Origin: a virus
Reading direction: 5' to 3' (one strand)
DNA length: 64,000 nucleotides
IMG/VR virus record: IMGVR_UViG_3300011271_000003
Coordinates: 34,805 to 98,804 of that record
Positions 1-64,000 of this stretch are shown piece by piece; positions within the stretch are counted from its first letter, which is position 1; every line of letters begins with the position of its first letter. The notes below the pieces were generated by a model. It saw only the letters and a list, made by a program, of their open reading frames with translations. It did no database searches and was not told the origin of the DNA. The position numbers were made by a program, and so were the translations under genes.

Positions 1-460
1 TCAGTCTTGCAAACTCTCCGAAAAGTTCCTTCGCTTTCTCATCGTATGCCCTTGCTGCCTCAACCTCATCGTCGAAGTAGCCCAGGTGATAGTGTTCGCC
101 TGTACAGTTTACGTAAGCAACCCACTTACCTCTTCGCTTGTACCAGGAGACACCTTTGAATCGACTTGACCCTCTACGCGACGTAGAGTTAGCGAGGTTC
201 TGTGCGTGGGTTGCTTCTCGTAGGTTGGTCCTAACATTGTTTAGTCCGTTTCCGTCTTTGTGGTCAATCTGAACTCTACCCATGATAAGGTTATGCATGT
301 AAATATAAGTAGTCTGATAGTCCTTCGTCTTGCTAGCTCTGGCGTACACAAGCCAGGGGTTACAGGTAGGCGTAAAAGGGTACCACTTGCGCCTGCTAAC
401 CAGGTCGTAGTCTTCGTCGTCAATAAAGGCCACGGCGCTACCTACCGGTATCTCTCTCAT
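1..460 (-). CDS. HNH endonuclease with C-terminal AP2 DNA-binding domain (runs off the window; not in the ORF track)
   Basis: Manual translation from ATG at 460: MREIPVGSAVAFIDDEDY...YMHNLIMGRVQIDHKDGNGLNNVRTNLREATHAQNLAN...SRFKGVSWYKRRGKWVAY...HLGYFDDEVEAARAYDEKAKELFGEFARL. TGATG overlap with the upstream gene. Confidence 0.9.
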   Translation of the reverse strand, partial: MREIPVGSAVAFIDDEDYDLVSRRKWYPFTPTCNPWLVYARASKTKDYQTTYIYMHNLIMGRVQIDHKDGNGLNNVRTNLREATHAQNLANSTSRRGSSRFKGVSWYKRRGKWVAYVNCTGEHYHLGYFDDEVEAARAYDEKAKELFGEFARL

Positions 461-2622
461 CACTCGCCCCCTTTAGACTCTGTGCTGGCGCCCAACTTTT
501 GTCGTACGTAGTACGGGAGTCTTCGCTCATACAGAGTGTTAAGTGTGTACTGATAGTCTTGTCCGGAGTTTTGGGAAATGCAGGGTGTTTGGAAAGCGCA
601 GAAGTTGCAACCGAATTTTCCAGGGGAAGGGTAAATACGGAGGTTCGGGTCGATCATGTCTCGGACTTCGGCTAGTAGGTTCTTTTCGACCTGATCCAGT
701 TCGTAGTCGGACTTGTACACAATGAACCTACGGTAGTAATCGGTTCCGGCTGTTTTAAGGTGCTCGAGGAACTCGTCGTACGCACCTTCTTGCCACGCCT
801 CTGTGTCGAACTCTTTAATGTGTGCGAGGTAGACTTCGTAGCTCGTGGCCTGATTTACGTTAACGCTAAACAACCTGCCAAGACGTCGCTGCTTGTTCTC
901 CTTGGGAGGTTCCGGAAATGCTTTACGTTGTTCGTGATAGATGAAACCACGAACGTTCAGATTCAGCTTCTTTCTTAGCGCCATACAATAGCTGTTTCCT
1001 GTTACTACTATCTGGCCATTCTGACGCATTACCCAGGTGCCGAGGCGAGTAGTTGGGCACCAAACTGGTCGAGGCTCTGGCAGATTAGTTGTTACTATTG
1101 TTCTAGTCCACTTGCGTGGCTCACTTACAACAGTTTGTTGGCACCTCTTGGCGCCATGCTGAGTAGTTGGATACTTGCCTGAGAGGAAAAAAGCTAGGCA
1201 AAATAGGTCGTTCTTCAGTCCTGGGTTCTGGTGGAACTTATTAGAGTGCCCTTCTGCGAGGATGATAGTCTCACAGAATACTTGACGTGCCTTAGGCGCT
1301 AGCCCGAGGACGAACGATTCCCACCCGTCTAGTTCGTAATTGAGCTTGGCCTTGTCTAGTAGCCGCCGGAAGAAAGGAGCACGCAAGTGCCACTTCAACC
1401 CCTGGACGCCCTTTCCTTGGGGTCCGAACCCTCCGCTGAACTTCGAGATGCTAGAGTAGCAGTCGCTAAACCTATCGAGGAGGCTCTGAATCTCTTTAAC
1501 GTACTTGCTCTGAGCAATTGTTACCTGAACGCCTCTGGGTCCTCTGCTGATGTTTCCGTCTGACAGCACCCAGGCAATAACAGCTGCCTCGTCAGGAGTA
1601 ATATCGTTAGTAGGGTTGTCCAGCTCGGCTGCTAGTACGACGTAGGCTTGTTGTTGTCCGTTCTTGAGCGCCTGAAGCTGATACGCTCCATGGTCTGGCG
1701 TTGTTGTGTGAGTTCGCTTCGCCCATCTATGTTCGGGAGTTGTGATAAAGTCGAAGGACTTTGCTCTAGAACGAACAACGCTCGTTGGTCCATACACGTT
1801 GACGTCCTCTAGGAGAGTCCACTCTAGAGCGTCTTCTTTTCCGTTATAGCCGAGGACCTCTTCGCCTACGACAAGCTGATTGTGGTGCTTCCAGCCACTA
1901 CGAGTAAGAATTTCTGAGTCAAGTGGTACACAGGCGATTTGATCATCGAGCTCCAGGAAGACTTCACTGGTAGAAAGTTGCGCTGCAGTCTTCCAGTCCC
2001 AGGTGGGCTTTAAAATCCAGTAGTACCCCTCCATGTCGTGAACGACCAAGTCTACGCGCCCGGAGAGAACTACAGGATTTCCAAACCACCTCCCTCCGCC
2101 GTTCTTGGCGAAGGCTTTTCGACAGGTGACACACTTGCAAAAGACTTGCTCGCCGTTCTCGTCTGTCAAAGGTACGTCGAAGCTGGCTTCAACATACACG
2201 GGAACGTACTTGGCCTGGATGTCTGCAAGCTGATTATTAACGTAGTACCAAATCATCCCCCGGCCTAGACGGACTCGCTCGGAATAGTCTTCTTCGACCT
2301 CACCTCCGAGCGCTTGCTCTCCGTTAGCGCGTAGGTACTCTCGCATCTGTTGTTCGCAGATGTCGAAGAAGGCCTTCTCGGCTAGGGCCCCCAAAACCTT
2401 AGGGTGGTATTTCCAGGTTGCCGGGTTATGCAGCACCTCCATCGCCTTATGGTACGCTATTCCGAACTCAAGCGGTTTGGCTGTCACTGTGGGATAGTAA
2501 TTCTGTCTGAACAACCAGTTCCACCTACGTCGACATCCTCTGAACGATCTGCGCTCGCTGGTGTGTATCTCGTGCATGAGCCCACGAGCAATCATATCCT
2601 CAGCGTAGACAGCTAGGGCCAC
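460..2622 (-). CDS. PD-(D/E)XK nuclease, Cas4/RecB/AddB-like with a probable Fe-S cluster, interrupted by an intein
   Basis: N-terminal C..RW and FGIAYH motifs, then VE, GRVDLV and DWKT nuclease motifs, and C-terminal CNFCAFQTPC. Confidence 0.85.
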   Translation of the reverse strand: MALAVYAEDMIARGLMHEIHTSERRSFRGCRRRWNWLFRQNYYPTVTAKPLEFGIAYHKAMEVLHNPATWKYHPKVLGALAEKAFFDICEQQMREYLRANGEQALGGEVEEDYSERVRLGRGMIWYYVNNQLADIQAKYVPVYVEASFDVPLTDENGEQVFCKCVTCRKAFAKNGGGRWFGNPVVLSGRVDLVVHDMEGYYWILKPTWDWKTAAQLSTSEVFLELDDQIACVPLDSEILTRSGWKHHNQLVVGEEVLGYNGKEDALEWTLLEDVNVYGPTSVVRSRAKSFDFITTPEHRWAKRTHTTTPDHGAYQLQALKNGQQQAYVVLAAELDNPTNDITPDEAAVIAWVLSDGNISRGPRGVQVTIAQSKYVKEIQSLLDRFSDCYSSISKFSGGFGPQGKGVQGLKWHLRAPFFRRLLDKAKLNYELDGWESFVLGLAPKARQVFCETIILAEGHSNKFHQNPGLKNDLFCLAFFLSGKYPTTQHGAKRCQQTVVSEPRKWTRTIVTTNLPEPRPVWCPTTRLGTWVMRQNGQIVVTGNSYCMALRKKLNLNVRGFIYHEQRKAFPEPPKENKQRRLGRLFSVNVNQATSYEVYLAHIKEFDTEAWQEGAYDEFLEHLKTAGTDYYRRFIVYKSDYELDQVEKNLLAEVRDMIDPNLRIYPSPGKFGCNFCAFQTPCISQNSGQDYQYTLNTLYERRLPYYVRQKLGASTESKGGE
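994..1932 (-). mobile_element. Intein (313 aa) with LAGLIDADG-type endonuclease remnant, in the nuclease
   Basis: IA|CVPLDSEILTRSGW; block B TTPEHRW; IAWVLSDG and IILAEG motifs; VWCPTT...VVTGN|SYC splice junction. Confidence 0.92.
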
Positions 2623-2731
2623 TTAGAGGTCCTTTTCTTCTCGCATAGCAATCTTACAGCCTGTCGCGTTCGCTGCTGTAGCGATCAGAATTGCTTCATA
2701 GGGCCTCCTAATGTGTTTGTTCTTACATATA

Positions 2732-2763
2732 ATTATACTTGGAACTCTCTTGGATCACAAGGG
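2732..2763 (-). promoter_or_regulatory. sigma70/SigA-type promoter
   Basis: CCC-TTGTGA-N17-TATAAT on the - strand upstream of the nuclease. Confidence 0.7.
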
Positions 2764-2817
2764 TTTCGCTACCAGGTCATTTAAGTTCCCGCCAGTGAAA
2801 GCCGGGACGTGTATCCT

Positions 2818-3291
2818 TTAGCACCTACAGGCAACATAGCCACATCTGTTACAGACTACACGGCCACGTCGCGCAGCGTGTCGTACTCTGCTACACACCT
2901 TACATTCGTGCGAGACCGTGTGAACGCCAAATAGCGCTTTGAGGTGCCCGTTACTACAGTACGGGCTGTATGCTTCTGCTATGTTCTCTTTGTGTGTAAT
3001 AGGCCGCACATGCTCCCAGAACGCACGCTTGTCTTTCTTTCGTATGTGTCCGAGCTCGAAACCTTCAGGTACTTCTCCTACGAAGTGGTTGTATGCGACT
3101 AGGTGCGCAGGATGGCTTATCCAAGCTAGACAGAATTGTCCGTATCCCCAGGATCCGTACGTGCCACCACGCCAGTTCCAGCAGCCCGTTTCTAGATCTA
3201 CCACGCAAAAGCTGTAGAAGCGCCTGAGGTCAGCTTCTGACATAAGCAACCTAGTCAATTGGCCCACTCCTTGTGTTGACCATAAGTCCAC
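2818..3291 (-). CDS. HNH-type endonuclease (possibly degenerate) with C-terminal Cys-rich domain; probable start near 3243
   Basis: CWNWRGG..WGYGQF..AHLVAY..VPEGFELGH..HVRPITHKENI, then CSNGH..CKVC..CNRCGYVACRC. Confidence 0.75.
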   Translation of the reverse strand: MDLWSTQGVGQLTRLLMSEADLRRFYSFCVVDLETGCWNWRGGTYGSWGYGQFCLAWISHPAHLVAYNHFVGEVPEGFELGHIRKKDKRAFWEHVRPITHKENIAEAYSPYCSNGHLKALFGVHTVSHECKVCSRVRHAARRGRVVCNRCGYVACRC

Positions 3292-4170
3292 AGGCTAGGA
3301 GCGCCTCAGTTAGTTCCAACTTCAGGCCTGCTATATCTCCCGGCATAGTGTCTTCCGCCTTGATACCATATACTCGGAGCGCTGCTCTGGCAAGTCGGAG
3401 TTGTGCCAGTCTGATTTCGCCATAACTAAAGGGTGCGCCTGGGGCCTCCGGGTCGAGCTGGTTTGAATGGTATGCGGACCTAGGTCCGTCCACAAGCGTC
3501 GCCCCTGTGTCTCGTCCTTGTTGGAAGTGGCCGGCACGTCTGACTGGAATAACCATACTGCTTCGGTGTCGCATACATTCTCCGTTCAAGGTCCGGCCCG
3601 AGCCCGTAGGGGACTATCCGCCGACGCAACCGCCTACCAGGATTGTGTTCACCTCCTTCCGAGTGGCAAGCTTGACCACTCAAGCCCCTGCACGGCTGGC
3701 GTCCCCGGAGAGTCCTCGCCACTCTCGCCGTGTCGGCGGCAGCCTGTCAATTCAGGTCGTTTCCGTGTCGGGAATTCAGTGGTCAAGCTCTTTCCTTATC
3801 GTTTAGGTACTCGCTGTCTCTTTTACCCACTGCTCTCGTAGGTCCGGCAGAAGGTTATTGCCAGATGCGACAACCATGTTCTTAACGAAGTCTCTGACTA
3901 CGTCAGCGTGAGGTCTGCGACAGCCTGGCTCTGCATGCACATACCAACCAAATTTCTTGGTCTGTGCATAGCCGCCTCTACCCGTGTTGTGCTGGCAGGC
4001 AAGTGTTGGCTTTGCCACCACAGCTTCCATAGTGGAAGAAGCAGCCACTATGGCACCGAGGGCTACAAGCTCATTCTCAGCCTCTTCTGCCGAAGTGTCG
4101 TCGCTTTCCCACTTGTCCTTCAGGTGAATGAACCGCTCGGCTGCAGCGTTGTCTCTGAACGACAGTATGA

Positions 4171-4560
4171 CTACCCTGGCCATGATTCGACTCTCCTCAC
4201 TGCGTGGCGTCCCATTCCATTACACCCTCGACTAGTATAGGGAGGCCCGCATCGGACCGTGTTGGCTAGTGGTGGCTTGAAGAATCCTCCACGTACGGCA
4301 TTGATTCGTATGCTCTTCGGGATTGCTCCATATGCTCCGGTAGTAGGATCTTTATAGAGGACTCCACAGCCGTCGCAGGCTGTGCAGCGCTGCCAACGTA
4401 GCTTAGTCTTACTGAACTGAGCTATGTGCCAGCGCATGTTTCCTGCTCTGTACCACATTACTCCGATAGCAATGAACACTGCGGCCACCGCGAGCACTGC
4501 GATTGCGATAAGCCAGTTCAGGAAGTCCTGAAACTGAGTCAGTATATGTTGGGCTGCCAA
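4171..4560 (-). CDS. Membrane-anchored protein with DnaJ-like CxxCxGxG zinc motif
   Basis: N-terminal TM segment (WLIAIAVLAVAAVFIAIGVMW), CTACDGCG and GCNGMG. Confidence 0.6.
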   Translation of the reverse strand: MAAQHILTQFQDFLNWLIAIAVLAVAAVFIAIGVMWYRAGNMRWHIAQFSKTKLRWQRCTACDGCGVLYKDPTTGAYGAIPKSIRINAVRGGFFKPPLANTVRCGPPYTSRGCNGMGRHAVRRVESWPG

Positions 4561-4728
4561 GGTTACTCCTTTCTGTACACGGTAGTGATCCTGATCTTTC
4601 GGAAGACCACCTTCTTGTTGAGAGGATCATTCACTGGGTAGGCAACGAGCTTAAACAGCTGAAGTGCCTCGAGGCACTTCAAGGCCTCCTCATCGCCGGA
4701 GGAGTCGAACCCGATCACGATCACCACG

Positions 4729-5058
4729 TCACTCGTCGAACCCGATGACGTCGATGGTACCGGTGTGTACTTCAGGCAGTACGTGTCCTGAGCTATACCA
4801 GAAGCCTCCGTGGTGTCTGTAGAACAGTCCTTCGCTGACGCGGCGAAGGACATCGAGTGCGGTCATGATCTGTGTGTTGTCTGCCTGGTAGACAAGGTCT
4901 AGAGGCTCCATGTTTGGATCGATTAGAAGTTCGAGGTTGAATTCGTCCGCGTAGTGCGCGGCAGCGACATAGCAGTACTCAGGAATAGCCGTGGGGTCTC
5001 GCACCGTGTTCAGTAGGACATACAGGCGCTTGATGTCATTCGGGTTCATCTTTATCAT
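4729..5058 (-). CDS. Hypothetical protein, paralogue of 33739-34155
   Basis: Shared Y.AAA.YAD and ALDVLR...G.F motifs. Confidence 0.7.
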   Translation of the reverse strand: MIKMNPNDIKRLYVLLNTVRDPTAIPEYCYVAAAHYADEFNLELLIDPNMEPLDLVYQADNTQIMTALDVLRRVSEGLFYRHHGGFWYSSGHVLPEVHTGTIDVIGFDE

Positions 5059-6104
5059 GGCTTATCGTGCACCTCACCGTCGATGTAGGAGTAGTGTTGT
5101 CCTTCTTGACAGGCTGACCCCTGTCTATGCAGGTGCACGATTACTACACTGTTTGGACCGTCTGTCACCGACTTGGCTGCAGCATCCTCGAGAGTCCTCT
5201 GTTTGTCGATCCCCTCAAAGACATACATATTTCTCATCAGAACGTCCTTCCTGAGTCAGTAATGCCGTCTGGTACTTCTACGCCTCGACACTCAGGCATC
5301 CTACAGAGGTCTCGTAGTTCTTCCTTCGTGGGGAATTGTTTGTTTTCTGCCGGCCAGCTCCAGGTAGCGGTATTGATTGTAATGCCGCAGGCTGTTTGAC
5401 GTCCGTCTGTCGGGTCAACCCGATGCCACCTCTTTGTGTGTGGCGACATCACATAGGTGCTGACCTTGCTCTTCTTACCGCCAAAGAGCTTCCTCACAGT
5501 GAATACCAATCTCTCGTGATGTACTTGTAGGCCCCACGTATGCTTCTAAACGTGGCGACAACAGGCTTGGCTAGCACCCTGTGGACTTTCACTCTTAGGG
5601 TGGCCCGCAGCAGGCGACGCGCGTCTCGCCTACCCTGACGAATTAGGTACCGCCTGTCGCGGCTACTCTCCTTGAGATGCGACTCGTCGGTCCACAACTT
5701 ATTGCCGGCTTCGTCCCAGATGCCTATGACATTAGTCATATGTCTATCTGTCTCTGCGAGCTCTGCATCTGTCGGAGCTGGAATTCGCGCTGACGGTCTT
5801 GTGTCAGTTGCGAGAGGCATCTCACCTGTAGTGTGTGCGACCTCGATTTGCTCGGTTGCGACGATAAGAGGCATCGAAACGGCCTTGAACGTTCCGGTTG
5901 CCTCGACCTCATCGAAGACTTCACGACGCTCGCCGTAAACGCGAAGCTCGACCATGTACTTGGCGAAGCTGGGATCCTCGATCTGGCTGACAAGCGCCTC
6001 GAACTGGAGTGACGTCTCGGTGGTTACATCAACGTGGAACTCCTTGTCGAGGGGGGTGATTCGTCCGTGTGTGAAGATAGGGTTGTAGTGTGTTACGGTC
6101 ATGA

Positions 6105-6323
6105 CTATGCCTCCACTAGGTAGTCGAACTCACCCTTCTTGACGCCGCCCAGAAACGCTTCCCACTCCTCTCTGGTGTATGCGAGCGCAGGGCCTTTGGG
6201 GTCCCTACCGTTTCGCACGAGTACGGCTATTGGCTTTCCATCGAAGTGCGTTCCTTCAGGTGCTGCAGCCACCTCGAAGCAGGCACCATTGTTAACGCTG
6301 TAAGATGACTTCTTCCACTGCAT
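6105..6323 (-). CDS. DUF397-family (BldB-like) small protein
   Basis: WKKSSYS...GACFEVA...VLVRNGRDPKGPALAYTREEWEAFLGGVKKGEF matches the DUF397 pattern. Confidence 0.92.
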   Translation of the reverse strand: MQWKKSSYSVNNGACFEVAAAPEGTHFDGKPIAVLVRNGRDPKGPALAYTREEWEAFLGGVKKGEFDYLVEA

Positions 6324-7227
6324 GGTAACTCCGTTCAGTTGGGTGACTGGCCACGCTGAGCGTCTCTCTGCTCGTACAGATCTGCCAAGCCTATCTGGAT
6401 AGCCTTGTCGATTATTCTGTCCTCGGGGTTGGGATCGATTGCGGCTGTGAACCAGACGTAGTTAACCTGTCCTAGCAAGCGTCCTTTCATGCCCATGGTG
6501 ATGTTGAGACAAGGCTGATCCATCTGCCTTGGCAGTCCCGTAGTAGGGTCTGGAACGACTACTTGCATGGTGCCTAGGCAGTACTCCCAGAATATTTCCT
6601 GTCCGAAGGCTTGCTTCCTAATTGCCTCTGTGATCTTCTCAGGGGGTGTCAGATCCATCAGGCGGATGATATTGGTGCTGAGCGGTTTGCCACTTATGCC
6701 TCCGTGGCGCTCGACCTCGTCTGTCATCAGACCTTCCTCCAGTCGTCTTTGTACATGACGTATTCGAACTCGTCACCGTTGGGGGCTGCGAGGTACAGAT
6801 CAGGCTCGGGCTCTCCTGCTAGGTTGGCGGTCTGAAAGGCCGCCTTGATGTGATTTTTCGCTTCCTGCTCTGTGCCGGTTAGAACAGGGGCTACCTGGCT
6901 GCCCCAGACAGTCCAGTCCATGTCACTAGCCATTTGACTCGGCCTCCTTCTTCTTGAGCTGCTCGATTGCCTGCTCGACTCCTATGTGAGCGCATGGACT
7001 GTCAAACCCTGCGTTGCGGAGCGTCTTGTTGATTTCGTCGATCTCTGCGTACGGCGATCCCGTCTCCTCGAAGGCGAATGGGTTAACTAGCACAGCAGAC
7101 CTAACAAACGGTCCGTTTACGCCCATCTTCCTGAATCGTTGCACGTACCAATGGGACATGTCTGTCTCAGCCTGCTCTAGGCTGTCGTAGGTATACTCCA
7201 TTAGACGTAGGACTCTAACTGTCACTG

Positions 7228-7557
7228 CTACTCCTCCCATTGTACGTGTCCGTATTTACGCAGGGCCTCGCTCAGTCGGCGAACCTTCGCTGCTATTGCT
7301 TCGTCGTCCATCATGCCTCGGCTGTATTTATGGTGGTCAACGTAGGGGTCGTAGGCCTTAGTAGGTCCCTCGTCGTAGAAGCACCAGAGACACGTCTATG
7401 TTAGGTCTCCTGTTAGACCCTGGATACACTCGAACTTGCAGTGGCAGTGCCTGCATACAACCCAGACCCATACGTAGGGCCTGTGTGTCCTTGCGTCCCT
7501 TGCTGACCGTCCATCTCTACAAGGACCTGGAACCTTAATGTCGGTTCTGTCGACTAT
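7228..7557 (-). pseudogene. Probable decayed zinc-ribbon gene (non-canonical ATA start, in-frame TAG at 7396-7398)
   Basis: One frame reads ...VVCRHCHCKFECIQGLTGDLT*TCLWCFYDEG...QWEE*, fills the gap between genes and follows a GGGAGG SD. Confidence 0.5.
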
Positions 7558-9098
7558 AATAGGTCCCTCCCGAAGATTCGTTGTGCGTCCGCCATTGCTT
7601 CCTGTATTAGGGGGTCTGCGGCTGTCATTCCGTACGCCTCAGGGTCCACGGTATCTCCTAGCAGGAACCTTAGGTCTTCCCATTTCTGGGAGATAACCGT
7701 CCTGCGTCCGATGTCCACGGTATTCTTTGCCATTATGTCGATGATGTGGACTGCGTTCTTTTGTCCGATGCGGTGCTGACGATCTTCAGCCTGTATGTTT
7801 TTTGTAGGGGACCAATGTCGATCAAGAAATATGCCTGTGCTCGCTGCATGGAGCGTGATGCCCTCGCCACCAGCAGCGATTGTCCCGGCGAAAACATGCA
7901 AGTCACCCCGTTGGAATGCTTCGACAGCAAGATCACGTTCTGTCTGGGGGACCGTACCTGTATAACGGCCGACTGATATTTTATTAGCCTCCAGCCTCTG
8001 GGCAGCGAGATCGACCATGCTTCGGAATTGCGACCAGACAACAAGCTGTTCAGTGGGGTTTCCACTAACCATTTCCTCCAGTGCATCTAGCTTGGCGGAC
8101 GGCTCGATCAGAGTGGTTGTCATTCTTCGTTCCGGCTCGGGCTCCTCTCTTGCTTCGAGCGCACGCGCTCGTGCAGTCCTGGTTATAACGTACTTGTAGC
8201 CAATCTCTACTGATGCCAGAGCAAACTGCTGCAGCCTCACCAATTGCGCAATTACAACAGGCGCCACTAGAGGTTCATCTTCATGCTCGCCAACCCAAGC
8301 GATCATGTCCTTGCGCATCTGGTTGTACGCCTTACGTTGAGCTGGTCCGAGCTCAACCCAGACGTCTGAGTAATACTTCTCTGGCAGATCTTGAAGTACC
8401 TCTCTCTTAAGTCGTCGCACATACCACGGGCGCATCTCAGCTATAAGGTGCGGAGTGGTCTCCCTGTTGGGCTTGTTATAGTTTCGGAACGTTGCTCCGT
8501 TCTTCCCCTCAACTATCTGTTCCACGCAGTAGGTCTTTACGTGTCGCCAATAACTCGTGTAGCGCTTTGGATACAACCAATTCAGAATAGACCAGATGTC
8601 TGCTGGCCTGTTGTCTGCCGGTGTCCCTGACAGGCCAGTCTTGTACCTAGCTGGTAGAGCCTTCAGCGCTCGGGTTTGTTGTGCTTTTCTCGACTTTGCG
8701 CGGTGACATTCGTCAGCGATGATGTGGAACCAGGATACCCTGCGCAACTCCGGCATAAGCCGTAGGGCCTCGTAGTGAATGATATAGCAGGTGTAGTTCT
8801 GTGACAGAGCCTTAACAAATGCTGGCCGGTCCTTCCTATCGATTACGTAGATTCTCGCTGTGGGCCAGACTAGCTTTATATGCCTTACCCAAGCATCCTG
8901 GTGTGTCGCTAGCGGCGCTATGATCAGCGTCTTCCTTTTGGGTCCGCCCTTCACGTAGGTCTCGATACGCAGCTTGTAGTCGATCCAGAGCGCTTCAGGC
9001 GTCTTTCCCAATCCCATTTCGTCTGCGATGAGACGAGACAGGAGTGTTGGTATGCCTACCTTGTCGACACACTCCTGCTGGAATGGACGTGGCTCCAA
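7554..9098 (-). CDS. SNF2-family (SF2) helicase/ATPase
   Basis: ADEMGLGKT, IIADECH, LSGTP, GGEGITLHAA and QAEDRQHRIGQ motifs. Confidence 0.95.
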   Translation of the reverse strand: MEPRPFQQECVDKVGIPTLLSRLIADEMGLGKTPEALWIDYKLRIETYVKGGPKRKTLIIAPLATHQDAWVRHIKLVWPTARIYVIDRKDRPAFVKALSQNYTCYIIHYEALRLMPELRRVSWFHIIADECHRAKSRKAQQTRALKALPARYKTGLSGTPADNRPADIWSILNWLYPKRYTSYWRHVKTYCVEQIVEGKNGATFRNYNKPNRETTPHLIAEMRPWYVRRLKREVLQDLPEKYYSDVWVELGPAQRKAYNQMRKDMIAWVGEHEDEPLVAPVVIAQLVRLQQFALASVEIGYKYVITRTARARALEAREEPEPERRMTTTLIEPSAKLDALEEMVSGNPTEQLVVWSQFRSMVDLAAQRLEANKISVGRYTGTVPQTERDLAVEAFQRGDLHVFAGTIAAGGEGITLHAASTGIFLDRHWSPTKNIQAEDRQHRIGQKNAVHIIDIMAKNTVDIGRRTVISQKWEDLRFLLGDTVDPEAYGMTAADPLIQEAMADAQRIFGRDLL

Positions 9099-10054
9099 GC
9101 TACTCTCCTTCGGGCCTGTAGTCTCGGATGAGGTCGTCCAAGCCGGTTCCTTGGAGGCTCTCCATTGCCTTCGCCGTCATAGTCTCTTGTTGTCTGAGTG
9201 CCTCGAAGAACTCCTTGGCGATCTCTGGGTGTCTATGGTTCATGAAGGACTGTAGTCGGTTCGTGAGGTTCCGCTCGAGGAGTTCGAACTTCTCCTCGAG
9301 AAACTGTACACGCCCCTCCAAGTCGTGACGTGGAGGCCTCCAGTCGAACTCATCCATCCTCTTCGCTCTCTTCCTCTTCTGACAGGAATGCTTTTTGCCA
9401 GCACTCGTCGTGAGTGCCAGAGATCAGGATCTCTCGATCGCCTGCTGTCAGCATGGGGAGTGCGTTCTGGATGAACATTCCCTCTTGCCATCTCTGAAAG
9501 GCGTCTGCGGGGATGTTCTCGACGATCGCTGGCTTGGAGCAGAACTGGCACGTCGTTTCAAAATGAATCTTTCCGTTGTCGGTCGTTGTGATCTTGCCGT
9601 TAATCATTCTTCTCCTTCTTCGTCTTCGTCTTCATCGCCATCATCTTCGTCATCAGCTTCGGGCTCACGGAGCTCGTAGTAGACACATTCATGTGTCCCC
9701 TGGCTATCGTCGTAAGTCCCTGAGTAGAACCGAATGATCTCGTCCTCAGCGTACTCGTCAAGAATTGGCACGTCTTGCTCGAGCTTCAGAAGCTCTCTGA
9801 TCGCCTCACGAGGTGTCATGACTTCTCCTCTTCCAGGAGCGTTCGGATTGTTAGACAGGGGTAAATCTGTTCGCAGCCTAGACAGGTCGGCTTGCCGTTG
9901 AATGTGAAGACGGTACTAGGACTATGCAGCCTCCAAACACGTCGCAGCGACTTGTGGTCGGTGCGGATATGCTCTTCCAGGTTGTCGATGTGCTGCCTCA
10001 GATTGGCAATGCCACCTCGTATGTTGTGTATAGCTTCTGGCGAATATTGGTAAA

Positions 10055-10192
10055 TCACTCCGCCCTCCAGAGTCGCCTCCAGTGAGGCTGATTCTTTTTG
10101 TGTCCTAGGGAGTTTCTGCTCCCTGCTCCAGGTAGCTCCCCGCAATGCGGACAGTCGATCGTGAGAGCTAGTGCTACTTGTTCTTCAGTCAT
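10055..10192 (-). CDS. 45-aa phage zinc-finger-like protein (not in the ORF track)
   Basis: GAGGAG SD, ATGA overlap; MTEEQVALALTIDCPHCGELPGAGSRNSLGHKKNQPHWRR. Confidence 0.65.
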   Translation of the reverse strand: MTEEQVALALTIDCPHCGELPGAGSRNSLGHKKNQPHWRRLWRAE

Positions 10193-11875
10193 GACTCCTC
10201 CTCTGTAGTCTCGTCCGGATATAGTTCCTTATCTCGTGCACTCACGGTTACGTGGAGGTCGGCGGTATCTGCCTCCTCTAGCTGCATGATGATGACTTCT
10301 ATTGCCTCTCCTACACTAAGATTCCTTTCGTAGTCGATCACCTCCTGTTCTGTCATTTGGTGCTTCTCGACCGAATCGTAGTACGATTCCAGAGACGTGG
10401 CGTACTCGACTGTTACCGTTCGCTTGACCACTATCTCACGTTCGGGCATTCTTTCCTCCACGGCTTGGATCGGATCGCTTTGGCCATAAGCCCTAGTGCA
10501 AACTCCGCAAACTGTCGAGCCAGTCTGCCTTAGTGCTTCTTGTGGCGTCTTCCAGAAGTACCTAGCACTCTCCCACTGCTCGGATACTATTCTGCAACAG
10601 ACTGTTCGCGCTAGCAGAGGTCTGACGGCGTGCCATAGACCTCTGCTAGAGGGGTCATTCCTCGGAATCGGTCTGGCGTAGAGCGGCATTCCTTCCTCCC
10701 ACTTAACGTAGTCTTGAGGACAAGCGCTCGGCTAGTTCGTTTATGTAGTCTGCCCTCTCCTGTGAGCGAATCTTATGAGGATCAGGAAGTAGGTTCAACA
10801 GCTCTTTTATGTCCTTTTCACTTAGCAGCACGACCTTGAATTCTGTCACCGTTTTCCTCCCAAGTAAACTTCGCCTACTACGTCGCCGGATCTCGGACAC
10901 AACCATAGTAGGACCCAAACCTTACCTCGCTTCTCGTATTGCGTCAATAGCCTGGAAGAGGCGCCTCCATTGTATGGGTGGCGCAACCTGCATCGGGAGC
11001 ACCACTCTCCCCTGTTTACATCTTGAAGAGTCGGAGGATCTCCCTGAGCCCAGTCTGCTCCGCGGTGCTTCCGCTTGCGTCGGAAGGTCCTGTAGATGTG
11101 CCGCGGAAAAAGTTCGTCGTTCATCTTCAGTCATCTCGGCAGTTTCTCTCGCAGATCCTGGGCCAACAGCTCTGCATGTGCTGTAGCTGCGTTAACTTGA
11201 CGCTCTTCCACTACGGTGAACATCTTGCTGTCGCACCTGTCACCGTATCGCTCGTGCCGTAGCTCAGTTGATGAGCTGACGCGTATGCGCATCTTGTGCC
11301 GGACACACCGGACATAGGTGTTAGTCATCACCACACCAGATGTAGTAGGAAGTATGCGGACGTATATGCAACTACTGTTAGGGCTGCTATCACTAGCTTG
11401 CCCACTAACACTTACCACCCTCCATGGGATGCGGCAAACTGGTGAAGTACCGGTCTGCACACCGGTTATCAGCAGAGCTGCTGAAGTTGCCGCCAGTCGG
11501 GCAGCGCCGGTCTCCTGCCACGCCGCCACATCGGCCTATGCGCCCTAGTATCGTGGGCAGTGCCTTAAGTCCTAGCTCGGTAGCTTCGGCGAGACCTGTG
11601 CCACTGCAGTTAGTCAGGGTACACGAAGTGCGAGCGGTCGTCGGGGTCAGGAGGTGGTGTACGCCGATCACTATCCGAACAGTGGTCTTCGTCAGTTGTG
11701 ACCACTGGTAGAGCCGGATCGAGCTGGCTAGGATGTTCATGCGTCTCCTCTTTGAATGGACCTATGTAACGGATAACCTGAATCGGCTCACCATCAGACC
11801 ACTCGAGAGTTATCTCAACGTCGTATGCCCCAGTGGGAAGGTTCTCCGGAAAGCCTACAAACGTCTGGTATATCA

Positions 11876-12289
11876 TTACCGGTTCCGCCCCTCTTCCGCT
11901 GCGGTGCAAGATCCACAGCACCTACATGTCGCATACCCGCAGTCGAAACAACAAGTACTGCCGTAGCGCTGTGCATACTTAATCCGCTGGCATACTCGGC
12001 ACGTACCGTTCGACTCTTGGCGGCCGAAACGTTCTGTATCGTGTCCTTTTCCGCATGCTCCTCTGGAGCAGTCGTAATGTCTGTGACATGGAACACAAAG
12101 CGTAACGTAGACATTTCTTGTGTCGTGAACGTGAGCCCACTCCTGAGCTCGACTCTGGCACCCGCCTTCACAAAGTTGCCGGTGCGCAGGACCAAATCTT
12201 TGTCGGAGCCAGGTATGCAGCATCTGGTACGCAGCCGAGTTCTTGGGCAGCGCAACGTACGGAGATCCGAACTCAAGAGTAACTTGCAC
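11876..12289 (-). CDS. HNH-like Cys/His-rich endonuclease, paralogue of 17703-18071
   Basis: YQMLHTWLRQRFGPA..QLCEGGCQSRA.EWA...TLCVPCHRHYD..CGKGH..FG..CRVC..CFDCGYATCRC. Confidence 0.7.
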   Translation of the reverse strand: MQVTLEFGSPYVALPKNSAAYQMLHTWLRQRFGPAHRQLCEGGCQSRAQEWAHVHDTRNVYVTLCVPCHRHYDCSRGACGKGHDTERFGRQESNGTCRVCQRIKYAQRYGSTCCFDCGYATCRCCGSCTAAEEGRNR

Positions 12290-12370
12290 CCTAGCGCCTT
12301 TCTTCTGCAGCTACGCAAGCTCGACAAGGCCTCTTATCTTCAGGTGGGCTATCAAGAAGCCTGAGTAGCC

Positions 12371-12655
12371 TCATGGTACTATTTCAAATAGATGCCAGAC
12401 GAACCCACTTGCTTGGACCGCTGTTCCGATGTATACTTTCCCTGCCGGATCGAAGTCATGTCCAGTGCCGTGGATTTCGAACGTTCGCTGAATCCAAGTC
12501 TCCTCTGCTCTGACGGTATGCATTTCCCAGAGACAGATAGCATTCGCGATGTGGTTCTGGGCCCCAACATGCAGAAGCTGCGCCCCGTTAGGAAGCTCGA
12601 CAGTTAGTGGCTTCTCGGGCTGTAGCGAGAGTTCGTGCTTCCAGATCACTTTCAT
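12371..12655 (-). CDS. Conserved small phage beta-strand protein of unknown function
   Basis: IWKHEL..VELP.GA..LHVG.Q...ICLW...FEIHGTGH...YIGT....FVWHLFE, a recurrent phage family pattern. Confidence 0.7.
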   Translation of the reverse strand: MKVIWKHELSLQPEKPLTVELPNGAQLLHVGAQNHIANAICLWEMHTVRAEETWIQRTFEIHGTGHDFDPAGKVYIGTAVQASGFVWHLFEIVP

Positions 12656-12902
12656 TCGGTTTCACCTTTCGGTGGTGTCCAGCCCATTGCTACGAGTGCT
12701 TCGTATGTGTTCGTGTTGAGTCTGGTCTTGACGTCTACGTCAACGACTATTCCGTCTGTAACGTCCAGGCCAATGGTTGCGATGGGGATTTTCTCAGGTC
12801 GGAGGCGCACATCGAGCGCAGTTAGGTAGACAGGGTGGCCGCCCAGCTTGATCTCCTGAACTATGGAGCCCCTGGAAGTAATTTCTAGTCGATTTACGTT
12901 TG

Positions 12903-13163
12903 TCATTCAGCTTCACCCTTCGGTCGGAAGAACTCGTCTGCTTCTTCTTTTTTGATACACTTCCTACCACACGGGCAGAGTACAGTTGCGAGGTGTCCTG
13001 CCCTGATATGATAGTAGATAATCTGTGGCGACAGGCGAGGAACGGTCTTTGCGTAGTTCACTGGAGTAATCAGCGGTGCGTCCTCGATCTCGTCAAGGGC
13101 CATCGCTTTGAGCAGCTCGTCTATGTTCGAGTATGCGTGCTCGCTTTCATCGTTCGCGGTCAT
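12903..13163 (-). CDS. Excisionase/MerR-like HTH DNA-binding protein
   Basis: LITPVNYAK..RLSPQIIYYHIRAGHL...RKCIKKEEADEFF. Confidence 0.7.
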   Translation of the reverse strand: MTANDESEHAYSNIDELLKAMALDEIEDAPLITPVNYAKTVPRLSPQIIYYHIRAGHLATVLCPCGRKCIKKEEADEFFRPKGEAE

Positions 13164-14803
13164 AGTACAACTCTCGTGGGTTTACGTTGCTCGATGAAGC
13201 ACGCTAGTCCGCGCCTTAGACGCGCTATAGTAAAGTCTAATCGCTGAGCTCACCCACTTTGACACCTTTTTAAGGAGGCTAGAGCTAGAGCGTCTAACTT
13301 AATTCTAACTCTTCGTGCTGCAGCTGGCTATCATAGGCGCGCTGCGCCTGCTCGTCGGGCGACAGTTGATCCCAGGTAGGAGTGTACACGTCTCCTACGA
13401 GCTGCTTGGCCTGGCGCCAGATTCCGTAGGAAATCATTGCTGCTGCCGTAACCGGCTCAAGATCGTTGTGCACTTTGCTCCACCACTTTTACCTTCGGGC
13501 AAGTAGTTGTCGGACGCCGTACGTGACTAGGCTTCCAAATCTCTGTGCACTGAGGCCGAATGCACACCAGTACCGGAACGTCGTTGTTCGTTGCCTTCGC
13601 CTTCCAGATATGCTTACCGGTCGGGTTCCCCTGCGAGGTCTTGGCTGCGTACAGCCTCTCCCTGATACGCGCCTCGTTTCGCTTCTGCTCTCTGACACAC
13701 CTCATGTGTCCTTCGTGGTAGACACCAGCCGCTCGCTGACAGACTTCCTCGTCAGGCTTTAGCGGGTCACATCTGTTCATCATTCCTCCCATCCTGCTTC
13801 GCAAAGGCAGTCTCCATTGCCGCAGCAGCCCCACCCGTGCTTCTCTGGATCGTCCTGGGCAGGACACCAGGGCGCACACGTACAAGACCCTATGAAGGCT
13901 GCATGCTCTTCCCACTCGCCGTCGTTGTCGTCGCTCATTCGTCTGGCCTCGGATCCTGCAGCGTAGGAAGGAATGGCCTAGGCTGCGAGCTAAAATGTCC
14001 ACGCTCCTGGAAGAACCCAGGAATCTGTCCTCCGTCAGGGTTGATCATCTTGTACTGAATCCACTCCGTCCGCAGGTAGCGTTTACCTACTCGACTGAAT
14101 TTGCGGTGCAGGAGTAGCTCACCGCACTTGTTGACCTGAACTCTTATCACCCGTGGGTACACGTGCTCCTGACCGCTGAAGGTGCTGACCACTACTTCAA
14201 ACTGCTTTCTCATCCGTGCCACATTCCTATCACCTGTAGATCGTCGTTGCTATCGGTAAGCCAGACTGGGTCGTCTTTGAGATTCTGTATCATTCGGTCT
14301 AGGACGTTTAGCAGCTGAACGTCCTCATCGCCGGTAGGCAGAATTGCTAGCTGAACGTCCAGTATAATCCTCTGCATGTTAATAGGACCCTCTGTAGTTA
14401 AGGTCGTTCAGGATCTCGTGAGCCCGTCCTGTCTTCGCCTTCTCGTCGTCCTGGGCCGCCAGGAGTGCTAGGTTGTCCCGGGCCGCCTGAGCCAGCCCTG
14501 AATGAGGTGATACCTGGTCGTAACGCTTGTCACTCATTCCGCCTGTACCCTTAGGCGGAATCGTCCCATCGGGATTGACTTGCCGAGCCCAGCGATTGCG
14601 GATCGGCTTCATCACTTCTCCGTTCGCCAGTCGCTCAGGCGGGAGGAACTCTGGACATCTGTCGTTCCTACACTCGTACAGTTCCACCGTTGTGCCTTGT
14701 GGAATCCCTGACATAGGTGAGACCTGAGCACGGCGCCGGTTAAGCATAATTCCCATCTCATTACACGATGGGCAGCGTCTGCTCTCTTCCTCCTGCGTGT
14801 CGG

Positions 14804-15229
14804 TCATCCTGTAGCCTCCAGACGCTCAAGTTTCGCCTCTACTGCCTGGAGGCGCTTGTTAATCTCTAGGAAGCGTTGCTCTAGCGCTCCCAGTCTGGTG
14901 CCTCGTACTTTCTGAGCCTTTGCGACCCTCATAAAGACGTCAATGTCTGGATCGTCGAGTAGCTCCCACCTGGATGCAGCGCTCCCACCTCCTCGGCTTA
15001 GCTGCTTGATACAGTTCATCTGTTCGAGTCGGTTCAGACATGAAGAATAGTAGGGCGTAGGTAGCTCGAGCTGTCTGAAGAGCTTAGTTGTGTGCCCCTC
15101 CCAGATGAAGGCGTGCCGCTGGTCCCCACCGTCTGGGATGTTAACGGGTATGGCCCCTGTCTTCATTGCTGCGAACACTCTGCAGACATGTTCGTAGAGT
15201 TTTGGTGGAGCGCTTCGCATTGCGGTCAT
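14804..15229 (-). CDS. Probable winged-helix protein with C-terminal coiled coil
   Basis: LFRQLELPTPYYSSCLNRLEQMNCIKQLSRGG..SRWEL, then heptad tail LEQRFLEINKRLQAVEAKLERLE. Confidence 0.55.
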   Translation of the reverse strand: MTAMRSAPPKLYEHVCRVFAAMKTGAIPVNIPDGGDQRHAFIWEGHTTKLFRQLELPTPYYSSCLNRLEQMNCIKQLSRGGGSAASRWELLDDPDIDVFMRVAKAQKVRGTRLGALEQRFLEINKRLQAVEAKLERLEATG

Positions 15230-15689
15230 GCGGGCTCCAGCTTGGCCCTGATTCGTTCTGCTGTTCTAGCTGCGTCGTCCATCGCGAGTGCGACTCCTAG
15301 TAGGTCTTCCCAGCTCTTGAGAGTGGGATCTGACGCTATATGTTTCTGCTGTGCATCTTTTTGGTCCGCCCAACCTTCGAGCACCGTGTCGAGTATGAAT
15401 GCTAGGACATCGGTCTCGTCGTTGTCGAGCTCAAGGGTCATACTCTGACCTCCGTTGTGTAACACAAAAATCTGCCAAAATATATACGCCATCCACCCTC
15501 AGCGTCACCTCACGACGCCTACACCCGTGGCCTCCCGCGGTCCTACAGAAGCTATTCACCTTCATCCTCATGTCAGAAGGACTGAGCAGGCTCTCTTTTT
15601 CGGCATCCGCTACTGTTAGTGTTCCTTCGACAAGCGGTCGTCGACTACGACGAGAGTTATCTGTGACCTGAAACACAGACAATGACTGT

Positions 15690-16445
15690 TGTAACCGGCC
15701 GGTGAATGGGCCAGCGCTTCTGCAGGCGCTTCCTTGTACTGGTCTGGGTCCGATAGCTCACAGCGCCTTCACGTACACCATCGGACCCAGAAACTCCTAA
15801 GTGCCAGGGTGCCGCAGGGGTAGTGGTCACTAGTAACCAGCGCGCGTTACCCCTGCGACAGAGCGGAATCGAACCGTCCAGCATTACGATCTGCCCAAAT
15901 CTGTGTTGTTGTAAGTTCGGGCTCCGGGAGTCCTGTTCCTGGCCGGCTGACAACCGACCGTTACGGAACAGGACTCCCGTGAGGGTTTAGCCCGACGCGC
16001 TGTGCCCTGCACCTCGAAGAGGTGGACGCTCCCTCGCTATTCCTGGCCCCTTGCCAGTCACGGCTACTCACCAGGACTTTTGCGTCCAGCTCACAGCTCT
16101 AGGCACGTCGGCATCCGACACTTTCGTTCGGACCTCACTGCGAGCTGAACGTGGTGGCGCGCTTACCGTATCGTACCGTGCCATCTGTTAGCTGGCACGG
16201 GCATTTAAGGTAAGCGCGCTGTTTACGACCGGCTCCTCAGGGGCTCCTATACTTGCCGCTCGCGCGGGCCTTGCTGAGGACTTACCTGGTTGACCAGCGC
16301 CCGCCATCCCATTGGATGGCGGGCGTATCCAGTTCGAGGGTGGTCAGTGCCTACCGGTCCGTCTTCCCAGAGGGCGGTTCGGGTTCCCCACTCTCTGGGC
16401 GCTCCTTGTCACCGTACTAATCCGTCATGGGACGAGGAGCCTGTC
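15690..16445 (-). ncRNA. Large (~750 nt) highly structured non-coding RNA candidate; ends approximate
   Basis: No credible ORF; dense long inverted repeats (15, 12, 12, 11 and 9 bp); GNRA tetraloops on the - strand (AC-GAAA-GT, CCGC-GCGA-GCGG); internal T-loop GGTTCGATTCC at ~15865-15875. Confidence 0.7.
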
Positions 16446-16446
16446 T

Positions 16447-16461
16447 CTATTGAGTTGTCAA
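16447..16461 (-). promoter_or_regulatory. boxA-like antitermination motif (actinobacterial rrn leader type)
   Basis: TTGACAACTCAATAG, identical to 42194-42208 and similar to the rrn leader TTGAGAACTCAATAG. Confidence 0.65.
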
Positions 16462-16706
16462 AAGTTATCGGCGGAGCTGCCCCAGCCACCGGCCTAAGGG
16501 TTTCCACGACAGCTCCGCCTTCGGCTCTCCGTCAGCTTTGATCGTGTGCCTGCTCTCAAGGAACTAGCATCGATCTCGAGCTTTTGGCGAACCTAGTCAG
16601 CGGTGGAAGTTTGACCTCCCACCGCCGTCGACCGGTCTCAGCGTGTCGGCGCTGGCCTTGTCGATCCGGCGCTCGGTCAGCGACACCCGACCTGCGTACC
16701 GGAGCG

Positions 16707-16780
16707 TGGACCAGACGGGGTTCGAACCCGCGACTTTCCCGATGCTAGGCACGTCTGCCTAGACCCGCGCATACTGGCCC
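16707..16780 (-). ncRNA. 74-nt tRNA-like RNA lacking a D-stem and anticodon loop
   Basis: Acceptor GGGCCAG/CTGGTCC+A, T-arm GCGGG-TTCGAAC-CCCGT, central hairpin CTAGGCA-GACG-TGCCTAG. Confidence 0.75.
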
Positions 16781-16785
16781 ATCCG

Positions 16786-16885
16786 TGGGTGGGAGGGATT
16801 TGAACCCTCGAGCAGTTTCGCTGGGAGCAGCGACCCCGCGATACTTCCCTAGTATCACCGAACGGCCTCTAGCGGCATACCACCC
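16786..16885 (-). ncRNA. ~100-nt atypical tRNA-like RNA
   Basis: Acceptor GGGTGG/CCACCC, T-arm GAGGG-TTCAAAT-CCCTC, mini D-arm GCC/GGC, 8-bp stem GTGATACT/AGTATCGC with a 5-nt loop, extra arm TCGCTG/CAGCGA. Confidence 0.7.
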
Positions 16886-16934
16886 TACCACCTTACCGAC
16901 GAGAAGGGCATCAGCTCTTACCGTCGGAGGAGGT

Positions 16935-17525
16935 TTATTCAGCCTCGACGACCTCGGAGCCGTCGGTCACTTCGGCCTCTTCCTCCGCCTCGACCGGAAC
17001 GGTCCCTGGCACCTGCACAGCTGCCTTAGCCGTGGTCGTTCCGGAGGCCTTGGCTGCCTTCTCTGCGGCCTTAGCTGCCTTAGCGTCCGCCTTGGCCTGG
17101 TCACGCTCGCCCTTGCGACCCCACCAGGCTACGACCTCAGCGATCACGACGCCAGGCCGAGTGAGAGTAACGCCGTGCTCGCTGACCTGCGGCTCAGCGA
17201 AGGTGTTGCCCTCCGCGTCGTAGTGCTTGACGGGGAACGGGTCGTCCTTGCCCGGTGACTTCACGAAGCCGTACATGCGCTGCGGCTGGAAGTTCGCATC
17301 CACGAACGGTGCGGATGCGCCTTCCTCCTTGTGCGTCTTCAGCCAGTTCAGCGCCTCGATCGGAGTCGAGACACCTTCCGGCAGCTTGTGCTTCGTAGCC
17401 GGGTTCGTGGTACCTGAGGTCGGCTGCGCTGGGACCGCTTCGGTCCCAGCAACCTCCTGCCCGTTGGTAGCAGCTTCGGCCTGTGCTTCCTCGGCCGCCG
17501 GGGCCTCGGTCTGCATGTCAGTCAT
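16935..17525 (-). CDS. Putative nucleic-acid-binding protein (TP...PQ..YG family) with low-complexity tails; first gene of the ncRNA operon
   Basis: STPIEALNWL...FQPQRMYGFVKS core, AKAAKAAEKAAK tail; directly downstream of the 17616-17648 promoter. Confidence 0.7.
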   Translation of the reverse strand: MTDMQTEAPAAEEAQAEAATNGQEVAGTEAVPAQPTSGTTNPATKHKLPEGVSTPIEALNWLKTHKEEGASAPFVDANFQPQRMYGFVKSPGKDDPFPVKHYDAEGNTFAEPQVSEHGVTLTRPGVVIAEVVAWWGRKGERDQAKADAKAAKAAEKAAKASGTTTAKAAVQVPGTVPVEAEEEAEVTDGSEVVEAE

Positions 17526-17615
17526 TTAACGTCCCTCTTCCTTTCTTAGGACTCTTTACGCCCTAGTGGGCTGGCTAGGCTTCTTGCCGAGCCATGCTCT
17601 TGTTGATATATGAAT

Positions 17616-17648
17616 ATTTTATCGCAGGCTCACTGGGGAAGGCAAGGG
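17616..17648 (-). promoter_or_regulatory. sigma70-type promoter
   Basis: CCC-TTGCCT-N18-TAAAAT with upstream A-tract. Confidence 0.7.
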
Positions 17649-17702
17649 CTCAGGTACAGGTTTTTTGAGATTCTTTTGGTCCACTATGTAGCTCTTGGTA
17701 TT

Positions 17703-18071
17703 CTATACACACCTACATGGAGAATAGCCGCATGCTTGGCACGGAGCCTTTTGCCCGTTAGCTTTTGCTGATGATATTCGGCTACACGCTCCGCATCCGC
17801 CGTCTGAGCGACGACCAAAGCGCCTAGTATCATGCCCTCTAGGACATACTTGGTGGTCATACAGCATATGACACCGATGACAAAGTGTCACAAAGGTACT
17901 TCGTGTGCCATGAACGTAAGCCCAGTCCTCTGCCCTACTCTGACATCCGCCCTCGCACAGCTGGAGGTACGCCTGTCCGTACCGTGATCGAAGCACGTAG
18001 TGCAGCTCGTTGTACGATTTCCTGGATACCTTAAACGACACGCATTCGTGACTAGCAAGGGTGACCTGCAC
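17703..18071 (-). CDS. HNH-like Cys/His-rich endonuclease, paralogue of 11876-12289
   Basis: GTG start after AGGAG gives MQVTL as in the paralogue; identical QLCEGGCQSRA block. Confidence 0.7.
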   Translation of the reverse strand: MQVTLASHECVSFKVSRKSYNELHYVLRSRYGQAYLQLCEGGCQSRAEDWAYVHGTRSTFVTLCHRCHMLYDHQVCPRGHDTRRFGRRSDGGCGACSRISSAKANGQKAPCQACGYSPCRCV

Positions 18072-18139
18072 TTTGCTCCTAAGGCTTTTAATCAGGTTTC
18101 TTGTAGCACCTCTTGTATCACTTGGTAACACACAACTCG

Positions 18140-18994
18140 TCAGCACCCGCTGATATTATGGAACTGGGTAAGGGCATCGGTTGTCACCTGGTTCGGGTGA
18201 ACGAACAGCGCGATCGTGAATGCCGCCGTCGTATCTGGGGTCCAGATGTCCACGGTTACGCCAGCCGCCTGGAATGCCCTCACCTGGAATCCCGTGAGGT
18301 AGCCCGTAGCCGCATCCACCTGGGACGAGCCGCCCGCTCCTGCTGCTGTCAGTGGCCAGAACGGGGCGACTAGCAGGTGCGTGCGCTCGCCCGGGTAGGC
18401 CTTGCGCACAGCCGCTAGGCCGGTGACCGAGGTACCGGATACGGTAGTGAACGTGCTGGCCGCAGCCGCCTTCATGACCGCAATGTACGCCGCGAACTCA
18501 GCCGCCGTCCAGCTAGATGATTCCTCGACCTCGACCTTCTCTCCGAGGGTCTTGGCTCGCGCCAGGTATGCTGTCAGCGTCGGTAGGTGTTCGTAGGTCA
18601 GTCCTGAGGGCGGCGTTGTCGAAGTGCCAGGTACCAGGTAAAGCCGCTGAGCCGTTAGTTGTGTAACGGTGTAGTTTTGTGGCGGTCCAGTCAGGTTGGT
18701 AAAGTACTGAAGTGCTGCGCCGTGCATAATGATCGGTACAGGTGACTGGCCTCCACCTGACATGTTGACGTCGGTCTCTACCCACGTCGCTTTGCCGTTC
18801 ACTGAAGCCGCTGTGATCGCGCCAAGACTGTTCTCAGGTAGTCCCCAATACGGGTAGTGAAACCCCATATGCGCTACTAGAGTCGGACAAGTTGCTGTCG
18901 CAGCTTGAACGCCTCCTGGAGGAGGAGGCAGGAGTACAGCTATGGCAGCGAGTGCTGCAATTCCGAAATACTTATGAATCTTCATGTCTCTCAC
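18140..18994 (-). CDS. Secreted glycerophosphodiester phosphodiesterase (GDPD)-family protein
   Basis: Signal peptide, VAHMG...PENSLGA, VETDV, IIMHG, LPTL..YL, VDIWTPD and VTTD motifs. Confidence 0.8.
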   Translation of the reverse strand: MRDMKIHKYFGIAALAAIAVLLPPPPGGVQAATATCPTLVAHMGFHYPYWGLPENSLGAITAASVNGKATWVETDVNMSGGGQSPVPIIMHGAALQYFTNLTGPPQNYTVTQLTAQRLYLVPGTSTTPPSGLTYEHLPTLTAYLARAKTLGEKVEVEESSSWTAAEFAAYIAVMKAAAASTFTTVSGTSVTGLAAVRKAYPGERTHLLVAPFWPLTAAGAGGSSQVDAATGYLTGFQVRAFQAAGVTVDIWTPDTTAAFTIALFVHPNQVTTDALTQFHNISGC

Positions 18995-20039
18995 CTATAG
19001 GTTCCCAGGCCATAGCCCTCTGCAGATCGGTAACTGGGTAGTCACCGCTGTCCATCCAAGCCAGGAGGTCCTCCCACCTGTACCCCTTCGGGCTCTTTGG
19101 TCCAGTGGTGTACCAGAGGCCGTTAACTCTGACAGCAGCATAGCTGTAGGTCGTGTCCTGAAGAGCAGCTAGGGTTGCAGCGAGAGGACTCTGCGGACTG
19201 CCCCAGGACTTGGTGAACCTGATTACCGTTCCATCTACGGAGTCTGGTCCGTAGCGCTTCTCTCGCTCCTTGTGCCTTGCCAGCACCTCGCCAGCCTGTG
19301 CGATGATTGCTTCGGCTGCCTCTTTCGACATCACCACTTCAAATTCTCCTTCTACTTCGGTTGGGCCTTGTATGTACGGTCTACAAGCGCCACAGTTGGC
19401 TTTGTGAAACTCCACGTCTGACGTAAGCGCGACTGACGCGACTGACGCGACTGACGCGAGGCCGTGCGGGAAGCACTTAACGCACAGACGTTCATCTGAC
19501 GGTGGCTGCGCGTACTGCTTGAGCCACTGCATGTAGATTCGGGTATTACAGGGAGGGATGGTGGAGGCACTGCCTACCAAGTAGGCCAAGTGCCACTTAG
19601 GTGAGACTTGGCTGCTGACTGGTGTCGACCTAACGTAGATCACTAGCGCCACCGGAAGTAGGCTGTAGCTGCTAGTACGGTCATTAGTGGTTCCCGTCGT
19701 GAGAGTGGTTTTCCTCTGCCTTTCGCCGAAGTGCGTCCCCTAGGTGGTCGATCTCGATTTTAAGGTAGAGAAGCTCATCCTCCAGGTTTGAAATACGCCT
19801 CTGAGTTTGTGGGTCGATATCGTGTGTGTGCTCTGGTGTTTCCATGCTGTCTCCTCACGCCTCCACGTCTCGTGTGCAAAACTCGATTGCTGACCGGAGT
19901 CCCTGCACCTCTGGCATCCGTACGATATGCGGCGACCCTTGTGCTAGGAGGTCTCCGTCTGTCTCTGCGAGATCGTCAATACAGAAACCAACGCAGACCT
20001 TCAGAACCTCGAAGTTCTCGTCTGTCAGAGTGATCTGCT

Positions 20040-20750
20040 TCATATTACGCCCTTTCGTACTCTCTGAATATGTTTGCAAGTAGGTGGGATGGCTCTGGTA
20101 TATTTATAGGCTAGACACGTGCATGACCAGAACTCGTCGTCGGTTCCCTTACCCCGCACCCGAATGGTGTACTTGCGCGTCGGATCGGTGTCTGATGGTA
20201 CCTGGAACTCTATCTGTTCGGTCTCCGTCGGCGGCTTGAGTACGTACTTCTGCCGGTCTACAGGCCTCAGCCAGGGAATACCTAGGAGGCTGTAGACGCC
20301 GATCTCTGTGCCGTTGTCTACCTGCTTTCCACTTTGGTCAAACAAGCCATACTGGCTCAGCACTAGTCCTTGCGTAGCCGCTAGGGCCCGCTGTTGAATG
20401 TTAAGTGCTTTGGGGCCGCACAGAAACATCGCGAAGGCGCCTCTTTGTTGTAGCGTGCAGCTCCAGAAGTCTACGTGGATTGAGTCTCCGTTTGCCGTCA
20501 GGTCTCCCTGTGCAATCTTTTCGCCACTACGCTGTGCGACGAAGCTACTAGGAAACTCAAAGTGCGCAAACGTTCCTGTTTCCGTTACAACCATTACGTC
20601 GAGATCGCCTACATCTGGTGCTTGTCGCCTCCAACTACCACCAAGCATCCAGATAGCGCCCTCTGGCATCTCAGCCCTCAGAGCCTCTACAAAAGGCCGT
20701 GTCTCCTCTCTTGTTCGTCTGATCTTACTACTTCTCCACGGCCTACTCAT
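20040..20750 (-). CDS. Minimal family-X DNA polymerase (palm+thumb) fused to a SWIM zinc finger
   Basis: GSWRR...GDLDVMV, VDF, GPKALNI..R..A...GLVLSQYGLF, E..VY.LLGIPW..P.DR; C-terminal WSCTCLAY...CKHI. Confidence 0.88.
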   Translation of the reverse strand: MSRPWRSSKIRRTREETRPFVEALRAEMPEGAIWMLGGSWRRQAPDVGDLDVMVVTETGTFAHFEFPSSFVAQRSGEKIAQGDLTANGDSIHVDFWSCTLQQRGAFAMFLCGPKALNIQQRALAATQGLVLSQYGLFDQSGKQVDNGTEIGVYSLLGIPWLRPVDRQKYVLKPPTETEQIEFQVPSDTDPTRKYTIRVRGKGTDDEFWSCTCLAYKYTRAIPPTCKHIQRVRKGVI

Positions 20751-21282
20751 CTATCTCTCCAGGGAAGTTGAGAGGACCTTTGTACTCAGGTCCAAAGGTC
20801 TCCATCGCCCACTTATCGTGGGCCCTTGCAGCATCCTCCTCGATTGCGTGGTTTCCTAGGAAGTAAGTGCGCCCTCCATGATAGCCCACTGCTCGCCATG
20901 ACTTGTGCTCCTTAGTGTGGCATACGCCCTTGTACCTCGACGCCTTGCTCGAGGTGGTTGTGCGTGTAACTGCCTGTATAGGCCTTCTGTTCTTCAACTG
21001 GTCTGCATAGGACGCGTACTCTACGTTTCCTCGTTCGTAGTTGCCCTCGTTGTCTGCTCTCTCAAACGTTAGACCTTCCGGCCTTGGTCCCAGCGTCGTG
21101 CTGATGTCAACGACGAACGTGTCGAAGTCGTGCCATTGGTCGCAGACTATAATTCCACGGCCGCCGTAGTTTTTGTACGCTGGGCACTTTGCATTATAGC
21201 ACCTGTACATCATACTGTACCACATACGGTAGTATGGGTTTGTGCTGTGCCGTTCGAAGTCAGAGTCGTAAAAGTTCTTCAT
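20743..21282 (-). CDS. HNH-like endonuclease with AP2 domain
   Basis: W.SMM.RC...YGGRGI.VC..W..F...RP.G.T.ER.DN.GNY...N, then SRYKGV...LG....EDAARAHD. Start at 21282 after GGAG. Confidence 0.85.
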   Translation of the reverse strand: MKNFYDSDFERHSTNPYYRMWYSMMYRCYNAKCPAYKNYGGRGIIVCDQWHDFDTFVVDISTTLGPRPEGLTFERADNEGNYERGNVEYASYADQLKNRRPIQAVTRTTTSSKASRYKGVCHTKEHKSWRAVGYHGGRTYFLGNHAIEEDAARAHDKWAMETFGPEYKGPLNFPGEIDE

Positions 21283-21301
21283 AAGTCTCCTCGCAGGTCC
21301 C

Positions 21302-22207
21302 TCACAGGTCGATTGGATCCCTCCAGCCAAGGAAGGACGGGTGACGTGGCACGCCGGTGCTTTCAAGCATACCGTGCGGGAGGTACCTGAACTTAACGAT
21401 CTTCCCGGGTAGCTTGTCGCGGTATACCCAAAGAGCTCTACGCTGGGCAAGGTCGAACCCCGTGCCGATCTTGAACCGGATGGTACTTACCCCGTCGCCT
21501 TCCATGAGGTTGACGACTAGTGCTCCCAGCACTCCTCCGGCGCGCTGTCCTGCCTGGTGGCTTGTGTGCTTCGTATGTCCCTGCACGTCCGTGAAGGCTT
21601 CATTCTCGTTACGCATCAATTCTTCGAAGCCGATTACGATTGCCTCAGCGTCGTCGTATCGCTTGAGCTTCAGAAGGTATCCCTCCTTAGCTGTCGAGCG
21701 TCCTTGCTTGTACTGCGCGGAGGGGCTCCGTACGATAATGCCCTCGTAACCCTCGCTGACGTACTTCTCTTCCCAGTGCTCGACCTCCTCCTGGTTCTGA
21801 CACAAAGTTTGCGGGAGAACCTCTACCCACGGAGGCAGCACTGCCTTAAGCTTCTGCAGTGTTTCGAGCCTCAGCGTGTAGGGCGACCTCTGGCTTCCTA
21901 GGTGGTCAAACACCAGGTATCGCAGGTTCGGCACCCCAGTCTGGCTCATGATCCCAGACATCGTTCTGTTGTACACCTCTGGAGCTGAAGGGGGCCCCAC
22001 CACGATCTCCCCGTCGAGAAGCTCCAGTACGTTTCCTGCCTCCTGTACGCAGAGCCTGAGATGTCTGTTCGGTAGCTCCTTCGCTGTTCTGGACATCGGT
22101 CGGCCATGCTCGATGACACACCTGATACCATCGATCTTCGGCGACACGAAGACAGGGTACACCAGCTTGCTGAAGTCTATTTTGCCTGACAGCATTGGCT
22201 TAATCAT
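21302..22207 (-). CDS. ATP-dependent DNA ligase (minimal phage type)
   Basis: KIDGIR, LDGEI, VFD, EGIIVR, LKLK, IGTGF and PRHP motifs. Confidence 0.95.
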   Translation of the reverse strand: MIKPMLSGKIDFSKLVYPVFVSPKIDGIRCVIEHGRPMSRTAKELPNRHLRLCVQEAGNVLELLDGEIVVGPPSAPEVYNRTMSGIMSQTGVPNLRYLVFDHLGSQRSPYTLRLETLQKLKAVLPPWVEVLPQTLCQNQEEVEHWEEKYVSEGYEGIIVRSPSAQYKQGRSTAKEGYLLKLKRYDDAEAIVIGFEELMRNENEAFTDVQGHTKHTSHQAGQRAGGVLGALVVNLMEGDGVSTIRFKIGTGFDLAQRRALWVYRDKLPGKIVKFRYLPHGMLESTGVPRHPSFLGWRDPIDL

Positions 22208-22554
22208 CAGTATTCACCCCAGATTCGGATATCTAGATGGAGTACGCCGTTGTTCTTGAGGACGACGCCTATGCGAAACTCGCCTCCGTGTACCGTAGCT
22301 GGGTACGGTGTGCTCATGTACGCCTTGTGGCCGTACGAGTCCCTCGACTCCTCCCAGCCGAGCTTGAGAAGCTTCTGAATGATCTTTTCGGGAGTCTCCT
22401 CGGCCGTGGCATCGTCGTACGCTGGCGCGCTGCGCACTCCACCGTCGGAGTCGCTCCCGGTTAGAACACCGAGCACGTCGGACAGGAAGTCTAGGACTTC
22501 CTGGTTTAGCACGAGGTCTGCGCCCTTGAAGGGCTTCAAGCTGTCGTCGCTCAT
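22207..22554 (-). CDS. Hypothetical protein, possible PC4-like ssDNA-binding fragment
   Basis: C-terminal FRIGV..NNGVLHLDIRIW resembles PC4-family strands. Confidence 0.4.
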   Translation of the reverse strand: MSDDSLKPFKGADLVLNQEVLDFLSDVLGVLTGSDSDGGVRSAPAYDDATAEETPEKIIQKLLKLGWEESRDSYGHKAYMSTPYPATVHGGEFRIGVVLKNNGVLHLDIRIWGEY

Positions 22555-23384
22555 CAGGTTCTACCTCTCTCTGAACGAGCGTTTTGGAAGAGTCCGTTTG
22601 CCGGCTCTTGAAACGGTACGTCGAATCCCGCCTCTCGAAATGAGGCTTGCTGAACTTTGGCCTCGTCCTGCCTGATCACTGTCTCCCAGCAGTAGTCGCA
22701 TGCGCCCCCACGACGTCTACGGTTGGAGTGATCGCGTGCGTCGCACATAGTTTTCGCCTTGCGCGATAGAAAGTGCTTCTCAGTGAAGTGGTCCGGCTCC
22801 CACCCCACGTCGGAGGGCTTGTAGCCCGACTGCACTCGTACTCTCGCTCGCTTCTTACGAACTGCCTGGCGTGCTCTCTCGACGGAGACCTGCCCTTTCC
22901 TGACTCGGTCTTGAGTTGCCTCGTTCAGCTCGAGGAGTGCGAGGGAGTTGCTCACCGTCGACTCAGATACGCCTACCGTCTTCGCTATAACCTTGAGCGA
23001 CATGCGCATCTCTGTGCGAAGTCTGCCGTAGGCTTTGGCTCTCTCGATCGGGTTCAGATCAGCCCGGTGAATACTCGTGACCAAGCCAATGACGAGAACG
23101 CGCTTAACTGAGTCCTCAGTTAGTCCTAGGAGGTAGACCCTGCACGGCACCTCTGACTGAGAGAGCTTTGCTGCTGTCCACCGTCGTAGTCCGTCCTCGA
23201 TAACGTAGTGGCCATCGCCTCGAGTAGAAGACGGTCGAACACTCAGCGCCTGAAGGATTCCCACCTCCCGGATCGAGGCAGCTAGCTCGGTGACGTCCCC
23301 CGCCTCAAACCGCGGATTGTCCGAGTTGGGGTGTAGGTTCTCTATCGGAACCATAATCTCGCCCTCGATGTAGCCTGATGTCAT
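22554..23384 (-). CDS. ParB/Spo0J-like protein
   Basis: LHPNSDNPR, LAASIREVGILQAL, DGLRRW.AA, DLNPIERA, HTH LKVIAKTVGVSESTVSNSLALL. Start at MTSGY. Confidence 0.9.
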   Translation of the reverse strand: MTSGYIEGEIMVPIENLHPNSDNPRFEAGDVTELAASIREVGILQALSVRPSSTRGDGHYVIEDGLRRWTAAKLSQSEVPCRVYLLGLTEDSVKRVLVIGLVTSIHRADLNPIERAKAYGRLRTEMRMSLKVIAKTVGVSESTVSNSLALLELNEATQDRVRKGQVSVERARQAVRKKRARVRVQSGYKPSDVGWEPDHFTEKHFLSRKAKTMCDARDHSNRRRRGGACDYCWETVIRQDEAKVQQASFREAGFDVPFQEPANGLFQNARSERGRT

Positions 23385-23864
23385 TAGCCTGACTCCTTTC
23401 TGTTCTGGATGAACCTGGTGAACATGTCCAACGCCTCGATTGCATCCTCCTCCCCCGAGTATTGCTGTCCCTTCCAGATAGGCGCATCGCTCCACTTCCA
23501 GGGCATCTCTGCGATACCTGCAGATGCTAGCGACTCCACTATCTGGAGTGCTTTAAGCTCATCCACTCTGATGGTCTCCCTTGTCGGTAATGCTAAACGT
23601 TGGTCCGAGCCAGCCGTCGGCGTAGTTCACGTAGAACCTGGAAGTCCTAGCCTCGGCGTCACTCTCTACGTCGCCCACTTCTGGTCCGTTACTAAGCGTG
23701 AGCGCCTGCCATGCAACAAGGCGTAGGTCATTCCGATCGTATCCATACAGTATGTCGAGCACGTCCTGCAATGTAGCTGCCCGAGCATCCTGATACTCCT
23801 CGTTCTCACATCGGTCATCAGGCAATGTTCGACCTCCTCGACGCTAGTTTTATCTGCTACTTAT

Positions 23865-23897
23865 ATTATATCTGGGGTCTAGAGGAAATTGCAAGGG
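23865..23897 (-). promoter_or_regulatory. sigma70-type promoter
   Basis: CCC-TTGCAA-N18-TATAAT with A/T-rich UP region. Confidence 0.8.
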
Positions 23898-25000
23898 ATA
23901 ATGAAAAGATTTTAAAGGACCTTTGGCACCTCCTACTCTGACAGCCAGACTCGGAAATCAGGCGTAAGCACCCGATCTAGGTTCGGCGCTAGGCTTCGTA
24001 GCCCTGAAGGCACACGGGCTCCACTGAGTAGGATCAGCGCATCACCCTGACTATAGCCTTGGTCTAGGAGCAGCTCGTGAATTTCAGCTACAATCTGCTC
24101 CTCAGGCGTATAGGCCCAACTCCGGTCACTAATGCGAGGCATGTTCCCTCCCTATCTTAAATGGCATGTCGTCTAAAGCGGGAAGGTCCATGCGTCCTCC
24201 GCCCTGTGGACTTGCAGTCCAACGCGAGTCCGGAACCTGACACGAGATCCACAGGGCGTTGTTTGGCAGCCTCGATTCGCGCTTTCTGAACCGCGGGGTG
24301 GATCGACGTTGCTACTAGAGCTCTGGTCTTGATAGCATCGAAGGTGTCATTGTGGAAGTAGACTCTACCATCTGTCTCGAGTAGCAAAACGGGATCTCCG
24401 TCCTCGCAGTACCAGCTTCCGTCGTAGTGCTTGGTCATAACGTATCGCATTTCTCCTCCAGAATTACGATCCATGATGCGAGGCAGGCCTCGTCGATCTT
24501 GTCGGAGGCGTCTACTAGCTTGGCTATTCTGTCTCGGTATGGCAGGAGCCAGTTTTCTGGGTTCGATGCAGCGCCTGAAGCTACATACAGTACGGCATCT
24601 TCCCCGGCTTCTTCTGCTCTCTGTGTGGCGTCATGCCTTGCCAGCCACTCCAGTTGGCTTATTGCCACTCGATGTGTCCGTTTTTCGTCTTGTGCCCTTG
24701 AGCACAACCACTGAAGCTGATCTAGTACGCCATCCGAGTCTTCATCAGGGTGGAAGAGTACGTCGCACGAATGGTACACACAGCGAATACGCACTTGTGC
24801 CTGACCGTACGGCACTTCGAACGTCATTCGACGCCCTTGTTGTCATAGTAGCCGTCGACTTCTTCACACGTTGCTGCGTGTGAGAAGCCGTGTGCGTCAC
24901 AGTAGAGGTCCTCTGCACTAGCTGGTTGATCCCACCCAAGTGGCTCATTCGCCTCATTGTAGTACACTTCTGAGCCTGCTGGTGGAAACATACTGCCTCC

Positions 25001-25345
25001 TTATCTGTTGATGCAGTGCTGAGGGAGCGTCACCGGCGTTTGACTGGGTGTCGCACTGATAGTAGTTCCGTCGTTGTTCAGAGAGACGCTATACAGGATC
25101 TGTAGGCCGAGGTTCTGAAGGTCCTGGCAGGTAATCAGGTCTGCTGCTGCCCCGCTGCTCTTACCTTTGAGCAGGCCAACGTCTGCTCGCAGTACTGTAA
25201 CCTGACTAGTGAGGTCGTGGTTCTGTCTTGTCAGCCGATTTACGCTATCGTTTGCGTGGTCGCTGTTGATCGCGAGGACAACAACTGCGCTTGAGAGCAG
25301 TCCTCCAACAAGAACGATGCCAAGGTCTTGCCAATTGCCTCTCAC
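25001..25345 (-). CDS. Single-TM membrane protein with coiled coil
   Basis: LGIVLVGGLLSSAVVVLAI, then a heptad segment and two Cys. Confidence 0.6.
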   Translation of the reverse strand: MRGNWQDLGIVLVGGLLSSAVVVLAINSDHANDSVNRLTRQNHDLTSQVTVLRADVGLLKGKSSGAAADLITCQDLQNLGLQILYSVSLNNDGTTISATPSQTPVTLPQHCINR

Positions 25346-25551
25346 GGCTGCAGGTCCTGATAAGGATGTTTGTCCTCGTCTGCTTTGTCCATCTTGTCGA
25401 GCAGGTCGACAATCGCCTGGTCGATGATTACGCCTACTGACGTGTCGTCCATGATAGCGCGTATCTTCAGACGCTTCTTGGTCGCAACCGTTACTCGCAC
25501 CCCGTTCAGGTAGACTAGGGGTGCGTGCTCTGCTTCTTTTTCTTCGGCCAT
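25342..25551 (-). CDS. Ribbon-helix-helix DNA-binding protein
   Basis: GVRVTVATKKRLKIRAIMDDTSVGVIIDQAIVDLL. Confidence 0.7.
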   Translation of the reverse strand: MAEEKEAEHAPLVYLNGVRVTVATKKRLKIRAIMDDTSVGVIIDQAIVDLLDKMDKADEDKHPYQDLQP

Positions 25552-25613
25552 TTGCCTTCTCCCTTCCGCCCCGCTGCCAGGCTTCTGAGACTGGCAGGGA
25601 GGCGCAGCGGAGA

Positions 25614-25829
25614 CTAGCTTGCCTGGGCTTCTGCTTCTACTTCTGCTTCTACTTCCATCTCAGCTTCGGCTCTGATGCCCCGCTTGATAAGTGCTATGCC
25701 AAGCATGAATGCTTGTGTCTGGAGAGTGCTCATGCTGATGCCTCTCTGCGCAGCGAGGATCTTGGCCTCTCTCCGTAGGCTCTCGGGCACGACCGTGTTC
25801 ATCTGGACGGTCTTCTCATCGGTTGCCAT
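25614..25829 (-). CDS. Ribbon-helix-helix DNA-binding protein
   Basis: VQMNTVVPESLRREAKILAAQRGISMSTL; acidic EVEA repeat tail. Confidence 0.75.
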   Translation of the reverse strand: MATDEKTVQMNTVVPESLRREAKILAAQRGISMSTLQTQAFMLGIALIKRGIRAEAEMEVEAEVEAEAQAS

Positions 25830-27864
25830 CGTTCACCTCCTCTACTGTAGGCACTATTAGCTCCTAAAGGGAGGAGGTAGCGACGTGCCATCCATACGTA
25901 CTAGGCGGTCTATCGCGGCTTGTTTCATGTCTAGATCGTGTCCCGTTCTAGGGTTCATGTCCGTTACGGTTTGTCTGATCCAACCTAGGATGCAGTCTGG
26001 ACATGTTGGACATGTTGGGTCAGTGCAGTAGTCGTGCTTGTTCTCTTCAGGCGTCATTTGCCAGTCCCTCCAGGTTGTCTGGTGCCTTGTACCGTGGGTC
26101 AGGTATGAACTGGTCCCCGAGCTTCTTGCCGACTGACATTAGTATGTCTGCCATCTTGGCGAAGTCCCGAGCTGAGTCAAGAGTCGCTAGGCTATCCGCT
26201 AGTACGTCTGACTGTGCCATGAGGTCGTCGATCATCCTCTGTACAGCCTGGACGAGTGCTGAGTATTCAGTAGGGGTAAAAAGCTCAACGTTCGTCCTTC
26301 GTGTGAGGTGGCGACTTCCCAGGTCGGTCAGGTAAGCCTTAAGCTGCTTCGCGTACATAGCGTCGTCTGTAGGATCGTCGACGCGGATGATAAGATGGAA
26401 TTCGGGCACTGTGCTAGCTCCAGAATATTCGAGGTGGCGCGATACCTAGGTGGTCCATCTGAATTTCGGTGTTGCCCAGGCAACGTACTTCGTAGGCGAT
26501 CGAGCTTCCGTCTGCTGCTTGCCAAAGGTAGCCTGGCACGACCTGTGCGAGTTCACCCTTGTCAAAAGCAAGACACCACTCGTCGGAATCGCAGTGTCCT
26601 GGCTGTCTATAGCCTGAGTCGCGACGGGCTGCTTCTGCTAGGACGAACGCTGCCTCTGCATCATTGGCCTCGACAATTTGGTGCCAAGCGATTGTTTCGC
26701 TGTCACCGTAGGGCGCCATTGTATGTTCTTCGATAAGCCAGAACTGACTCACTTGCTTCCTTCCGGAAGGATTGGTTCGTACTCTCTCAGCTCAAGTCCT
26801 AGAATCTGATGCCAAGGAATGAGGTGCTTGCCCTTACTGCTCTTTTCCTGCCACCAAAGGCCGTAGGGCAAATATTTCCACCTGTACTTCCTTGTAGACA
26901 GGAGGAAGTCGAGCGTGCCTCCGTCCATGAACTTGATAGTTAGTACTGACTCCTTCGGTTGCACTGTCAACTTCGCACCTTTCTTAGGCTGGGTTGCGGT
27001 GCTTCGACGTGTAGTTGCTACACGACATTTCTGCGCAGCGGCCCGTGTCGTAATACTCCTCGTGCTCGCATGGCCTATCAGGCCTAGAGTTGTTGTACTT
27101 GGTTACTGCCCTGGTCGCGATCTGTCGGAAGCTCTCCTTGACTGCGTCACGGAGATCGTCCCACTCCACCACGAAGGAAACCTGGGCTGGGAAAATCTCC
27201 CGGAAGGCCTCGTAGACTTCGTGGCCGGCTTCTTCTGTACGGTCTTTCTCGATCATGACTTCTCCGCAATTATGCCTAGGATAGCTAGCGGTACTAGAAC
27301 CGTTGCCCAGTTCCATTGTGAGCAGAGCCAGTAGAAGAGGGAGAATGTGTAGACGTGTGTCATGCCTTGCCCCATTTTGCCGTAGATGCAGTGTTTTCGA
27401 GGTAGACGCCGAAGTCTCCTAGAATCAGCGATAGGTTTTGGACGTCCTCTTCCCAGTGGTCTGTCTGTTCTGGCCCCTCGGAGATGTACTCCTCAAGTGC
27501 CTCTGCTACGGCGCCCTTAAGCTTAGTTATGGCCCAGCCAACATGTGGCGGTACTTCTCCTGTTGTCATATAACTACCCTTCTTGCTGCCCAGTGATTCT
27601 GACAGTCGTTGCTCTCTACGTAGAACGGACACTCCATGTAGCTCAGGTCGATCGCGAAGGTATCGTCTTCCTGGTCAAAGAAGATTGGCTCCCCTCCCAA
27701 GTTCCGCTCATGCCTGAAGCACCAGAATGCGAATACCCACCTGGTCCTAGACAAGTACTTGCGTCTGTCATACTTTGACCGAGCGTTTTTACATTGTTCG
27801 TCGATAGGTTCTCCTCGACGCTTGTGGGCCATGTATGCGGCTAGTGAGCCGCAGTCGTGCTGCT

Positions 27865-28137
27865 TCAGAGCGGACACTGGTCACTAAGCCTCCCATACAT
27901 GTATTGGGCAGTTCGCCAGCTGCTTCCATATGTTCGCTTCAACATGCGCGGAACGTGGTAGGTGTGCATCAGGTTGCCTCGTGCAGTATGGCAGGGATCT
28001 CCAGGCTGTGCACAGCAGTACTCACAATCGACTGCGCGTAGTTCCCTGTTGTGCTCCAGCTCGGACTGGAGTCTTTCCATTGCCACTGCGGTCATAGCCA
28101 TTTTCTGGCCAAGCGTCATCTCAATGTTCGGCTCCAC
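27865..28137 (-). CDS. Phage CxxC-PG-C-H zinc-finger protein
   Basis: VDCEYCCAQPGDPCHTARG....YHVPR. Confidence 0.7.
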   Translation of the reverse strand: MEPNIEMTLGQKMAMTAVAMERLQSELEHNRELRAVDCEYCCAQPGDPCHTARGNLMHTYHVPRMLKRTYGSSWRTAQYMYGRLSDQCPL

Positions 28138-28471
28138 TGCTACCCCCTTACCAATCGTGTAGGCACAGTCCGCAGAACGGAACGTCCACTATCTGCGTCG
28201 CACGGGGTTGTTCGGCGGTCTTGACGACCTCGATGAACTGCTTCTGGGTTGCGTCGAATGTTAGCAGTGCGTTGAACGCGTCTATGACTTCCTGCATCGT
28301 CTGGTAGACATGCTTGCACTCAAAGCACTGGTGGTACGCACCCGTCAGGAGTTCGTGGGTGTGGTGGATGTAGCAGTAGTTCACGTTCCACGTGCACCCA
28401 CCCGTAGGGCACACCCTGCCGAACTGGTGGACGTGTACGGGTTCTACGTACTCGTAGTTCTCCATATAGTT

Positions 28472-28561
28472 CCTCCTTTCAAAGCCCGGCTCAGGCCTTC
28501 CACGGTGGCGATCGTGTGGGTTGGCCACGCCTCCATACCTGAGCCGGACGTTCAACGGAGG
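28472..28561 (-). promoter_or_regulatory. Long intergenic RNA stem with G.G motif, sequestering the SD of gene 28148-28465
   Basis: CCTCC-G-TTGAA-CGT-CCGGCTCAGG...CCTGAGCCGG-GCT-TTGAA-AGGAGG-AACTAT-ATG. Confidence 0.7.
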
Positions 28562-29243
28562 TTACTCCTCGTAGAGGCCGCCTGCGTAAGGTGCATCTGG
28601 TGGGTCCTTGGGTGTTGGAACGTTCCACTGCTCGTTGAAGGCGTCGGTGAGACCTTTGATGACATCCTGCAGGTCGCCAGGATCGAGGTACTTGAGTACG
28701 TCGACGATTTGCTGCGGCGACATTGCGAGATAGGCTACAGCCTCTGAGCCGTCGTCTCGCACTGTTACGATCTGCGTGACAGCGTCGATCGCTGCTGGTG
28801 TCTGCTCGGTCACCTGTACCTCCAGTTCTGCTCGAGATTCGTGTACAGTTCTCGGTCTGACTTGCTTACTGCGTTGCTGGACACTAGGTCAAGCAGCCTT
28901 AGGTACTGGTCGACTGTTACGTACGGAAGCCTAATGTTGTGTCCACCAGGTTCTGGCCGTTGCGCCTCCTCCCGGCTTGGCGTTGGTGCCGCCACATCAT
29001 AGTCCTTCTCAGCCTGACATAGGCTGCACGTATCATGACGGACGTTGTCGTGCATCTTATGTAGTTCGATAGGAGTAATATGGTCCACTTCCCTTTTTGG
29101 TGTCATGTCAGCTCACAACCAGTGTAGGAATTCGCTCGTGTATCCCAGCGTGACACAGAGGAAGAATAGTCCAGGGCATATCCAGCGGTTACGCGGTGCT
29201 CTGATGCCTCTGAAGGCACCGAAAATACCAAAGAATTCGAACA

Positions 29244-29816
29244 TTAGGTTTTCTCCTTTTCTTGTACGAAGTGAGCAGCTAGTGCCTTGTAGTCCTGGCG
29301 AGGCCTTCCCGCCCTCTGCCGAACAAACTGTACTGTCTCCTCAAGGAGGACGCAGTAAGCTATTTCGAATGTCGCTACTAGGTCCTTAACGCGCTCGTGG
29401 GCGTCGTACCCTAGGTCGAACCACTCGCCCTCTTGTCTTTCACGCTGGAGTATCCGATGAAGAAACCGCTCCATCTTTCTTCCGCCACGAAAGGCGTCTA
29501 CAAGGTGCAAGTCAGGACAGCCTACTCGCAGTTGGCTTATTCTGCTGTTAACGCTACTAGACGTAAAGCCTATCTTGTATAGGCCCTGGCGCTCACTGTG
29601 GGCTAGGTAGACGCACCCGCTAGTAGCTTTGATCCAGAGCTCTGCTCTGCGTTTCTGTTCGAGCTCCGAAATTGGTACTACGAAGTCCTCCACCTCGTCT
29701 GTCGCGGTAACTTCTCCGCGCTTCGGAAGCGGTCCCTTAGTCGCCTCTAGTCTGGCTAGAATGGCGGCTCGGCTTTCTCGAATTTCTCGAATTTCTCGAA
29801 TTTCTTCACCATTCAT
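29244..29816 (-). CDS. GIY-YIG nuclease (T5orf172/MUG113-like)
   Basis: VYLA...LYKIGFT....RI.QL.VGCP...ERFLH....EGEWF; a 9-bp tandem repeat encodes EIR x3. Confidence 0.85.
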   Translation of the reverse strand: MNGEEIREIREIRESRAAILARLEATKGPLPKRGEVTATDEVEDFVVPISELEQKRRAELWIKATSGCVYLAHSERQGLYKIGFTSSSVNSRISQLRVGCPDLHLVDAFRGGRKMERFLHRILQRERQEGEWFDLGYDAHERVKDLVATFEIAYCVLLEETVQFVRQRAGRPRQDYKALAAHFVQEKEKT

Positions 29817-29886
29817 TTCCTTGCCACCCTCCTTTAAACCTGTTAGCATTTAAAATTGTTGATGAAAAATCTTTGAGGTGCTCCCG

Positions 29887-31047
29887 TCAGAGCTCCATCT
29901 CACCTGGTGCCGTAGCTGGTTCGACGTGCTTGCCCATAGCTGCTAGTTCTGCCTTGAATGTCTCCTCCAGTTCTTCTCGCTTGTAGCCGTTAGCTGGTCC
30001 GTTGCCAACCCAGACGCTGTGTGCTTCTAGGCCTAGGTTCCTGATTGCCTGCGCGACGGCGCGGCTCCCCTGGTTGAGCGAACTCCACCAGGCTCCGCCT
30101 CCGGCCTCATGTACCTGCTTTGCGATATCGGTGACGGTGAGGTTACCTTCGGTGGTGCATACGATAGCCGCGATGTAGTTCCGAAGCTGATCCTGCGGTG
30201 ACAGGATCGTCTCAGAACTTCCGTTCTTCAGGCTCAGCTCTCTACATGCGTCCATGACCATCTGCGGCCACGCGCCTCCTGCGACCTCTGCGATTTGGAA
30301 TAGTGGCTTCCAGATCTGCCGCATTCGCATCTTGAGGCCAACCATCGATGGCTTCGCGTCCAGAATGTCTTCCAGAACCTGCTGGACACGTGCCCCGAGA
30401 GTTCTGCCTGTCGAACGAACCCACTCTCTGTGCGTCGTGGAGTCGTAGCAGTCGTCGTCATCCATCGGGTGTGGTGGCTTCTCCATGAAGATGATGATTG
30501 TCCGTGTCCGTGTGTCCTCCAGGTGCGGGTTACCGAGGAACGCTGCTTGCTTCCCTGAGAAGGCAAGTGCGGCGAATGTGCTCTGGAACCCTGTTGCGTT
30601 TAGTGACTGTCCGGTGTCCTCGTAGCCGGTGTTCATGATCTCGAAGATACCCTTAGAGCTGTTGCCTACTCTGGTGACGAGCTTGTGTATCTCGTCCATG
30701 CAGAGCGTCGCTCTCTGTTCTCTGATCACGTTCAGCAGTCCTGGAGCTGTTGCTGTGCTGGCGCCAAAAAGCTTGCCGTTCCGCGACATCAGGCCGTTCA
30801 GCTTGAGTATTGTCGTTTTGCCGCACTCGGAGGTCTCTCCGAGAATGCCCAGCCTTGGCGTCTGGTCGTATGCCAGCTGGTTGTCTGGTGGCTTGATGCA
30901 CCAAGTATGCGCATCCCAAAGCGCCATTGTCGATGCTTTCGCGATACTTAGCGTTGGACTGAACAGGTGAAAAATGTCCATCGCTTCGGTCAGCGCCATG
31001 TCAAGCGGTGTACGCTCAACATGGACTACTGGTGATTCTTCTGACAT
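29887..31047 (-). CDS. P-loop NTPase, DUF3631-like (replication/primase-associated)
   Basis: PRLGILG...CGKTT, TLCMDE, NTGY, TRTIII.M, WKPLFQIAEVAGGAWP. Confidence 0.75.
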   Translation of the reverse strand: MSEESPVVHVERTPLDMALTEAMDIFHLFSPTLSIAKASTMALWDAHTWCIKPPDNQLAYDQTPRLGILGETSECGKTTILKLNGLMSRNGKLFGASTATAPGLLNVIREQRATLCMDEIHKLVTRVGNSSKGIFEIMNTGYEDTGQSLNATGFQSTFAALAFSGKQAAFLGNPHLEDTRTRTIIIFMEKPPHPMDDDDCYDSTTHREWVRSTGRTLGARVQQVLEDILDAKPSMVGLKMRMRQIWKPLFQIAEVAGGAWPQMVMDACRELSLKNGSSETILSPQDQLRNYIAAIVCTTEGNLTVTDIAKQVHEAGGGAWWSSLNQGSRAVAQAIRNLGLEAHSVWVGNGPANGYKREELEETFKAELAAMGKHVEPATAPGEMEL

Positions 31048-31327
31048 GATTTCCCTATCGGTTGTAGTCCTACCCTTTGCTACTTACCCCTTTTCTACAT
31101 TCGCTACTGTTGTGACGAAGACGTCTGCGTGATACTTTTTGCCTTCGACGTTCCCAGCCTGTGTGGTAGCAGAGTCGGTTTTGCCTGCCTCGTAGACACA
31201 ATAAGGATCGCTTACAGCTAGCTCGGCATTGTCGAAGAACTCTTTTGCCTTCTCGAATGCGTCCTCTTGGATCTCTTTGTTAGTGTCACCAAATGCGAGA
31301 ACATGTAGTACTCCGTCCATGTTGTTT

Positions 31328-31384
31328 ACCTCCTTTCAGGACCAGCTCGAGTTGGGGAACTCGAGCTGATCCTCAACCGGAGGT
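31328..31384 (-). promoter_or_regulatory. G.G-motif RNA stem sequestering the SD of gene 31084-31320
   Basis: ACCTCC-GG-TTGAGGATCAGCTCGAGTT/AACTCGAGCTGGTCCTGAA-AGGAGGT. Confidence 0.75.
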
Positions 31385-31447
31385 GCAGTTTGTGGTCAGC
31401 ACCAGGGTTGACCAACCGTCCAGATCAAGGTGTTTGTGTAGCCCCGT

Positions 31448-31465
31448 TCACTCCTCAGCGGCCAT
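31448..31465 (-). CDS. 5-codon minigene MAAEE
   Basis: Perfect SD AAGGAGGTGA followed by CACG-ATG; lies between two G.G stems. Confidence 0.5.
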   Translation of the reverse strand: MAAEE

Positions 31466-31529
31466 CGTGTCACCTCCTTCGTCGTATGACAGAGGACAGT
31501 CCATAAGGGTACCTGCATGGTACAGGTGG

Positions 31530-31602
31530 CCCTGCCCTCAAAGTCCGCCTCGGTTCCCAGCGTCTCTTTTGAGGCCCACCGAGGCGGCCGTTCAGGGAAG
31601 GA
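31530..31602 (-). promoter_or_regulatory. G.G-motif RNA stem with alternative pseudoknot pairing
   Basis: TCCTTCCCTGAA...TTGAGGGCAGGG enclosing CCGCCTCGGT/ACCGAGGCGG. Confidence 0.65.
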
Positions 31603-32973
31603 TCACGCTTTCAGTTGGTTTGGGCCTTCTACGATATGGAACGGCCCGCCGGGATGGTCGGACCAGGCGGACCAGGCGGGAGTGCTGCCAGATCGCAGCA
31701 CTTCGAGTAGGTTGCGAAATCCCTGCTCGTCGTCGAACTCGATCCTGTACACCTGTGTTACAGGATACGTTACAGTCGGTGACTCGATGTCGGCTTCGGT
31801 TGTGATGTCTGTGACGGTGCTAACGTAGGTAATGAGCGCTTCAGGCATCTCAGATCACGTCCTTCTCTGTCATTATGTGTCTCTGCTCCTCGGACCTGTA
31901 AAAGTCGTTGCCGACCTTACTCCAGTCGTGGCCCTCGGCACACTGCCAGTGGCTTCCAGTTCCTGGAGCACCATAATGCCCCTGGAATCGCAATTCCACC
32001 AAGGCGCCTCGATCGTGCAGCGGACATACTCCCTGACGTAGCAGAACCTGCTGAAGCTGGTGTATTGCCTGCTCAACGTCTGACGTGAGCGTCAGCCTCA
32101 CGTCCGGGCACTCAGGCATTGCTCCTCCATGGAGTAAAGGCCTCTGGCGTCGCTGGTACCCAGCATCTACCGTCAAGGCTGCAAGCGTGCCCTTCCTGTA
32201 GTTCATGATCCGGATGCCAGGGCGCTGGACAGAGTTCCCACCAGTTCTTGCTGTCGAACATGACGTTCGGACGCTTAGGCATTTTTCACCTCCGTCTCTG
32301 CGGCGTAGCTTCCAATCACGTCGCTCAGGCTCGTTAGTTCGTCCTTACTGCTCGGGAGCGTGCAGTGGTAGTACGCACGGTCTTGCTCAGCCGCACTCTG
32401 GCAGTACAAGGTCACAAGGTTTGGGTCACGGTCTGCTCTGATCGCCCAGCCCTGCTTCTGCTCAGCCTCCGTCAGGTCTGTTATCGCTTCTGCTGACATG
32501 TTCACCTCCTCTCGAAGATCACCTTCGGGTTGAGAATGTACTCGGTCTCGCTGTCGTAGCGACTCAGCATACCCATTCCGGCCTCGACTCGGTACACTGC
32601 TCCCCAGACTGTTTGCCCCTCAGGTGTCGTGTACTCCACGATCCGTACGACATCGAATCGCATGCCGTCCTCGGGATCAGCCTCGCCGTTCCTGGCGATC
32701 ATCTTGTCGATGATCTCCTTAGTGACGAATGTGCCCACTACACCATCTCCTCTGCGAACTGCTTGATGCTGAGTGCCAGGTTCAGCAGCTCAGTCTTGTC
32801 CGTCGGTAGGTGGGTATGGTAGTACCCTATCGGTACGGTTGCGTCCGTGCGCTGTGTGTAGAGCTTCAGCTCCGGCCCACGTTCGCCTGCCACGTAGCGG
32901 AATGCTACGTGGCGCTTCTGCTCGCTTGGCGTCAGGAAGATCGCATCTTCCCAGCTTTCGATTGACATGTTTA

Positions 32974-33034
32974 ACCTCCTTTCAGGATTGCTCCCGCCTC
33001 TGTGGCGAGCACGGGAGCAATCCTCAACGAAGGT
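32974..33034 (-). promoter_or_regulatory. G.G-motif RNA stem sequestering the SD of gene 32738-32968
   Basis: ACCTTC-G-TTGAGGATTGCTCCCG/CGGGAGCAATCCTGAA-AGGAGGT. Confidence 0.75.
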
Positions 33035-33055
33035 GCCGTCGATCGTGCCGTTCTA

Positions 33056-33088
33056 TCAGGAGCTGTCGCTACGGCCGTTGAGTTTCAT
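33056..33088 (-). CDS. 10-codon minigene MKLNGRSDSS
   Basis: SD GGGAGGTGA followed by CCGA-ATG, double stop TGATAG; lies between two G.G stems. Confidence 0.5.
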   Translation of the reverse strand: MKLNGRSDSS

Positions 33089-33101
33089 TCGGTCACCTCC
33101 C

Positions 33102-33230
33102 TCCTTCCTTCAATCGCCTGCACGAAGGAGATACGCACCATGAGCACGCATTGGCTCATACTATCCACCGGCGTAGCCCGGTGAGGTGCACTTGCGTTCT
33201 TTTCCGTCGTGCAGGACGTTCAAGGTAGGA
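33102..33230 (-). ncRNA. Multibranch structured RNA element closed by a G.G-motif stem
   Basis: TCCTACCTTGAA/TTGAAGGAAGGA, CCTGCACGA/TCGTGCAGG, GCACC/GGTGC, CACCGG/CCGGTG, ATGAGC/GCTCAT. Confidence 0.6.
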
Positions 33231-33738
33231 TCTAGAACAGACTAAGCTTCCGGGCGCGTGCTGTGTACTCGTTCAGGAGCGCTGCGACCTTGGTGAGAGT
33301 CTCATACAGAAACGCCTGATCTTCGAGGTTCTCTGGCGTGTTGTCGACGTAGAACGCACGCCACGGCTCAAGCTCGTACTTCTCGTTCAGGAGCTCATTC
33401 TGCGATTGCTGCATCATCTTGACAATGCTGGTCTCGAGGAGCGTCTTGTACTCCAGCAGTGCAAACCAGATCGTTGCGAAGGTCATGTCTGTAGTAGTAG
33501 GAAGAATTACCTTCCCTGACATGTCGCCGACGGCCTCAGTAATGGCCGTCGGCGACCTCACGATGCCTGTCGTGTCGCTGTTCGTTTGGTATCGCGTCAG
33601 AAGCTCCGTGACAGTCAGTGCGATCGATTCGTTGTCACTCTGACCGTGCTTCGACATAAAGTCGAAGAATGTCTCGACTGCAGTCTTTCGCTCTGCGGCT
33701 GAAAGCCGAGCATGCTCGTCCGTCATCTGTTTCACCTT

Positions 33739-34155
33739 TCAGGCTACGTGGTCCCACCAGTGCGGCTGTCCTGGCTGGTCGGGACCCTCTTCGGTCTCGC
33801 ACCGAGCCTCGAGGCTCGTGTACCTGCTTGAGAAGGTTCCATCGTCCAGCTCGATGTACTCGACTGTTACTTTGTGCTTCGGGTTCGCTGCTACATGTGC
33901 CTCGGCAGCGTTGCAGTACTCGTACGTGTAGTTTCCGTCAGCGTGTAGTTCTGAGAACGTTCCATCATACGCCAACCTCAGGACGTCCAGCGCCACGAAG
34001 ACCGCATCACGTCCCGTGGCTTCGTTGTCGAAGGTGTAGTCGTTCATGTCCGCATAGTAGGCGGCCGCAGTATATACCTTGTCAGGTACTATGTCGGCTG
34101 CCTCGGTACCGTTGACTCCCTCATATGCGGACTTTACATCAGCCGCTGTTACCAT
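33739..34155 (-). CDS. Hypothetical protein, paralogue of 4729-5058
   Basis: YTAAAYYAD and ALDVLRLAYDGTF. Confidence 0.7.
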   Translation of the reverse strand: MVTAADVKSAYEGVNGTEAADIVPDKVYTAAAYYADMNDYTFDNEATGRDAVFVALDVLRLAYDGTFSELHADGNYTYEYCNAAEAHVAANPKHKVTVEYIELDDGTFSSRYTSLEARCETEEGPDQPGQPHWWDHVA

Positions 34156-35343
34156 GTTACCTCCGCCGGTCCTGTCTTCTCCGTCTCTGCGTTGACTAGA
34201 GTCGTTCTGTACTCGCTTCCCGCGAGCCAGCAGCCAAAGTCCTTAATCGTAGGCGTCACTCCTGTGTAGCCTGAGTGACCTTGGAATGTCTGCCAGAAAC
34301 CCAGAATCTCGAAGATCGTAGGCCACTTGCTGCTGTCCACTTCGTCGCCATCATAGGTGACGTCGACTGGCTCCTGCTCACGAAGCTCTTGCAGCCTCGC
34401 CCGGTCCTCTTCAGAGCCTCCGCCACCGATTAGTGCCTGTTCGATACTCATGTTAGGCTCTCGATCGTAAGCTGCCTGTCCGCGACGCAGAATAGGTACA
34501 GGTCGTTTAGGTACTCGTCCGACGGAACCCGACCTGGCTCGTCCGGGTACAAAACTTCTACGTACTGAGCTACGCGGTCGATTGCCTCGACGCTAGGTCT
34601 GCAGCAGCCACACTCAACCGCTGCACGAACTCTCTCCTTGAGCTGCTCGAGGTTCATGTGAAGTCCACCTCTTCCACCTGCTTGATAATCCCCGTACCTG
34701 CTACGTTCCACTCGTACGTGTTGCCGTGTTCATCTACGGCGTAGTAGCCGTATGACACCAGAGCGTCCCGGGCTTCCTCCTCTGTATCGACCTTACTCAG
34801 CTCGTTACCTGAGTCGTCGAAAACCGTGAAGTCAGGCTCGTCATGACGCTCGACGGTTGCCTTGTTCGACTTTACGAGGTCCCATGTCTGGTCGAACACG
34901 GAATCTAGTGCGTCGTCGTAGGCTTCGACTCCTCTTTCAGTTCGTCCCACTCTTCGGGACTCTCATAGTCATCCTCACTCCAGGTAACGAAAGCCTCAAT
35001 CGTTACCTTGTACCTTACCCGGTCTGTCACGTTCCCCAGCCTCCCCTTCCCCTAATGTCGAAGCCTACGTACTCGGTCAGCTTGACGCCGATCAGGAATG
35101 GCCGGACCTCTTTCGGCATCTCGTCCAGGTCCGTGGACTTGTCAGGACCGTCCGAGATTAGCAGTGCTTCCCATGCCAGACGCCGCAGCTGATCTGCATC
35201 AAGCTGGTAGAGCCGCTCCATGCACTCCTGCATGTAGTCCCGTTCTAGATCAGTCTTTCCGGGACCTGCTGCATCAGACCCTGTTTCCCAGGACATTTCT
35301 GCACCTCCGGCTCATAAACACTTAGTCTTTTTCTCTCAATAAT

Positions 35344-35376
35344 ATTATATTATAGGTCACTGGGAAATATCAAGGG
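35344..35376 (-). promoter_or_regulatory. sigma70-type promoter
   Basis: CCC-TTGATA-N18-TATAAT with UP-like tract. Confidence 0.8.
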
Positions 35377-35390
35377 ATATTTAAAAGAAT

Positions 35391-35726
35391 CTATGGGAAT
35401 TTATGGAACCCATAATCGGGTAGTGCAGGACGCCGACGCTTCGCCCGGTCTATCTTCTCTTGCAGTTGTACTCTCCTCCGCTCGGAGACATACGGCATCA
35501 CACGCTCTGCGAAGGTCCACGCGCCGTGACCAGTCAGTTGCCACTGGTACTTACATCCTGTGTTGTACGGGCCGCCTACTTTGCCACCGAATACCGTAAC
35601 AAGGCGGTCTAGGGGCTCTCTTTCCTTTTGTGGTGCACTGATCCCCAAGTAACCGCCAGGAAGCCCAACGCAGCCTTCTCCTTCCCAGAAGCCTACAGCC
35701 CACGCAAACCAGTCGAAGTCGTCCAC
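35391..35726 (-). CDS. Free-standing single-motif LAGLIDADG endonuclease
   Basis: AWAVGFWEGEGCVG, Q...EPL..L...FGG.V, YQWQL, VMPY. GTG start after AGGAGG. Confidence 0.8.
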   Translation of the reverse strand: MDDFDWFAWAVGFWEGEGCVGLPGGYLGISAPQKEREPLDRLVTVFGGKVGGPYNTGCKYQWQLTGHGAWTFAERVMPYVSERRRVQLQEKIDRAKRRRPALPDYGFHKFP

Positions 35727-36108
35727 GGTGCCTCCTAGTCGGCTATTCGGGCTATCAGTCCGAGGTCCGTTGCTATGCCGAGATTCTCGGTAGCCTCGGC
35801 TAGGTCTTTGCACCTCTGTCAGACTCCAGGAAACGCAAACATCACCGGGTCATCCGTACGTCCCGTTTTTGGTGTCACCTGCATGATCACTATGTGTACT
35901 CGTTTAGCCTTCTCACGACCGCAGTCGGCACAGACCGATACGTCCGTATGGTGGAAGTAACCTGATCCGAAATGCCTAATGTCCAGACCCCAATCCTCGT
36001 CGCCTCCTTCCAAGCATGGTACCTTCTCCACCATGTGGTGGTACCATCCTGCCTCTACCGATGTGTTCCGCACCGGGCCCTCCTTTCCTGAAGTCCACAG
36101 GACGTCCA

Positions 36109-37015
36109 CTATCTTAGTTTCCCGGCCAGAGCTGCCAACAGCATGTCACAAGCCTTATCATAGTCGCTGCTGGCCCCTGTCGCATCCGCAATTTCAAACA
36201 GCGCCTCAATCGCCTTGGCCGTTCCTGGCATACACGCATATGATAGCTCTCGTCTGTCTTTGTGTACCCATTTCGCCCTCGCCCACTTACCCACTCCAAT
36301 TGTGCACGCCCTACCTGGCCTAGCTCGACAGTAAGGACAGAAGTAGTCCCTGACGGCAGCGTTGGCAGCGTCGTTCTCTGCCCTCCCTGGCTCTGCCACC
36401 TTTCGCCTGATGGTACCGAGACATTTGTCACATTGCAAGTTTGGGTACCCAGCATCGTTTCCGCACCCCTTAACGCACTTCATTCTTCGTACCCCGCAGG
36501 AGGTGTGTCCCCATACATCTGACGATAAATGTGTCGCTCGTAGAGCCAGTAGTATATCTGCTTCCGCGCAGAGTGTATGGTGCCAGGTGTTTCTTTACCT
36601 GCTGGATTTGTACAGGGTCTGCCTTGAATGCCTATGCATTCTGGTTTCGGGCAGGTAACTCTCCTGAATCTTGCGTCGCTCATCTGCGCCTCCTAGGCCG
36701 CTCTAGCGTCGCGTCGTAGGCCTCCCACCTAGTGCGGTGCACGGCCTCCATTGGTGTCCTGGTGACCGGTGTCACGCATGCAAACTTTTTCTTGGCATCA
36801 CATGTCGGACAATCCACGCAGTATCTGGGCAAGCGGTTGTTTGCGTACGCCAGAGTGTCGTTGCTAGCTTCTACGGAAATGCGTCCATCGCCAGCGACTA
36901 CGTCTACCCGGGCCCTATGCGGTCGTGTCAGCCAGGCTCCTGCGGCCGAGCGACACGGATCGTCCGGCTGCGCTGCACAAGTTGGACACGCTACCGCGAG
37001 CCAGGCACCTATCAT
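36109..37015 (-). CDS. Three tandem zinc-finger genes (36109-36483, 36480-36683, 36680-37015; the last has two fingers)
   Basis: CPYCRARPGRAC..H.DR; CPKPEC...GRPC..HSAR; CPTCAAQPDDPC..HRAR; CPTCDA....C..HRTR. Confidence 0.75.
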
Positions 37016-37650
37016 GATGGCGGCCCTAGGCTACCAGGCTCGCGGTAACTCGACGGGTCTACAGCAGACTCGCCTGTGTCGTACGTGTCCGACAGCTGCG
37101 GCGCCTTTGCTTGCAAGTCCACAGGCCGTGGGCTGTCGTTTTCTGACAGGTCATACAGCTTGTTGAGCCGCTCTTCCTCGAGTGGGTCCGGAGGATCGAT
37201 CTCCAGGCTGATCCTTGCCTCCTCTGCAGGCGTCAGCTCTCTACGGAATTCGAGAATGTGCGCGATCCTGAAGAGCCTGACCGCTTCCTGATATGGAACA
37301 TCCCACCGCGGGTGCGGCGTAGTGGCATTTAGCATTCTGTCCTCGGTTGCTACTACGTTGGCTTGCTTGGCCGCAAGCTCCGCTTTTGTGTAGTAATGCC
37401 TGATGATCGGTGCTAGCACCCCGTAGTCGTATTGTGGCGCGCCATACCGGTCTGGAGCCTGGAGTTCCTCCCACGCACACCGCTCGATAATACTCCTAAC
37501 CCTAGAGGTAATGGTGGTTCTCTTATTTCGTGACTCTAGGTGCTGCAAACAATAGGACGTTTTTTTGTACTTTGGCTCAGGGGAGCTAACACCTTCGGCG
37601 ATGCAGTCAATACAGTCAGGCTGTCTGCTCATTTGTTTCCTCGTAGTCAC
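37012..37650 (-). CDS. Hypothetical protein with N-terminal CxxC/CxxH zinc motif
   Basis: 212-aa ORF directly downstream of the 37687 promoter; CIDC...YCLQH. Confidence 0.6.
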   Translation of the reverse strand: MTTRKQMSRQPDCIDCIAEGVSSPEPKYKKTSYCLQHLESRNKRTTITSRVRSIIERCAWEELQAPDRYGAPQYDYGVLAPIIRHYYTKAELAAKQANVVATEDRMLNATTPHPRWDVPYQEAVRLFRIAHILEFRRELTPAEEARISLEIDPPDPLEEERLNKLYDLSENDSPRPVDLQAKAPQLSDTYDTGESAVDPSSYREPGSLGPPS

Positions 37651-37686
37651 GTAGGTTGTTAGCGACTCTATTACACAGTACTCTTA

Positions 37687-37716
37687 ATTATAATGTAAAA
37701 CCACGAGAATACGCAC
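37687..37716 (-). promoter_or_regulatory. Promoter GTGCGT-N18-TATAAT
   Basis: Same -35 hexamer and spacing as the late promoter at 42361. Confidence 0.55.
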
Positions 37717-37719
37717 GGG

Positions 37720-38070
37720 GTAGATATTACAAAGTAACCCAAGCTAGATATAGCAGTAATTTCTTGTAACCGCACGTTAATCGCGGTATGTCGCTACCTG
37801 AAAATCTACCGCTCCATAAGCACCCGGTCCGACTCGCAACTTTAAGGATAAGACTATAACACTGTTATTATTAAATACTATTATATAGTGATATTCAGGC
37901 ACACCCACCTGGTAGTAGGCATTCTTGCCACTATTTACAGTAATCAAATACCCAGCTATTAGGTTGCGCGTAAAATTACATGGAGATTACGTGATTACTT
38001 CTTACAAGTACAAACATTACAATTAAGCACTTATGCGATTACAAGATTACACGTGATTCCGGCTAAGGTT
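37720..38070. repeat. AT-rich non-coding region with clustered ATTAC/GTAA repeats (origin or genome-terminus signal)
   Basis: ATTAC at 37975, 37986, 37994, 38016, 38038 and 38046; TATTATTAAATACTATTATATA tract. Confidence 0.6.
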
Positions 38071-38077
38071 TTGGGCA

Positions 38078-38123
38078 AGAGAAAAGGGCGTGGAATCTCA
38101 TGAGATTCCACGCCCTTTTCTCT
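38078..38123. terminator. Perfect 46-bp palindrome; probable terminator for the leftward early block
   Basis: AGAGAAAAGGGCGTGGAATCTCA|TGAGATTCCACGCCCTTTTCTCT immediately after the stop of 38125-38454. Confidence 0.7.
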
Positions 38124-38810
38124 GTCAGAAAGGCTCTGGTTCGCGCGTAATTCCCATGCGCTTAGCCTGCCAAGCCTTCATCGTCTTCACGGTGCGGCCG
38201 TTGACACGGATTACGTACGTGGCCATCTCGTCCAGACGCTCGGTGTCCGTGATAGAAACATCAAAGACCACAAGTCGCTCTTCGCGCCGGTACGCGTCTC
38301 CGACCTTACGGCCATCCTGAGACACGTCCGAGCCGTAGCGGGTGTCTTCGTACGCTACGAAGACGCTTTGGCGACTGCCATGATTGTTTCCTATCTGGGA
38401 ACATACAGGTTGTAGGGCCGTCTTGGTGGCGCCTCTGAAAGAGAGGGAGCCCAATATAGTTCTGAGTCTGGAGGGACAGGAAGATCAGGCTGGACAACAT
38501 CCCGCCCTGTGGATTCGTTGCCTCTTAGGGAGCCCCGGTGTAGGTCCGCCCAGAACATTTCGTCGAGGTCGGCCTCGGGGTCGTCTACCACAGGCCGTCG
38601 AGGTGCCCGCCCAGACTGACGAGAGGCTGAATGAAGTGCCCGCCCCACCAGTAGACGATGAACATGACGTGGCCGAACTCCATTACAAACAGAGGGAACA
38701 TGACTTTCACCTTTCTCCGGAATTCAGACTGATTCTGAATCCACGGCAACCTGCCAGGCCTCACTCGTCCCGAAGGAGTCTTGGCTCTTGGCCTGGCAGG
38801 AAGCCCTAGT

Positions 38811-39155
38811 TCAGTTGTGTCGGTAGGTGTCGGTCACGCGGACCGTGTCGGCCTTGCTGACGCTGACCATGTGCTCGTGCGACCACCAGAGGCGGTTGTC
38901 GTCGTCCTTGTAGGTGTTGGCGGTGCTGTGCGCGCCCGTGTAGCTGAGTGAGTAGCGATGCGTCCACTCGTCGAAGTTGCCCACGCCGCAGGCAACCTTG
39001 TGACGGTTCGTCCACGTCTGCGATCCCCTGGAGGAGATCGAGTACGTATGCGTGTTCGTGGTCGTGCACCTAGCGGCCGATGCGGGAATGGCTCCGAGGA
39101 GCGTCCCTCCGGAGATTGCGACGACACCGGCGAGGCTGAGAAGCTTGCGATTCAT
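38811..39155 (-). CDS. Secreted His/Thr/Tyr-rich small protein
   Basis: Signal peptide MNRKLLSLAGVVAISGGTLLGAIPASA; three TH.Y/H-like beta repeats. Confidence 0.7.
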   Translation of the reverse strand: MNRKLLSLAGVVAISGGTLLGAIPASAARCTTTNTHTYSISSRGSQTWTNRHKVACGVGNFDEWTHRYSLSYTGAHSTANTYKDDDNRLWWSHEHMVSVSKADTVRVTDTYRHN

Positions 39156-39576
39156 GATTTCACCCTTTGTTTCATTGCTAGTTCTGCGAGGTCGACTAGT
39201 AGTTCGGAAAATCGGGTTTCGAGCTCCCGCAGGAGCTTTCGGATCACGTCAGGTCGGCTTCGATGTCCAGAAGCTCCTGTTGCGCCAGCTCTTCGAGGAT
39301 CTCGTCGGAGTCGTCGAGACGGGGTCCGTCGGGCTGACCGGTGTAGCTGGTGTAGACCAGCTCGCTGTAGGCCACGTCAGATCGTCTGCCAGTTCGACAC
39401 GCTGGCGTCCCAGACGTTGTCTTCGCCGTCGACGGCGTAGTACTCGACGTCCGTGTCGTCGTCGTCCCATAGCTCGTAGGGCATGGTCTCACCTTTCGTT
39501 GCCGCCCTGGATAGGCGGACTTGACGGGGGAACGCCCCTCTCGAGGCGTTCCCCATCAGGCCCGTCCAGCTAAGGA

Positions 39577-40005
39577 CTACTCGGCCTCGGTCTCGGACTT
39601 CTCGCCCGTTGCGGTCTCGTACAGCTCCTCGTCGGTCGAGTGCACGTCGACAGCATCGGTCACGGCCTCGTCGACGGCCTGCTCGCCATCGTCCGTACCG
39701 TCCTCGGTGGCCTCGGCGAGGAACTGCTGCGCCAGCGCGGCGTAGTCGACACGGCCAGTGCCGGCGACGAAGCCGCCCGCGAGGCGCATCTTGATGTACT
39801 CCGCGACCGCGTCGCCGTCGAAGTACTTCTTCTTGTCGCCCGGAATCGTGACGGTCTTGATCGCCTGCCGCGAGTGCATGCCGTAGAACGGCTGCGGGGC
39901 GAACTCCTCGCCGGTCAGCTCGGACAGGACCTTCGCCAGCCCGTACGGGGTAAGGTGCGGGTGGACGACGGTCTGCACTTCGGTGGAACTGGACTGCTCG
40001 GACAT
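39577..40005 (-). CDS. Early DNA-binding-like protein (LTPY...PQPFYG family) with acidic tail
   Basis: LTPYG, PQPFYG, FDG and RVDYAALAQQFL shared with 41826-42140. Confidence 0.8.
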   Translation of the reverse strand: MSEQSSSTEVQTVVHPHLTPYGLAKVLSELTGEEFAPQPFYGMHSRQAIKTVTIPGDKKKYFDGDAVAEYIKMRLAGGFVAGTGRVDYAALAQQFLAEATEDGTDDGEQAVDEAVTDAVDVHSTDEELYETATGEKSETEAE

Positions 40006-40294
40006 GATTCCTCCAGGAATCGTTTTGTACGCAATCTGCGTACGCGTCCAGGCTCCTTGCGGAGCCTCGACGTCTACGTAGGTTACCTGTTCTGCATCTG
40101 TCCGCCGGTGATGCTGTGTGCTTCGAGGGTTCTGATTCCTACGAAGTAATCCGCATGCTCTTCGAACTCGTAGCGGAAGATCTCCGTGTGCATCGGCTCG
40201 CCGTCCTTCTCAGGAACAACGAGTGTAACGATTACTTCGACCATTTCGGTTTCCTTCCGGAACTGTAATTGAGTATTATTTTTGCTCTACTTTA

Positions 40295-40327
40295 ATTATA
40301 TAGTGGCGATTGTGTAAATCTCAAGTG
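40295..40327 (-). promoter_or_regulatory. Strong sigma70-type promoter
   Basis: CAC-TTGAGA-N18-TATAAT preceded by phased A/T tracts. Confidence 0.8.
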
Positions 40328-40362
40328 CTTTTGAAAAGAACTTTTGGGAAATTTTTGACTTG

Positions 40363-40409
40363 GGTAGGAGCGGGAGCATCGCCGAAATTCTAATGCTCCC
40401 GCTCCTACC
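40363..40409 (-). terminator. 17-bp-stem hairpin (terminator or processing site)
   Basis: GGTAGGAGCGGGAGCAT/ATGCTCCCGCTCCTACC. Confidence 0.6.
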
Positions 40410-40808
40410 GGCTCTAGCGGTTGCGTCGTTTGTCGTCACGCCTGTTCAGGATGACGTTAGTAACTACGATCAGTACCACGAGCAGTACCGCGTAGCCTAC
40501 GAGCCACGGGATGTAGATCATCGTTCTCCCTTTCCTAGTAGGTCTCGCCAGTAGCCGAGCCATCCGTACCCTGCGGCCTTACTGAGGGCACAGTTTCACC
40601 GTTTGTACCTTTCAGTCGTCGCAGCCTTGACTGCACTTACCGTTTCTGCTCCGTGCGATATTACACGTCGGGCAGATGCTGTTCGGATTGTACCTGCCGG
40701 TCAGCTTCTCGTCGGCAATTTGGTCTAGTAGTTCAGCAGAGGGTTGCTTCCGTAGATCGCACGGACACTTCTCGTACATCATCTGCTGCTTCGTAGTGTA
40801 CGGGCTCC

Positions 40809-41249
40809 TCACTTCTCCTCCAGGTACTGAGCTGCTAGAGCCGCCCAATCGGTTTTACCGTTTCGGCCGCCTCCGTTCGCTCTGCTTCCGCGTCGAGAGG
40901 TCTTGTTCGACTGTGTCGGTTCTCCGGTAGCTTTTCCGCTCCGGAAGTTCTGTGCCGGATTGTACTGATCATTCGGTCCGACTTCTCTTGTAGTCGTAGC
41001 ATTCTCGTCGAGAAGCGGAGTTACGTTCCATCTCGACTCCGGAACGTAGATTGCTCGGATCGTATTCGGACTCTGTCCGCTTACGATTCGTCCTTCTCTG
41101 GACTGCATCCGAGCTATCTTCGGCATCCGACGTTTCGGCGTCGCCGGAGGTCTCCGAATTTCTCGGTCAGCCGCTTGAACGTATTCGAGCCACTCTTGTT
41201 CCTGATGCTGTCGGAGAAGTTTGTCTCGCTTCCGTTCGTTCTCGTTCAT
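40809..41249 (-). CDS. Basic early protein sharing a C-terminal helix motif with 39577 and 41826
   Basis: GRNGKTDWAALAAQYL. Confidence 0.7.
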   Translation of the reverse strand: MNENERKRDKLLRQHQEQEWLEYVQAADREIRRPPATPKRRMPKIARMQSREGRIVSGQSPNTIRAIYVPESRWNVTPLLDENATTTREVGPNDQYNPAQNFRSGKATGEPTQSNKTSRRGSRANGGGRNGKTDWAALAAQYLEEK

Positions 41250-41297
41250 CTCGTCTCCTTCCGAATTTTGTTGTAAATAGATTTATTTGTTATTTAT

Positions 41298-41329
41298 ATT
41301 ATATTATAGGATCTATGGAAAATCTAGTG
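41298..41329 (-). promoter_or_regulatory. sigma70-type promoter
   Basis: CA-CTAGAT-N18-TATAAT in very AT-rich DNA with upstream A-tracts. Confidence 0.65.
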
Positions 41330-41781
41330 AATTTGATTGGGAAATTTTTGGAATTTTTCATCGACTCTCTCCGTGCTCTTTGCACAGCTTGACGGTACCG
41401 TTCCGGAAGAACTCACAGGCCGGGCACCCTGCGACGAGCCACCGGAGTAGATCCGGTAGTCCGTTGTAGGCCGGCAGCTTCGGGGGCTTCATCGACTGAG
41501 TCCCGGATACTTGTCGGTCTTGCAGTCTAGCGCGTGCTTGTAGCCGGCGATTGCGCCGCACTCCGGACACCACGCACGTTCCCGTAGGTATGCCTGGTAT
41601 GCCGGTTCGCCGTCCTTACGGCGAACGTCAGCTAGCTGACGGGCAGTACGTTCTTCTTTCGTCATTTCCGTTTTCCTTTCGGATTTTCGGCATTCTGAGT
41701 TTTCGGATTTCCGACTAATCGGAAGATCCGGTTCTATAGGATCATTGTTTTGTTTAACGTTTAACGTTTACCTACTAGTAT

Positions 41782-42214
41782 TACAACTTAACAACTCAAT
41801 AGTGTGTTTGTGTGTGTTAAACGTTCTAGCTAGTTGTTGACGTCTCGTTCACGTATTGTGTTGCGAGCTCTGAGTAGTTGACTTTACTTCTTCCTGAACG
41901 ACCGTTCTTGCGGTTGTCGATTTCTTGTGTCAACCACTTGTTGAATGACTCACCATCGAACATCACTTTGATTCCATGACCCTTACCACCAGCAGCTTTG
42001 AACTGCTTGTAGTTCGATGCGATCGTTCCTGACTTCGCGTAACCATAGAATGGTTGTGGATCTAGCTCGACGTTGATGTGGTTCTTCGCAAACATGATGT
42101 TGGTGATCATCATCGCAGCGTAAGGTGTGAGATCTTGCATGTTGGTTCACTCATTTCTTTTGTTGAAGTTTTGTTTGATCTCACACAAACACACTATTGA
42201 GTTGTCAAGTTGCA
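41782..42214 (-). repeat. 33-bp inverted repeat (41782-41814 / 42182-42214) enclosing gene 41826-42140; includes boxA at 42194-42208
   Basis: 31/33 Watson-Crick pairs; both mismatches are G.U on the - strand transcript. Confidence 0.9.
41826..42140 (-). CDS. First gene of the leftward arm; LTPY...PQPFYG family protein
   Basis: Paralogue of 39577-40005. Confidence 0.8.
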   Translation of the reverse strand: MQDLTPYAAMMITNIMFAKNHINVELDPQPFYGYAKSGTIASNYKQFKAAGGKGHGIKVMFDGESFNKWLTQEIDNRKNGRSGRSKVNYSELATQYVNETSTTS

Positions 42215-42241
42215 TGTTGTTTTGTTTTTACTTCTAACTAT

Positions 42242-42271
42242 ATTATAATAAGGATCATGAAAATTTATACG
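42242..42271 (-). promoter_or_regulatory. Leftward promoter at the start of the early arm
   Basis: TATAAT in AT-rich context with a weak -35 (CGTATA) at N18; boxA ~35 nt downstream. Confidence 0.55.
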
Positions 42272-42360
42272 CCCTTCCGGTTAAGTTATATTCGGGCAGG
42301 ATTTCATGTGTTACATTGTCACACGGTTGGTGGGTGTGTAGTCTTACGGTGGGCCTCTAT

Positions 42361-42411
42361 GTATACCAATACAGTGCGTTTCCATTGGGACATCAGGTAA
42401 AATAGATGACA
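42361..42411 (+). promoter_or_regulatory. Late promoter, copy 1
   Basis: 45/51 identical to 57375-57425; GTATACCAAT box, GTGCGT-N18-TAAAAT. Confidence 0.8.
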
Positions 42412-42458
42412 GGAATACAATCAGTGAATCGAGTAGTCTCTGAGCCTGAGGAGGTGTC

Positions 42459-42737
42459 ATGGAGTCAGCCGACCTTGATGAGGCGAGCAACTTCAGTGAA
42501 ACCCCCGAACAAGCTGCTACCCGCATTATCAGAGAAGCAGCTCCTTTTGCTGCTGCAGCGGTCTCGGAACTGATGAGCGACGTGACCGTTAGCTCATCAG
42601 TTAGGTTTCGGGCGGCACAGTACATAATTGACCGTAACCTCGGACCGGTCAACTCTGACGCGGGCAAGGTGGACGAGCTCGAGAGGTTCCTGACCGAGCT
42701 GAACAGGGAAGCTAACGAAGGCGGCGGACGACACTAG
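42459..42737 (+). CDS. Possible terminase small subunit
   Basis: First late gene; helical, with VRFRAAQYIIDR..G motif. Mostly positional inference. Confidence 0.45.
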   Translation: MESADLDEASNFSETPEQAATRIIREAAPFAAAAVSELMSDVTVSSSVRFRAAQYIIDRNLGPVNSDAGKVDELERFLTELNREANEGGGRH

Positions 42738-42931
42738 CGCCCTGTGGACCTCCTGAAGGGAGGGCACGTGCGGAGCATAGGATGGATACCGGGGTGGCTC
42801 GTGGCCCTGCTTGTTGTCGTAATCGTAGTCATCATTGCAGCTATTATTATCTCTGCCCTCGGTGGATTTGAGTGGGCCGTGGTTGTTGGTCACTTCCACT
42901 GGAACATCGGCGTTAGCAAGGGGGCGTAGGG

Positions 42932-43684
42932 ATGGGCCTAGTATCCGATAGGGTACTGATGCAGACGCTGACTGCTGCTGGCGTTGGTACCGTTAGCAGC
43001 GGGTGGTTCGACCTCTCGTCCTACCGTGCAGGTGCGTTCTACGTTGTTGTGACCGTAGGCGGAACACTCACGCCAAACTTTCACACGTCACCGGACAGCG
43101 GAACTACTGATACGGGGCTTATCTCTACGGGCGAGCTCGCAGCGCCTGGTGCGCAAGCTGGAGCAGGTGGCCTTCGGTACCCGTTCCTGATCCCCATGCA
43201 GATGCCTTGGGTACGGGTTAACAGCGTCATTAGTGTGTCAGCAGTCACTGGGGTCGTATACTTTATAGGAAGGTCCTGAAGGATGCCAACACTTGCCCTG
43301 CCGGCGCCGACGCTTCCCATTGGGTCACTAGCGGGTGGCACGCCTGGTCCTCTGGTAGCAACGCCGAACATACTTCCGGCTGCAGAAACTGCACTCGGAG
43401 CTAACACGGGCTTCAGCTTTCCAAACAACGGTGCGGTGATACTTCGTGTTGTCGTAGGAGCCGCAGGTGCTGGCAACCTGACGCTTGTCGTTCAGAAGAC
43501 AACGGAGGGTCAGGTTCCCGCGGCGTTCGTGATAGCAGTAGCAAACAGCACCGTACTGCTGCTAGGTCCCTTCAGTCCGGCGGACTTCAATGACGTCAAC
43601 GGGTTGCTACAGGCAACCATGTCGGTGCAAACAGGTAACTCCGTAGGCGTCTATCAGCTGCCAGGTAACGTGTTCGGCCGGTAA
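42932..43684 (+). CDS. Two small G/A/T/V-rich beta proteins (42932-43279, 43283-43684), likely virion accessory
   Basis: Composition and late-operon position. Confidence 0.55.
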
Positions 43685-43693
43685 GGGAGAGCT

Positions 43694-44168
43694 ATGTCCG
43701 TCGGGATCATTCAGGTTACGGTTGCTGCAGGTTCGCCTGCAGCTGTGATGCAGGGCGTGGTGCTGCAGGATGGCGTCTATGCCATTGAAGTGTCTCAGGA
43801 CAACACTGGAGTGACTCTGAACGTTAGTACCCCGTACGGCGTGACCGGGCAGAGTGGGTTTGCGCGAGGCGATGATATAGGATGATGCCTTGGTGGGGCT
43901 GGCTGGCCCTAGGCCTAGTCGTTGGCGGCGTGGCTGTGTACGCAGGAGTAGGCATGTACATCACGCGAGGCTGGATGTGAGCCTCTCCCAGATACAGTTC
44001 ACGGTGACGGCCAACGTGGCTAGTACACCAGTCGTGTCTGGACCTGTTCCGGCAGGTACCTACACGATTACGATCGGAACCGAGCCCGGTTTCAATTCCG
44101 AGTACATAGCTATACTGACTCCAGTCGGTGTAGCAGAAGAGCAGGACTTCCAGTCAGGAGACCTCTGA
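43694..44168 (+). CDS. Paralogous ~63-aa pair (43694-43885, 43977-44168) separated by a 32-aa TM peptide gene
   Basis: Shared IQ.TV.A...G.Y.I...TP.GV....F..GD pattern. Confidence 0.6.
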
Positions 44169-44423
44169 TGGACTTCGGTGGCGCTGTACGCGCCCTCAAG
44201 GACGGGCAGCGGGTCACGCGTCCAGGCTGGAATGGCAAGGGCATGTGGCTACCCAGACGGCATCGCGATCAACGTGAACACCGCCGAGGCCACTGGAATC
44301 CCGCCGGGAACCGTCTGCAAGTTCCGGCCTTACATCATGATGTGGACCGCGAACGGCGACTTCGTTCCCTGGCTAGCTAGTCAGAGCGATGTGCTTGCCG
44401 AGGATTGGGAGGTAGCAGAATGA
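44168..44423 (+). pseudogene. tad2: DUF2829/Tad2-family anti-defence protein split by a frameshift at ~44247-44250
   Basis: Frame 1 MDFGGAVRALKDGQRVTRPGWNGKGMW; +1 frame GYPDGIAIN..TAEATG..FRPYIMM.TA.GDFVPWLASQSDVLAEDW. Confidence 0.8.
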
Positions 44424-44793
44424 CGTGGAGCTTGAATGTAGGCGGACATACGCCTACTCCGGAAGGGGAAAGTGACTGGCGGAGAGTGGAGCACGAACTT
44501 GTCGCGGAGCTCCACAGGGTGTTGTCTGACCCGAAGTACGGAACAAGCTCCTCCAACTTCGCCGGCAACTATGTAGTGGGCGAGATTCACAAGACCAACC
44601 CGATTCTGGTAACCGGCGAGCACGGACCTGAACTAGCTACTCTCCCTACTGGATCAACAGTAGTTGCGGAAGACTCGGGTGCTGCGCCATTCGGTACTGA
44701 GAGTGATCCTGGGACCTGAAACTGCCATTCGCGGCCTGTGGACTCCCGGAACGGGTTGAAAGAGAGTCCGCGCGGACATTGAGGAGGTGTCTG

Positions 44794-45054
44794 GTGAGTA
44801 TGTGGATCGATGTCGGCATGGGTCACCGGGTACAGCTTCTTGACGGTGGTGGCGTTCTCTGGGAGCATGACACTTCGCCGGGGTATCGTACTGGCTCATA
44901 CCTTGTCCGTAGGCATCAGGTTTCTCCGGTAGAAGGCGAAATATGGACCGTCGTCCAGCGTGAGCCGCTGACGCTGAGTCCGTCTTTGCATTGTGACCCA
45001 GCACTTGGTGGCTGTGGCATGCACGGGTTTGTTCGCGACGGGAGGTGGACATGA
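44794..45054 (+). CDS. Small DUF6527-like His/Cys protein
   Basis: WTV...PLTLSPSLHC....CGMHGFVRDGRW. Confidence 0.55.
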   Translation: MSMWIDVGMGHRVQLLDGGGVLWEHDTSPGYRTGSYLVRRHQVSPVEGEIWTVVQREPLTLSPSLHCDPALGGCGMHGFVRDGRWT

Positions 45055-47564
45055 CCGTAACACCGACCATGGCTGCCTACTTCAACTCTGTTGGGTATAA
45101 GCCGTTCCGGGAGCAGTGGACGTACCACAACTCCGATGCCAGGTTTAGGTTCTCTGCATGCGGACGTCGATTCGGAAAGTCGACGATGGCAGCCCGTGAT
45201 GTGATTCCGAGGTACCTGCTGAAGCCTGACAAGCGAGTATGGTGCGTTGGTCCAACCTACGATCTGAGTGAGAAGGAGTTCCGAGTCATCTGGAACGACT
45301 TGATCATAAAGAAGAGGTTTGGCAGGGACAAGCGGGTCAAGAAGGCGTACAACAAGCGGTCTGGGGACATGTTCATTACTTTGCCTTGGCAGACTACGGT
45401 TGAGTGCAGGTCTGCTGAACATCCAGATCTGCTAGTCGGTGAGGCTTTGGACCACGTTATTATGTGCGAGGCGGCAAAGCATAAGAAGGAGACGTGGGAC
45501 CGCTTTATTCGTCCGTCTCTTGCAGACAAGAGAGGCTCCGCTGACTTCCCGTCCACTCCTGAGGGCTTCAACTGGTTCTACGAGAGTTGGCAGTTCGGTC
45601 GAGATCCGGATTTGCCTGAATATGCCTGCGTCGACGAGAAGACAGAGATTCTCACACAGCGTGGATGGTTGAGGTATGATCAGGTTCGAGAGGGAGACCA
45701 AACTCTCTCGATTAATCCGAAAACTGGTTTGAGTGCGTGGGATACAATAGAGAGCGTACACCAGTATTCAGGCCAGCACGACCTGACTCGAATGGAGAGT
45801 AACCAATTCTCGGCACTTACAACAGGCAACCATCGCTGGCTCGTTAACAGTAGACCGACTCTCGATGGACGTAGTGGTGGCTGGCGCTGGAAGACTACGG
45901 ACACGCTAGCCTACGTTGATGGCGTTCCGGGGGCTGCACCTTGCGTAGACTTGCCTACGACGTCTAAGTACTCTGACGAGTTCGTTGAGCTGGTTGCTTG
46001 GATTTGGACGGAGGGTTCTCACCTTTCAGATTCGGCAAAAAGCTTGTCAATATCTCAGTCACACGTTGTGAATCCTGAGAATGTCATTCGCATTCGTCGG
46101 ACACTTGAGGTCCTCGCTCCACGGCCTGTGCGTAACCAAGACGGTTACTGGTCAGAGCGTAGAGATACTACGCGGTCAACTCGATTTGCTTTGGGTGCCG
46201 GGCTAAGTAGTCGGTTTTGGAGCGTTTTCCTGCGACATAAGGTTGTCGATCCTGCGTTTGTTCTGTCTTTGACGGAAGCGCAGCTTAGACTGTTCGTAGA
46301 CGTCTCTCAGTTGGGTGATGGGTGTACTAAGGGTGCGAACAACAGTATAGGACAGAAGTCACTAGATCAGCTTCAAGCAGTTCAGATGGCTTGTTGCCTA
46401 CTGGGTATTCCAACTACTGTTCGGCACAGCGGACCTGATGCATGGAAGCTTTTGCTGGGTAAACGACAATTTATTAGGCCTAAGCAGGCGCAGATGTCTA
46501 GCCTGAGAATCACGAAGGAGTTGTACGAGGGGACTGTTTGGTGTGTGTCTACGCATAATGCTAACTGGCTAGCACGTCGGAGTGGTTCGGTATACTACAC
46601 GGGAAATAGTTGGAAGTTTCCGAGCTGGTATAACACCAACGTTTACCCACTGGGAAGAGACGACCCCGAGATAATCCTCCTGCAGAAGACGATGGTCAAG
46701 GAGTGGTTTGAGCAGGAGATTGGGGCCGACTTCAGCTCCTTCGTCGGCAAGATATTTCCAGACTGGGACGAATTCCTGCACGTACGTCCCCATGTATTTC
46801 GGCCAGAGTGGAAGAACTACATTACGTTCGACTGGGGCTACACTAATCCGCTTGCTGCCGTGGAGTTCCAGGTTAGTCCGTCAGATCAGATTTACATTTG
46901 GCGGGTGTACTACAAGAACTACAAGACGATTCCGGATGTTGCGAGGGAACTTAAGGCTCAGGAGCATCCTGAGGGGTACCACGTCGACCTGTGCTTTGGT
47001 GACCCTGCAGATCCTGAGGCAGTCGAGATGATGACCCGGGAGCTGGTTAAGGATGAGCCAGCCGAGTCTCCCTACCGTGGCGCTCCTGTTTGGGCGCCAC
47101 CTGGCTTGAAGAACGATTACACGTGGCGAGACGGCATCGACTTGATGTCGGAGTTCATGAAGAACAACCGGGAGGTTGGACAGGACGAGTGGGGGACGCC
47201 AGAGTATGAGCCGGCGTACTTCGTTGATCCGCGTTGTCGTGAGGTGATTAAGGAACACTCTAACTACAGGTCGAAAGCTCCTGTCAAGGGGCAGAACGTT
47301 CCTGAGCTAGGGAACAAGATCGAGGATCACACTATTGACGCTATTCGGTACGCGCTGCTCTGTATTTTCAAGATCGGCTGTCAGTACCATCTGGCGGATG
47401 TCATGGCACCGGTGCCACTGGTTTCAGCAGGCGCACGGAAGTTGGAGCGGACAGCGGTGACTGATAGCGCACTGGTTGGTCTCGTGAGCGGCGGACCAGA
47501 CGTTTATGCCGGTGCCGCGTTCAGCAGCTCAGGTGGTACCTTCACACAGAACATGGACTTCTAA
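45051..47564 (+). CDS. terL: Terminase large subunit containing an intein
   Basis: GRRFGKS Walker A, VGPTY, GEALD..IMCEAA, STPEG.NW, DWGYTNP, DPA, DHTIDAIRY. Confidence 0.95.
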   Translation: MTVTPTMAAYFNSVGYKPFREQWTYHNSDARFRFSACGRRFGKSTMAARDVIPRYLLKPDKRVWCVGPTYDLSEKEFRVIWNDLIIKKRFGRDKRVKKAYNKRSGDMFITLPWQTTVECRSAEHPDLLVGEALDHVIMCEAAKHKKETWDRFIRPSLADKRGSADFPSTPEGFNWFYESWQFGRDPDLPEYACVDEKTEILTQRGWLRYDQVREGDQTLSINPKTGLSAWDTIESVHQYSGQHDLTRMESNQFSALTTGNHRWLVNSRPTLDGRSGGWRWKTTDTLAYVDGVPGAAPCVDLPTTSKYSDEFVELVAWIWTEGSHLSDSAKSLSISQSHVVNPENVIRIRRTLEVLAPRPVRNQDGYWSERRDTTRSTRFALGAGLSSRFWSVFLRHKVVDPAFVLSLTEAQLRLFVDVSQLGDGCTKGANNSIGQKSLDQLQAVQMACCLLGIPTTVRHSGPDAWKLLLGKRQFIRPKQAQMSSLRITKELYEGTVWCVSTHNANWLARRSGSVYYTGNSWKFPSWYNTNVYPLGRDDPEIILLQKTMVKEWFEQEIGADFSSFVGKIFPDWDEFLHVRPHVFRPEWKNYITFDWGYTNPLAAVEFQVSPSDQIYIWRVYYKNYKTIPDVARELKAQEHPEGYHVDLCFGDPADPEAVEMMTRELVKDEPAESPYRGAPVWAPPGLKNDYTWRDGIDLMSEFMKNNREVGQDEWGTPEYEPAYFVDPRCREVIKEHSNYRSKAPVKGQNVPELGNKIEDHTIDAIRYALLCIFKIGCQYHLADVMAPVPLVSAGARKLERTAVTDSALVGLVSGGPDVYAGAAFSSSGGTFTQNMDF
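45627..46607 (+). mobile_element. Intein (327 aa) with LAGLIDADG-type domain, in TerL
   Basis: YA|CVDEKTEILTQRGW, TTGNHRW, VAWIWTEG, SQLGDG, VWCVST...YYTGN|SW. Confidence 0.93.
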
Positions 47565-48130
47565 TGGGTATTCCGCTGCGCGTCGCCGAGCCAACAGGCC
47601 GGTATCGTCGCTCGCTACGTCGGTTCACCTACAGCAGTGATACAAGCTGTTCGAATTCTTTGGGGCATGATGCGAGTGTTGACCTCGGCGACGTACTCGA
47701 GGCTGAGCGGGAAGAAGCTCACGGCGACAACTGGCCACATGACGACGAGCGGTGGCCGAGGGTCTGTGCTGCGTGTGACTACCAGTTTGCCGGGGCCAAT
47801 GAGTGGCAACGTAACGACGACGAGATCTACCGGCTGCCTGATGGGACCGAGTTCGTGTTCCGCCACTCGCTTGGCAGAGTGGCACCGGTAGGCACCATGA
47901 TCCGCGCTGCCTGGTACGACAAGTACAGCCAGCACCCGGAAGGGATTGAGTCCTGGCTGATTGCGCTGCCCGACGGCGGCGAATGGATCACTAGCCAGAA
48001 GGCTACCGGCGGAGGTTACTGGACAGTTACTGGGGTTCCGCCTAACATTACTGCAAGTCCGTCAATTTTTCATAACTCACCTACAGGGTGGCACGGATAC
48101 GTTCGCAGCGGAGAGCTGGTGAGCGCATGA
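47564..48130 (+). CDS. Hypothetical protein with CxxC and DUF6527-like C-terminus
   Basis: WTVTG.PPNITASPSI....WHGYVRSG resembles 44794-45054. Confidence 0.6.
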   Translation: MGIPLRVAEPTGRYRRSLRRFTYSSDTSCSNSLGHDASVDLGDVLEAEREEAHGDNWPHDDERWPRVCAACDYQFAGANEWQRNDDEIYRLPDGTEFVFRHSLGRVAPVGTMIRAAWYDKYSQHPEGIESWLIALPDGGEWITSQKATGGGYWTVTGVPPNITASPSIFHNSPTGWHGYVRSGELVSA

Positions 48131-49959
48131 GCGACGAAGATGTTGAGGTTCACGAGGAGCCTGCAGAAGGCGTAGAGTGGGACCTCAGCAAGCTGCCTCA
48201 TGTTAGTTTGGCTGAAGTCTTGCGTAACTGCGACCCTGTATCTGTTGGTACGGAGCCTGGTCATGAGTATATCGTCATGGCCCCTAGAGGCTCGGAGCCT
48301 AGTACACAGCTGTCGCTTCTTGACTTTGGCATTCCTAAGGAGAAAGGTCCTCAACGTGTCGGCATTGGTGCTGATACGGGAGCTCAGCGTCCGCATGATC
48401 GAGTGGCCCTTGAGCGTGGCGTTGGTGTCTCAAGCGACGAGGAGCTAACGTCAGAGTTGGGGTCAGCTGTTGCTAGTCCCTGGACAGCGTGGACAAGACG
48501 TGAGTACAACAATGACCTAGTAGGCTTTAAGGGTCTTCGCATTTACGATAAGATGCGAAAGTCAGATGGCACAGTCAGAGGGACGCTGCGGCTAGCTAAG
48601 ACGCCTGTACTGGCGGCTCAGTGGGGTATGAAAGCGGCTAGCGACAACGTCCGTGATAGGAACATCCGCGACTTCATTTGGTCGAATATGACGTCATGGA
48701 TGTCTATGTCCCTGCCGCAGTTCATTACCGAGTCGTTGCTCATGCTGGACTTCGGCTACTACATGTTTGAGAAGGTTTTTGAGTTCGGAGAGAACGTAAC
48801 TGCGGACCCACGGGCTAAGGGCAAGATTGTTTGGAAGAAGTTCGCTCCTAGGCATCCGATGGACGTCAAGGAGTGGTTCTTTGACATTAATGGGGGACCG
48901 CTTTCGGTTGATATGTGGGCGCCTCCCGTACAGGTAGGAGATGTCAACCCAGGAGGGGGTACGGGAGTCCCGCCTAACTTCCAGGGCGGGACTATTCAGG
49001 CGTTTCAGCGTTGGGTAAATATTCCGATCAACAAGCTGGTTGTGTTCACGTTCGACAAGGAAGCCGGCAACATCGAGGGCATTAGTATTTTGCGGTCGGC
49101 CTACAAGCACTGGTACTACAAGGACAACCTGTACAAGATCGACGCCATTCAGAAGGAGCGTCACGGTATTGGTGTTCCTGTGATTCAGTTGCCTGTCGGC
49201 TACTCAGACCAGGACAAGTTGCTAGCTGATCAACTGGGCAGGAACCTGAGAACTAACGAGCGTGCCCACGTTGTTCTGCCTCCTGCGTGGATCTTGGAGT
49301 TTGCCGAGCTGCATGGTAACCCGGTTAACTGTCTAGATTCGATTAAGCACCACGATGACATGATCCCGCAGAGCATTCTTGGCCGATTTATGAACAGCGA
49401 GAAGACGTCGATCGAGGAGCAGCACACAGTCTTCCTTAAGGCAACGCGGTTCACTGCTGACATCGTTCTGGACGTGATGAACCAGTATGCGATTCCGCAA
49501 CTGGTTCAGATGAACTGGGGTCGCTCTGTATACCCGAAGCTGTACGCTAAGCGTATCGGGGAGCAGGAAGATTGGCGTACGCAAAGCTTCACACTCAGGA
49601 ACCTAGTAGGAGCTGGCATTATCGTTCCAGACCAGCCGATGGAAGACCAGCTGCGTGACGAGATGGGCCTCCCGCCCGCAGATGTCGCAACGATGCGGGT
49701 CGTTCGGTCCCCTGCACAGGAGAACCCGCAGAAGATCCAGCCTGCACCGTCAGAGCTGCCTGGTCCAGGACACAAGCAGGATCCAGCACAGGTGCCTGGT
49801 GTACCTCCAACGCCCAACCAGCCTGGGGTTGCAGGGGCTAGCGGTTCTACACCCCAGCTGCCCCATGTAGGTTCGCCAAGGCAGAGTGCGTCTGGAGCCG
49901 TTGCTCCGTCTACAGGTAAGGGTGACAGGTCAGGGACTTCAGGAAGGCGAGGTCAGTGA
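48127..49959 (+). CDS. Portal protein (DUF935/Mu gp29-like) with Pro-rich tail
   Basis: Position after TerL; GYYMFEKV, G.SILRSAY..WYYK, ERHG.G.P, IPQLV..NW. Confidence 0.9.
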   Translation: MSDEDVEVHEEPAEGVEWDLSKLPHVSLAEVLRNCDPVSVGTEPGHEYIVMAPRGSEPSTQLSLLDFGIPKEKGPQRVGIGADTGAQRPHDRVALERGVGVSSDEELTSELGSAVASPWTAWTRREYNNDLVGFKGLRIYDKMRKSDGTVRGTLRLAKTPVLAAQWGMKAASDNVRDRNIRDFIWSNMTSWMSMSLPQFITESLLMLDFGYYMFEKVFEFGENVTADPRAKGKIVWKKFAPRHPMDVKEWFFDINGGPLSVDMWAPPVQVGDVNPGGGTGVPPNFQGGTIQAFQRWVNIPINKLVVFTFDKEAGNIEGISILRSAYKHWYYKDNLYKIDAIQKERHGIGVPVIQLPVGYSDQDKLLADQLGRNLRTNERAHVVLPPAWILEFAELHGNPVNCLDSIKHHDDMIPQSILGRFMNSEKTSIEEQHTVFLKATRFTADIVLDVMNQYAIPQLVQMNWGRSVYPKLYAKRIGEQEDWRTQSFTLRNLVGAGIIVPDQPMEDQLRDEMGLPPADVATMRVVRSPAQENPQKIQPAPSELPGPGHKQDPAQVPGVPPTPNQPGVAGASGSTPQLPHVGSPRQSASGAVAPSTGKGDRSGTSGRRGQ

Positions 49960-50216
49960 ATAGACAGCTACGCTCGCTACGAGTGCTAAGGACTCCTAGG
50001 AGTAGGCGCGCCACGGCACCTAAGGGCTTTGCACAGGTACCTGGTGTGACAGGCGCCTTCACAAGAATAGTACCAGGGGCGGTGAAGCCTACAGGGCCTA
50101 ACCTTGTAGGGCTGAGGAAGGCGGCAGCGGCAAAGAGGCGCACGCCAAAGCACAGGAATAAGCATCTTGTACATGCAAAACGTGCAAAGCTGGCGAAGCC
50201 AACGAAGCTTGGCTGA
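49956..50216 (+). CDS. Very basic small protein
   Basis: K/R-rich, no acidic residues; GTGA overlap with the portal stop. Confidence 0.55.
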   Translation: MNRQLRSLRVLRTPRSRRATAPKGFAQVPGVTGAFTRIVPGAVKPTGPNLVGLRKAAAAKRRTPKHRNKHLVHAKRAKLAKPTKLG

Positions 50217-50231
50217 GGTAGAGGAGAGAAC

Positions 50232-51043
50232 ATGAAGCGCGCGGTTGTTACTACGACTGGGCTCGCTGGGGCAGCGACGGCCGAGTTTGTCGTTGCTACG
50301 CTGCCCGGAGTCCCACTGCCTTCAGAGGCCGGTGGCGTTCTGCTGAGTCACGTCGTAGTTGACGGTTTTATCAACTACTCGACTGGTACGCTTACGACTC
50401 TCGTGACAGTTCGTGTTCGTAGGAATACGCTTACGGGCACACTAGTCGGGCCGGCGCAGGCTGTTACTGTAGCAGCGTCAACGACGTATGCGATTCCAGT
50501 CGCGGCAGACGATCCCATCGTTGCTGCAACACCGCCAGTCATTCCAGGGCAGATCTATGTAGTTACGCTTCAGCAAACTAGCACAGGTACTGCTGGGACA
50601 GTTAACTACGCGGTCGTGACAGCCACGACTAGCTAGGAGCGAACATGCTGAAGAGATCTGTTGTATCGGTGACAGGCGTTGCTAGCCCTGTCAGTACCGA
50701 GGGCCTTGTAGCGACGCTGCCGCCTGTGCCGCTTCCGAACGATCCCAGCTGTCTGCTCGTGACGCACACGCTCATCGACGGGTTCATCAACTTCACAGCG
50801 GGTGCCGGAACGACTGCTGTGATTGTCCGAGTTCGTAGGGCAAGTCTGACAGGTGCTCTCGTGGGCGTGGCGCAGACACACACGCTAGCGGCTACAGCGA
50901 TCGGTGCGATTGCGTTTTCTGCAGATGATCCGGCCTCTGCAAACCCACCTCTGGGTGCAATCTACGTAGTGACGATCCAGCAGACAGGCGGCTCCGGCGC
51001 AGGTAGTACTAACTACGCAGTCGTTACGTCAACCATTAGCTAG
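50232..51043 (+). CDS. Tandem paralogous T/A/V-rich virion-type proteins (50232-50636, 50645-51043)
   Basis: Shared VATLP.VPLP, DGFIN, VRVRR..LTG.LVG.AQ, ADDP, IYVVT.QQT and NYAVVT. Confidence 0.8.
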
Positions 51044-51051
51044 GAGGGAAT

Positions 51052-53118
51052 ATGTCAGAGGTGACACCAGTCGCCAACAAGGCACAATCAGTGCCTGTGC
51101 CGTCGGCGACGAAGGAGGAGATCCTGAAGGCTCTGAAGGGCCTAGCAGGCGATCTCAAGAGTCAGTTTACTGACTCTCGTGACGAGTTGCGGGTCGGGCA
51201 GGCACTAGCGAGTCTGGCAACCGCTTCGATGGCCATCGAGCTCCTTTACTCGACCGTGCAGGGGCGGGTAGACCTTAAGGCGATGCACGCTGAAGAGGCT
51301 AAGAGTAGCGGCCACTATGCGCTTGAGCGCAGCGCACACTCACAGCACTACGCCGCAGCCGATCTCTATGCACACGACGGGAGCTGACGATGGGCCGCTT
51401 CAGGATGACGGCCGAGTCGCAGACGGCTCAGCTTGCGGGACTCCCCGTTACTACAACGTTCAACGGTTATTTCGCTGCAGTGTGTGCCGGTGCATCTCAG
51501 AACTTCAAGCTGCGTCGTGTGTTCATTGGTGTCCGTGCTGGTGCTTCGGTACCTACGTCGCAGCAGATGACGATTCGCGCCTATCGTCAGACGGTTATTC
51601 CCGTTACTACGGGCTTTACCACTACGGTAGGTGTCAACAAGGACCCGCGTGGAAACGTCTCTACGATTGCGGGCCTACTAGTTACTACTGCAGCGACAGC
51701 GAACACCACAGGTCCGACGATCGGCGCCAATGCTCTTGACGAGTGGTCGTTCAACACTCAGATTGGCCTCGACATCCCGTACGAGTTCCTCGACGAGTTC
51801 ATCTGCGATCAGGGTACGGCGAACGGCCTTGCGTTTGTGAACTTCGGCAACGCACTTCCGTCGGCGCACCTGTTCACGATCGCAACAGACTGGGAAGAGT
51901 AGGGTTCGCAACATGGCACCTCTAAACCAGATAGCTTACGTTCTTCCTACTCAGCTGAGTGGGAATACGGATCCAGTCACGTCTGCACCCATACCCGGCC
52001 TGCTCCTTCAAGCTTCGGCACAAGTCCTTGCCTCGGACAACTCTCAGGTGCGGCCTGCCGTACTTCTATCCGTCGTCATCAACTTCAGTGACGATGTGGA
52101 AACTGTGTCTAGCCTCGTGGCAGATGCCTTCCACGAGGCTACAGCCGACGACCTGCGTGTAGATCCGAATGCCGAGGTGCTCGTCTTCCTAGGGGGGCGC
52201 GTCTTCTGATGGCAGTTCGTTGGGCTTTTCCACCATTTGAGCAGGGCTACGCTGATGGCCCGACTGCTAGTACGGCAGCTCTAGTCGATATCACGCCTGG
52301 AGCGGAGCCGTACCTGATTCCGCCAGTCTGGGAGCGGGGGATGCGGCTGCGCGTCAAAGGGCATGGCTGGTGTACGTCGGGATCAGCGACTCCGACCCTC
52401 ATCATTGGACTGTACCTCGCGGCGCCGGCAACGGTCATAGCGTCGGCTCTAGTGCTAGCAGTTACTACTGCGATGGCGCTACCTGCCTCGGTTACACAGG
52501 GGCCTTGGGAGCTGTTTTACGAGGCTGAATGCCGAGCGCTATCTACTCCCGCATCGGCTACGGCTGGCCAGCTTGCCGGGCGAGGGCATGTGTTGCCCGT
52601 GTCGTCGCTGACGGCATTTGGCACGCCACAGGCGCTACCGGCTACATATGCTGGAAGGCTTTTGTCTTTCAACTCGACTCTCCAGCAGAATCTTTTGATA
52701 GGGGCGACCCTTTCGGCCGTTACTGGATCGCCTTCTCTGGCGTGTGAACATCTCGGTGTGGAGCTTGTTGGATGACTAGAACGCCTTTGCAGCCGAATAC
52801 AGCGGGTGAGAGGATACCGCAATGTCCGTAGGATTCCCGTCTAGCAAATCTGACTTGGACTCTCGTGCCGGATCGTTGATCGTCGCTGTGCGAGATTCGT
52901 TGTACAACTGCCAGCGGTTTAGCATCTTGCTCCAGAATGACGCTCGATTCTCGGCAGCAAACTTGCTGACCCTCGGGTATGTGGCAGCAGAAGGAACCCT
53001 TCTCAAGGCTGGTTTCACTGATATGACCAGCCTGTATAACGTAGCGCACGCGAACGGGACCGTACTGGCGAATAATGACTTCTTCTTTAATGCCGGGCAG
53101 CTAACCGGCGTCGTCTGA
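51052..53118 (+). CDS. Five late hypothetical genes (51052-51387, 51390-51902, 51913-52209, 52209-52775, 52822-53118)
   Basis: Tightly packed co-oriented ORFs, some with clear SDs or stop-start overlap; mostly A/T/G/V-rich. Confidence 0.7.
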
Positions 53119-53147
53119 CCATTTCCTCTGCGTGGGGCGGTGACGCT

Positions 53148-55997
53148 GTGCCTATGCCGGTTACCGTCACCGCTTCCCAGGGTGGCAGCACGGCCAACGG
53201 GCTGCTGCTGCGCGTCAAGGTCCTGACCGGGACCGCCGCAACACAGACCGGGAATACGGACAGCAATTCCAGCAGTACCCCGTTCACCCCGGACCTGAGC
53301 CTGATTACCACGGTCACCGGATCGTACGTTTACGGGGCGCTGGCCAACGGGTCACCGGTCACGAACGGAACCGCGTTCACCGCCGCCGCCGGCAACACGG
53401 TCAACGACAGTTACGCGGACAGCACCAACGCCGAGCAGTACGGCACCTGCCGGACTACCGCCAAAACCGGCACCCCCGGCGCGACGACCGTAGGCGCCTC
53501 GCTGCCGCTGATAACCGGCGGCATCGCGTTCGCCGAGATCCTGCCCGGCGCCGGGGGCCTCTCCGAGGACCCGTCATCACCCACTGCGGCGGTCAGCACG
53601 TCCGGCACGTCTGTGTCGAGCTCGAGTTTCACCCCCCCGGACGGCGCCCTGCTCGTCGCGATGGTGTCCTCGGACGGCGGGTCCGGCGTCACCACGATGG
53701 CGCTGTCCGGCGGCGGCCTGACCTGGTCGCCGCTGGCCGAGGCGAACGGCTCCGGGAACGACTATGCAGGCGTATGGATCGCGCAGGTGCCGCCGTCCAA
53801 CCCGTTCGACCCGGTAATCACCGCGACGCAGGGCGGTTCCACCGCAGCGGGCATCGCACTGCGGATCTACGTCCTGACCCAGGCCGCCGCCACGCAGAAC
53901 GGCGGTACCAGCAATAACCAGTTCCTGAACGCGACCAGCTTCACCCAGTCCGTCACCACCACCCAGACGGGCTCGCGGGTCTACGGGGCCAGCGCGGTCT
54001 TCGGCAACAACTCCGCTACCGCCGCCGCAGCCACCACCGTTGCCGACAACATCGCGGATACCGTCAACAACGGCCGGTACGTCACGTTCAAGGCCACGGC
54101 GCTGACCGGGACGCCGGGCGCGACCACGCTGGGTTTCACGGTCGCCACATCGTCGGGGCCGTTCGCGCAGGCGGAGATCCTGTCCGCCGGGACGCTGACC
54201 GAGGATAATTCCGCGCCGCCGCCGGTCTCGGATACGGGCAACACGTTCGTGTCCTGCGCGAACTTCAGCCCGCCCGGCGGGTCGCTGCTCGTCGCGCTGG
54301 TCGCCTCGGACGGGGGCGCCGCCGTCACCACGATGACGGTCAGCGGCGGCGGTCTGACGTGGACTGAGCTGGCCAGGAACAACCCGTCTGCCGGCGACTA
54401 CGCGGGCGTGTGGATCGCGCAGGTCCCGGCTGCCGGCGGGAGTGCGCCGCAGCCAATTTCGCCGTTTATGTTTCCGCCGCTGTCTAAGGCGTTTGGGCCA
54501 TATCCGCCGTTTGAAGTTCCTCAGTCTTACCCGCCACCACCTCTGCAGCAGGCCCTAGTCGTTCTACCGCTGCCATTTAGGCCTTACCATCCGAAGTATA
54601 TGGAGCTGGCGAGGTGGCTACACGGAGACGCAGCAGGGGCTCTTCCTCCTGCTGCACCCCCGCCGGCGCTCACTCGAGCTCGGCTGCGTCCTCCTGCACT
54701 AGTTCAGGTACGTCGCAAGCTTCCTAATCTTCCACCGTCACAATTTAATCCACCTTTGCCGCTCTCCACTCCGAACAAAACACGTCGAGCTCCCTTCTTG
54801 CGTAAGGAACATAGTTTTAGTCCGGTACCGCCCCAGTTTAACCCGCCGCTACCTCCTTCGGCGCTTAGGCAGACCAGACGCATACCGCTCCTTAGGCTAG
54901 GTAAGCCTTCATCCATTACGCCTTCGCTGACCGTAGGCGCGCCCTCACTACCTCTCACTGCGCCAAACAAAACACGCAGAGCGCCCTTCTTGCGCCGAGG
55001 ACGTGCTTTCAGCCCCGTACCGTCACAATTCAATCCGCCGATAGCGCCTTCTGCACCGAACAGGACACGGCGAGCTCCATTCCTGCGTCGCGGAGCGACG
55101 GGACCTGTTGCTCCCGCTCAGGTAACGTTCGTAAATCCTCCTACGACAACGTCGGCACCTAACAGGACTAGGCGAGCTCCCTTCCTTCGAAGAGGGCGAG
55201 CCTCCAGTCCAGTACCTCCCCAGCTGAACCCCCCGCTGCCTACGCCCTTCTCGCGACCTAACCTAAGATCGCCGCTTCAGCTACGTAAGGTAAAGGACCT
55301 CAAGGCAGCAAGCCAGTTGGTCGTGCATCCAGAGCCAGTTATGGGGAGAATGCGTAAGGCGCTTCCTGTTACTCCACGTAGGTCTGTGCGCAGAGTCTCC
55401 GGTCAGCCTGTTCCTTACGCGGAACTGACATTTAGCAAGCGGAGAAGGCTACAGCTTCCAAGGTTCGGCAAGTCCTCACCGATTACTCCATCCGTAGTAG
55501 CGGCTACGCTCCCACCGTTGCCTACTATGTTCTCGCGACCGGTGAAGAAGGCACCTCTCTTGAGGCGAGGCAGGAGCTTTGCTCCAGTACCTCCCCAGGT
55601 CGTAGTTGCTCCGCCTACTCTGCCTACCATGTTCTCGCGGCCTCCTAGGAAGGCACCCTTCCTGCGGAGAGGCAAATCGTTCAGTCCTGTGCCACCACCT
55701 ACTGATACGCCTGCTCTTACGACCTTCAGGCGTCGGTCACCAGGCTTTCTACGTCGCCTTATAAGACGAGTTCTTGGCCCGCTACCGTTTGTTACTCCGC
55801 CAGCAATAGTAGGTGGGTCGGTAACCGCTTTCGACTACCTAACGCAAACTACGGCCGCTATGAACTTCAGCGTATCAGTTGGAGCATACGACAGTCTAGC
55901 GACAGCTACTGTCGTGGCTGTCGACGTGTCTGCACAATCCGTAGTGGCGACGAACACACCGGCGCAAACAGTTCAGGCCACAGATAGGATCCTGTAA
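53148..55997 (+). CDS. 949-aa mosaic virion/fibre-like protein: duplicated beta domain plus Pro/Arg repeat region
   Basis: Two ~210-aa units each starting QGGSTA.G..LR..VLT and ending DYAGVWIAQVP; ~30-aa repeats APN.TRRAPFLRRG..FSPVPPQFNPP. Confidence 0.75.
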   Translation: MPMPVTVTASQGGSTANGLLLRVKVLTGTAATQTGNTDSNSSSTPFTPDLSLITTVTGSYVYGALANGSPVTNGTAFTAAAGNTVNDSYADSTNAEQYGTCRTTAKTGTPGATTVGASLPLITGGIAFAEILPGAGGLSEDPSSPTAAVSTSGTSVSSSSFTPPDGALLVAMVSSDGGSGVTTMALSGGGLTWSPLAEANGSGNDYAGVWIAQVPPSNPFDPVITATQGGSTAAGIALRIYVLTQAAATQNGGTSNNQFLNATSFTQSVTTTQTGSRVYGASAVFGNNSATAAAATTVADNIADTVNNGRYVTFKATALTGTPGATTLGFTVATSSGPFAQAEILSAGTLTEDNSAPPPVSDTGNTFVSCANFSPPGGSLLVALVASDGGAAVTTMTVSGGGLTWTELARNNPSAGDYAGVWIAQVPAAGGSAPQPISPFMFPPLSKAFGPYPPFEVPQSYPPPPLQQALVVLPLPFRPYHPKYMELARWLHGDAAGALPPAAPPPALTRARLRPPALVQVRRKLPNLPPSQFNPPLPLSTPNKTRRAPFLRKEHSFSPVPPQFNPPLPPSALRQTRRIPLLRLGKPSSITPSLTVGAPSLPLTAPNKTRRAPFLRRGRAFSPVPSQFNPPIAPSAPNRTRRAPFLRRGATGPVAPAQVTFVNPPTTTSAPNRTRRAPFLRRGRASSPVPPQLNPPLPTPFSRPNLRSPLQLRKVKDLKAASQLVVHPEPVMGRMRKALPVTPRRSVRRVSGQPVPYAELTFSKRRRLQLPRFGKSSPITPSVVAATLPPLPTMFSRPVKKAPLLRRGRSFAPVPPQVVVAPPTLPTMFSRPPRKAPFLRRGKSFSPVPPPTDTPALTTFRRRSPGFLRRLIRRVLGPLPFVTPPAIVGGSVTAFDYLTQTTAAMNFSVSVGAYDSLATATVVAVDVSAQSVVATNTPAQTVQATDRIL

Positions 55998-56332
55998 TGG
56001 CAAACAAGTACACGGCTGGCGCACTCGTCAGAGTAGCCACCTATACCGGGACGATTGCTGCCCCTACCGGTGGCTTCCGTGATATCAATAACGCCCTGAT
56101 CGATCCCACGGCTGTAACACTCAAGTATAAGCCAGGACCTGGAGTAGCGACTATTACGGTTCTATATCCTGCAGCTCCAGTTATAAAGGATGCGGTGGGT
56201 CTGTATCACGCGGACCTTGATACGACGGGTGGAGCTACACCGCCTCTTACAGAGTGGGCGTACGAGTGGATCGGCACAGGGGTATGCCAGGCTACGGCTA
56301 AGGCCGTATTCGAAGTAGAACCAGGACTGTAG
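55997..56332 (+). CDS. Small beta-sandwich virion protein coupled to the fibre-like gene
   Basis: TAATG overlap; DPTAVTL.Y..GLYHADLD...W.YEW.GTG. Confidence 0.6.
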   Translation: MANKYTAGALVRVATYTGTIAAPTGGFRDINNALIDPTAVTLKYKPGPGVATITVLYPAAPVIKDAVGLYHADLDTTGGATPPLTEWAYEWIGTGVCQATAKAVFEVEPGL

Positions 56333-56342
56333 GAGGCTCGTA

Positions 56343-57349
56343 ATGAATGTCCTTGCGGCTGCAGCTACAACAAGCAATGCGTCTGCGGTTTTTGCGCTCC
56401 TCGCTAGCGCCGTCATCGTCCTCGGTGGTCTAGCTGCACTAATTCGCGCAATCTGGAAAACTGCGACGCTGCTCCGCGATAACACAACTGCGACACGCGC
56501 ACTGACTAGTCGCATGGACCATCTAGATAGGCTAGTGGCTGGGACTAGCAGTGCGTCTGCGGCGCAGTACGATAAACTTACCCAGCGGGTAGAAGCTCTG
56601 GAGAGGAAGATACGTCCATGAGGAGTGAACACGGCCCACAGGAGGGCTTCGTAAACACAGTTGTAGTAGCGATCATTCTGTTCATTGTAGCCGTGCTACT
56701 GGTCGCTGCGGGAACCGGGTATGCAGTACTCCAGGCGCGGCAGCAGTCTCAGGCAAAGGAGACAGAACTTCGAGCACTGTGTGCCGAGCAGCTGGATGTA
56801 GCTAACGCGGCTCCCCAGCCGAACAGCAGCAAACTCGGAGTGAGAATAATCGTAGACTTCCGCACGGCCTACGTAGGCCTAGGCTGCCCAGGCAAGCTAC
56901 CTCCGCCATCAGCAGAGCTGCTCAAGCTTGCTGCCAAGTACCACGTTCGAGTACTCAGGTAGGAAGCTATGTGGCCTTACTGGAGCCCGTGGGTGTCGCT
57001 CCTTCACGTCCTTGGCGTGTACCCCGTACCTTCCGGTGGTAGCCCCTGGTACCAGTTCTGGTCTGGCTCCGGATCAGACTTCGGCGAGTATGCGATAGTA
57101 GGCGCACTCCTAGGTACTATAGTGCACCTATACAGCACGTATAACTGCCACGACCCCGAAGGCTGGCTCCCGTGGGGCTGTTGGCGTATAGGACGACACC
57201 CTGCGGCAGGTGGACTGTTTAGGCTATGCAAGCATCACCACCCAGATCTGCAAGGCAAGGAGGTTTCAAGGGAGCTAATCCACAAGCTGCATCGCGCCCA
57301 CAAAGAGAGGACAATGACACCGACATCGCCCGGCCCTGTGGAGCCTTAG
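56343..57349 (+). CDS. Three membrane-protein genes (56343-56621 holin-like, 56618-56962, 56969-57349)
   Basis: Each has a hydrophobic TM segment; the first has TM plus coiled coil. No endolysin seen in the window. Confidence 0.55.
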
Positions 57350-57374
57350 TGGGTTCTTGACCGTGTGTTCCCAG

Positions 57375-57425
57375 GTATACCAATCCAGTGCTTTTCCTTT
57401 TGGCCATCTGGTAAAATAGATGACA
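57375..57425 (+). promoter_or_regulatory. Late promoter, copy 2 (capsid module)
   Basis: 45/51 identical to 42361-42411. Confidence 0.8.
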
Positions 57426-57442
57426 TAGTAGTCGGAGGCTTT

Positions 57443-58365
57443 ATGACATCGAGGAGCGCACCTCCTGCAGCTAACGTTGAGCTGACGGGGATTTCGGTTG
57501 CATATAATCAGACGCTCAAGCCTGCGCGGGTCAAGCTTTCCAGGAGGGGGCGGGCCGCTGCGCGGCGGAACCTGAAGCCGTTCGGTATGTCTCCGAACAG
57601 ACGACGGGTCAGGCCTTCCGATCCAAGTCAGAACAACCCTAATGACATCGGAGCCAAAATATTGCCTCAAGGACAGGGGCCGCTATAATGGCAGCGAAGA
57701 GCTCAGGAGGCGGACAGCGCAGAGCCGCTGCCGCTGGCGGCATCAAGGCAAGGGGCGGTAAGCGTCTACCTGGAGGTGGTCGCGGTCGGGCTGTTGGCGG
57801 TGGTGCGGCCGCTGGCGCGACGGGCATGCCTCGTAAGGGTGCGTTCGGGGTAGCCAGAGGCAGTTCGAGAGTTGCAGACAAGAGCCAAGGCAAATCGACG
57901 ATGCCGGTCTCAAGTGCCTCGGGATATGGTAATCAGGTTCCTGCCAAGCTAGCTGCAACGGCCCGTGAGCCAGGTCATACCTTTGCGACATCGACCATTC
58001 CTCGTGCTGATGGCATGACGCAGCTGCAGAAGCGTAAGCAGATGGCCGCAACGATGCCGAGCGACGACGACGCCGAGAACCTCTCCAGTTTGCCGTCGCG
58101 GAAGCGGCAAACTGGAGCGTCTGCTCCTGAGACGCCTGCAGACGCTGCAGAAGGTAAGAAGCCGAATCAGCTTAGTGCAGGGATGGGGTTTAAGGCTGCT
58201 GCTGCCTCGGCGGCAAAGTCGGCAGGGGTGTCACCGCAAGCCGGAGCGGCTATGGTGGCGGCTGCCTCACAGGGCGCTAGCTCGAAGGCCAAAGCTAAGA
58301 ATCCGAACCTGAAGAAGGTGCCAACGAAGGGATCGACGAGGCAGAGGGGAGGCAGCTACTCGTGA
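57443..58365 (+). CDS. Two basic low-complexity proteins (57443-57688; 57688-58365)
   Basis: GGAGG SD; A/G/K/R-rich; C-terminal AKAKNPNLKKV. Confidence 0.7.
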
Positions 58366-59528
58366 GATTTGGTTACTGGTCCAATCTTGCCACCCTTCAG
58401 CTGGGTGACGGTTCCACGACACAAACGTGGATGCAGGCGATGCCTTTGGGCAAGTACGACCATCCAGTTTACGGCGAGATTAACATCACGCCTGAGCGAG
58501 TTGCGCAGTTCGCTGAGAACGTCAACAAGGAGGTTCGCGGTCAGAAGCTCGATATCGACTACGACCACAAGGCGTACGGTGGCGAAGCGGCAGGGTGGGT
58601 CGAGAAGGCGGAGGCGCGGCATGATGGTCTCTGGCTTCTCGTTGACTGGACGAAGAAGGCCTACGAGCTGATCAAGGAGAGAGCTTACAGGTACTTCAGT
58701 CCTGAGTTCAACGATGAGTGGAAGCATCCGAAGGATGGGACTACATTTCAGAACGTGCTGTTCGGTGGAGCGATTACTAACCGTCCGTTTCTAAAGGACA
58801 TCCTGCCGATCAACATGAGTGAACTGTTCACTGGAGCGACTCCGCCAGCGCCTACGCCGGCTCCGGCTCCTACACCCGATCCCTCGAAAGGAGGGCGTAT
58901 GGACCCGAAGGTGCTTCGTGCAACCCTGGGTCTGGCCGAAGACGCTACGGACGAGCAGGTCACTGCGAAGCTGGCCGAACTTGCGGCTCGGCCGGTGCCG
59001 CAGCAGGCGCCAGATGCTCCGGCATCCCCAGAAGAGGTTATGGCGCTTGTTCGTCAGCTGTCTGACGTTCAGGGCAACCCGGCACTCAAGGCTCTGACCG
59101 ACCTCGCACAGGCACAGCAGAAGCAGCTGGCCACGCTAGTGCACGAGCGGCATGTCCAGCTCGTGGAGCAGCGACTCACTGAGCTGGACATGGCAATGCG
59201 GGACAAGCACCTTGCGGTGCCTCCTGCAGTCAAGGACCAGCTGCGGGAGATTCTGATCAAGTCGCCGAAGGAGCTTGGCGAGAAGGTCTTCAACGCCTAC
59301 AAGGCCACTCTGGATCTCGGCCTGATCGATATGACCGAGCGTGGCTGGCGGCGCCGTGGCGATGACAAGTCGCCAACGCAGCAGTTCCTGAGCGAGGTCG
59401 ACGTGCTTATGTCGAAGGACCCGAAGATGACCTATGCGGCCGCGGCTACTCAGGTCTCGAGGGAGAACCCGCAGCTGGCCGAGCAGTACCGTGAGGACAG
59501 CTACATCCCCAGTGACGGGGGGAGGTAA
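58362..59528 (+). CDS. Prohead protease/scaffold (Mu gpI-like)
   Basis: IDYDH, AAGWV, VDWT..A, YRYFSPEF, AITNRPFL, LGLAEDATDE scaffold segment. Confidence 0.9.
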   Translation: MRFGYWSNLATLQLGDGSTTQTWMQAMPLGKYDHPVYGEINITPERVAQFAENVNKEVRGQKLDIDYDHKAYGGEAAGWVEKAEARHDGLWLLVDWTKKAYELIKERAYRYFSPEFNDEWKHPKDGTTFQNVLFGGAITNRPFLKDILPINMSELFTGATPPAPTPAPAPTPDPSKGGRMDPKVLRATLGLAEDATDEQVTAKLAELAARPVPQQAPDAPASPEEVMALVRQLSDVQGNPALKALTDLAQAQQKQLATLVHERHVQLVEQRLTELDMAMRDKHLAVPPAVKDQLREILIKSPKELGEKVFNAYKATLDLGLIDMTERGWRRRGDDKSPTQQFLSEVDVLMSKDPKMTYAAAATQVSRENPQLAEQYREDSYIPSDGGR

Positions 59529-59533
59529 GCCAG

Positions 59534-60010
59534 ATGGCAGGAATGGATCATATCCTCAACAAGGCGTATCTTGCTCAGTCGGGTGCGTCGGCCCCGCTGC
59601 TGTTCGGGCAGGTTGTTAACCAGGTCGCTGGCACGACGCTCGATCCGAACCAGGCTCAGGTTGCGCCGCTGCTTGCAGCGCTTCCTGTGAACGCAGCGCC
59701 TCTCGGAGTATGCCAGGAGAACATGGACCTGGTCAAGATCGCCACAGGCAAGGCATACTTCAGCGTTGCTCTGCTGGGAACTGTCAAGGTTATCTACGAT
59801 GGCACTGCTCAGGCTCTTTACCCTGGAGTAGCGCCGTACGCAGGCGGTCTTGTGGTTCCGTGTGCTACTGCCGGCACGATTGGAAGCGTTACCTTCATTG
59901 CGCGCACCGCAGTGTTTAGGGGTATCGCCGTTCTAGGTGTCGCTATGGATCTTCCAACTACCAAGGGTGATATCTTCGACGTCACTCTGACGCCCGGCCT
60001 GATGGTCTGA
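59534..60010 (+). CDS. Capsid decoration/cement protein
   Basis: Between scaffold and MCP; LGV, LGVA...KGDIFDV.L pattern. Confidence 0.7.
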   Translation: MAGMDHILNKAYLAQSGASAPLLFGQVVNQVAGTTLDPNQAQVAPLLAALPVNAAPLGVCQENMDLVKIATGKAYFSVALLGTVKVIYDGTAQALYPGVAPYAGGLVVPCATAGTIGSVTFIARTAVFRGIAVLGVAMDLPTTKGDIFDVTLTPGLMV

Positions 60011-60028
60011 GAAGGGAGGCAAGCCAGA

Positions 60029-61039
60029 ATGGCAGTTTACAACCCGTCAGGGTCCGGCAACGTCCACGTTGATGTCGTCCTTACGAACATCAGCGTTGCG
60101 TGGCCGAACGAGGGTCTCGTTGGCGAAGTTCTCTTCCCAGTCGTGCCCGTGGCAAAGCAGTCGAACAAGTACTACATCTACAACGGTCGCGAGGGTTGGT
60201 ACCCGGCGCTAGACGACAGCCGAGCTCCTGGTACTGAGGCGAACGAGATCACTGGCATGGCGATGTCGGTGGACACGTACTACGCCCAGGAGCACGCGCT
60301 CCAGCTCGCGGTGACCGACGAAGAGCGTGAGAACGCTGACGTCCCTCTGAACCCCGATGTCGACGGTACCGAGATGATCACGTCTCGTGTGGCGCTCGGT
60401 AAGGAGTACAGGATCTACCAGAAGGCTGCGGTTGCCACCAACTACAACGCCAACCTGACAGTCGACCTGAGCACGGCGCCTACGGGCTTCGGGCCCCAGT
60501 GGGACAACGCGGCATCGGCTACGCCGATCAAGGACATCCGCACCGCCATGCGTCTGATCCACGCGCAGTCGTTCCTTCAGCCCAACCAGGCCGTGATTCC
60601 CTACAAGGTCATGTCTGCGCTCGAGGACAGCCAGGACCTAATCAACCGTATCCAGTACGTGGAGCGTGCGATTCTGACTCCTGATCTGGTCGAGAGCCTG
60701 CTGGGACTGAGTAATTGTGTCGTTCCAGGTTTCGGATTTGCCTCGAACAACCCTGGACAGACGCTCACGCTGCAGTATCTCTGGAACAAGGAGGTCGTGT
60801 TCGTCTTCAACCCGCCTCGGCCTGGACTTAAGACTCCAGCTTTCGGGTACGAGTTCGCCTGGGGCTTCGGGGGCGGTCAGGATCGTATCGTTGACCGTTG
60901 GCGTGAAGAGCGGCGAGCGAGTGACCTGATCCGCTTGAGGACGCGCTACGACCTGAAGCTGGTGGGTCTGGACGTGAACAGCAAGAGTATTTGTGGCTTC
61001 CTGTTCACGAACGCGCTTAGCTCCGGCTTCGTTGGGTAG
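60029..61039 (+). CDS. Major capsid protein
   Basis: DVVLTNISVA, LFP.VPV, RAPG, TPIKDI, QPN..VI, PAFGY.F; size and position fit. Confidence 0.9.
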   Translation: MAVYNPSGSGNVHVDVVLTNISVAWPNEGLVGEVLFPVVPVAKQSNKYYIYNGREGWYPALDDSRAPGTEANEITGMAMSVDTYYAQEHALQLAVTDEERENADVPLNPDVDGTEMITSRVALGKEYRIYQKAAVATNYNANLTVDLSTAPTGFGPQWDNAASATPIKDIRTAMRLIHAQSFLQPNQAVIPYKVMSALEDSQDLINRIQYVERAILTPDLVESLLGLSNCVVPGFGFASNNPGQTLTLQYLWNKEVVFVFNPPRPGLKTPAFGYEFAWGFGGGQDRIVDRWREERRASDLIRLRTRYDLKLVGLDVNSKSICGFLFTNALSSGFVG

Positions 61040-61071
61040 CATCGTAGTTGGCGCGGAAGGGAGGTGGCAGC

Positions 61072-61506
61072 GTGAAGCAGTGCAGTAAGTGTAGACGGTG
61101 GAAAGCTGTCACTGACTTCCATCGGTCTTCGAGGTCGTCTGATGGATACCAGTGGCAGTGTAAGTGCTGCAACCGAAGCTCCGTTCGGGCGTCGAACAAG
61201 AAGAACGGCCACAATGGGTACACTCCGTATAGGGCCGAACGAACTGCAGGATATGTGGCCAAGCGTCGCGCTGTCTTGCTAGGCAATGGTCCTGTTGAGC
61301 AGATCGATCGTCGAGTAGTTTGGGGTCGTGACGAAGGTCACTGTCGCATTAAGCTCGTTTGCGATGGTATCTTCGTTCCCTTCGACGAGATGCATCTCGA
61401 CCACGTTGTTCCGGTTAGCAAAGGTGGAACGCACACCTGGAGCAACGTGCAGACGGGGTGTGCACCGTGCAACTACGCCAAGAGCAACTTGCTACTTACG
61501 ACTTAG
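61072..61506 (+). CDS. HNH endonuclease with N-terminal zinc ribbon
   Basis: KQCSKC...CKCC; RD.G.C..C; HLDHVVPVSKGG.H..SNVQ..C..CN..K. Confidence 0.9.
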   Translation: MKQCSKCRRWKAVTDFHRSSRSSDGYQWQCKCCNRSSVRASNKKNGHNGYTPYRAERTAGYVAKRRAVLLGNGPVEQIDRRVVWGRDEGHCRIKLVCDGIFVPFDEMHLDHVVPVSKGGTHTWSNVQTGCAPCNYAKSNLLLTT

Positions 61507-61519
61507 AAGAGGGGCTGAT

Positions 61520-61876
61520 ATGGCAAAAGTCAAAGGGTATGTGGCGTATGCCGATCTTGGCAAGGGTAGCGGCGCGCCCGTCAACCCGGACGACCACGGT
61601 GGCGTGGACTCGGAGGAATTCAAGTACATGCTGGAGCACCGTACGGTGCTCCCGCTAGGGGACCCCGACGTCCCTGCTCCTCCGGATGAGGAGGAAGAGC
61701 CTGTCCCTGCCTTGCAGGTTCCCAAGGACGATACCGCTCGTGGCGCGGATGGCACCACGCCCGAGGTCAAGTCTGACGGAACTACGACTCCGGCTACCAC
61801 TCCGGGTGTAGGGTCATCGTCCGGGTCTTCAGCAGCTAAGGCCGCCGGAGCTGCTGGAGTCAAGCCCGCGGGCTGA
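61520..61876 (+). CDS. Low-complexity head-associated hypothetical protein
   Basis: ATG after GAGGGG SD; follows the MCP region. Confidence 0.65.
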   Translation: MAKVKGYVAYADLGKGSGAPVNPDDHGGVDSEEFKYMLEHRTVLPLGDPDVPAPPDEEEEPVPALQVPKDDTARGADGTTPEVKSDGTTTPATTPGVGSSSGSSAAKAAGAAGVKPAG

Positions 61877-61881
61877 TGACA

Positions 61882-61924
61882 GAGAGACAGCGAGCCTACG
61901 TCGTGGGTGGGCTCGCTGTCTCTC
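61882..61924 (+). terminator. Strong hairpin after the capsid module
   Basis: GAGAGACAGCGAGCCTAC/GTGGGCTCGCTGTCTCTC, no U-tract. Confidence 0.6.
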
Positions 61925-61937
61925 CTGGGAGTTAAAC

Positions 61938-62423
61938 ATGACACATATCGAGCTTGCTGAGGCTCAGTCGTTTCTTGAGGGCACTAAGCTGAATTTGTCT
62001 TCGCTTGACTCTGTACTAGAGAGTGAGCAGGCTAACTACGTTCTTGGCACCCTTGCACAGACGTACGACAGTCCCACTTTTGGCGTAACGACTTGGGTAG
62101 ACGTTAACACTACGCCTGAGCTGGTCAGACTGTGTATTGCCATGTTCTACGCTGGCTGGCTGTATGACCGCCAGTACTCTGAGATGGTTGCCGCCGAGGG
62201 CAACAGCTACGGGTTGATTCTTCGTAATGACGCTGAGGTTCTGCTTCTAGGAATTGCTTCTTCATCTATTCAGTTGGTTGAGCTACTACCTAACATGCCC
62301 TCGGTTGCTCCTGTGTTCTACCCTACGGACACTAGCTCAACGCCGTGGGCGCAGAGGTCTGTTCCGACCTGGATTGATAGTTCGCTAGGTCCAGCTAAGT
62401 TCAGTATGGGAAAGGTGTTCTGA
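61938..62423 (+). CDS. Head-tail adaptor (Mu gp36-like)
   Basis: Position; P.LV....AM..A..LY helical motif; C-terminal FSMGKVF. Confidence 0.7.
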   Translation: MTHIELAEAQSFLEGTKLNLSSLDSVLESEQANYVLGTLAQTYDSPTFGVTTWVDVNTTPELVRLCIAMFYAGWLYDRQYSEMVAAEGNSYGLILRNDAEVLLLGIASSSIQLVELLPNMPSVAPVFYPTDTSSTPWAQRSVPTWIDSSLGPAKFSMGKVF

Positions 62424-62890
62424 TGCCAAACCCATATGCAGCATACACCGACTCAACTGAGTTTGTTGCTAACTACGTATTGAATGCAATCAAGGCTGGA
62501 GCAGCTACGCTTGGCTTGACCGACGCAGTTAATCAGGTCTGGTATGGCGATCAGGTGCTGTTGCCTGAGACGCCCGCGGTCTGCGTGGTACCTGGACCAG
62601 AGACGGATACGCCTAACGGTGCTGGTGGCCGTCCCGTGCGAATAGATTTTCGAACGTTCGTAATGGTTTACTATGGTAAGGTTCAGGATCAGCAGCTGAA
62701 CGTGCACGCCAGCCTAGGGCTAGCTAACCAGATCAAACGACTCATGAACGCAGACCCGACTTTGGGTGGTAACGCGATCGACGCTTACTTCTCGAATATC
62801 GATCCTGGCGTATCTGCGAAGCAGGGCGGACTGATGGACGCAACCCGGATGACGTTGCTGACTAAGAGTAAGGTCGTTCTGAATCCATGA
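62423..62890 (+). CDS. Tail terminator/completion-like protein
   Basis: TPAVCV.P, DPTLGG; located before the tail tube. Confidence 0.65.
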   Translation: MPNPYAAYTDSTEFVANYVLNAIKAGAATLGLTDAVNQVWYGDQVLLPETPAVCVVPGPETDTPNGAGGRPVRIDFRTFVMVYYGKVQDQQLNVHASLGLANQIKRLMNADPTLGGNAIDAYFSNIDPGVSAKQGGLMDATRMTLLTKSKVVLNP

Positions 62891-62911
62891 CGACCCACAG
62901 GAGGTGCTAAA

Positions 62912-63259
62912 GTGTCCTATAAGCTTGTTGTAAATCAGCTTAACCTGGGGGACGCGGGACAGATCTACATTCACGGCCTCGGCTCATTCGGTAACGGGGA
63001 ACATGAGATTTCAGACGAGCTGGAGCAGAACTTTCGAAGTGTAAATACCGTCGAGGTAGGCGGATTCGACGATGATCCCAAATCGGACTCCTTTGGTGTT
63101 TACATACCGAAGTTCGTCGAGGGACCGTCTCTTGTAGACGCTGCCGGGAGTATGCACGGGGTGACGGCGGCAAAGCTGGGGCCTCCTGTGGGCGGACCAC
63201 CTGCGGGTGCCAAATCTGGAGCTTCGAGTTCCGTGACTAGCGACGGAGGCGAGAAGTAA
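62912..63259 (+). CDS. Hypothetical tail-region protein
   Basis: GGAGG SD; TAATG-coupled to the tail tube gene. Confidence 0.65.
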   Translation: MSYKLVVNQLNLGDAGQIYIHGLGSFGNGEHEISDELEQNFRSVNTVEVGGFDDDPKSDSFGVYIPKFVEGPSLVDAAGSMHGVTAAKLGPPVGGPPAGAKSGASSSVTSDGGEK

Positions 63260-64000
63260 TGGGCGTTGGTGTAAGCGGAGGCGGCTCGGCCGGACTGGCG
63301 TTTGAGACAACGCCTGGAACTTACGTCGCGCCGACTAAGTTCTTCCCAATTCTGGGTGAGCAGCTACAGTTTATGCCGGGAAACGTTTATCGGCGTCCGA
63401 TTCGCCAATCAGTGGACCAGACCGGTATGGTTCCTGGCAACGTGTCGGCGACCGGTACCATTACGATGGAAGCGATGGACGACGTCATCGTGTACTTCCT
63501 GTACGCGATGCGTATGGGCATCGTCAGGACGGGTACGAACCCGAACTGGATCTACACGTGCACTCCGACATCAACGAACGCGTTTCCGACTCGTACGCTA
63601 TCCCTGACGATTGTGCGAAACAGCGCTGTGTTTGGCTACGTTGGCTGCGTCGTGTCTAAGCTGACGCTAGCTATTCAGAACGACATTCTCCAAATGGACG
63701 CCGACATCATCGGCACAAATGAGGCTACGCAGTCTCTGCCGACGCCAACCTGGGGTACCGGTACTCCATACGGTCCGGGTTCGTGGAACGTTGGTATCCC
63801 GACAGCGACTCAGGTATTCGACATGGACACCTTCTCGTTCTCGGTCGATGAGGCAGGTGCTCCGGCCTACCGCTTGAAGAACACGGGTGCGAACGCTGGT
63901 CGCGGTGCCCAGTTCGTCTCGATGGGCGAACGCACCGTGGCGATGACTGCCAGTCGTGACTTCATCGACAAGACCGACTACGGTCTCTTCCAGGCAGGTA
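63259..64000 (+). CDS. Major tail tube protein (runs off the window; not in the ORF track)
   Basis: Open frame MGVGVSGGGSAGLAFETTPGTYVAPTKFFPI...FGYVGCVVSKLTL...; position after the head-tail genes. Confidence 0.8.
   Translation, partial: MGVGVSGGGSAGLAFETTPGTYVAPTKFFPILGEQLQFMPGNVYRRPIRQSVDQTGMVPGNVSATGTITMEAMDDVIVYFLYAMRMGIVRTGTNPNWIYTCTPTSTNAFPTRTLSLTIVRNSAVFGYVGCVVSKLTLAIQNDILQMDADIIGTNEATQSLPTPTWGTGTPYGPGSWNVGIPTATQVFDMDTFSFSVDEAGAPAYRLKNTGANAGRGAQFVSMGERTVAMTASRDFIDKTDYGLFQAG

Follow-up and report, generated by a model that had tools for sequence, protein, structure and literature searches.

A helix resembling the rRNA leader-trailer stalk around the first gene of the non-structural arm of an uncultivated phage

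A conserved, strand-specific RNA helix closes the first cistron of the leftward arm of this phage, and within the helix lies a promoter-proximal copy of the boxA/boxC leader segment of host ribosomal RNA (rrn) operons. Leader-trailer helices with boxA are regarded as a hallmark of ribosomal-RNA operons. Here no ribosomal RNA is present inside the helix, and the enclosed sequence is a conserved protein-coding ORF. The stretch of DNA analyzed, referred to as the window, comprises 64,000 nucleotides, bases 34,805–98,804 of a 98,804-bp IMG/VR virus record that has direct terminal repeats. We consider it reasonably likely that the element imitates, at the level of RNA, the host pre-16S leader-trailer helix with its boxA/boxC, placed around a protein gene, and that host Nus factors and RNase III act on it to yield an early mRNA with paired ends; the biochemical part of this reading is predicted from sequence comparison.

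The helix and its genomic setting

The positions of the features are given in Table 1. The helix-framed gene opens the leftward non-structural arm and lies where the two arms diverge; the genes of this minus-strand arm include those for a helicase, an exonuclease, a ParB-like protein, a ligase, and a Pol-beta-like protein. The G+C content of the phage is ~55%, and that of typical mycobacteria is higher. No cultured close relative was found in 50,697 phage records, either by megablast with the region or by tblastn with the enclosed protein (no matches in both cases), and its portal shares no more than 29% identity with those of Arthrobacter, Gordonia, and Mycobacterium phages. The large terminase (45045–47564, plus strand, 839 aa) has family matches that are split into residues 18–201 and 547–772, a pattern that may reflect an insert or an intein.

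Table 1. Positions of the features discussed in the text (window coordinates unless a locus is named)
Feature	Position	Strand	Remarks
Structural arm	right of 42,459	+	Possible small terminase, large terminase, portal, protease, major head protein
Non-structural arm	left of 42,140 down to window start	-	All large ORFs on the minus strand
Promoter-like TATAATATAGTTA	42235..42247	-	-10-type TATAAT and conserved ATAGTTA; exact in the window
5' (leader) arm, TGCAACTTGACAACTCAATAGTGTGTTTGTGTG	42182..42214	-	33 nt; weaker pairing on to 42175
Box TTGACAACTCAATAG, boxA/boxC-like core	42194..42208	-	Within the 5' arm
Enclosed ORF, 104 aa (315 nt)	41826..42140	-	Between the arms
3' (trailer) arm, RNA reads CACACAAACACACTATTGAGTTGTTAAGTTGTA	41782..41814	-	Pairs with the leader arm
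Third box copy TTGACAACTCAATAG, exact	16447..16461	-	Unpaired; in an ORF-free structured region; ~750 nt of non-coding RNA follows
Cassette series in distant relatives	L165:1307-2138; L172:208-1120; L180:2380-2965; L183:2506-3479; L184:1395-2710; L196:2116-4368		

The arms constitute an inverted repeat, 41782–41814 (+) with 42182–42214 (−), of 33 nt with 2 mismatches, and they reach 38–40 nt once extended. A chance origin was ruled out because 0 such matches are expected and the repeat is the only one of its kind in 64 kb. On the RNA the arms form 31 Watson-Crick and 2 G.U pairs: each mismatch places a G in the 5' arm opposite a U on the minus-strand coding RNA and would be A.C on the other strand. 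The earlier note, made from the letters of the window, had described a 33-bp complementary stalk flanking a 104-aa gene, with two mismatches that are G.U on the transcribed strand, and both descriptions were accurate. The energy of the arm duplex is −54.0 kcal/mol on the sense strand versus −48.7 on the antisense strand, and in the minimum-energy fold of a 456-nt RNA (−138 kcal/mol, z = −6.1) the helix encloses the whole gene. The complementary flanks thus form a long helix of the rrn leader-trailer type (33 pairs, −54 kcal/mol). No Rfam family matched the helix region at gathering or E-value thresholds. A reading of TTGACA...TAGTGT as a sigma-70 promoter was ruled out, the spacing being only 6 nt. 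Short direct repeats (TTTCGGATTTTCG and TTTCGGATTTCCG) and three tandem AACGTTT units are present at 41677–41713 and 41745–41770, between the trailer arm and the next gene.

A promoter ahead of the leader sequence had also been proposed in the earlier note, and a promoter-like TATAATATAGTTA is indeed found there, at 42247–42235 (−), 26 nt before the box. Of the 66 family loci, 37 have the same motif no more than 300 nt ahead of the gene; it is separated from the box by 16–63 nt in all loci that have both, and it is also kept in family members without the helix. From its sequence and position it is a predicted promoter, and the transcript probably starts just downstream. Near-copies with 2 mismatches each are at 41291–41303 (−), 23858–23870 (−), and 37879–37891 (+) and are possibly other promoters of the same class.

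The enclosed protein belongs to a family with 65 homologues, all metagenomic and none named. Four of nine family members have weak matches to HTH_17 (best E 0.0039), and a PDB profile search gave only E values above 0.2. The AlphaFold model has a pLDDT of 90.6, and its best fold matches in Foldseek are BldC (target TM-score 0.69–0.76, probability 0.8–0.9, E about 0.5). The modeled fold suggests, not securely, that the protein is probably a small winged-helix (MerR/Xis/BldC-like) DNA-binding protein. No transposase family matched it.

The phage genome was also searched for genes for RNase III, NusB, NusG, and RtcB, and none was found. Because the phage has no RNase III, NusB, or NusG of its own, any such activity must be supplied by the host. 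A circular mRNA formed through a phage-encoded RtcB is unsupported, since the RtcB gene was not found in the phage.

Conservation in relatives and the selected strand

Relatives identified in IMG/VR through their portal proteins (55–68% identity) have the same layout at the same place, 2.2–5.9 kb upstream of the portal gene. Their enclosed ORFs are homologous (35–42% identity, alignment A1) and always directed away from the portal, and in most of them the next gene lies directly behind the trailer. A flanking inverted repeat is present in 14 of the 23 IMG/VR family genes, with scores of 21–31 as compared with null maxima of 9–12; the other nine relatives keep the promoter and the gene without the helix, which is therefore dispensable. 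A metagenome scan (alignment A2) added 43 loci, ~20 of them with significant arms, giving a flanking helix at about 30 family loci in all, with arm sequences that are unrelated between lineages yet complementary. Of the 178 cells in the 12 columns that follow AAUAG, 176 hold a standard pair, and a column contains 4.1 types of pair on average; with shuffled arm partners, 54% of cells pair (maximum 73%). As the arms were found by their complementarity, the score of each locus against the null is the key test rather than the percentage of paired cells. Across the family loci the helix is maintained by covariation.

In the box-bearing lineages one part of the arm is conserved. The box consensus CTTGAnAA(C/T)TnAATAG is found in the sense orientation on the 5' side in all 12 stalk-bearing IMG/VR relatives shown and in L228, L229, L234, L235, and L237; its letters are conserved in about 15 lineages, and the remaining arm letters all vary. 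In two loci, L209 and L212, the box is located just upstream of the paired region, which indicates that the box itself is a directional signal.

The mismatches in the arms indicate which molecule is selected. They comprise 73 transitions versus 8 transversions, and the flanks of closely related loci have the two classes at about 1:1 (113:103, 170:233, 227:332, and 320:404 in the four comparisons made). In lineages with the box CTTGAnAACTcAATAG in the 5' arm, the mismatches outside the 8-nt TTGAnAAC core are 17 sense-strand G.U, with no A.C and no transversions (binomial p = 1.5e-5). Inside the core, 9 of 13 mismatches set an A of the 5' arm opposite C. In six lineages these A.C mismatches involve the two adenines that are also opposite C in the host stalks described below, and L218 and L219 have the U.G at CUC of the host stalks; the resemblance of phage helices to host stalks therefore extends to both strands and is not confined to the leader. 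The box-less helices of distant members have no strand bias (20 G.U versus 23 A.C). These counts support selection on the RNA pairing of the coding strand in the box-bearing relatives. The earlier note had argued for such selection from the two mismatches in the window, and the 17:0 excess and the covariation of whole arms bear it out.

In L153 there are two paralogues of the enclosed gene, at 4479–4914 and 7272–7676, 2.4 kb apart, each of which has its own box and a different helix. Some distant family members (L250, L256, L260, L261, L264, L265, and L267) have helices with a second arm theme, roughly CATGAGGGGnCCnGAGGG, in which the A of UGA in the 5' arm is recurrently opposite C.

The box and its match to the host rrn leader

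Over 23 positions, the box and the next 8 nt (to 42186) differ from the Mycobacteriaceae rrn leader TTGAGAACTCAATAGTGTGTTTG at only one (22 of 23 identical); as sequence identity, the leader strand carries the boxA/boxC signals of the host. An 18-mer from this segment, AACTCAATAGTGTGTTTG, is present in at least 120 genome contigs, and those that are named are nearly all Mycobacteriaceae (Mycobacterium, Mycolicibacterium, Mycolicibacter). In four loci checked with Rfam it is 115–165 nt upstream of 16S, and the consensus of the Mycobacteriaceae rrn leader is GTGTTGTTTGAGAACTCAATAGTGTGTTTGGTGG. The host leader segment pairs with the 16S-23S spacer in all 35 unique host stalks. A mycobacterial rrn leader sequence that pairs with the spacer had been presented as known in the earlier note, together with a proposal to align the region to host leaders; the sequence and its pairing are real, and the alignment gave the match described above. 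The identity supports the view that the 5' arm is a copy of the part of the host rrn leader from which the 16S stalk is formed. A mycobacteria-like host is predicted solely from this leader match. The only other viral contig with the 18-mer, L004, was taken as a chance occurrence because the match lies within an apparently continuous ORF (the frame was read by eye).

The host stalks (35 unique, of Mycobacteriaceae type, among rrn loci L005–L124) are irregular in a fixed way within the paired boxA. In all 35, the G of UUUGAG is opposite G and two U's are in U.G pairs; the AA of GAAC faces C (A.C) in 15 of 35 stalks at one adenine and 24 of 35 at the other. Leader variants in other Actinomycetota include AATAGTGTGCCAAG and AACAGCGTGCCTGG. 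Two of the phage relatives have extensions of host type: the arm of L235 (AACTCAATAGTGTGTTAGGTG) follows the mycobacterial leader even further, with AATAGTGTGTTAGGTG, and the arm of L218 has AATAGTGTGCC, a TGTGCC variant that also occurs in a different actinobacterial leader. Of the host boxA, the upstream half (UGUUGUUU) has no conserved counterpart in the phage, where the sequence is UGCAACUU. The 11-mer GAACUCAAUAG is reportedly the RNA of the NusA-RNA structure. Oligonucleotides derived from the boxC of M. tuberculosis bind the KH domains of NusA, and AUA is the critical triplet (PMC2724277); the phage box contains AUA. In Escherichia coli the RNase III site overlaps boxC inside the leader-trailer helix (PMC10250234).

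As regards antitermination, the box has the placement of a Nus-type site, being promoter-proximal (26 nt after the promoter-like motif) and at the head of a long operon. It does not stay available and is not renewed along the operon: the trailer pairs with it after ~400 nt, no second box follows the 3' arm, and the next copy is 25 kb downstream. This third copy (Table 1) is exact, no long-range partner was found for it, and a search of the 98.8-kb genome that allowed up to 2 mismatches gave no box copies beyond the three. The earlier note had stated that the 15-mer of the leader also precedes a large RNA at 16447. This holds for TTGACAACTCAATAG, which is the 15-mer repeated exactly at 16447–16461, and not for AACTCAATAGTGTGT, which has only the two arm copies. 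The third box is contained in a region (15690–16934, minus strand) that is ORF-free, G+C-rich, and highly structured, with tRNA-like T-arms. A 77-nt element (16704–16780) has weak similarity to the two ends of the tmRNA model (E 6.6e-4, under the gathering threshold), and ARAGORN called no tRNA or tmRNA in 15690–16934.

The arrangement shares several features with the actinobacterial pre-16S stalk. A long-range helix close to the promoter closes the whole product, the leader strand has (U)UGAnAACUCAAUAG followed in this phage by the host-specific UGUGUUUG, and A.C at the AA of the box and, in some phage lineages, U.G at CUC are found in both. It differs in that it encloses a 104-codon protein gene and not rRNA, in the size of the loop (~370 nt versus ~1.7 kb in the host), in being near-perfect without the invariant G.G mismatch of the host, and in the absence of the upstream half of boxA and of a second box after the trailer. 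The leader of the lambda N gene contains boxA and boxB, then an RNase III-sensitive structure ahead of N. The phage element is similar in combining a promoter-proximal Nus-type signal on a presumed early transcript with an RNase III-type structure around the first gene. In contrast to nutL-N, neither a boxB hairpin nor an N-like protein was identified in the phage; its signal is a copy of the host rrn leader and not a nut site peculiar to the phage, its helix spans a whole gene and is not a local leader hairpin, and the predicted host is an actinobacterium. The polycistronic early transcript of T7 is made by host polymerase, and host RNase III cuts it into stable messages whose ends are structured. 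Cutting of an early transcript by host RNase III is likewise proposed for the phage element, by analogy; the T7 sites, in contrast, are local intergenic hairpins without rrn boxA/boxC, whereas the phage strands flank the gene on both sides. Nut sites have been described in general terms (PMC2724277, PMC10250234), and Nus signals outside rrn operons are recorded for lambdoid phages and a few cellular genes (PMC5725501). A literature search found leader-trailer helices only for rrn operons, Nus signals for lambdoid phages and some cellular genes, and no phage mRNA framed in this manner.

Proposed mechanism, alternatives, and related arrangements

In the favored reading, host RNA polymerase would start at the conserved TATAAT-type promoter and within about 20–30 nt would transcribe the leader core CUUGAnAACUCAAUAG and, in this phage, UGUGUUUG, the copy of the rrn boxA/boxC segment. 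Host NusB/NusE and NusA would bind the box before it is paired, as they do in rrn operons. The Nus-bound box would modify the polymerase and tether the leader so that the long-range helix could form co-transcriptionally, a chaperone role that has been discussed for rrn complexes. The trailer would emerge after the 315-nt gene and close a helix of at least 33 bp around the whole cistron. Cleavage of this helix by host RNase III would free the first cistron from the polycistronic early transcript, and the released mRNA would keep its paired ends and resist decay that depends on the 5' and 3' ends. At 16.4 kb the box would shield the untranslated non-coding RNA that follows it from Rho.

The helix-and-processing part of this reading is rated above operon-wide antitermination, which is less secure because the box is paired after ~400 nt and none follows the trailer, the gene is short and translated, nine of 23 relatives are without the helix, and box-less helices are unbiased. 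Several facts count against the reading: a helix-paired, unrenewed box leaves persistent antitermination over the roughly 42-kb leftward arm unexplained, a translated 315-nt gene needs no protection from Rho, the phage does not keep the upstream half of the host boxA, and its G+C content is below that of typical mycobacteria.

In one alternative the helix is simply an end-clamp or insulator of the mRNA, acting with or without RNase III to stabilize or separate the first cistron; the rrn-like box would be a determinant of the helix or of RNase III cutting, or a leftover of its origin, and the polymerase would undergo no Nus-dependent modification. Gene-enclosing helices without the box in distant family members, and the series of cassettes in more distant phages, each with its own unrelated inverted repeat, are in keeping with this, as are the lack of a second box past the trailer and an enclosed gene that, being short and translated, has no need of antitermination. 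It is nevertheless unlikely in view of the behavior of the box, which is conserved in about 15 lineages while the other arm letters differ, lies outside the paired part in L209 and L212, recurs unpaired before the non-coding RNA, and matches the host boxA/boxC at 22 of 23 positions. This near-exact copying, directly after a strong-looking promoter, would also be expected of a decoy, an abundant early RNA in which the host boxA/boxC and stalk titrate Nus factors or RNase III from host rRNA synthesis and so contribute to host shut-off. Competition of boxA transcripts for a host factor is mentioned in PMC2724277 as a published idea for phage lambda. However, NusB/NusE bind boxA as a single strand, and the box ends mostly base-paired; a decoy would have no need of the conserved coding gene that is always inside the helix; and a genome has no more than one to three copies. 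A decoy is accordingly judged very improbable.

The repeats might alternatively function in DNA, as the ends of an invertible segment, as the terminal inverted repeats of a small mobile cassette, or as a pair of operators for the encoded winged-helix protein. Ultra-small phage mobile elements are similar in size to the roughly 370-bp segment, which has one small gene between near-perfect 33-bp inverted repeats, and the gene product looks DNA-binding. Inversion at the DNA level was the outcome that the earlier note had named beforehand as refuting its proposal; it is unsupported, since the orientation of the gene with respect to the box and promoter is constant in every relative examined. The position is syntenic, there is one copy per genome except for one paralogue pair, and no target-site duplication or direct repeat is visible at the arm ends. 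The neighboring genes tested gave no recombinase or transposase match (five flanking ORFs in the case of recombinase families). Arms that are wholly different between relatives are a poor fit to protein recognition sites, and the 17:0 strand-specific G.U bias and the 9:1 excess of transitions point to a selected RNA duplex. A DNA-level function is therefore highly unlikely.

If the favored reading, an RNA-level imitation of the pre-16S helix, is correct, actinobacterial phages reuse the machinery of rRNA transcription and maturation for mRNA, the element is a natural design for stable, end-paired mRNAs, and the letters of the arms give a hint of which host an uncultivated phage infects. A broader version, which we put forward tentatively and regard as rather doubtful, is that a clade of uncultivated actinobacterial phages took over the complete rrn module of "transcribe, tether, fold, cut" (boxA/boxC, Nus-modified polymerase as RNA chaperone, leader-trailer helix, and RNase III) to produce discrete end-paired early mRNAs and non-coding RNAs, with arm letters that track the rrn leader of each host. 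In that event the host could be predicted from the arm sequence, with Nus factors or RNase III as determinants of host range and possible targets of defense.

In distant portal relatives, consecutive cassettes of 200–450 nt are observed, each with its own inverted repeat of 28–46 nt (Table 1). The arms are unlike the rrn box and have the themes AAATCCGG and ATGTCCGGA. The wider phage group may generally tend to enclose its genes in helices.
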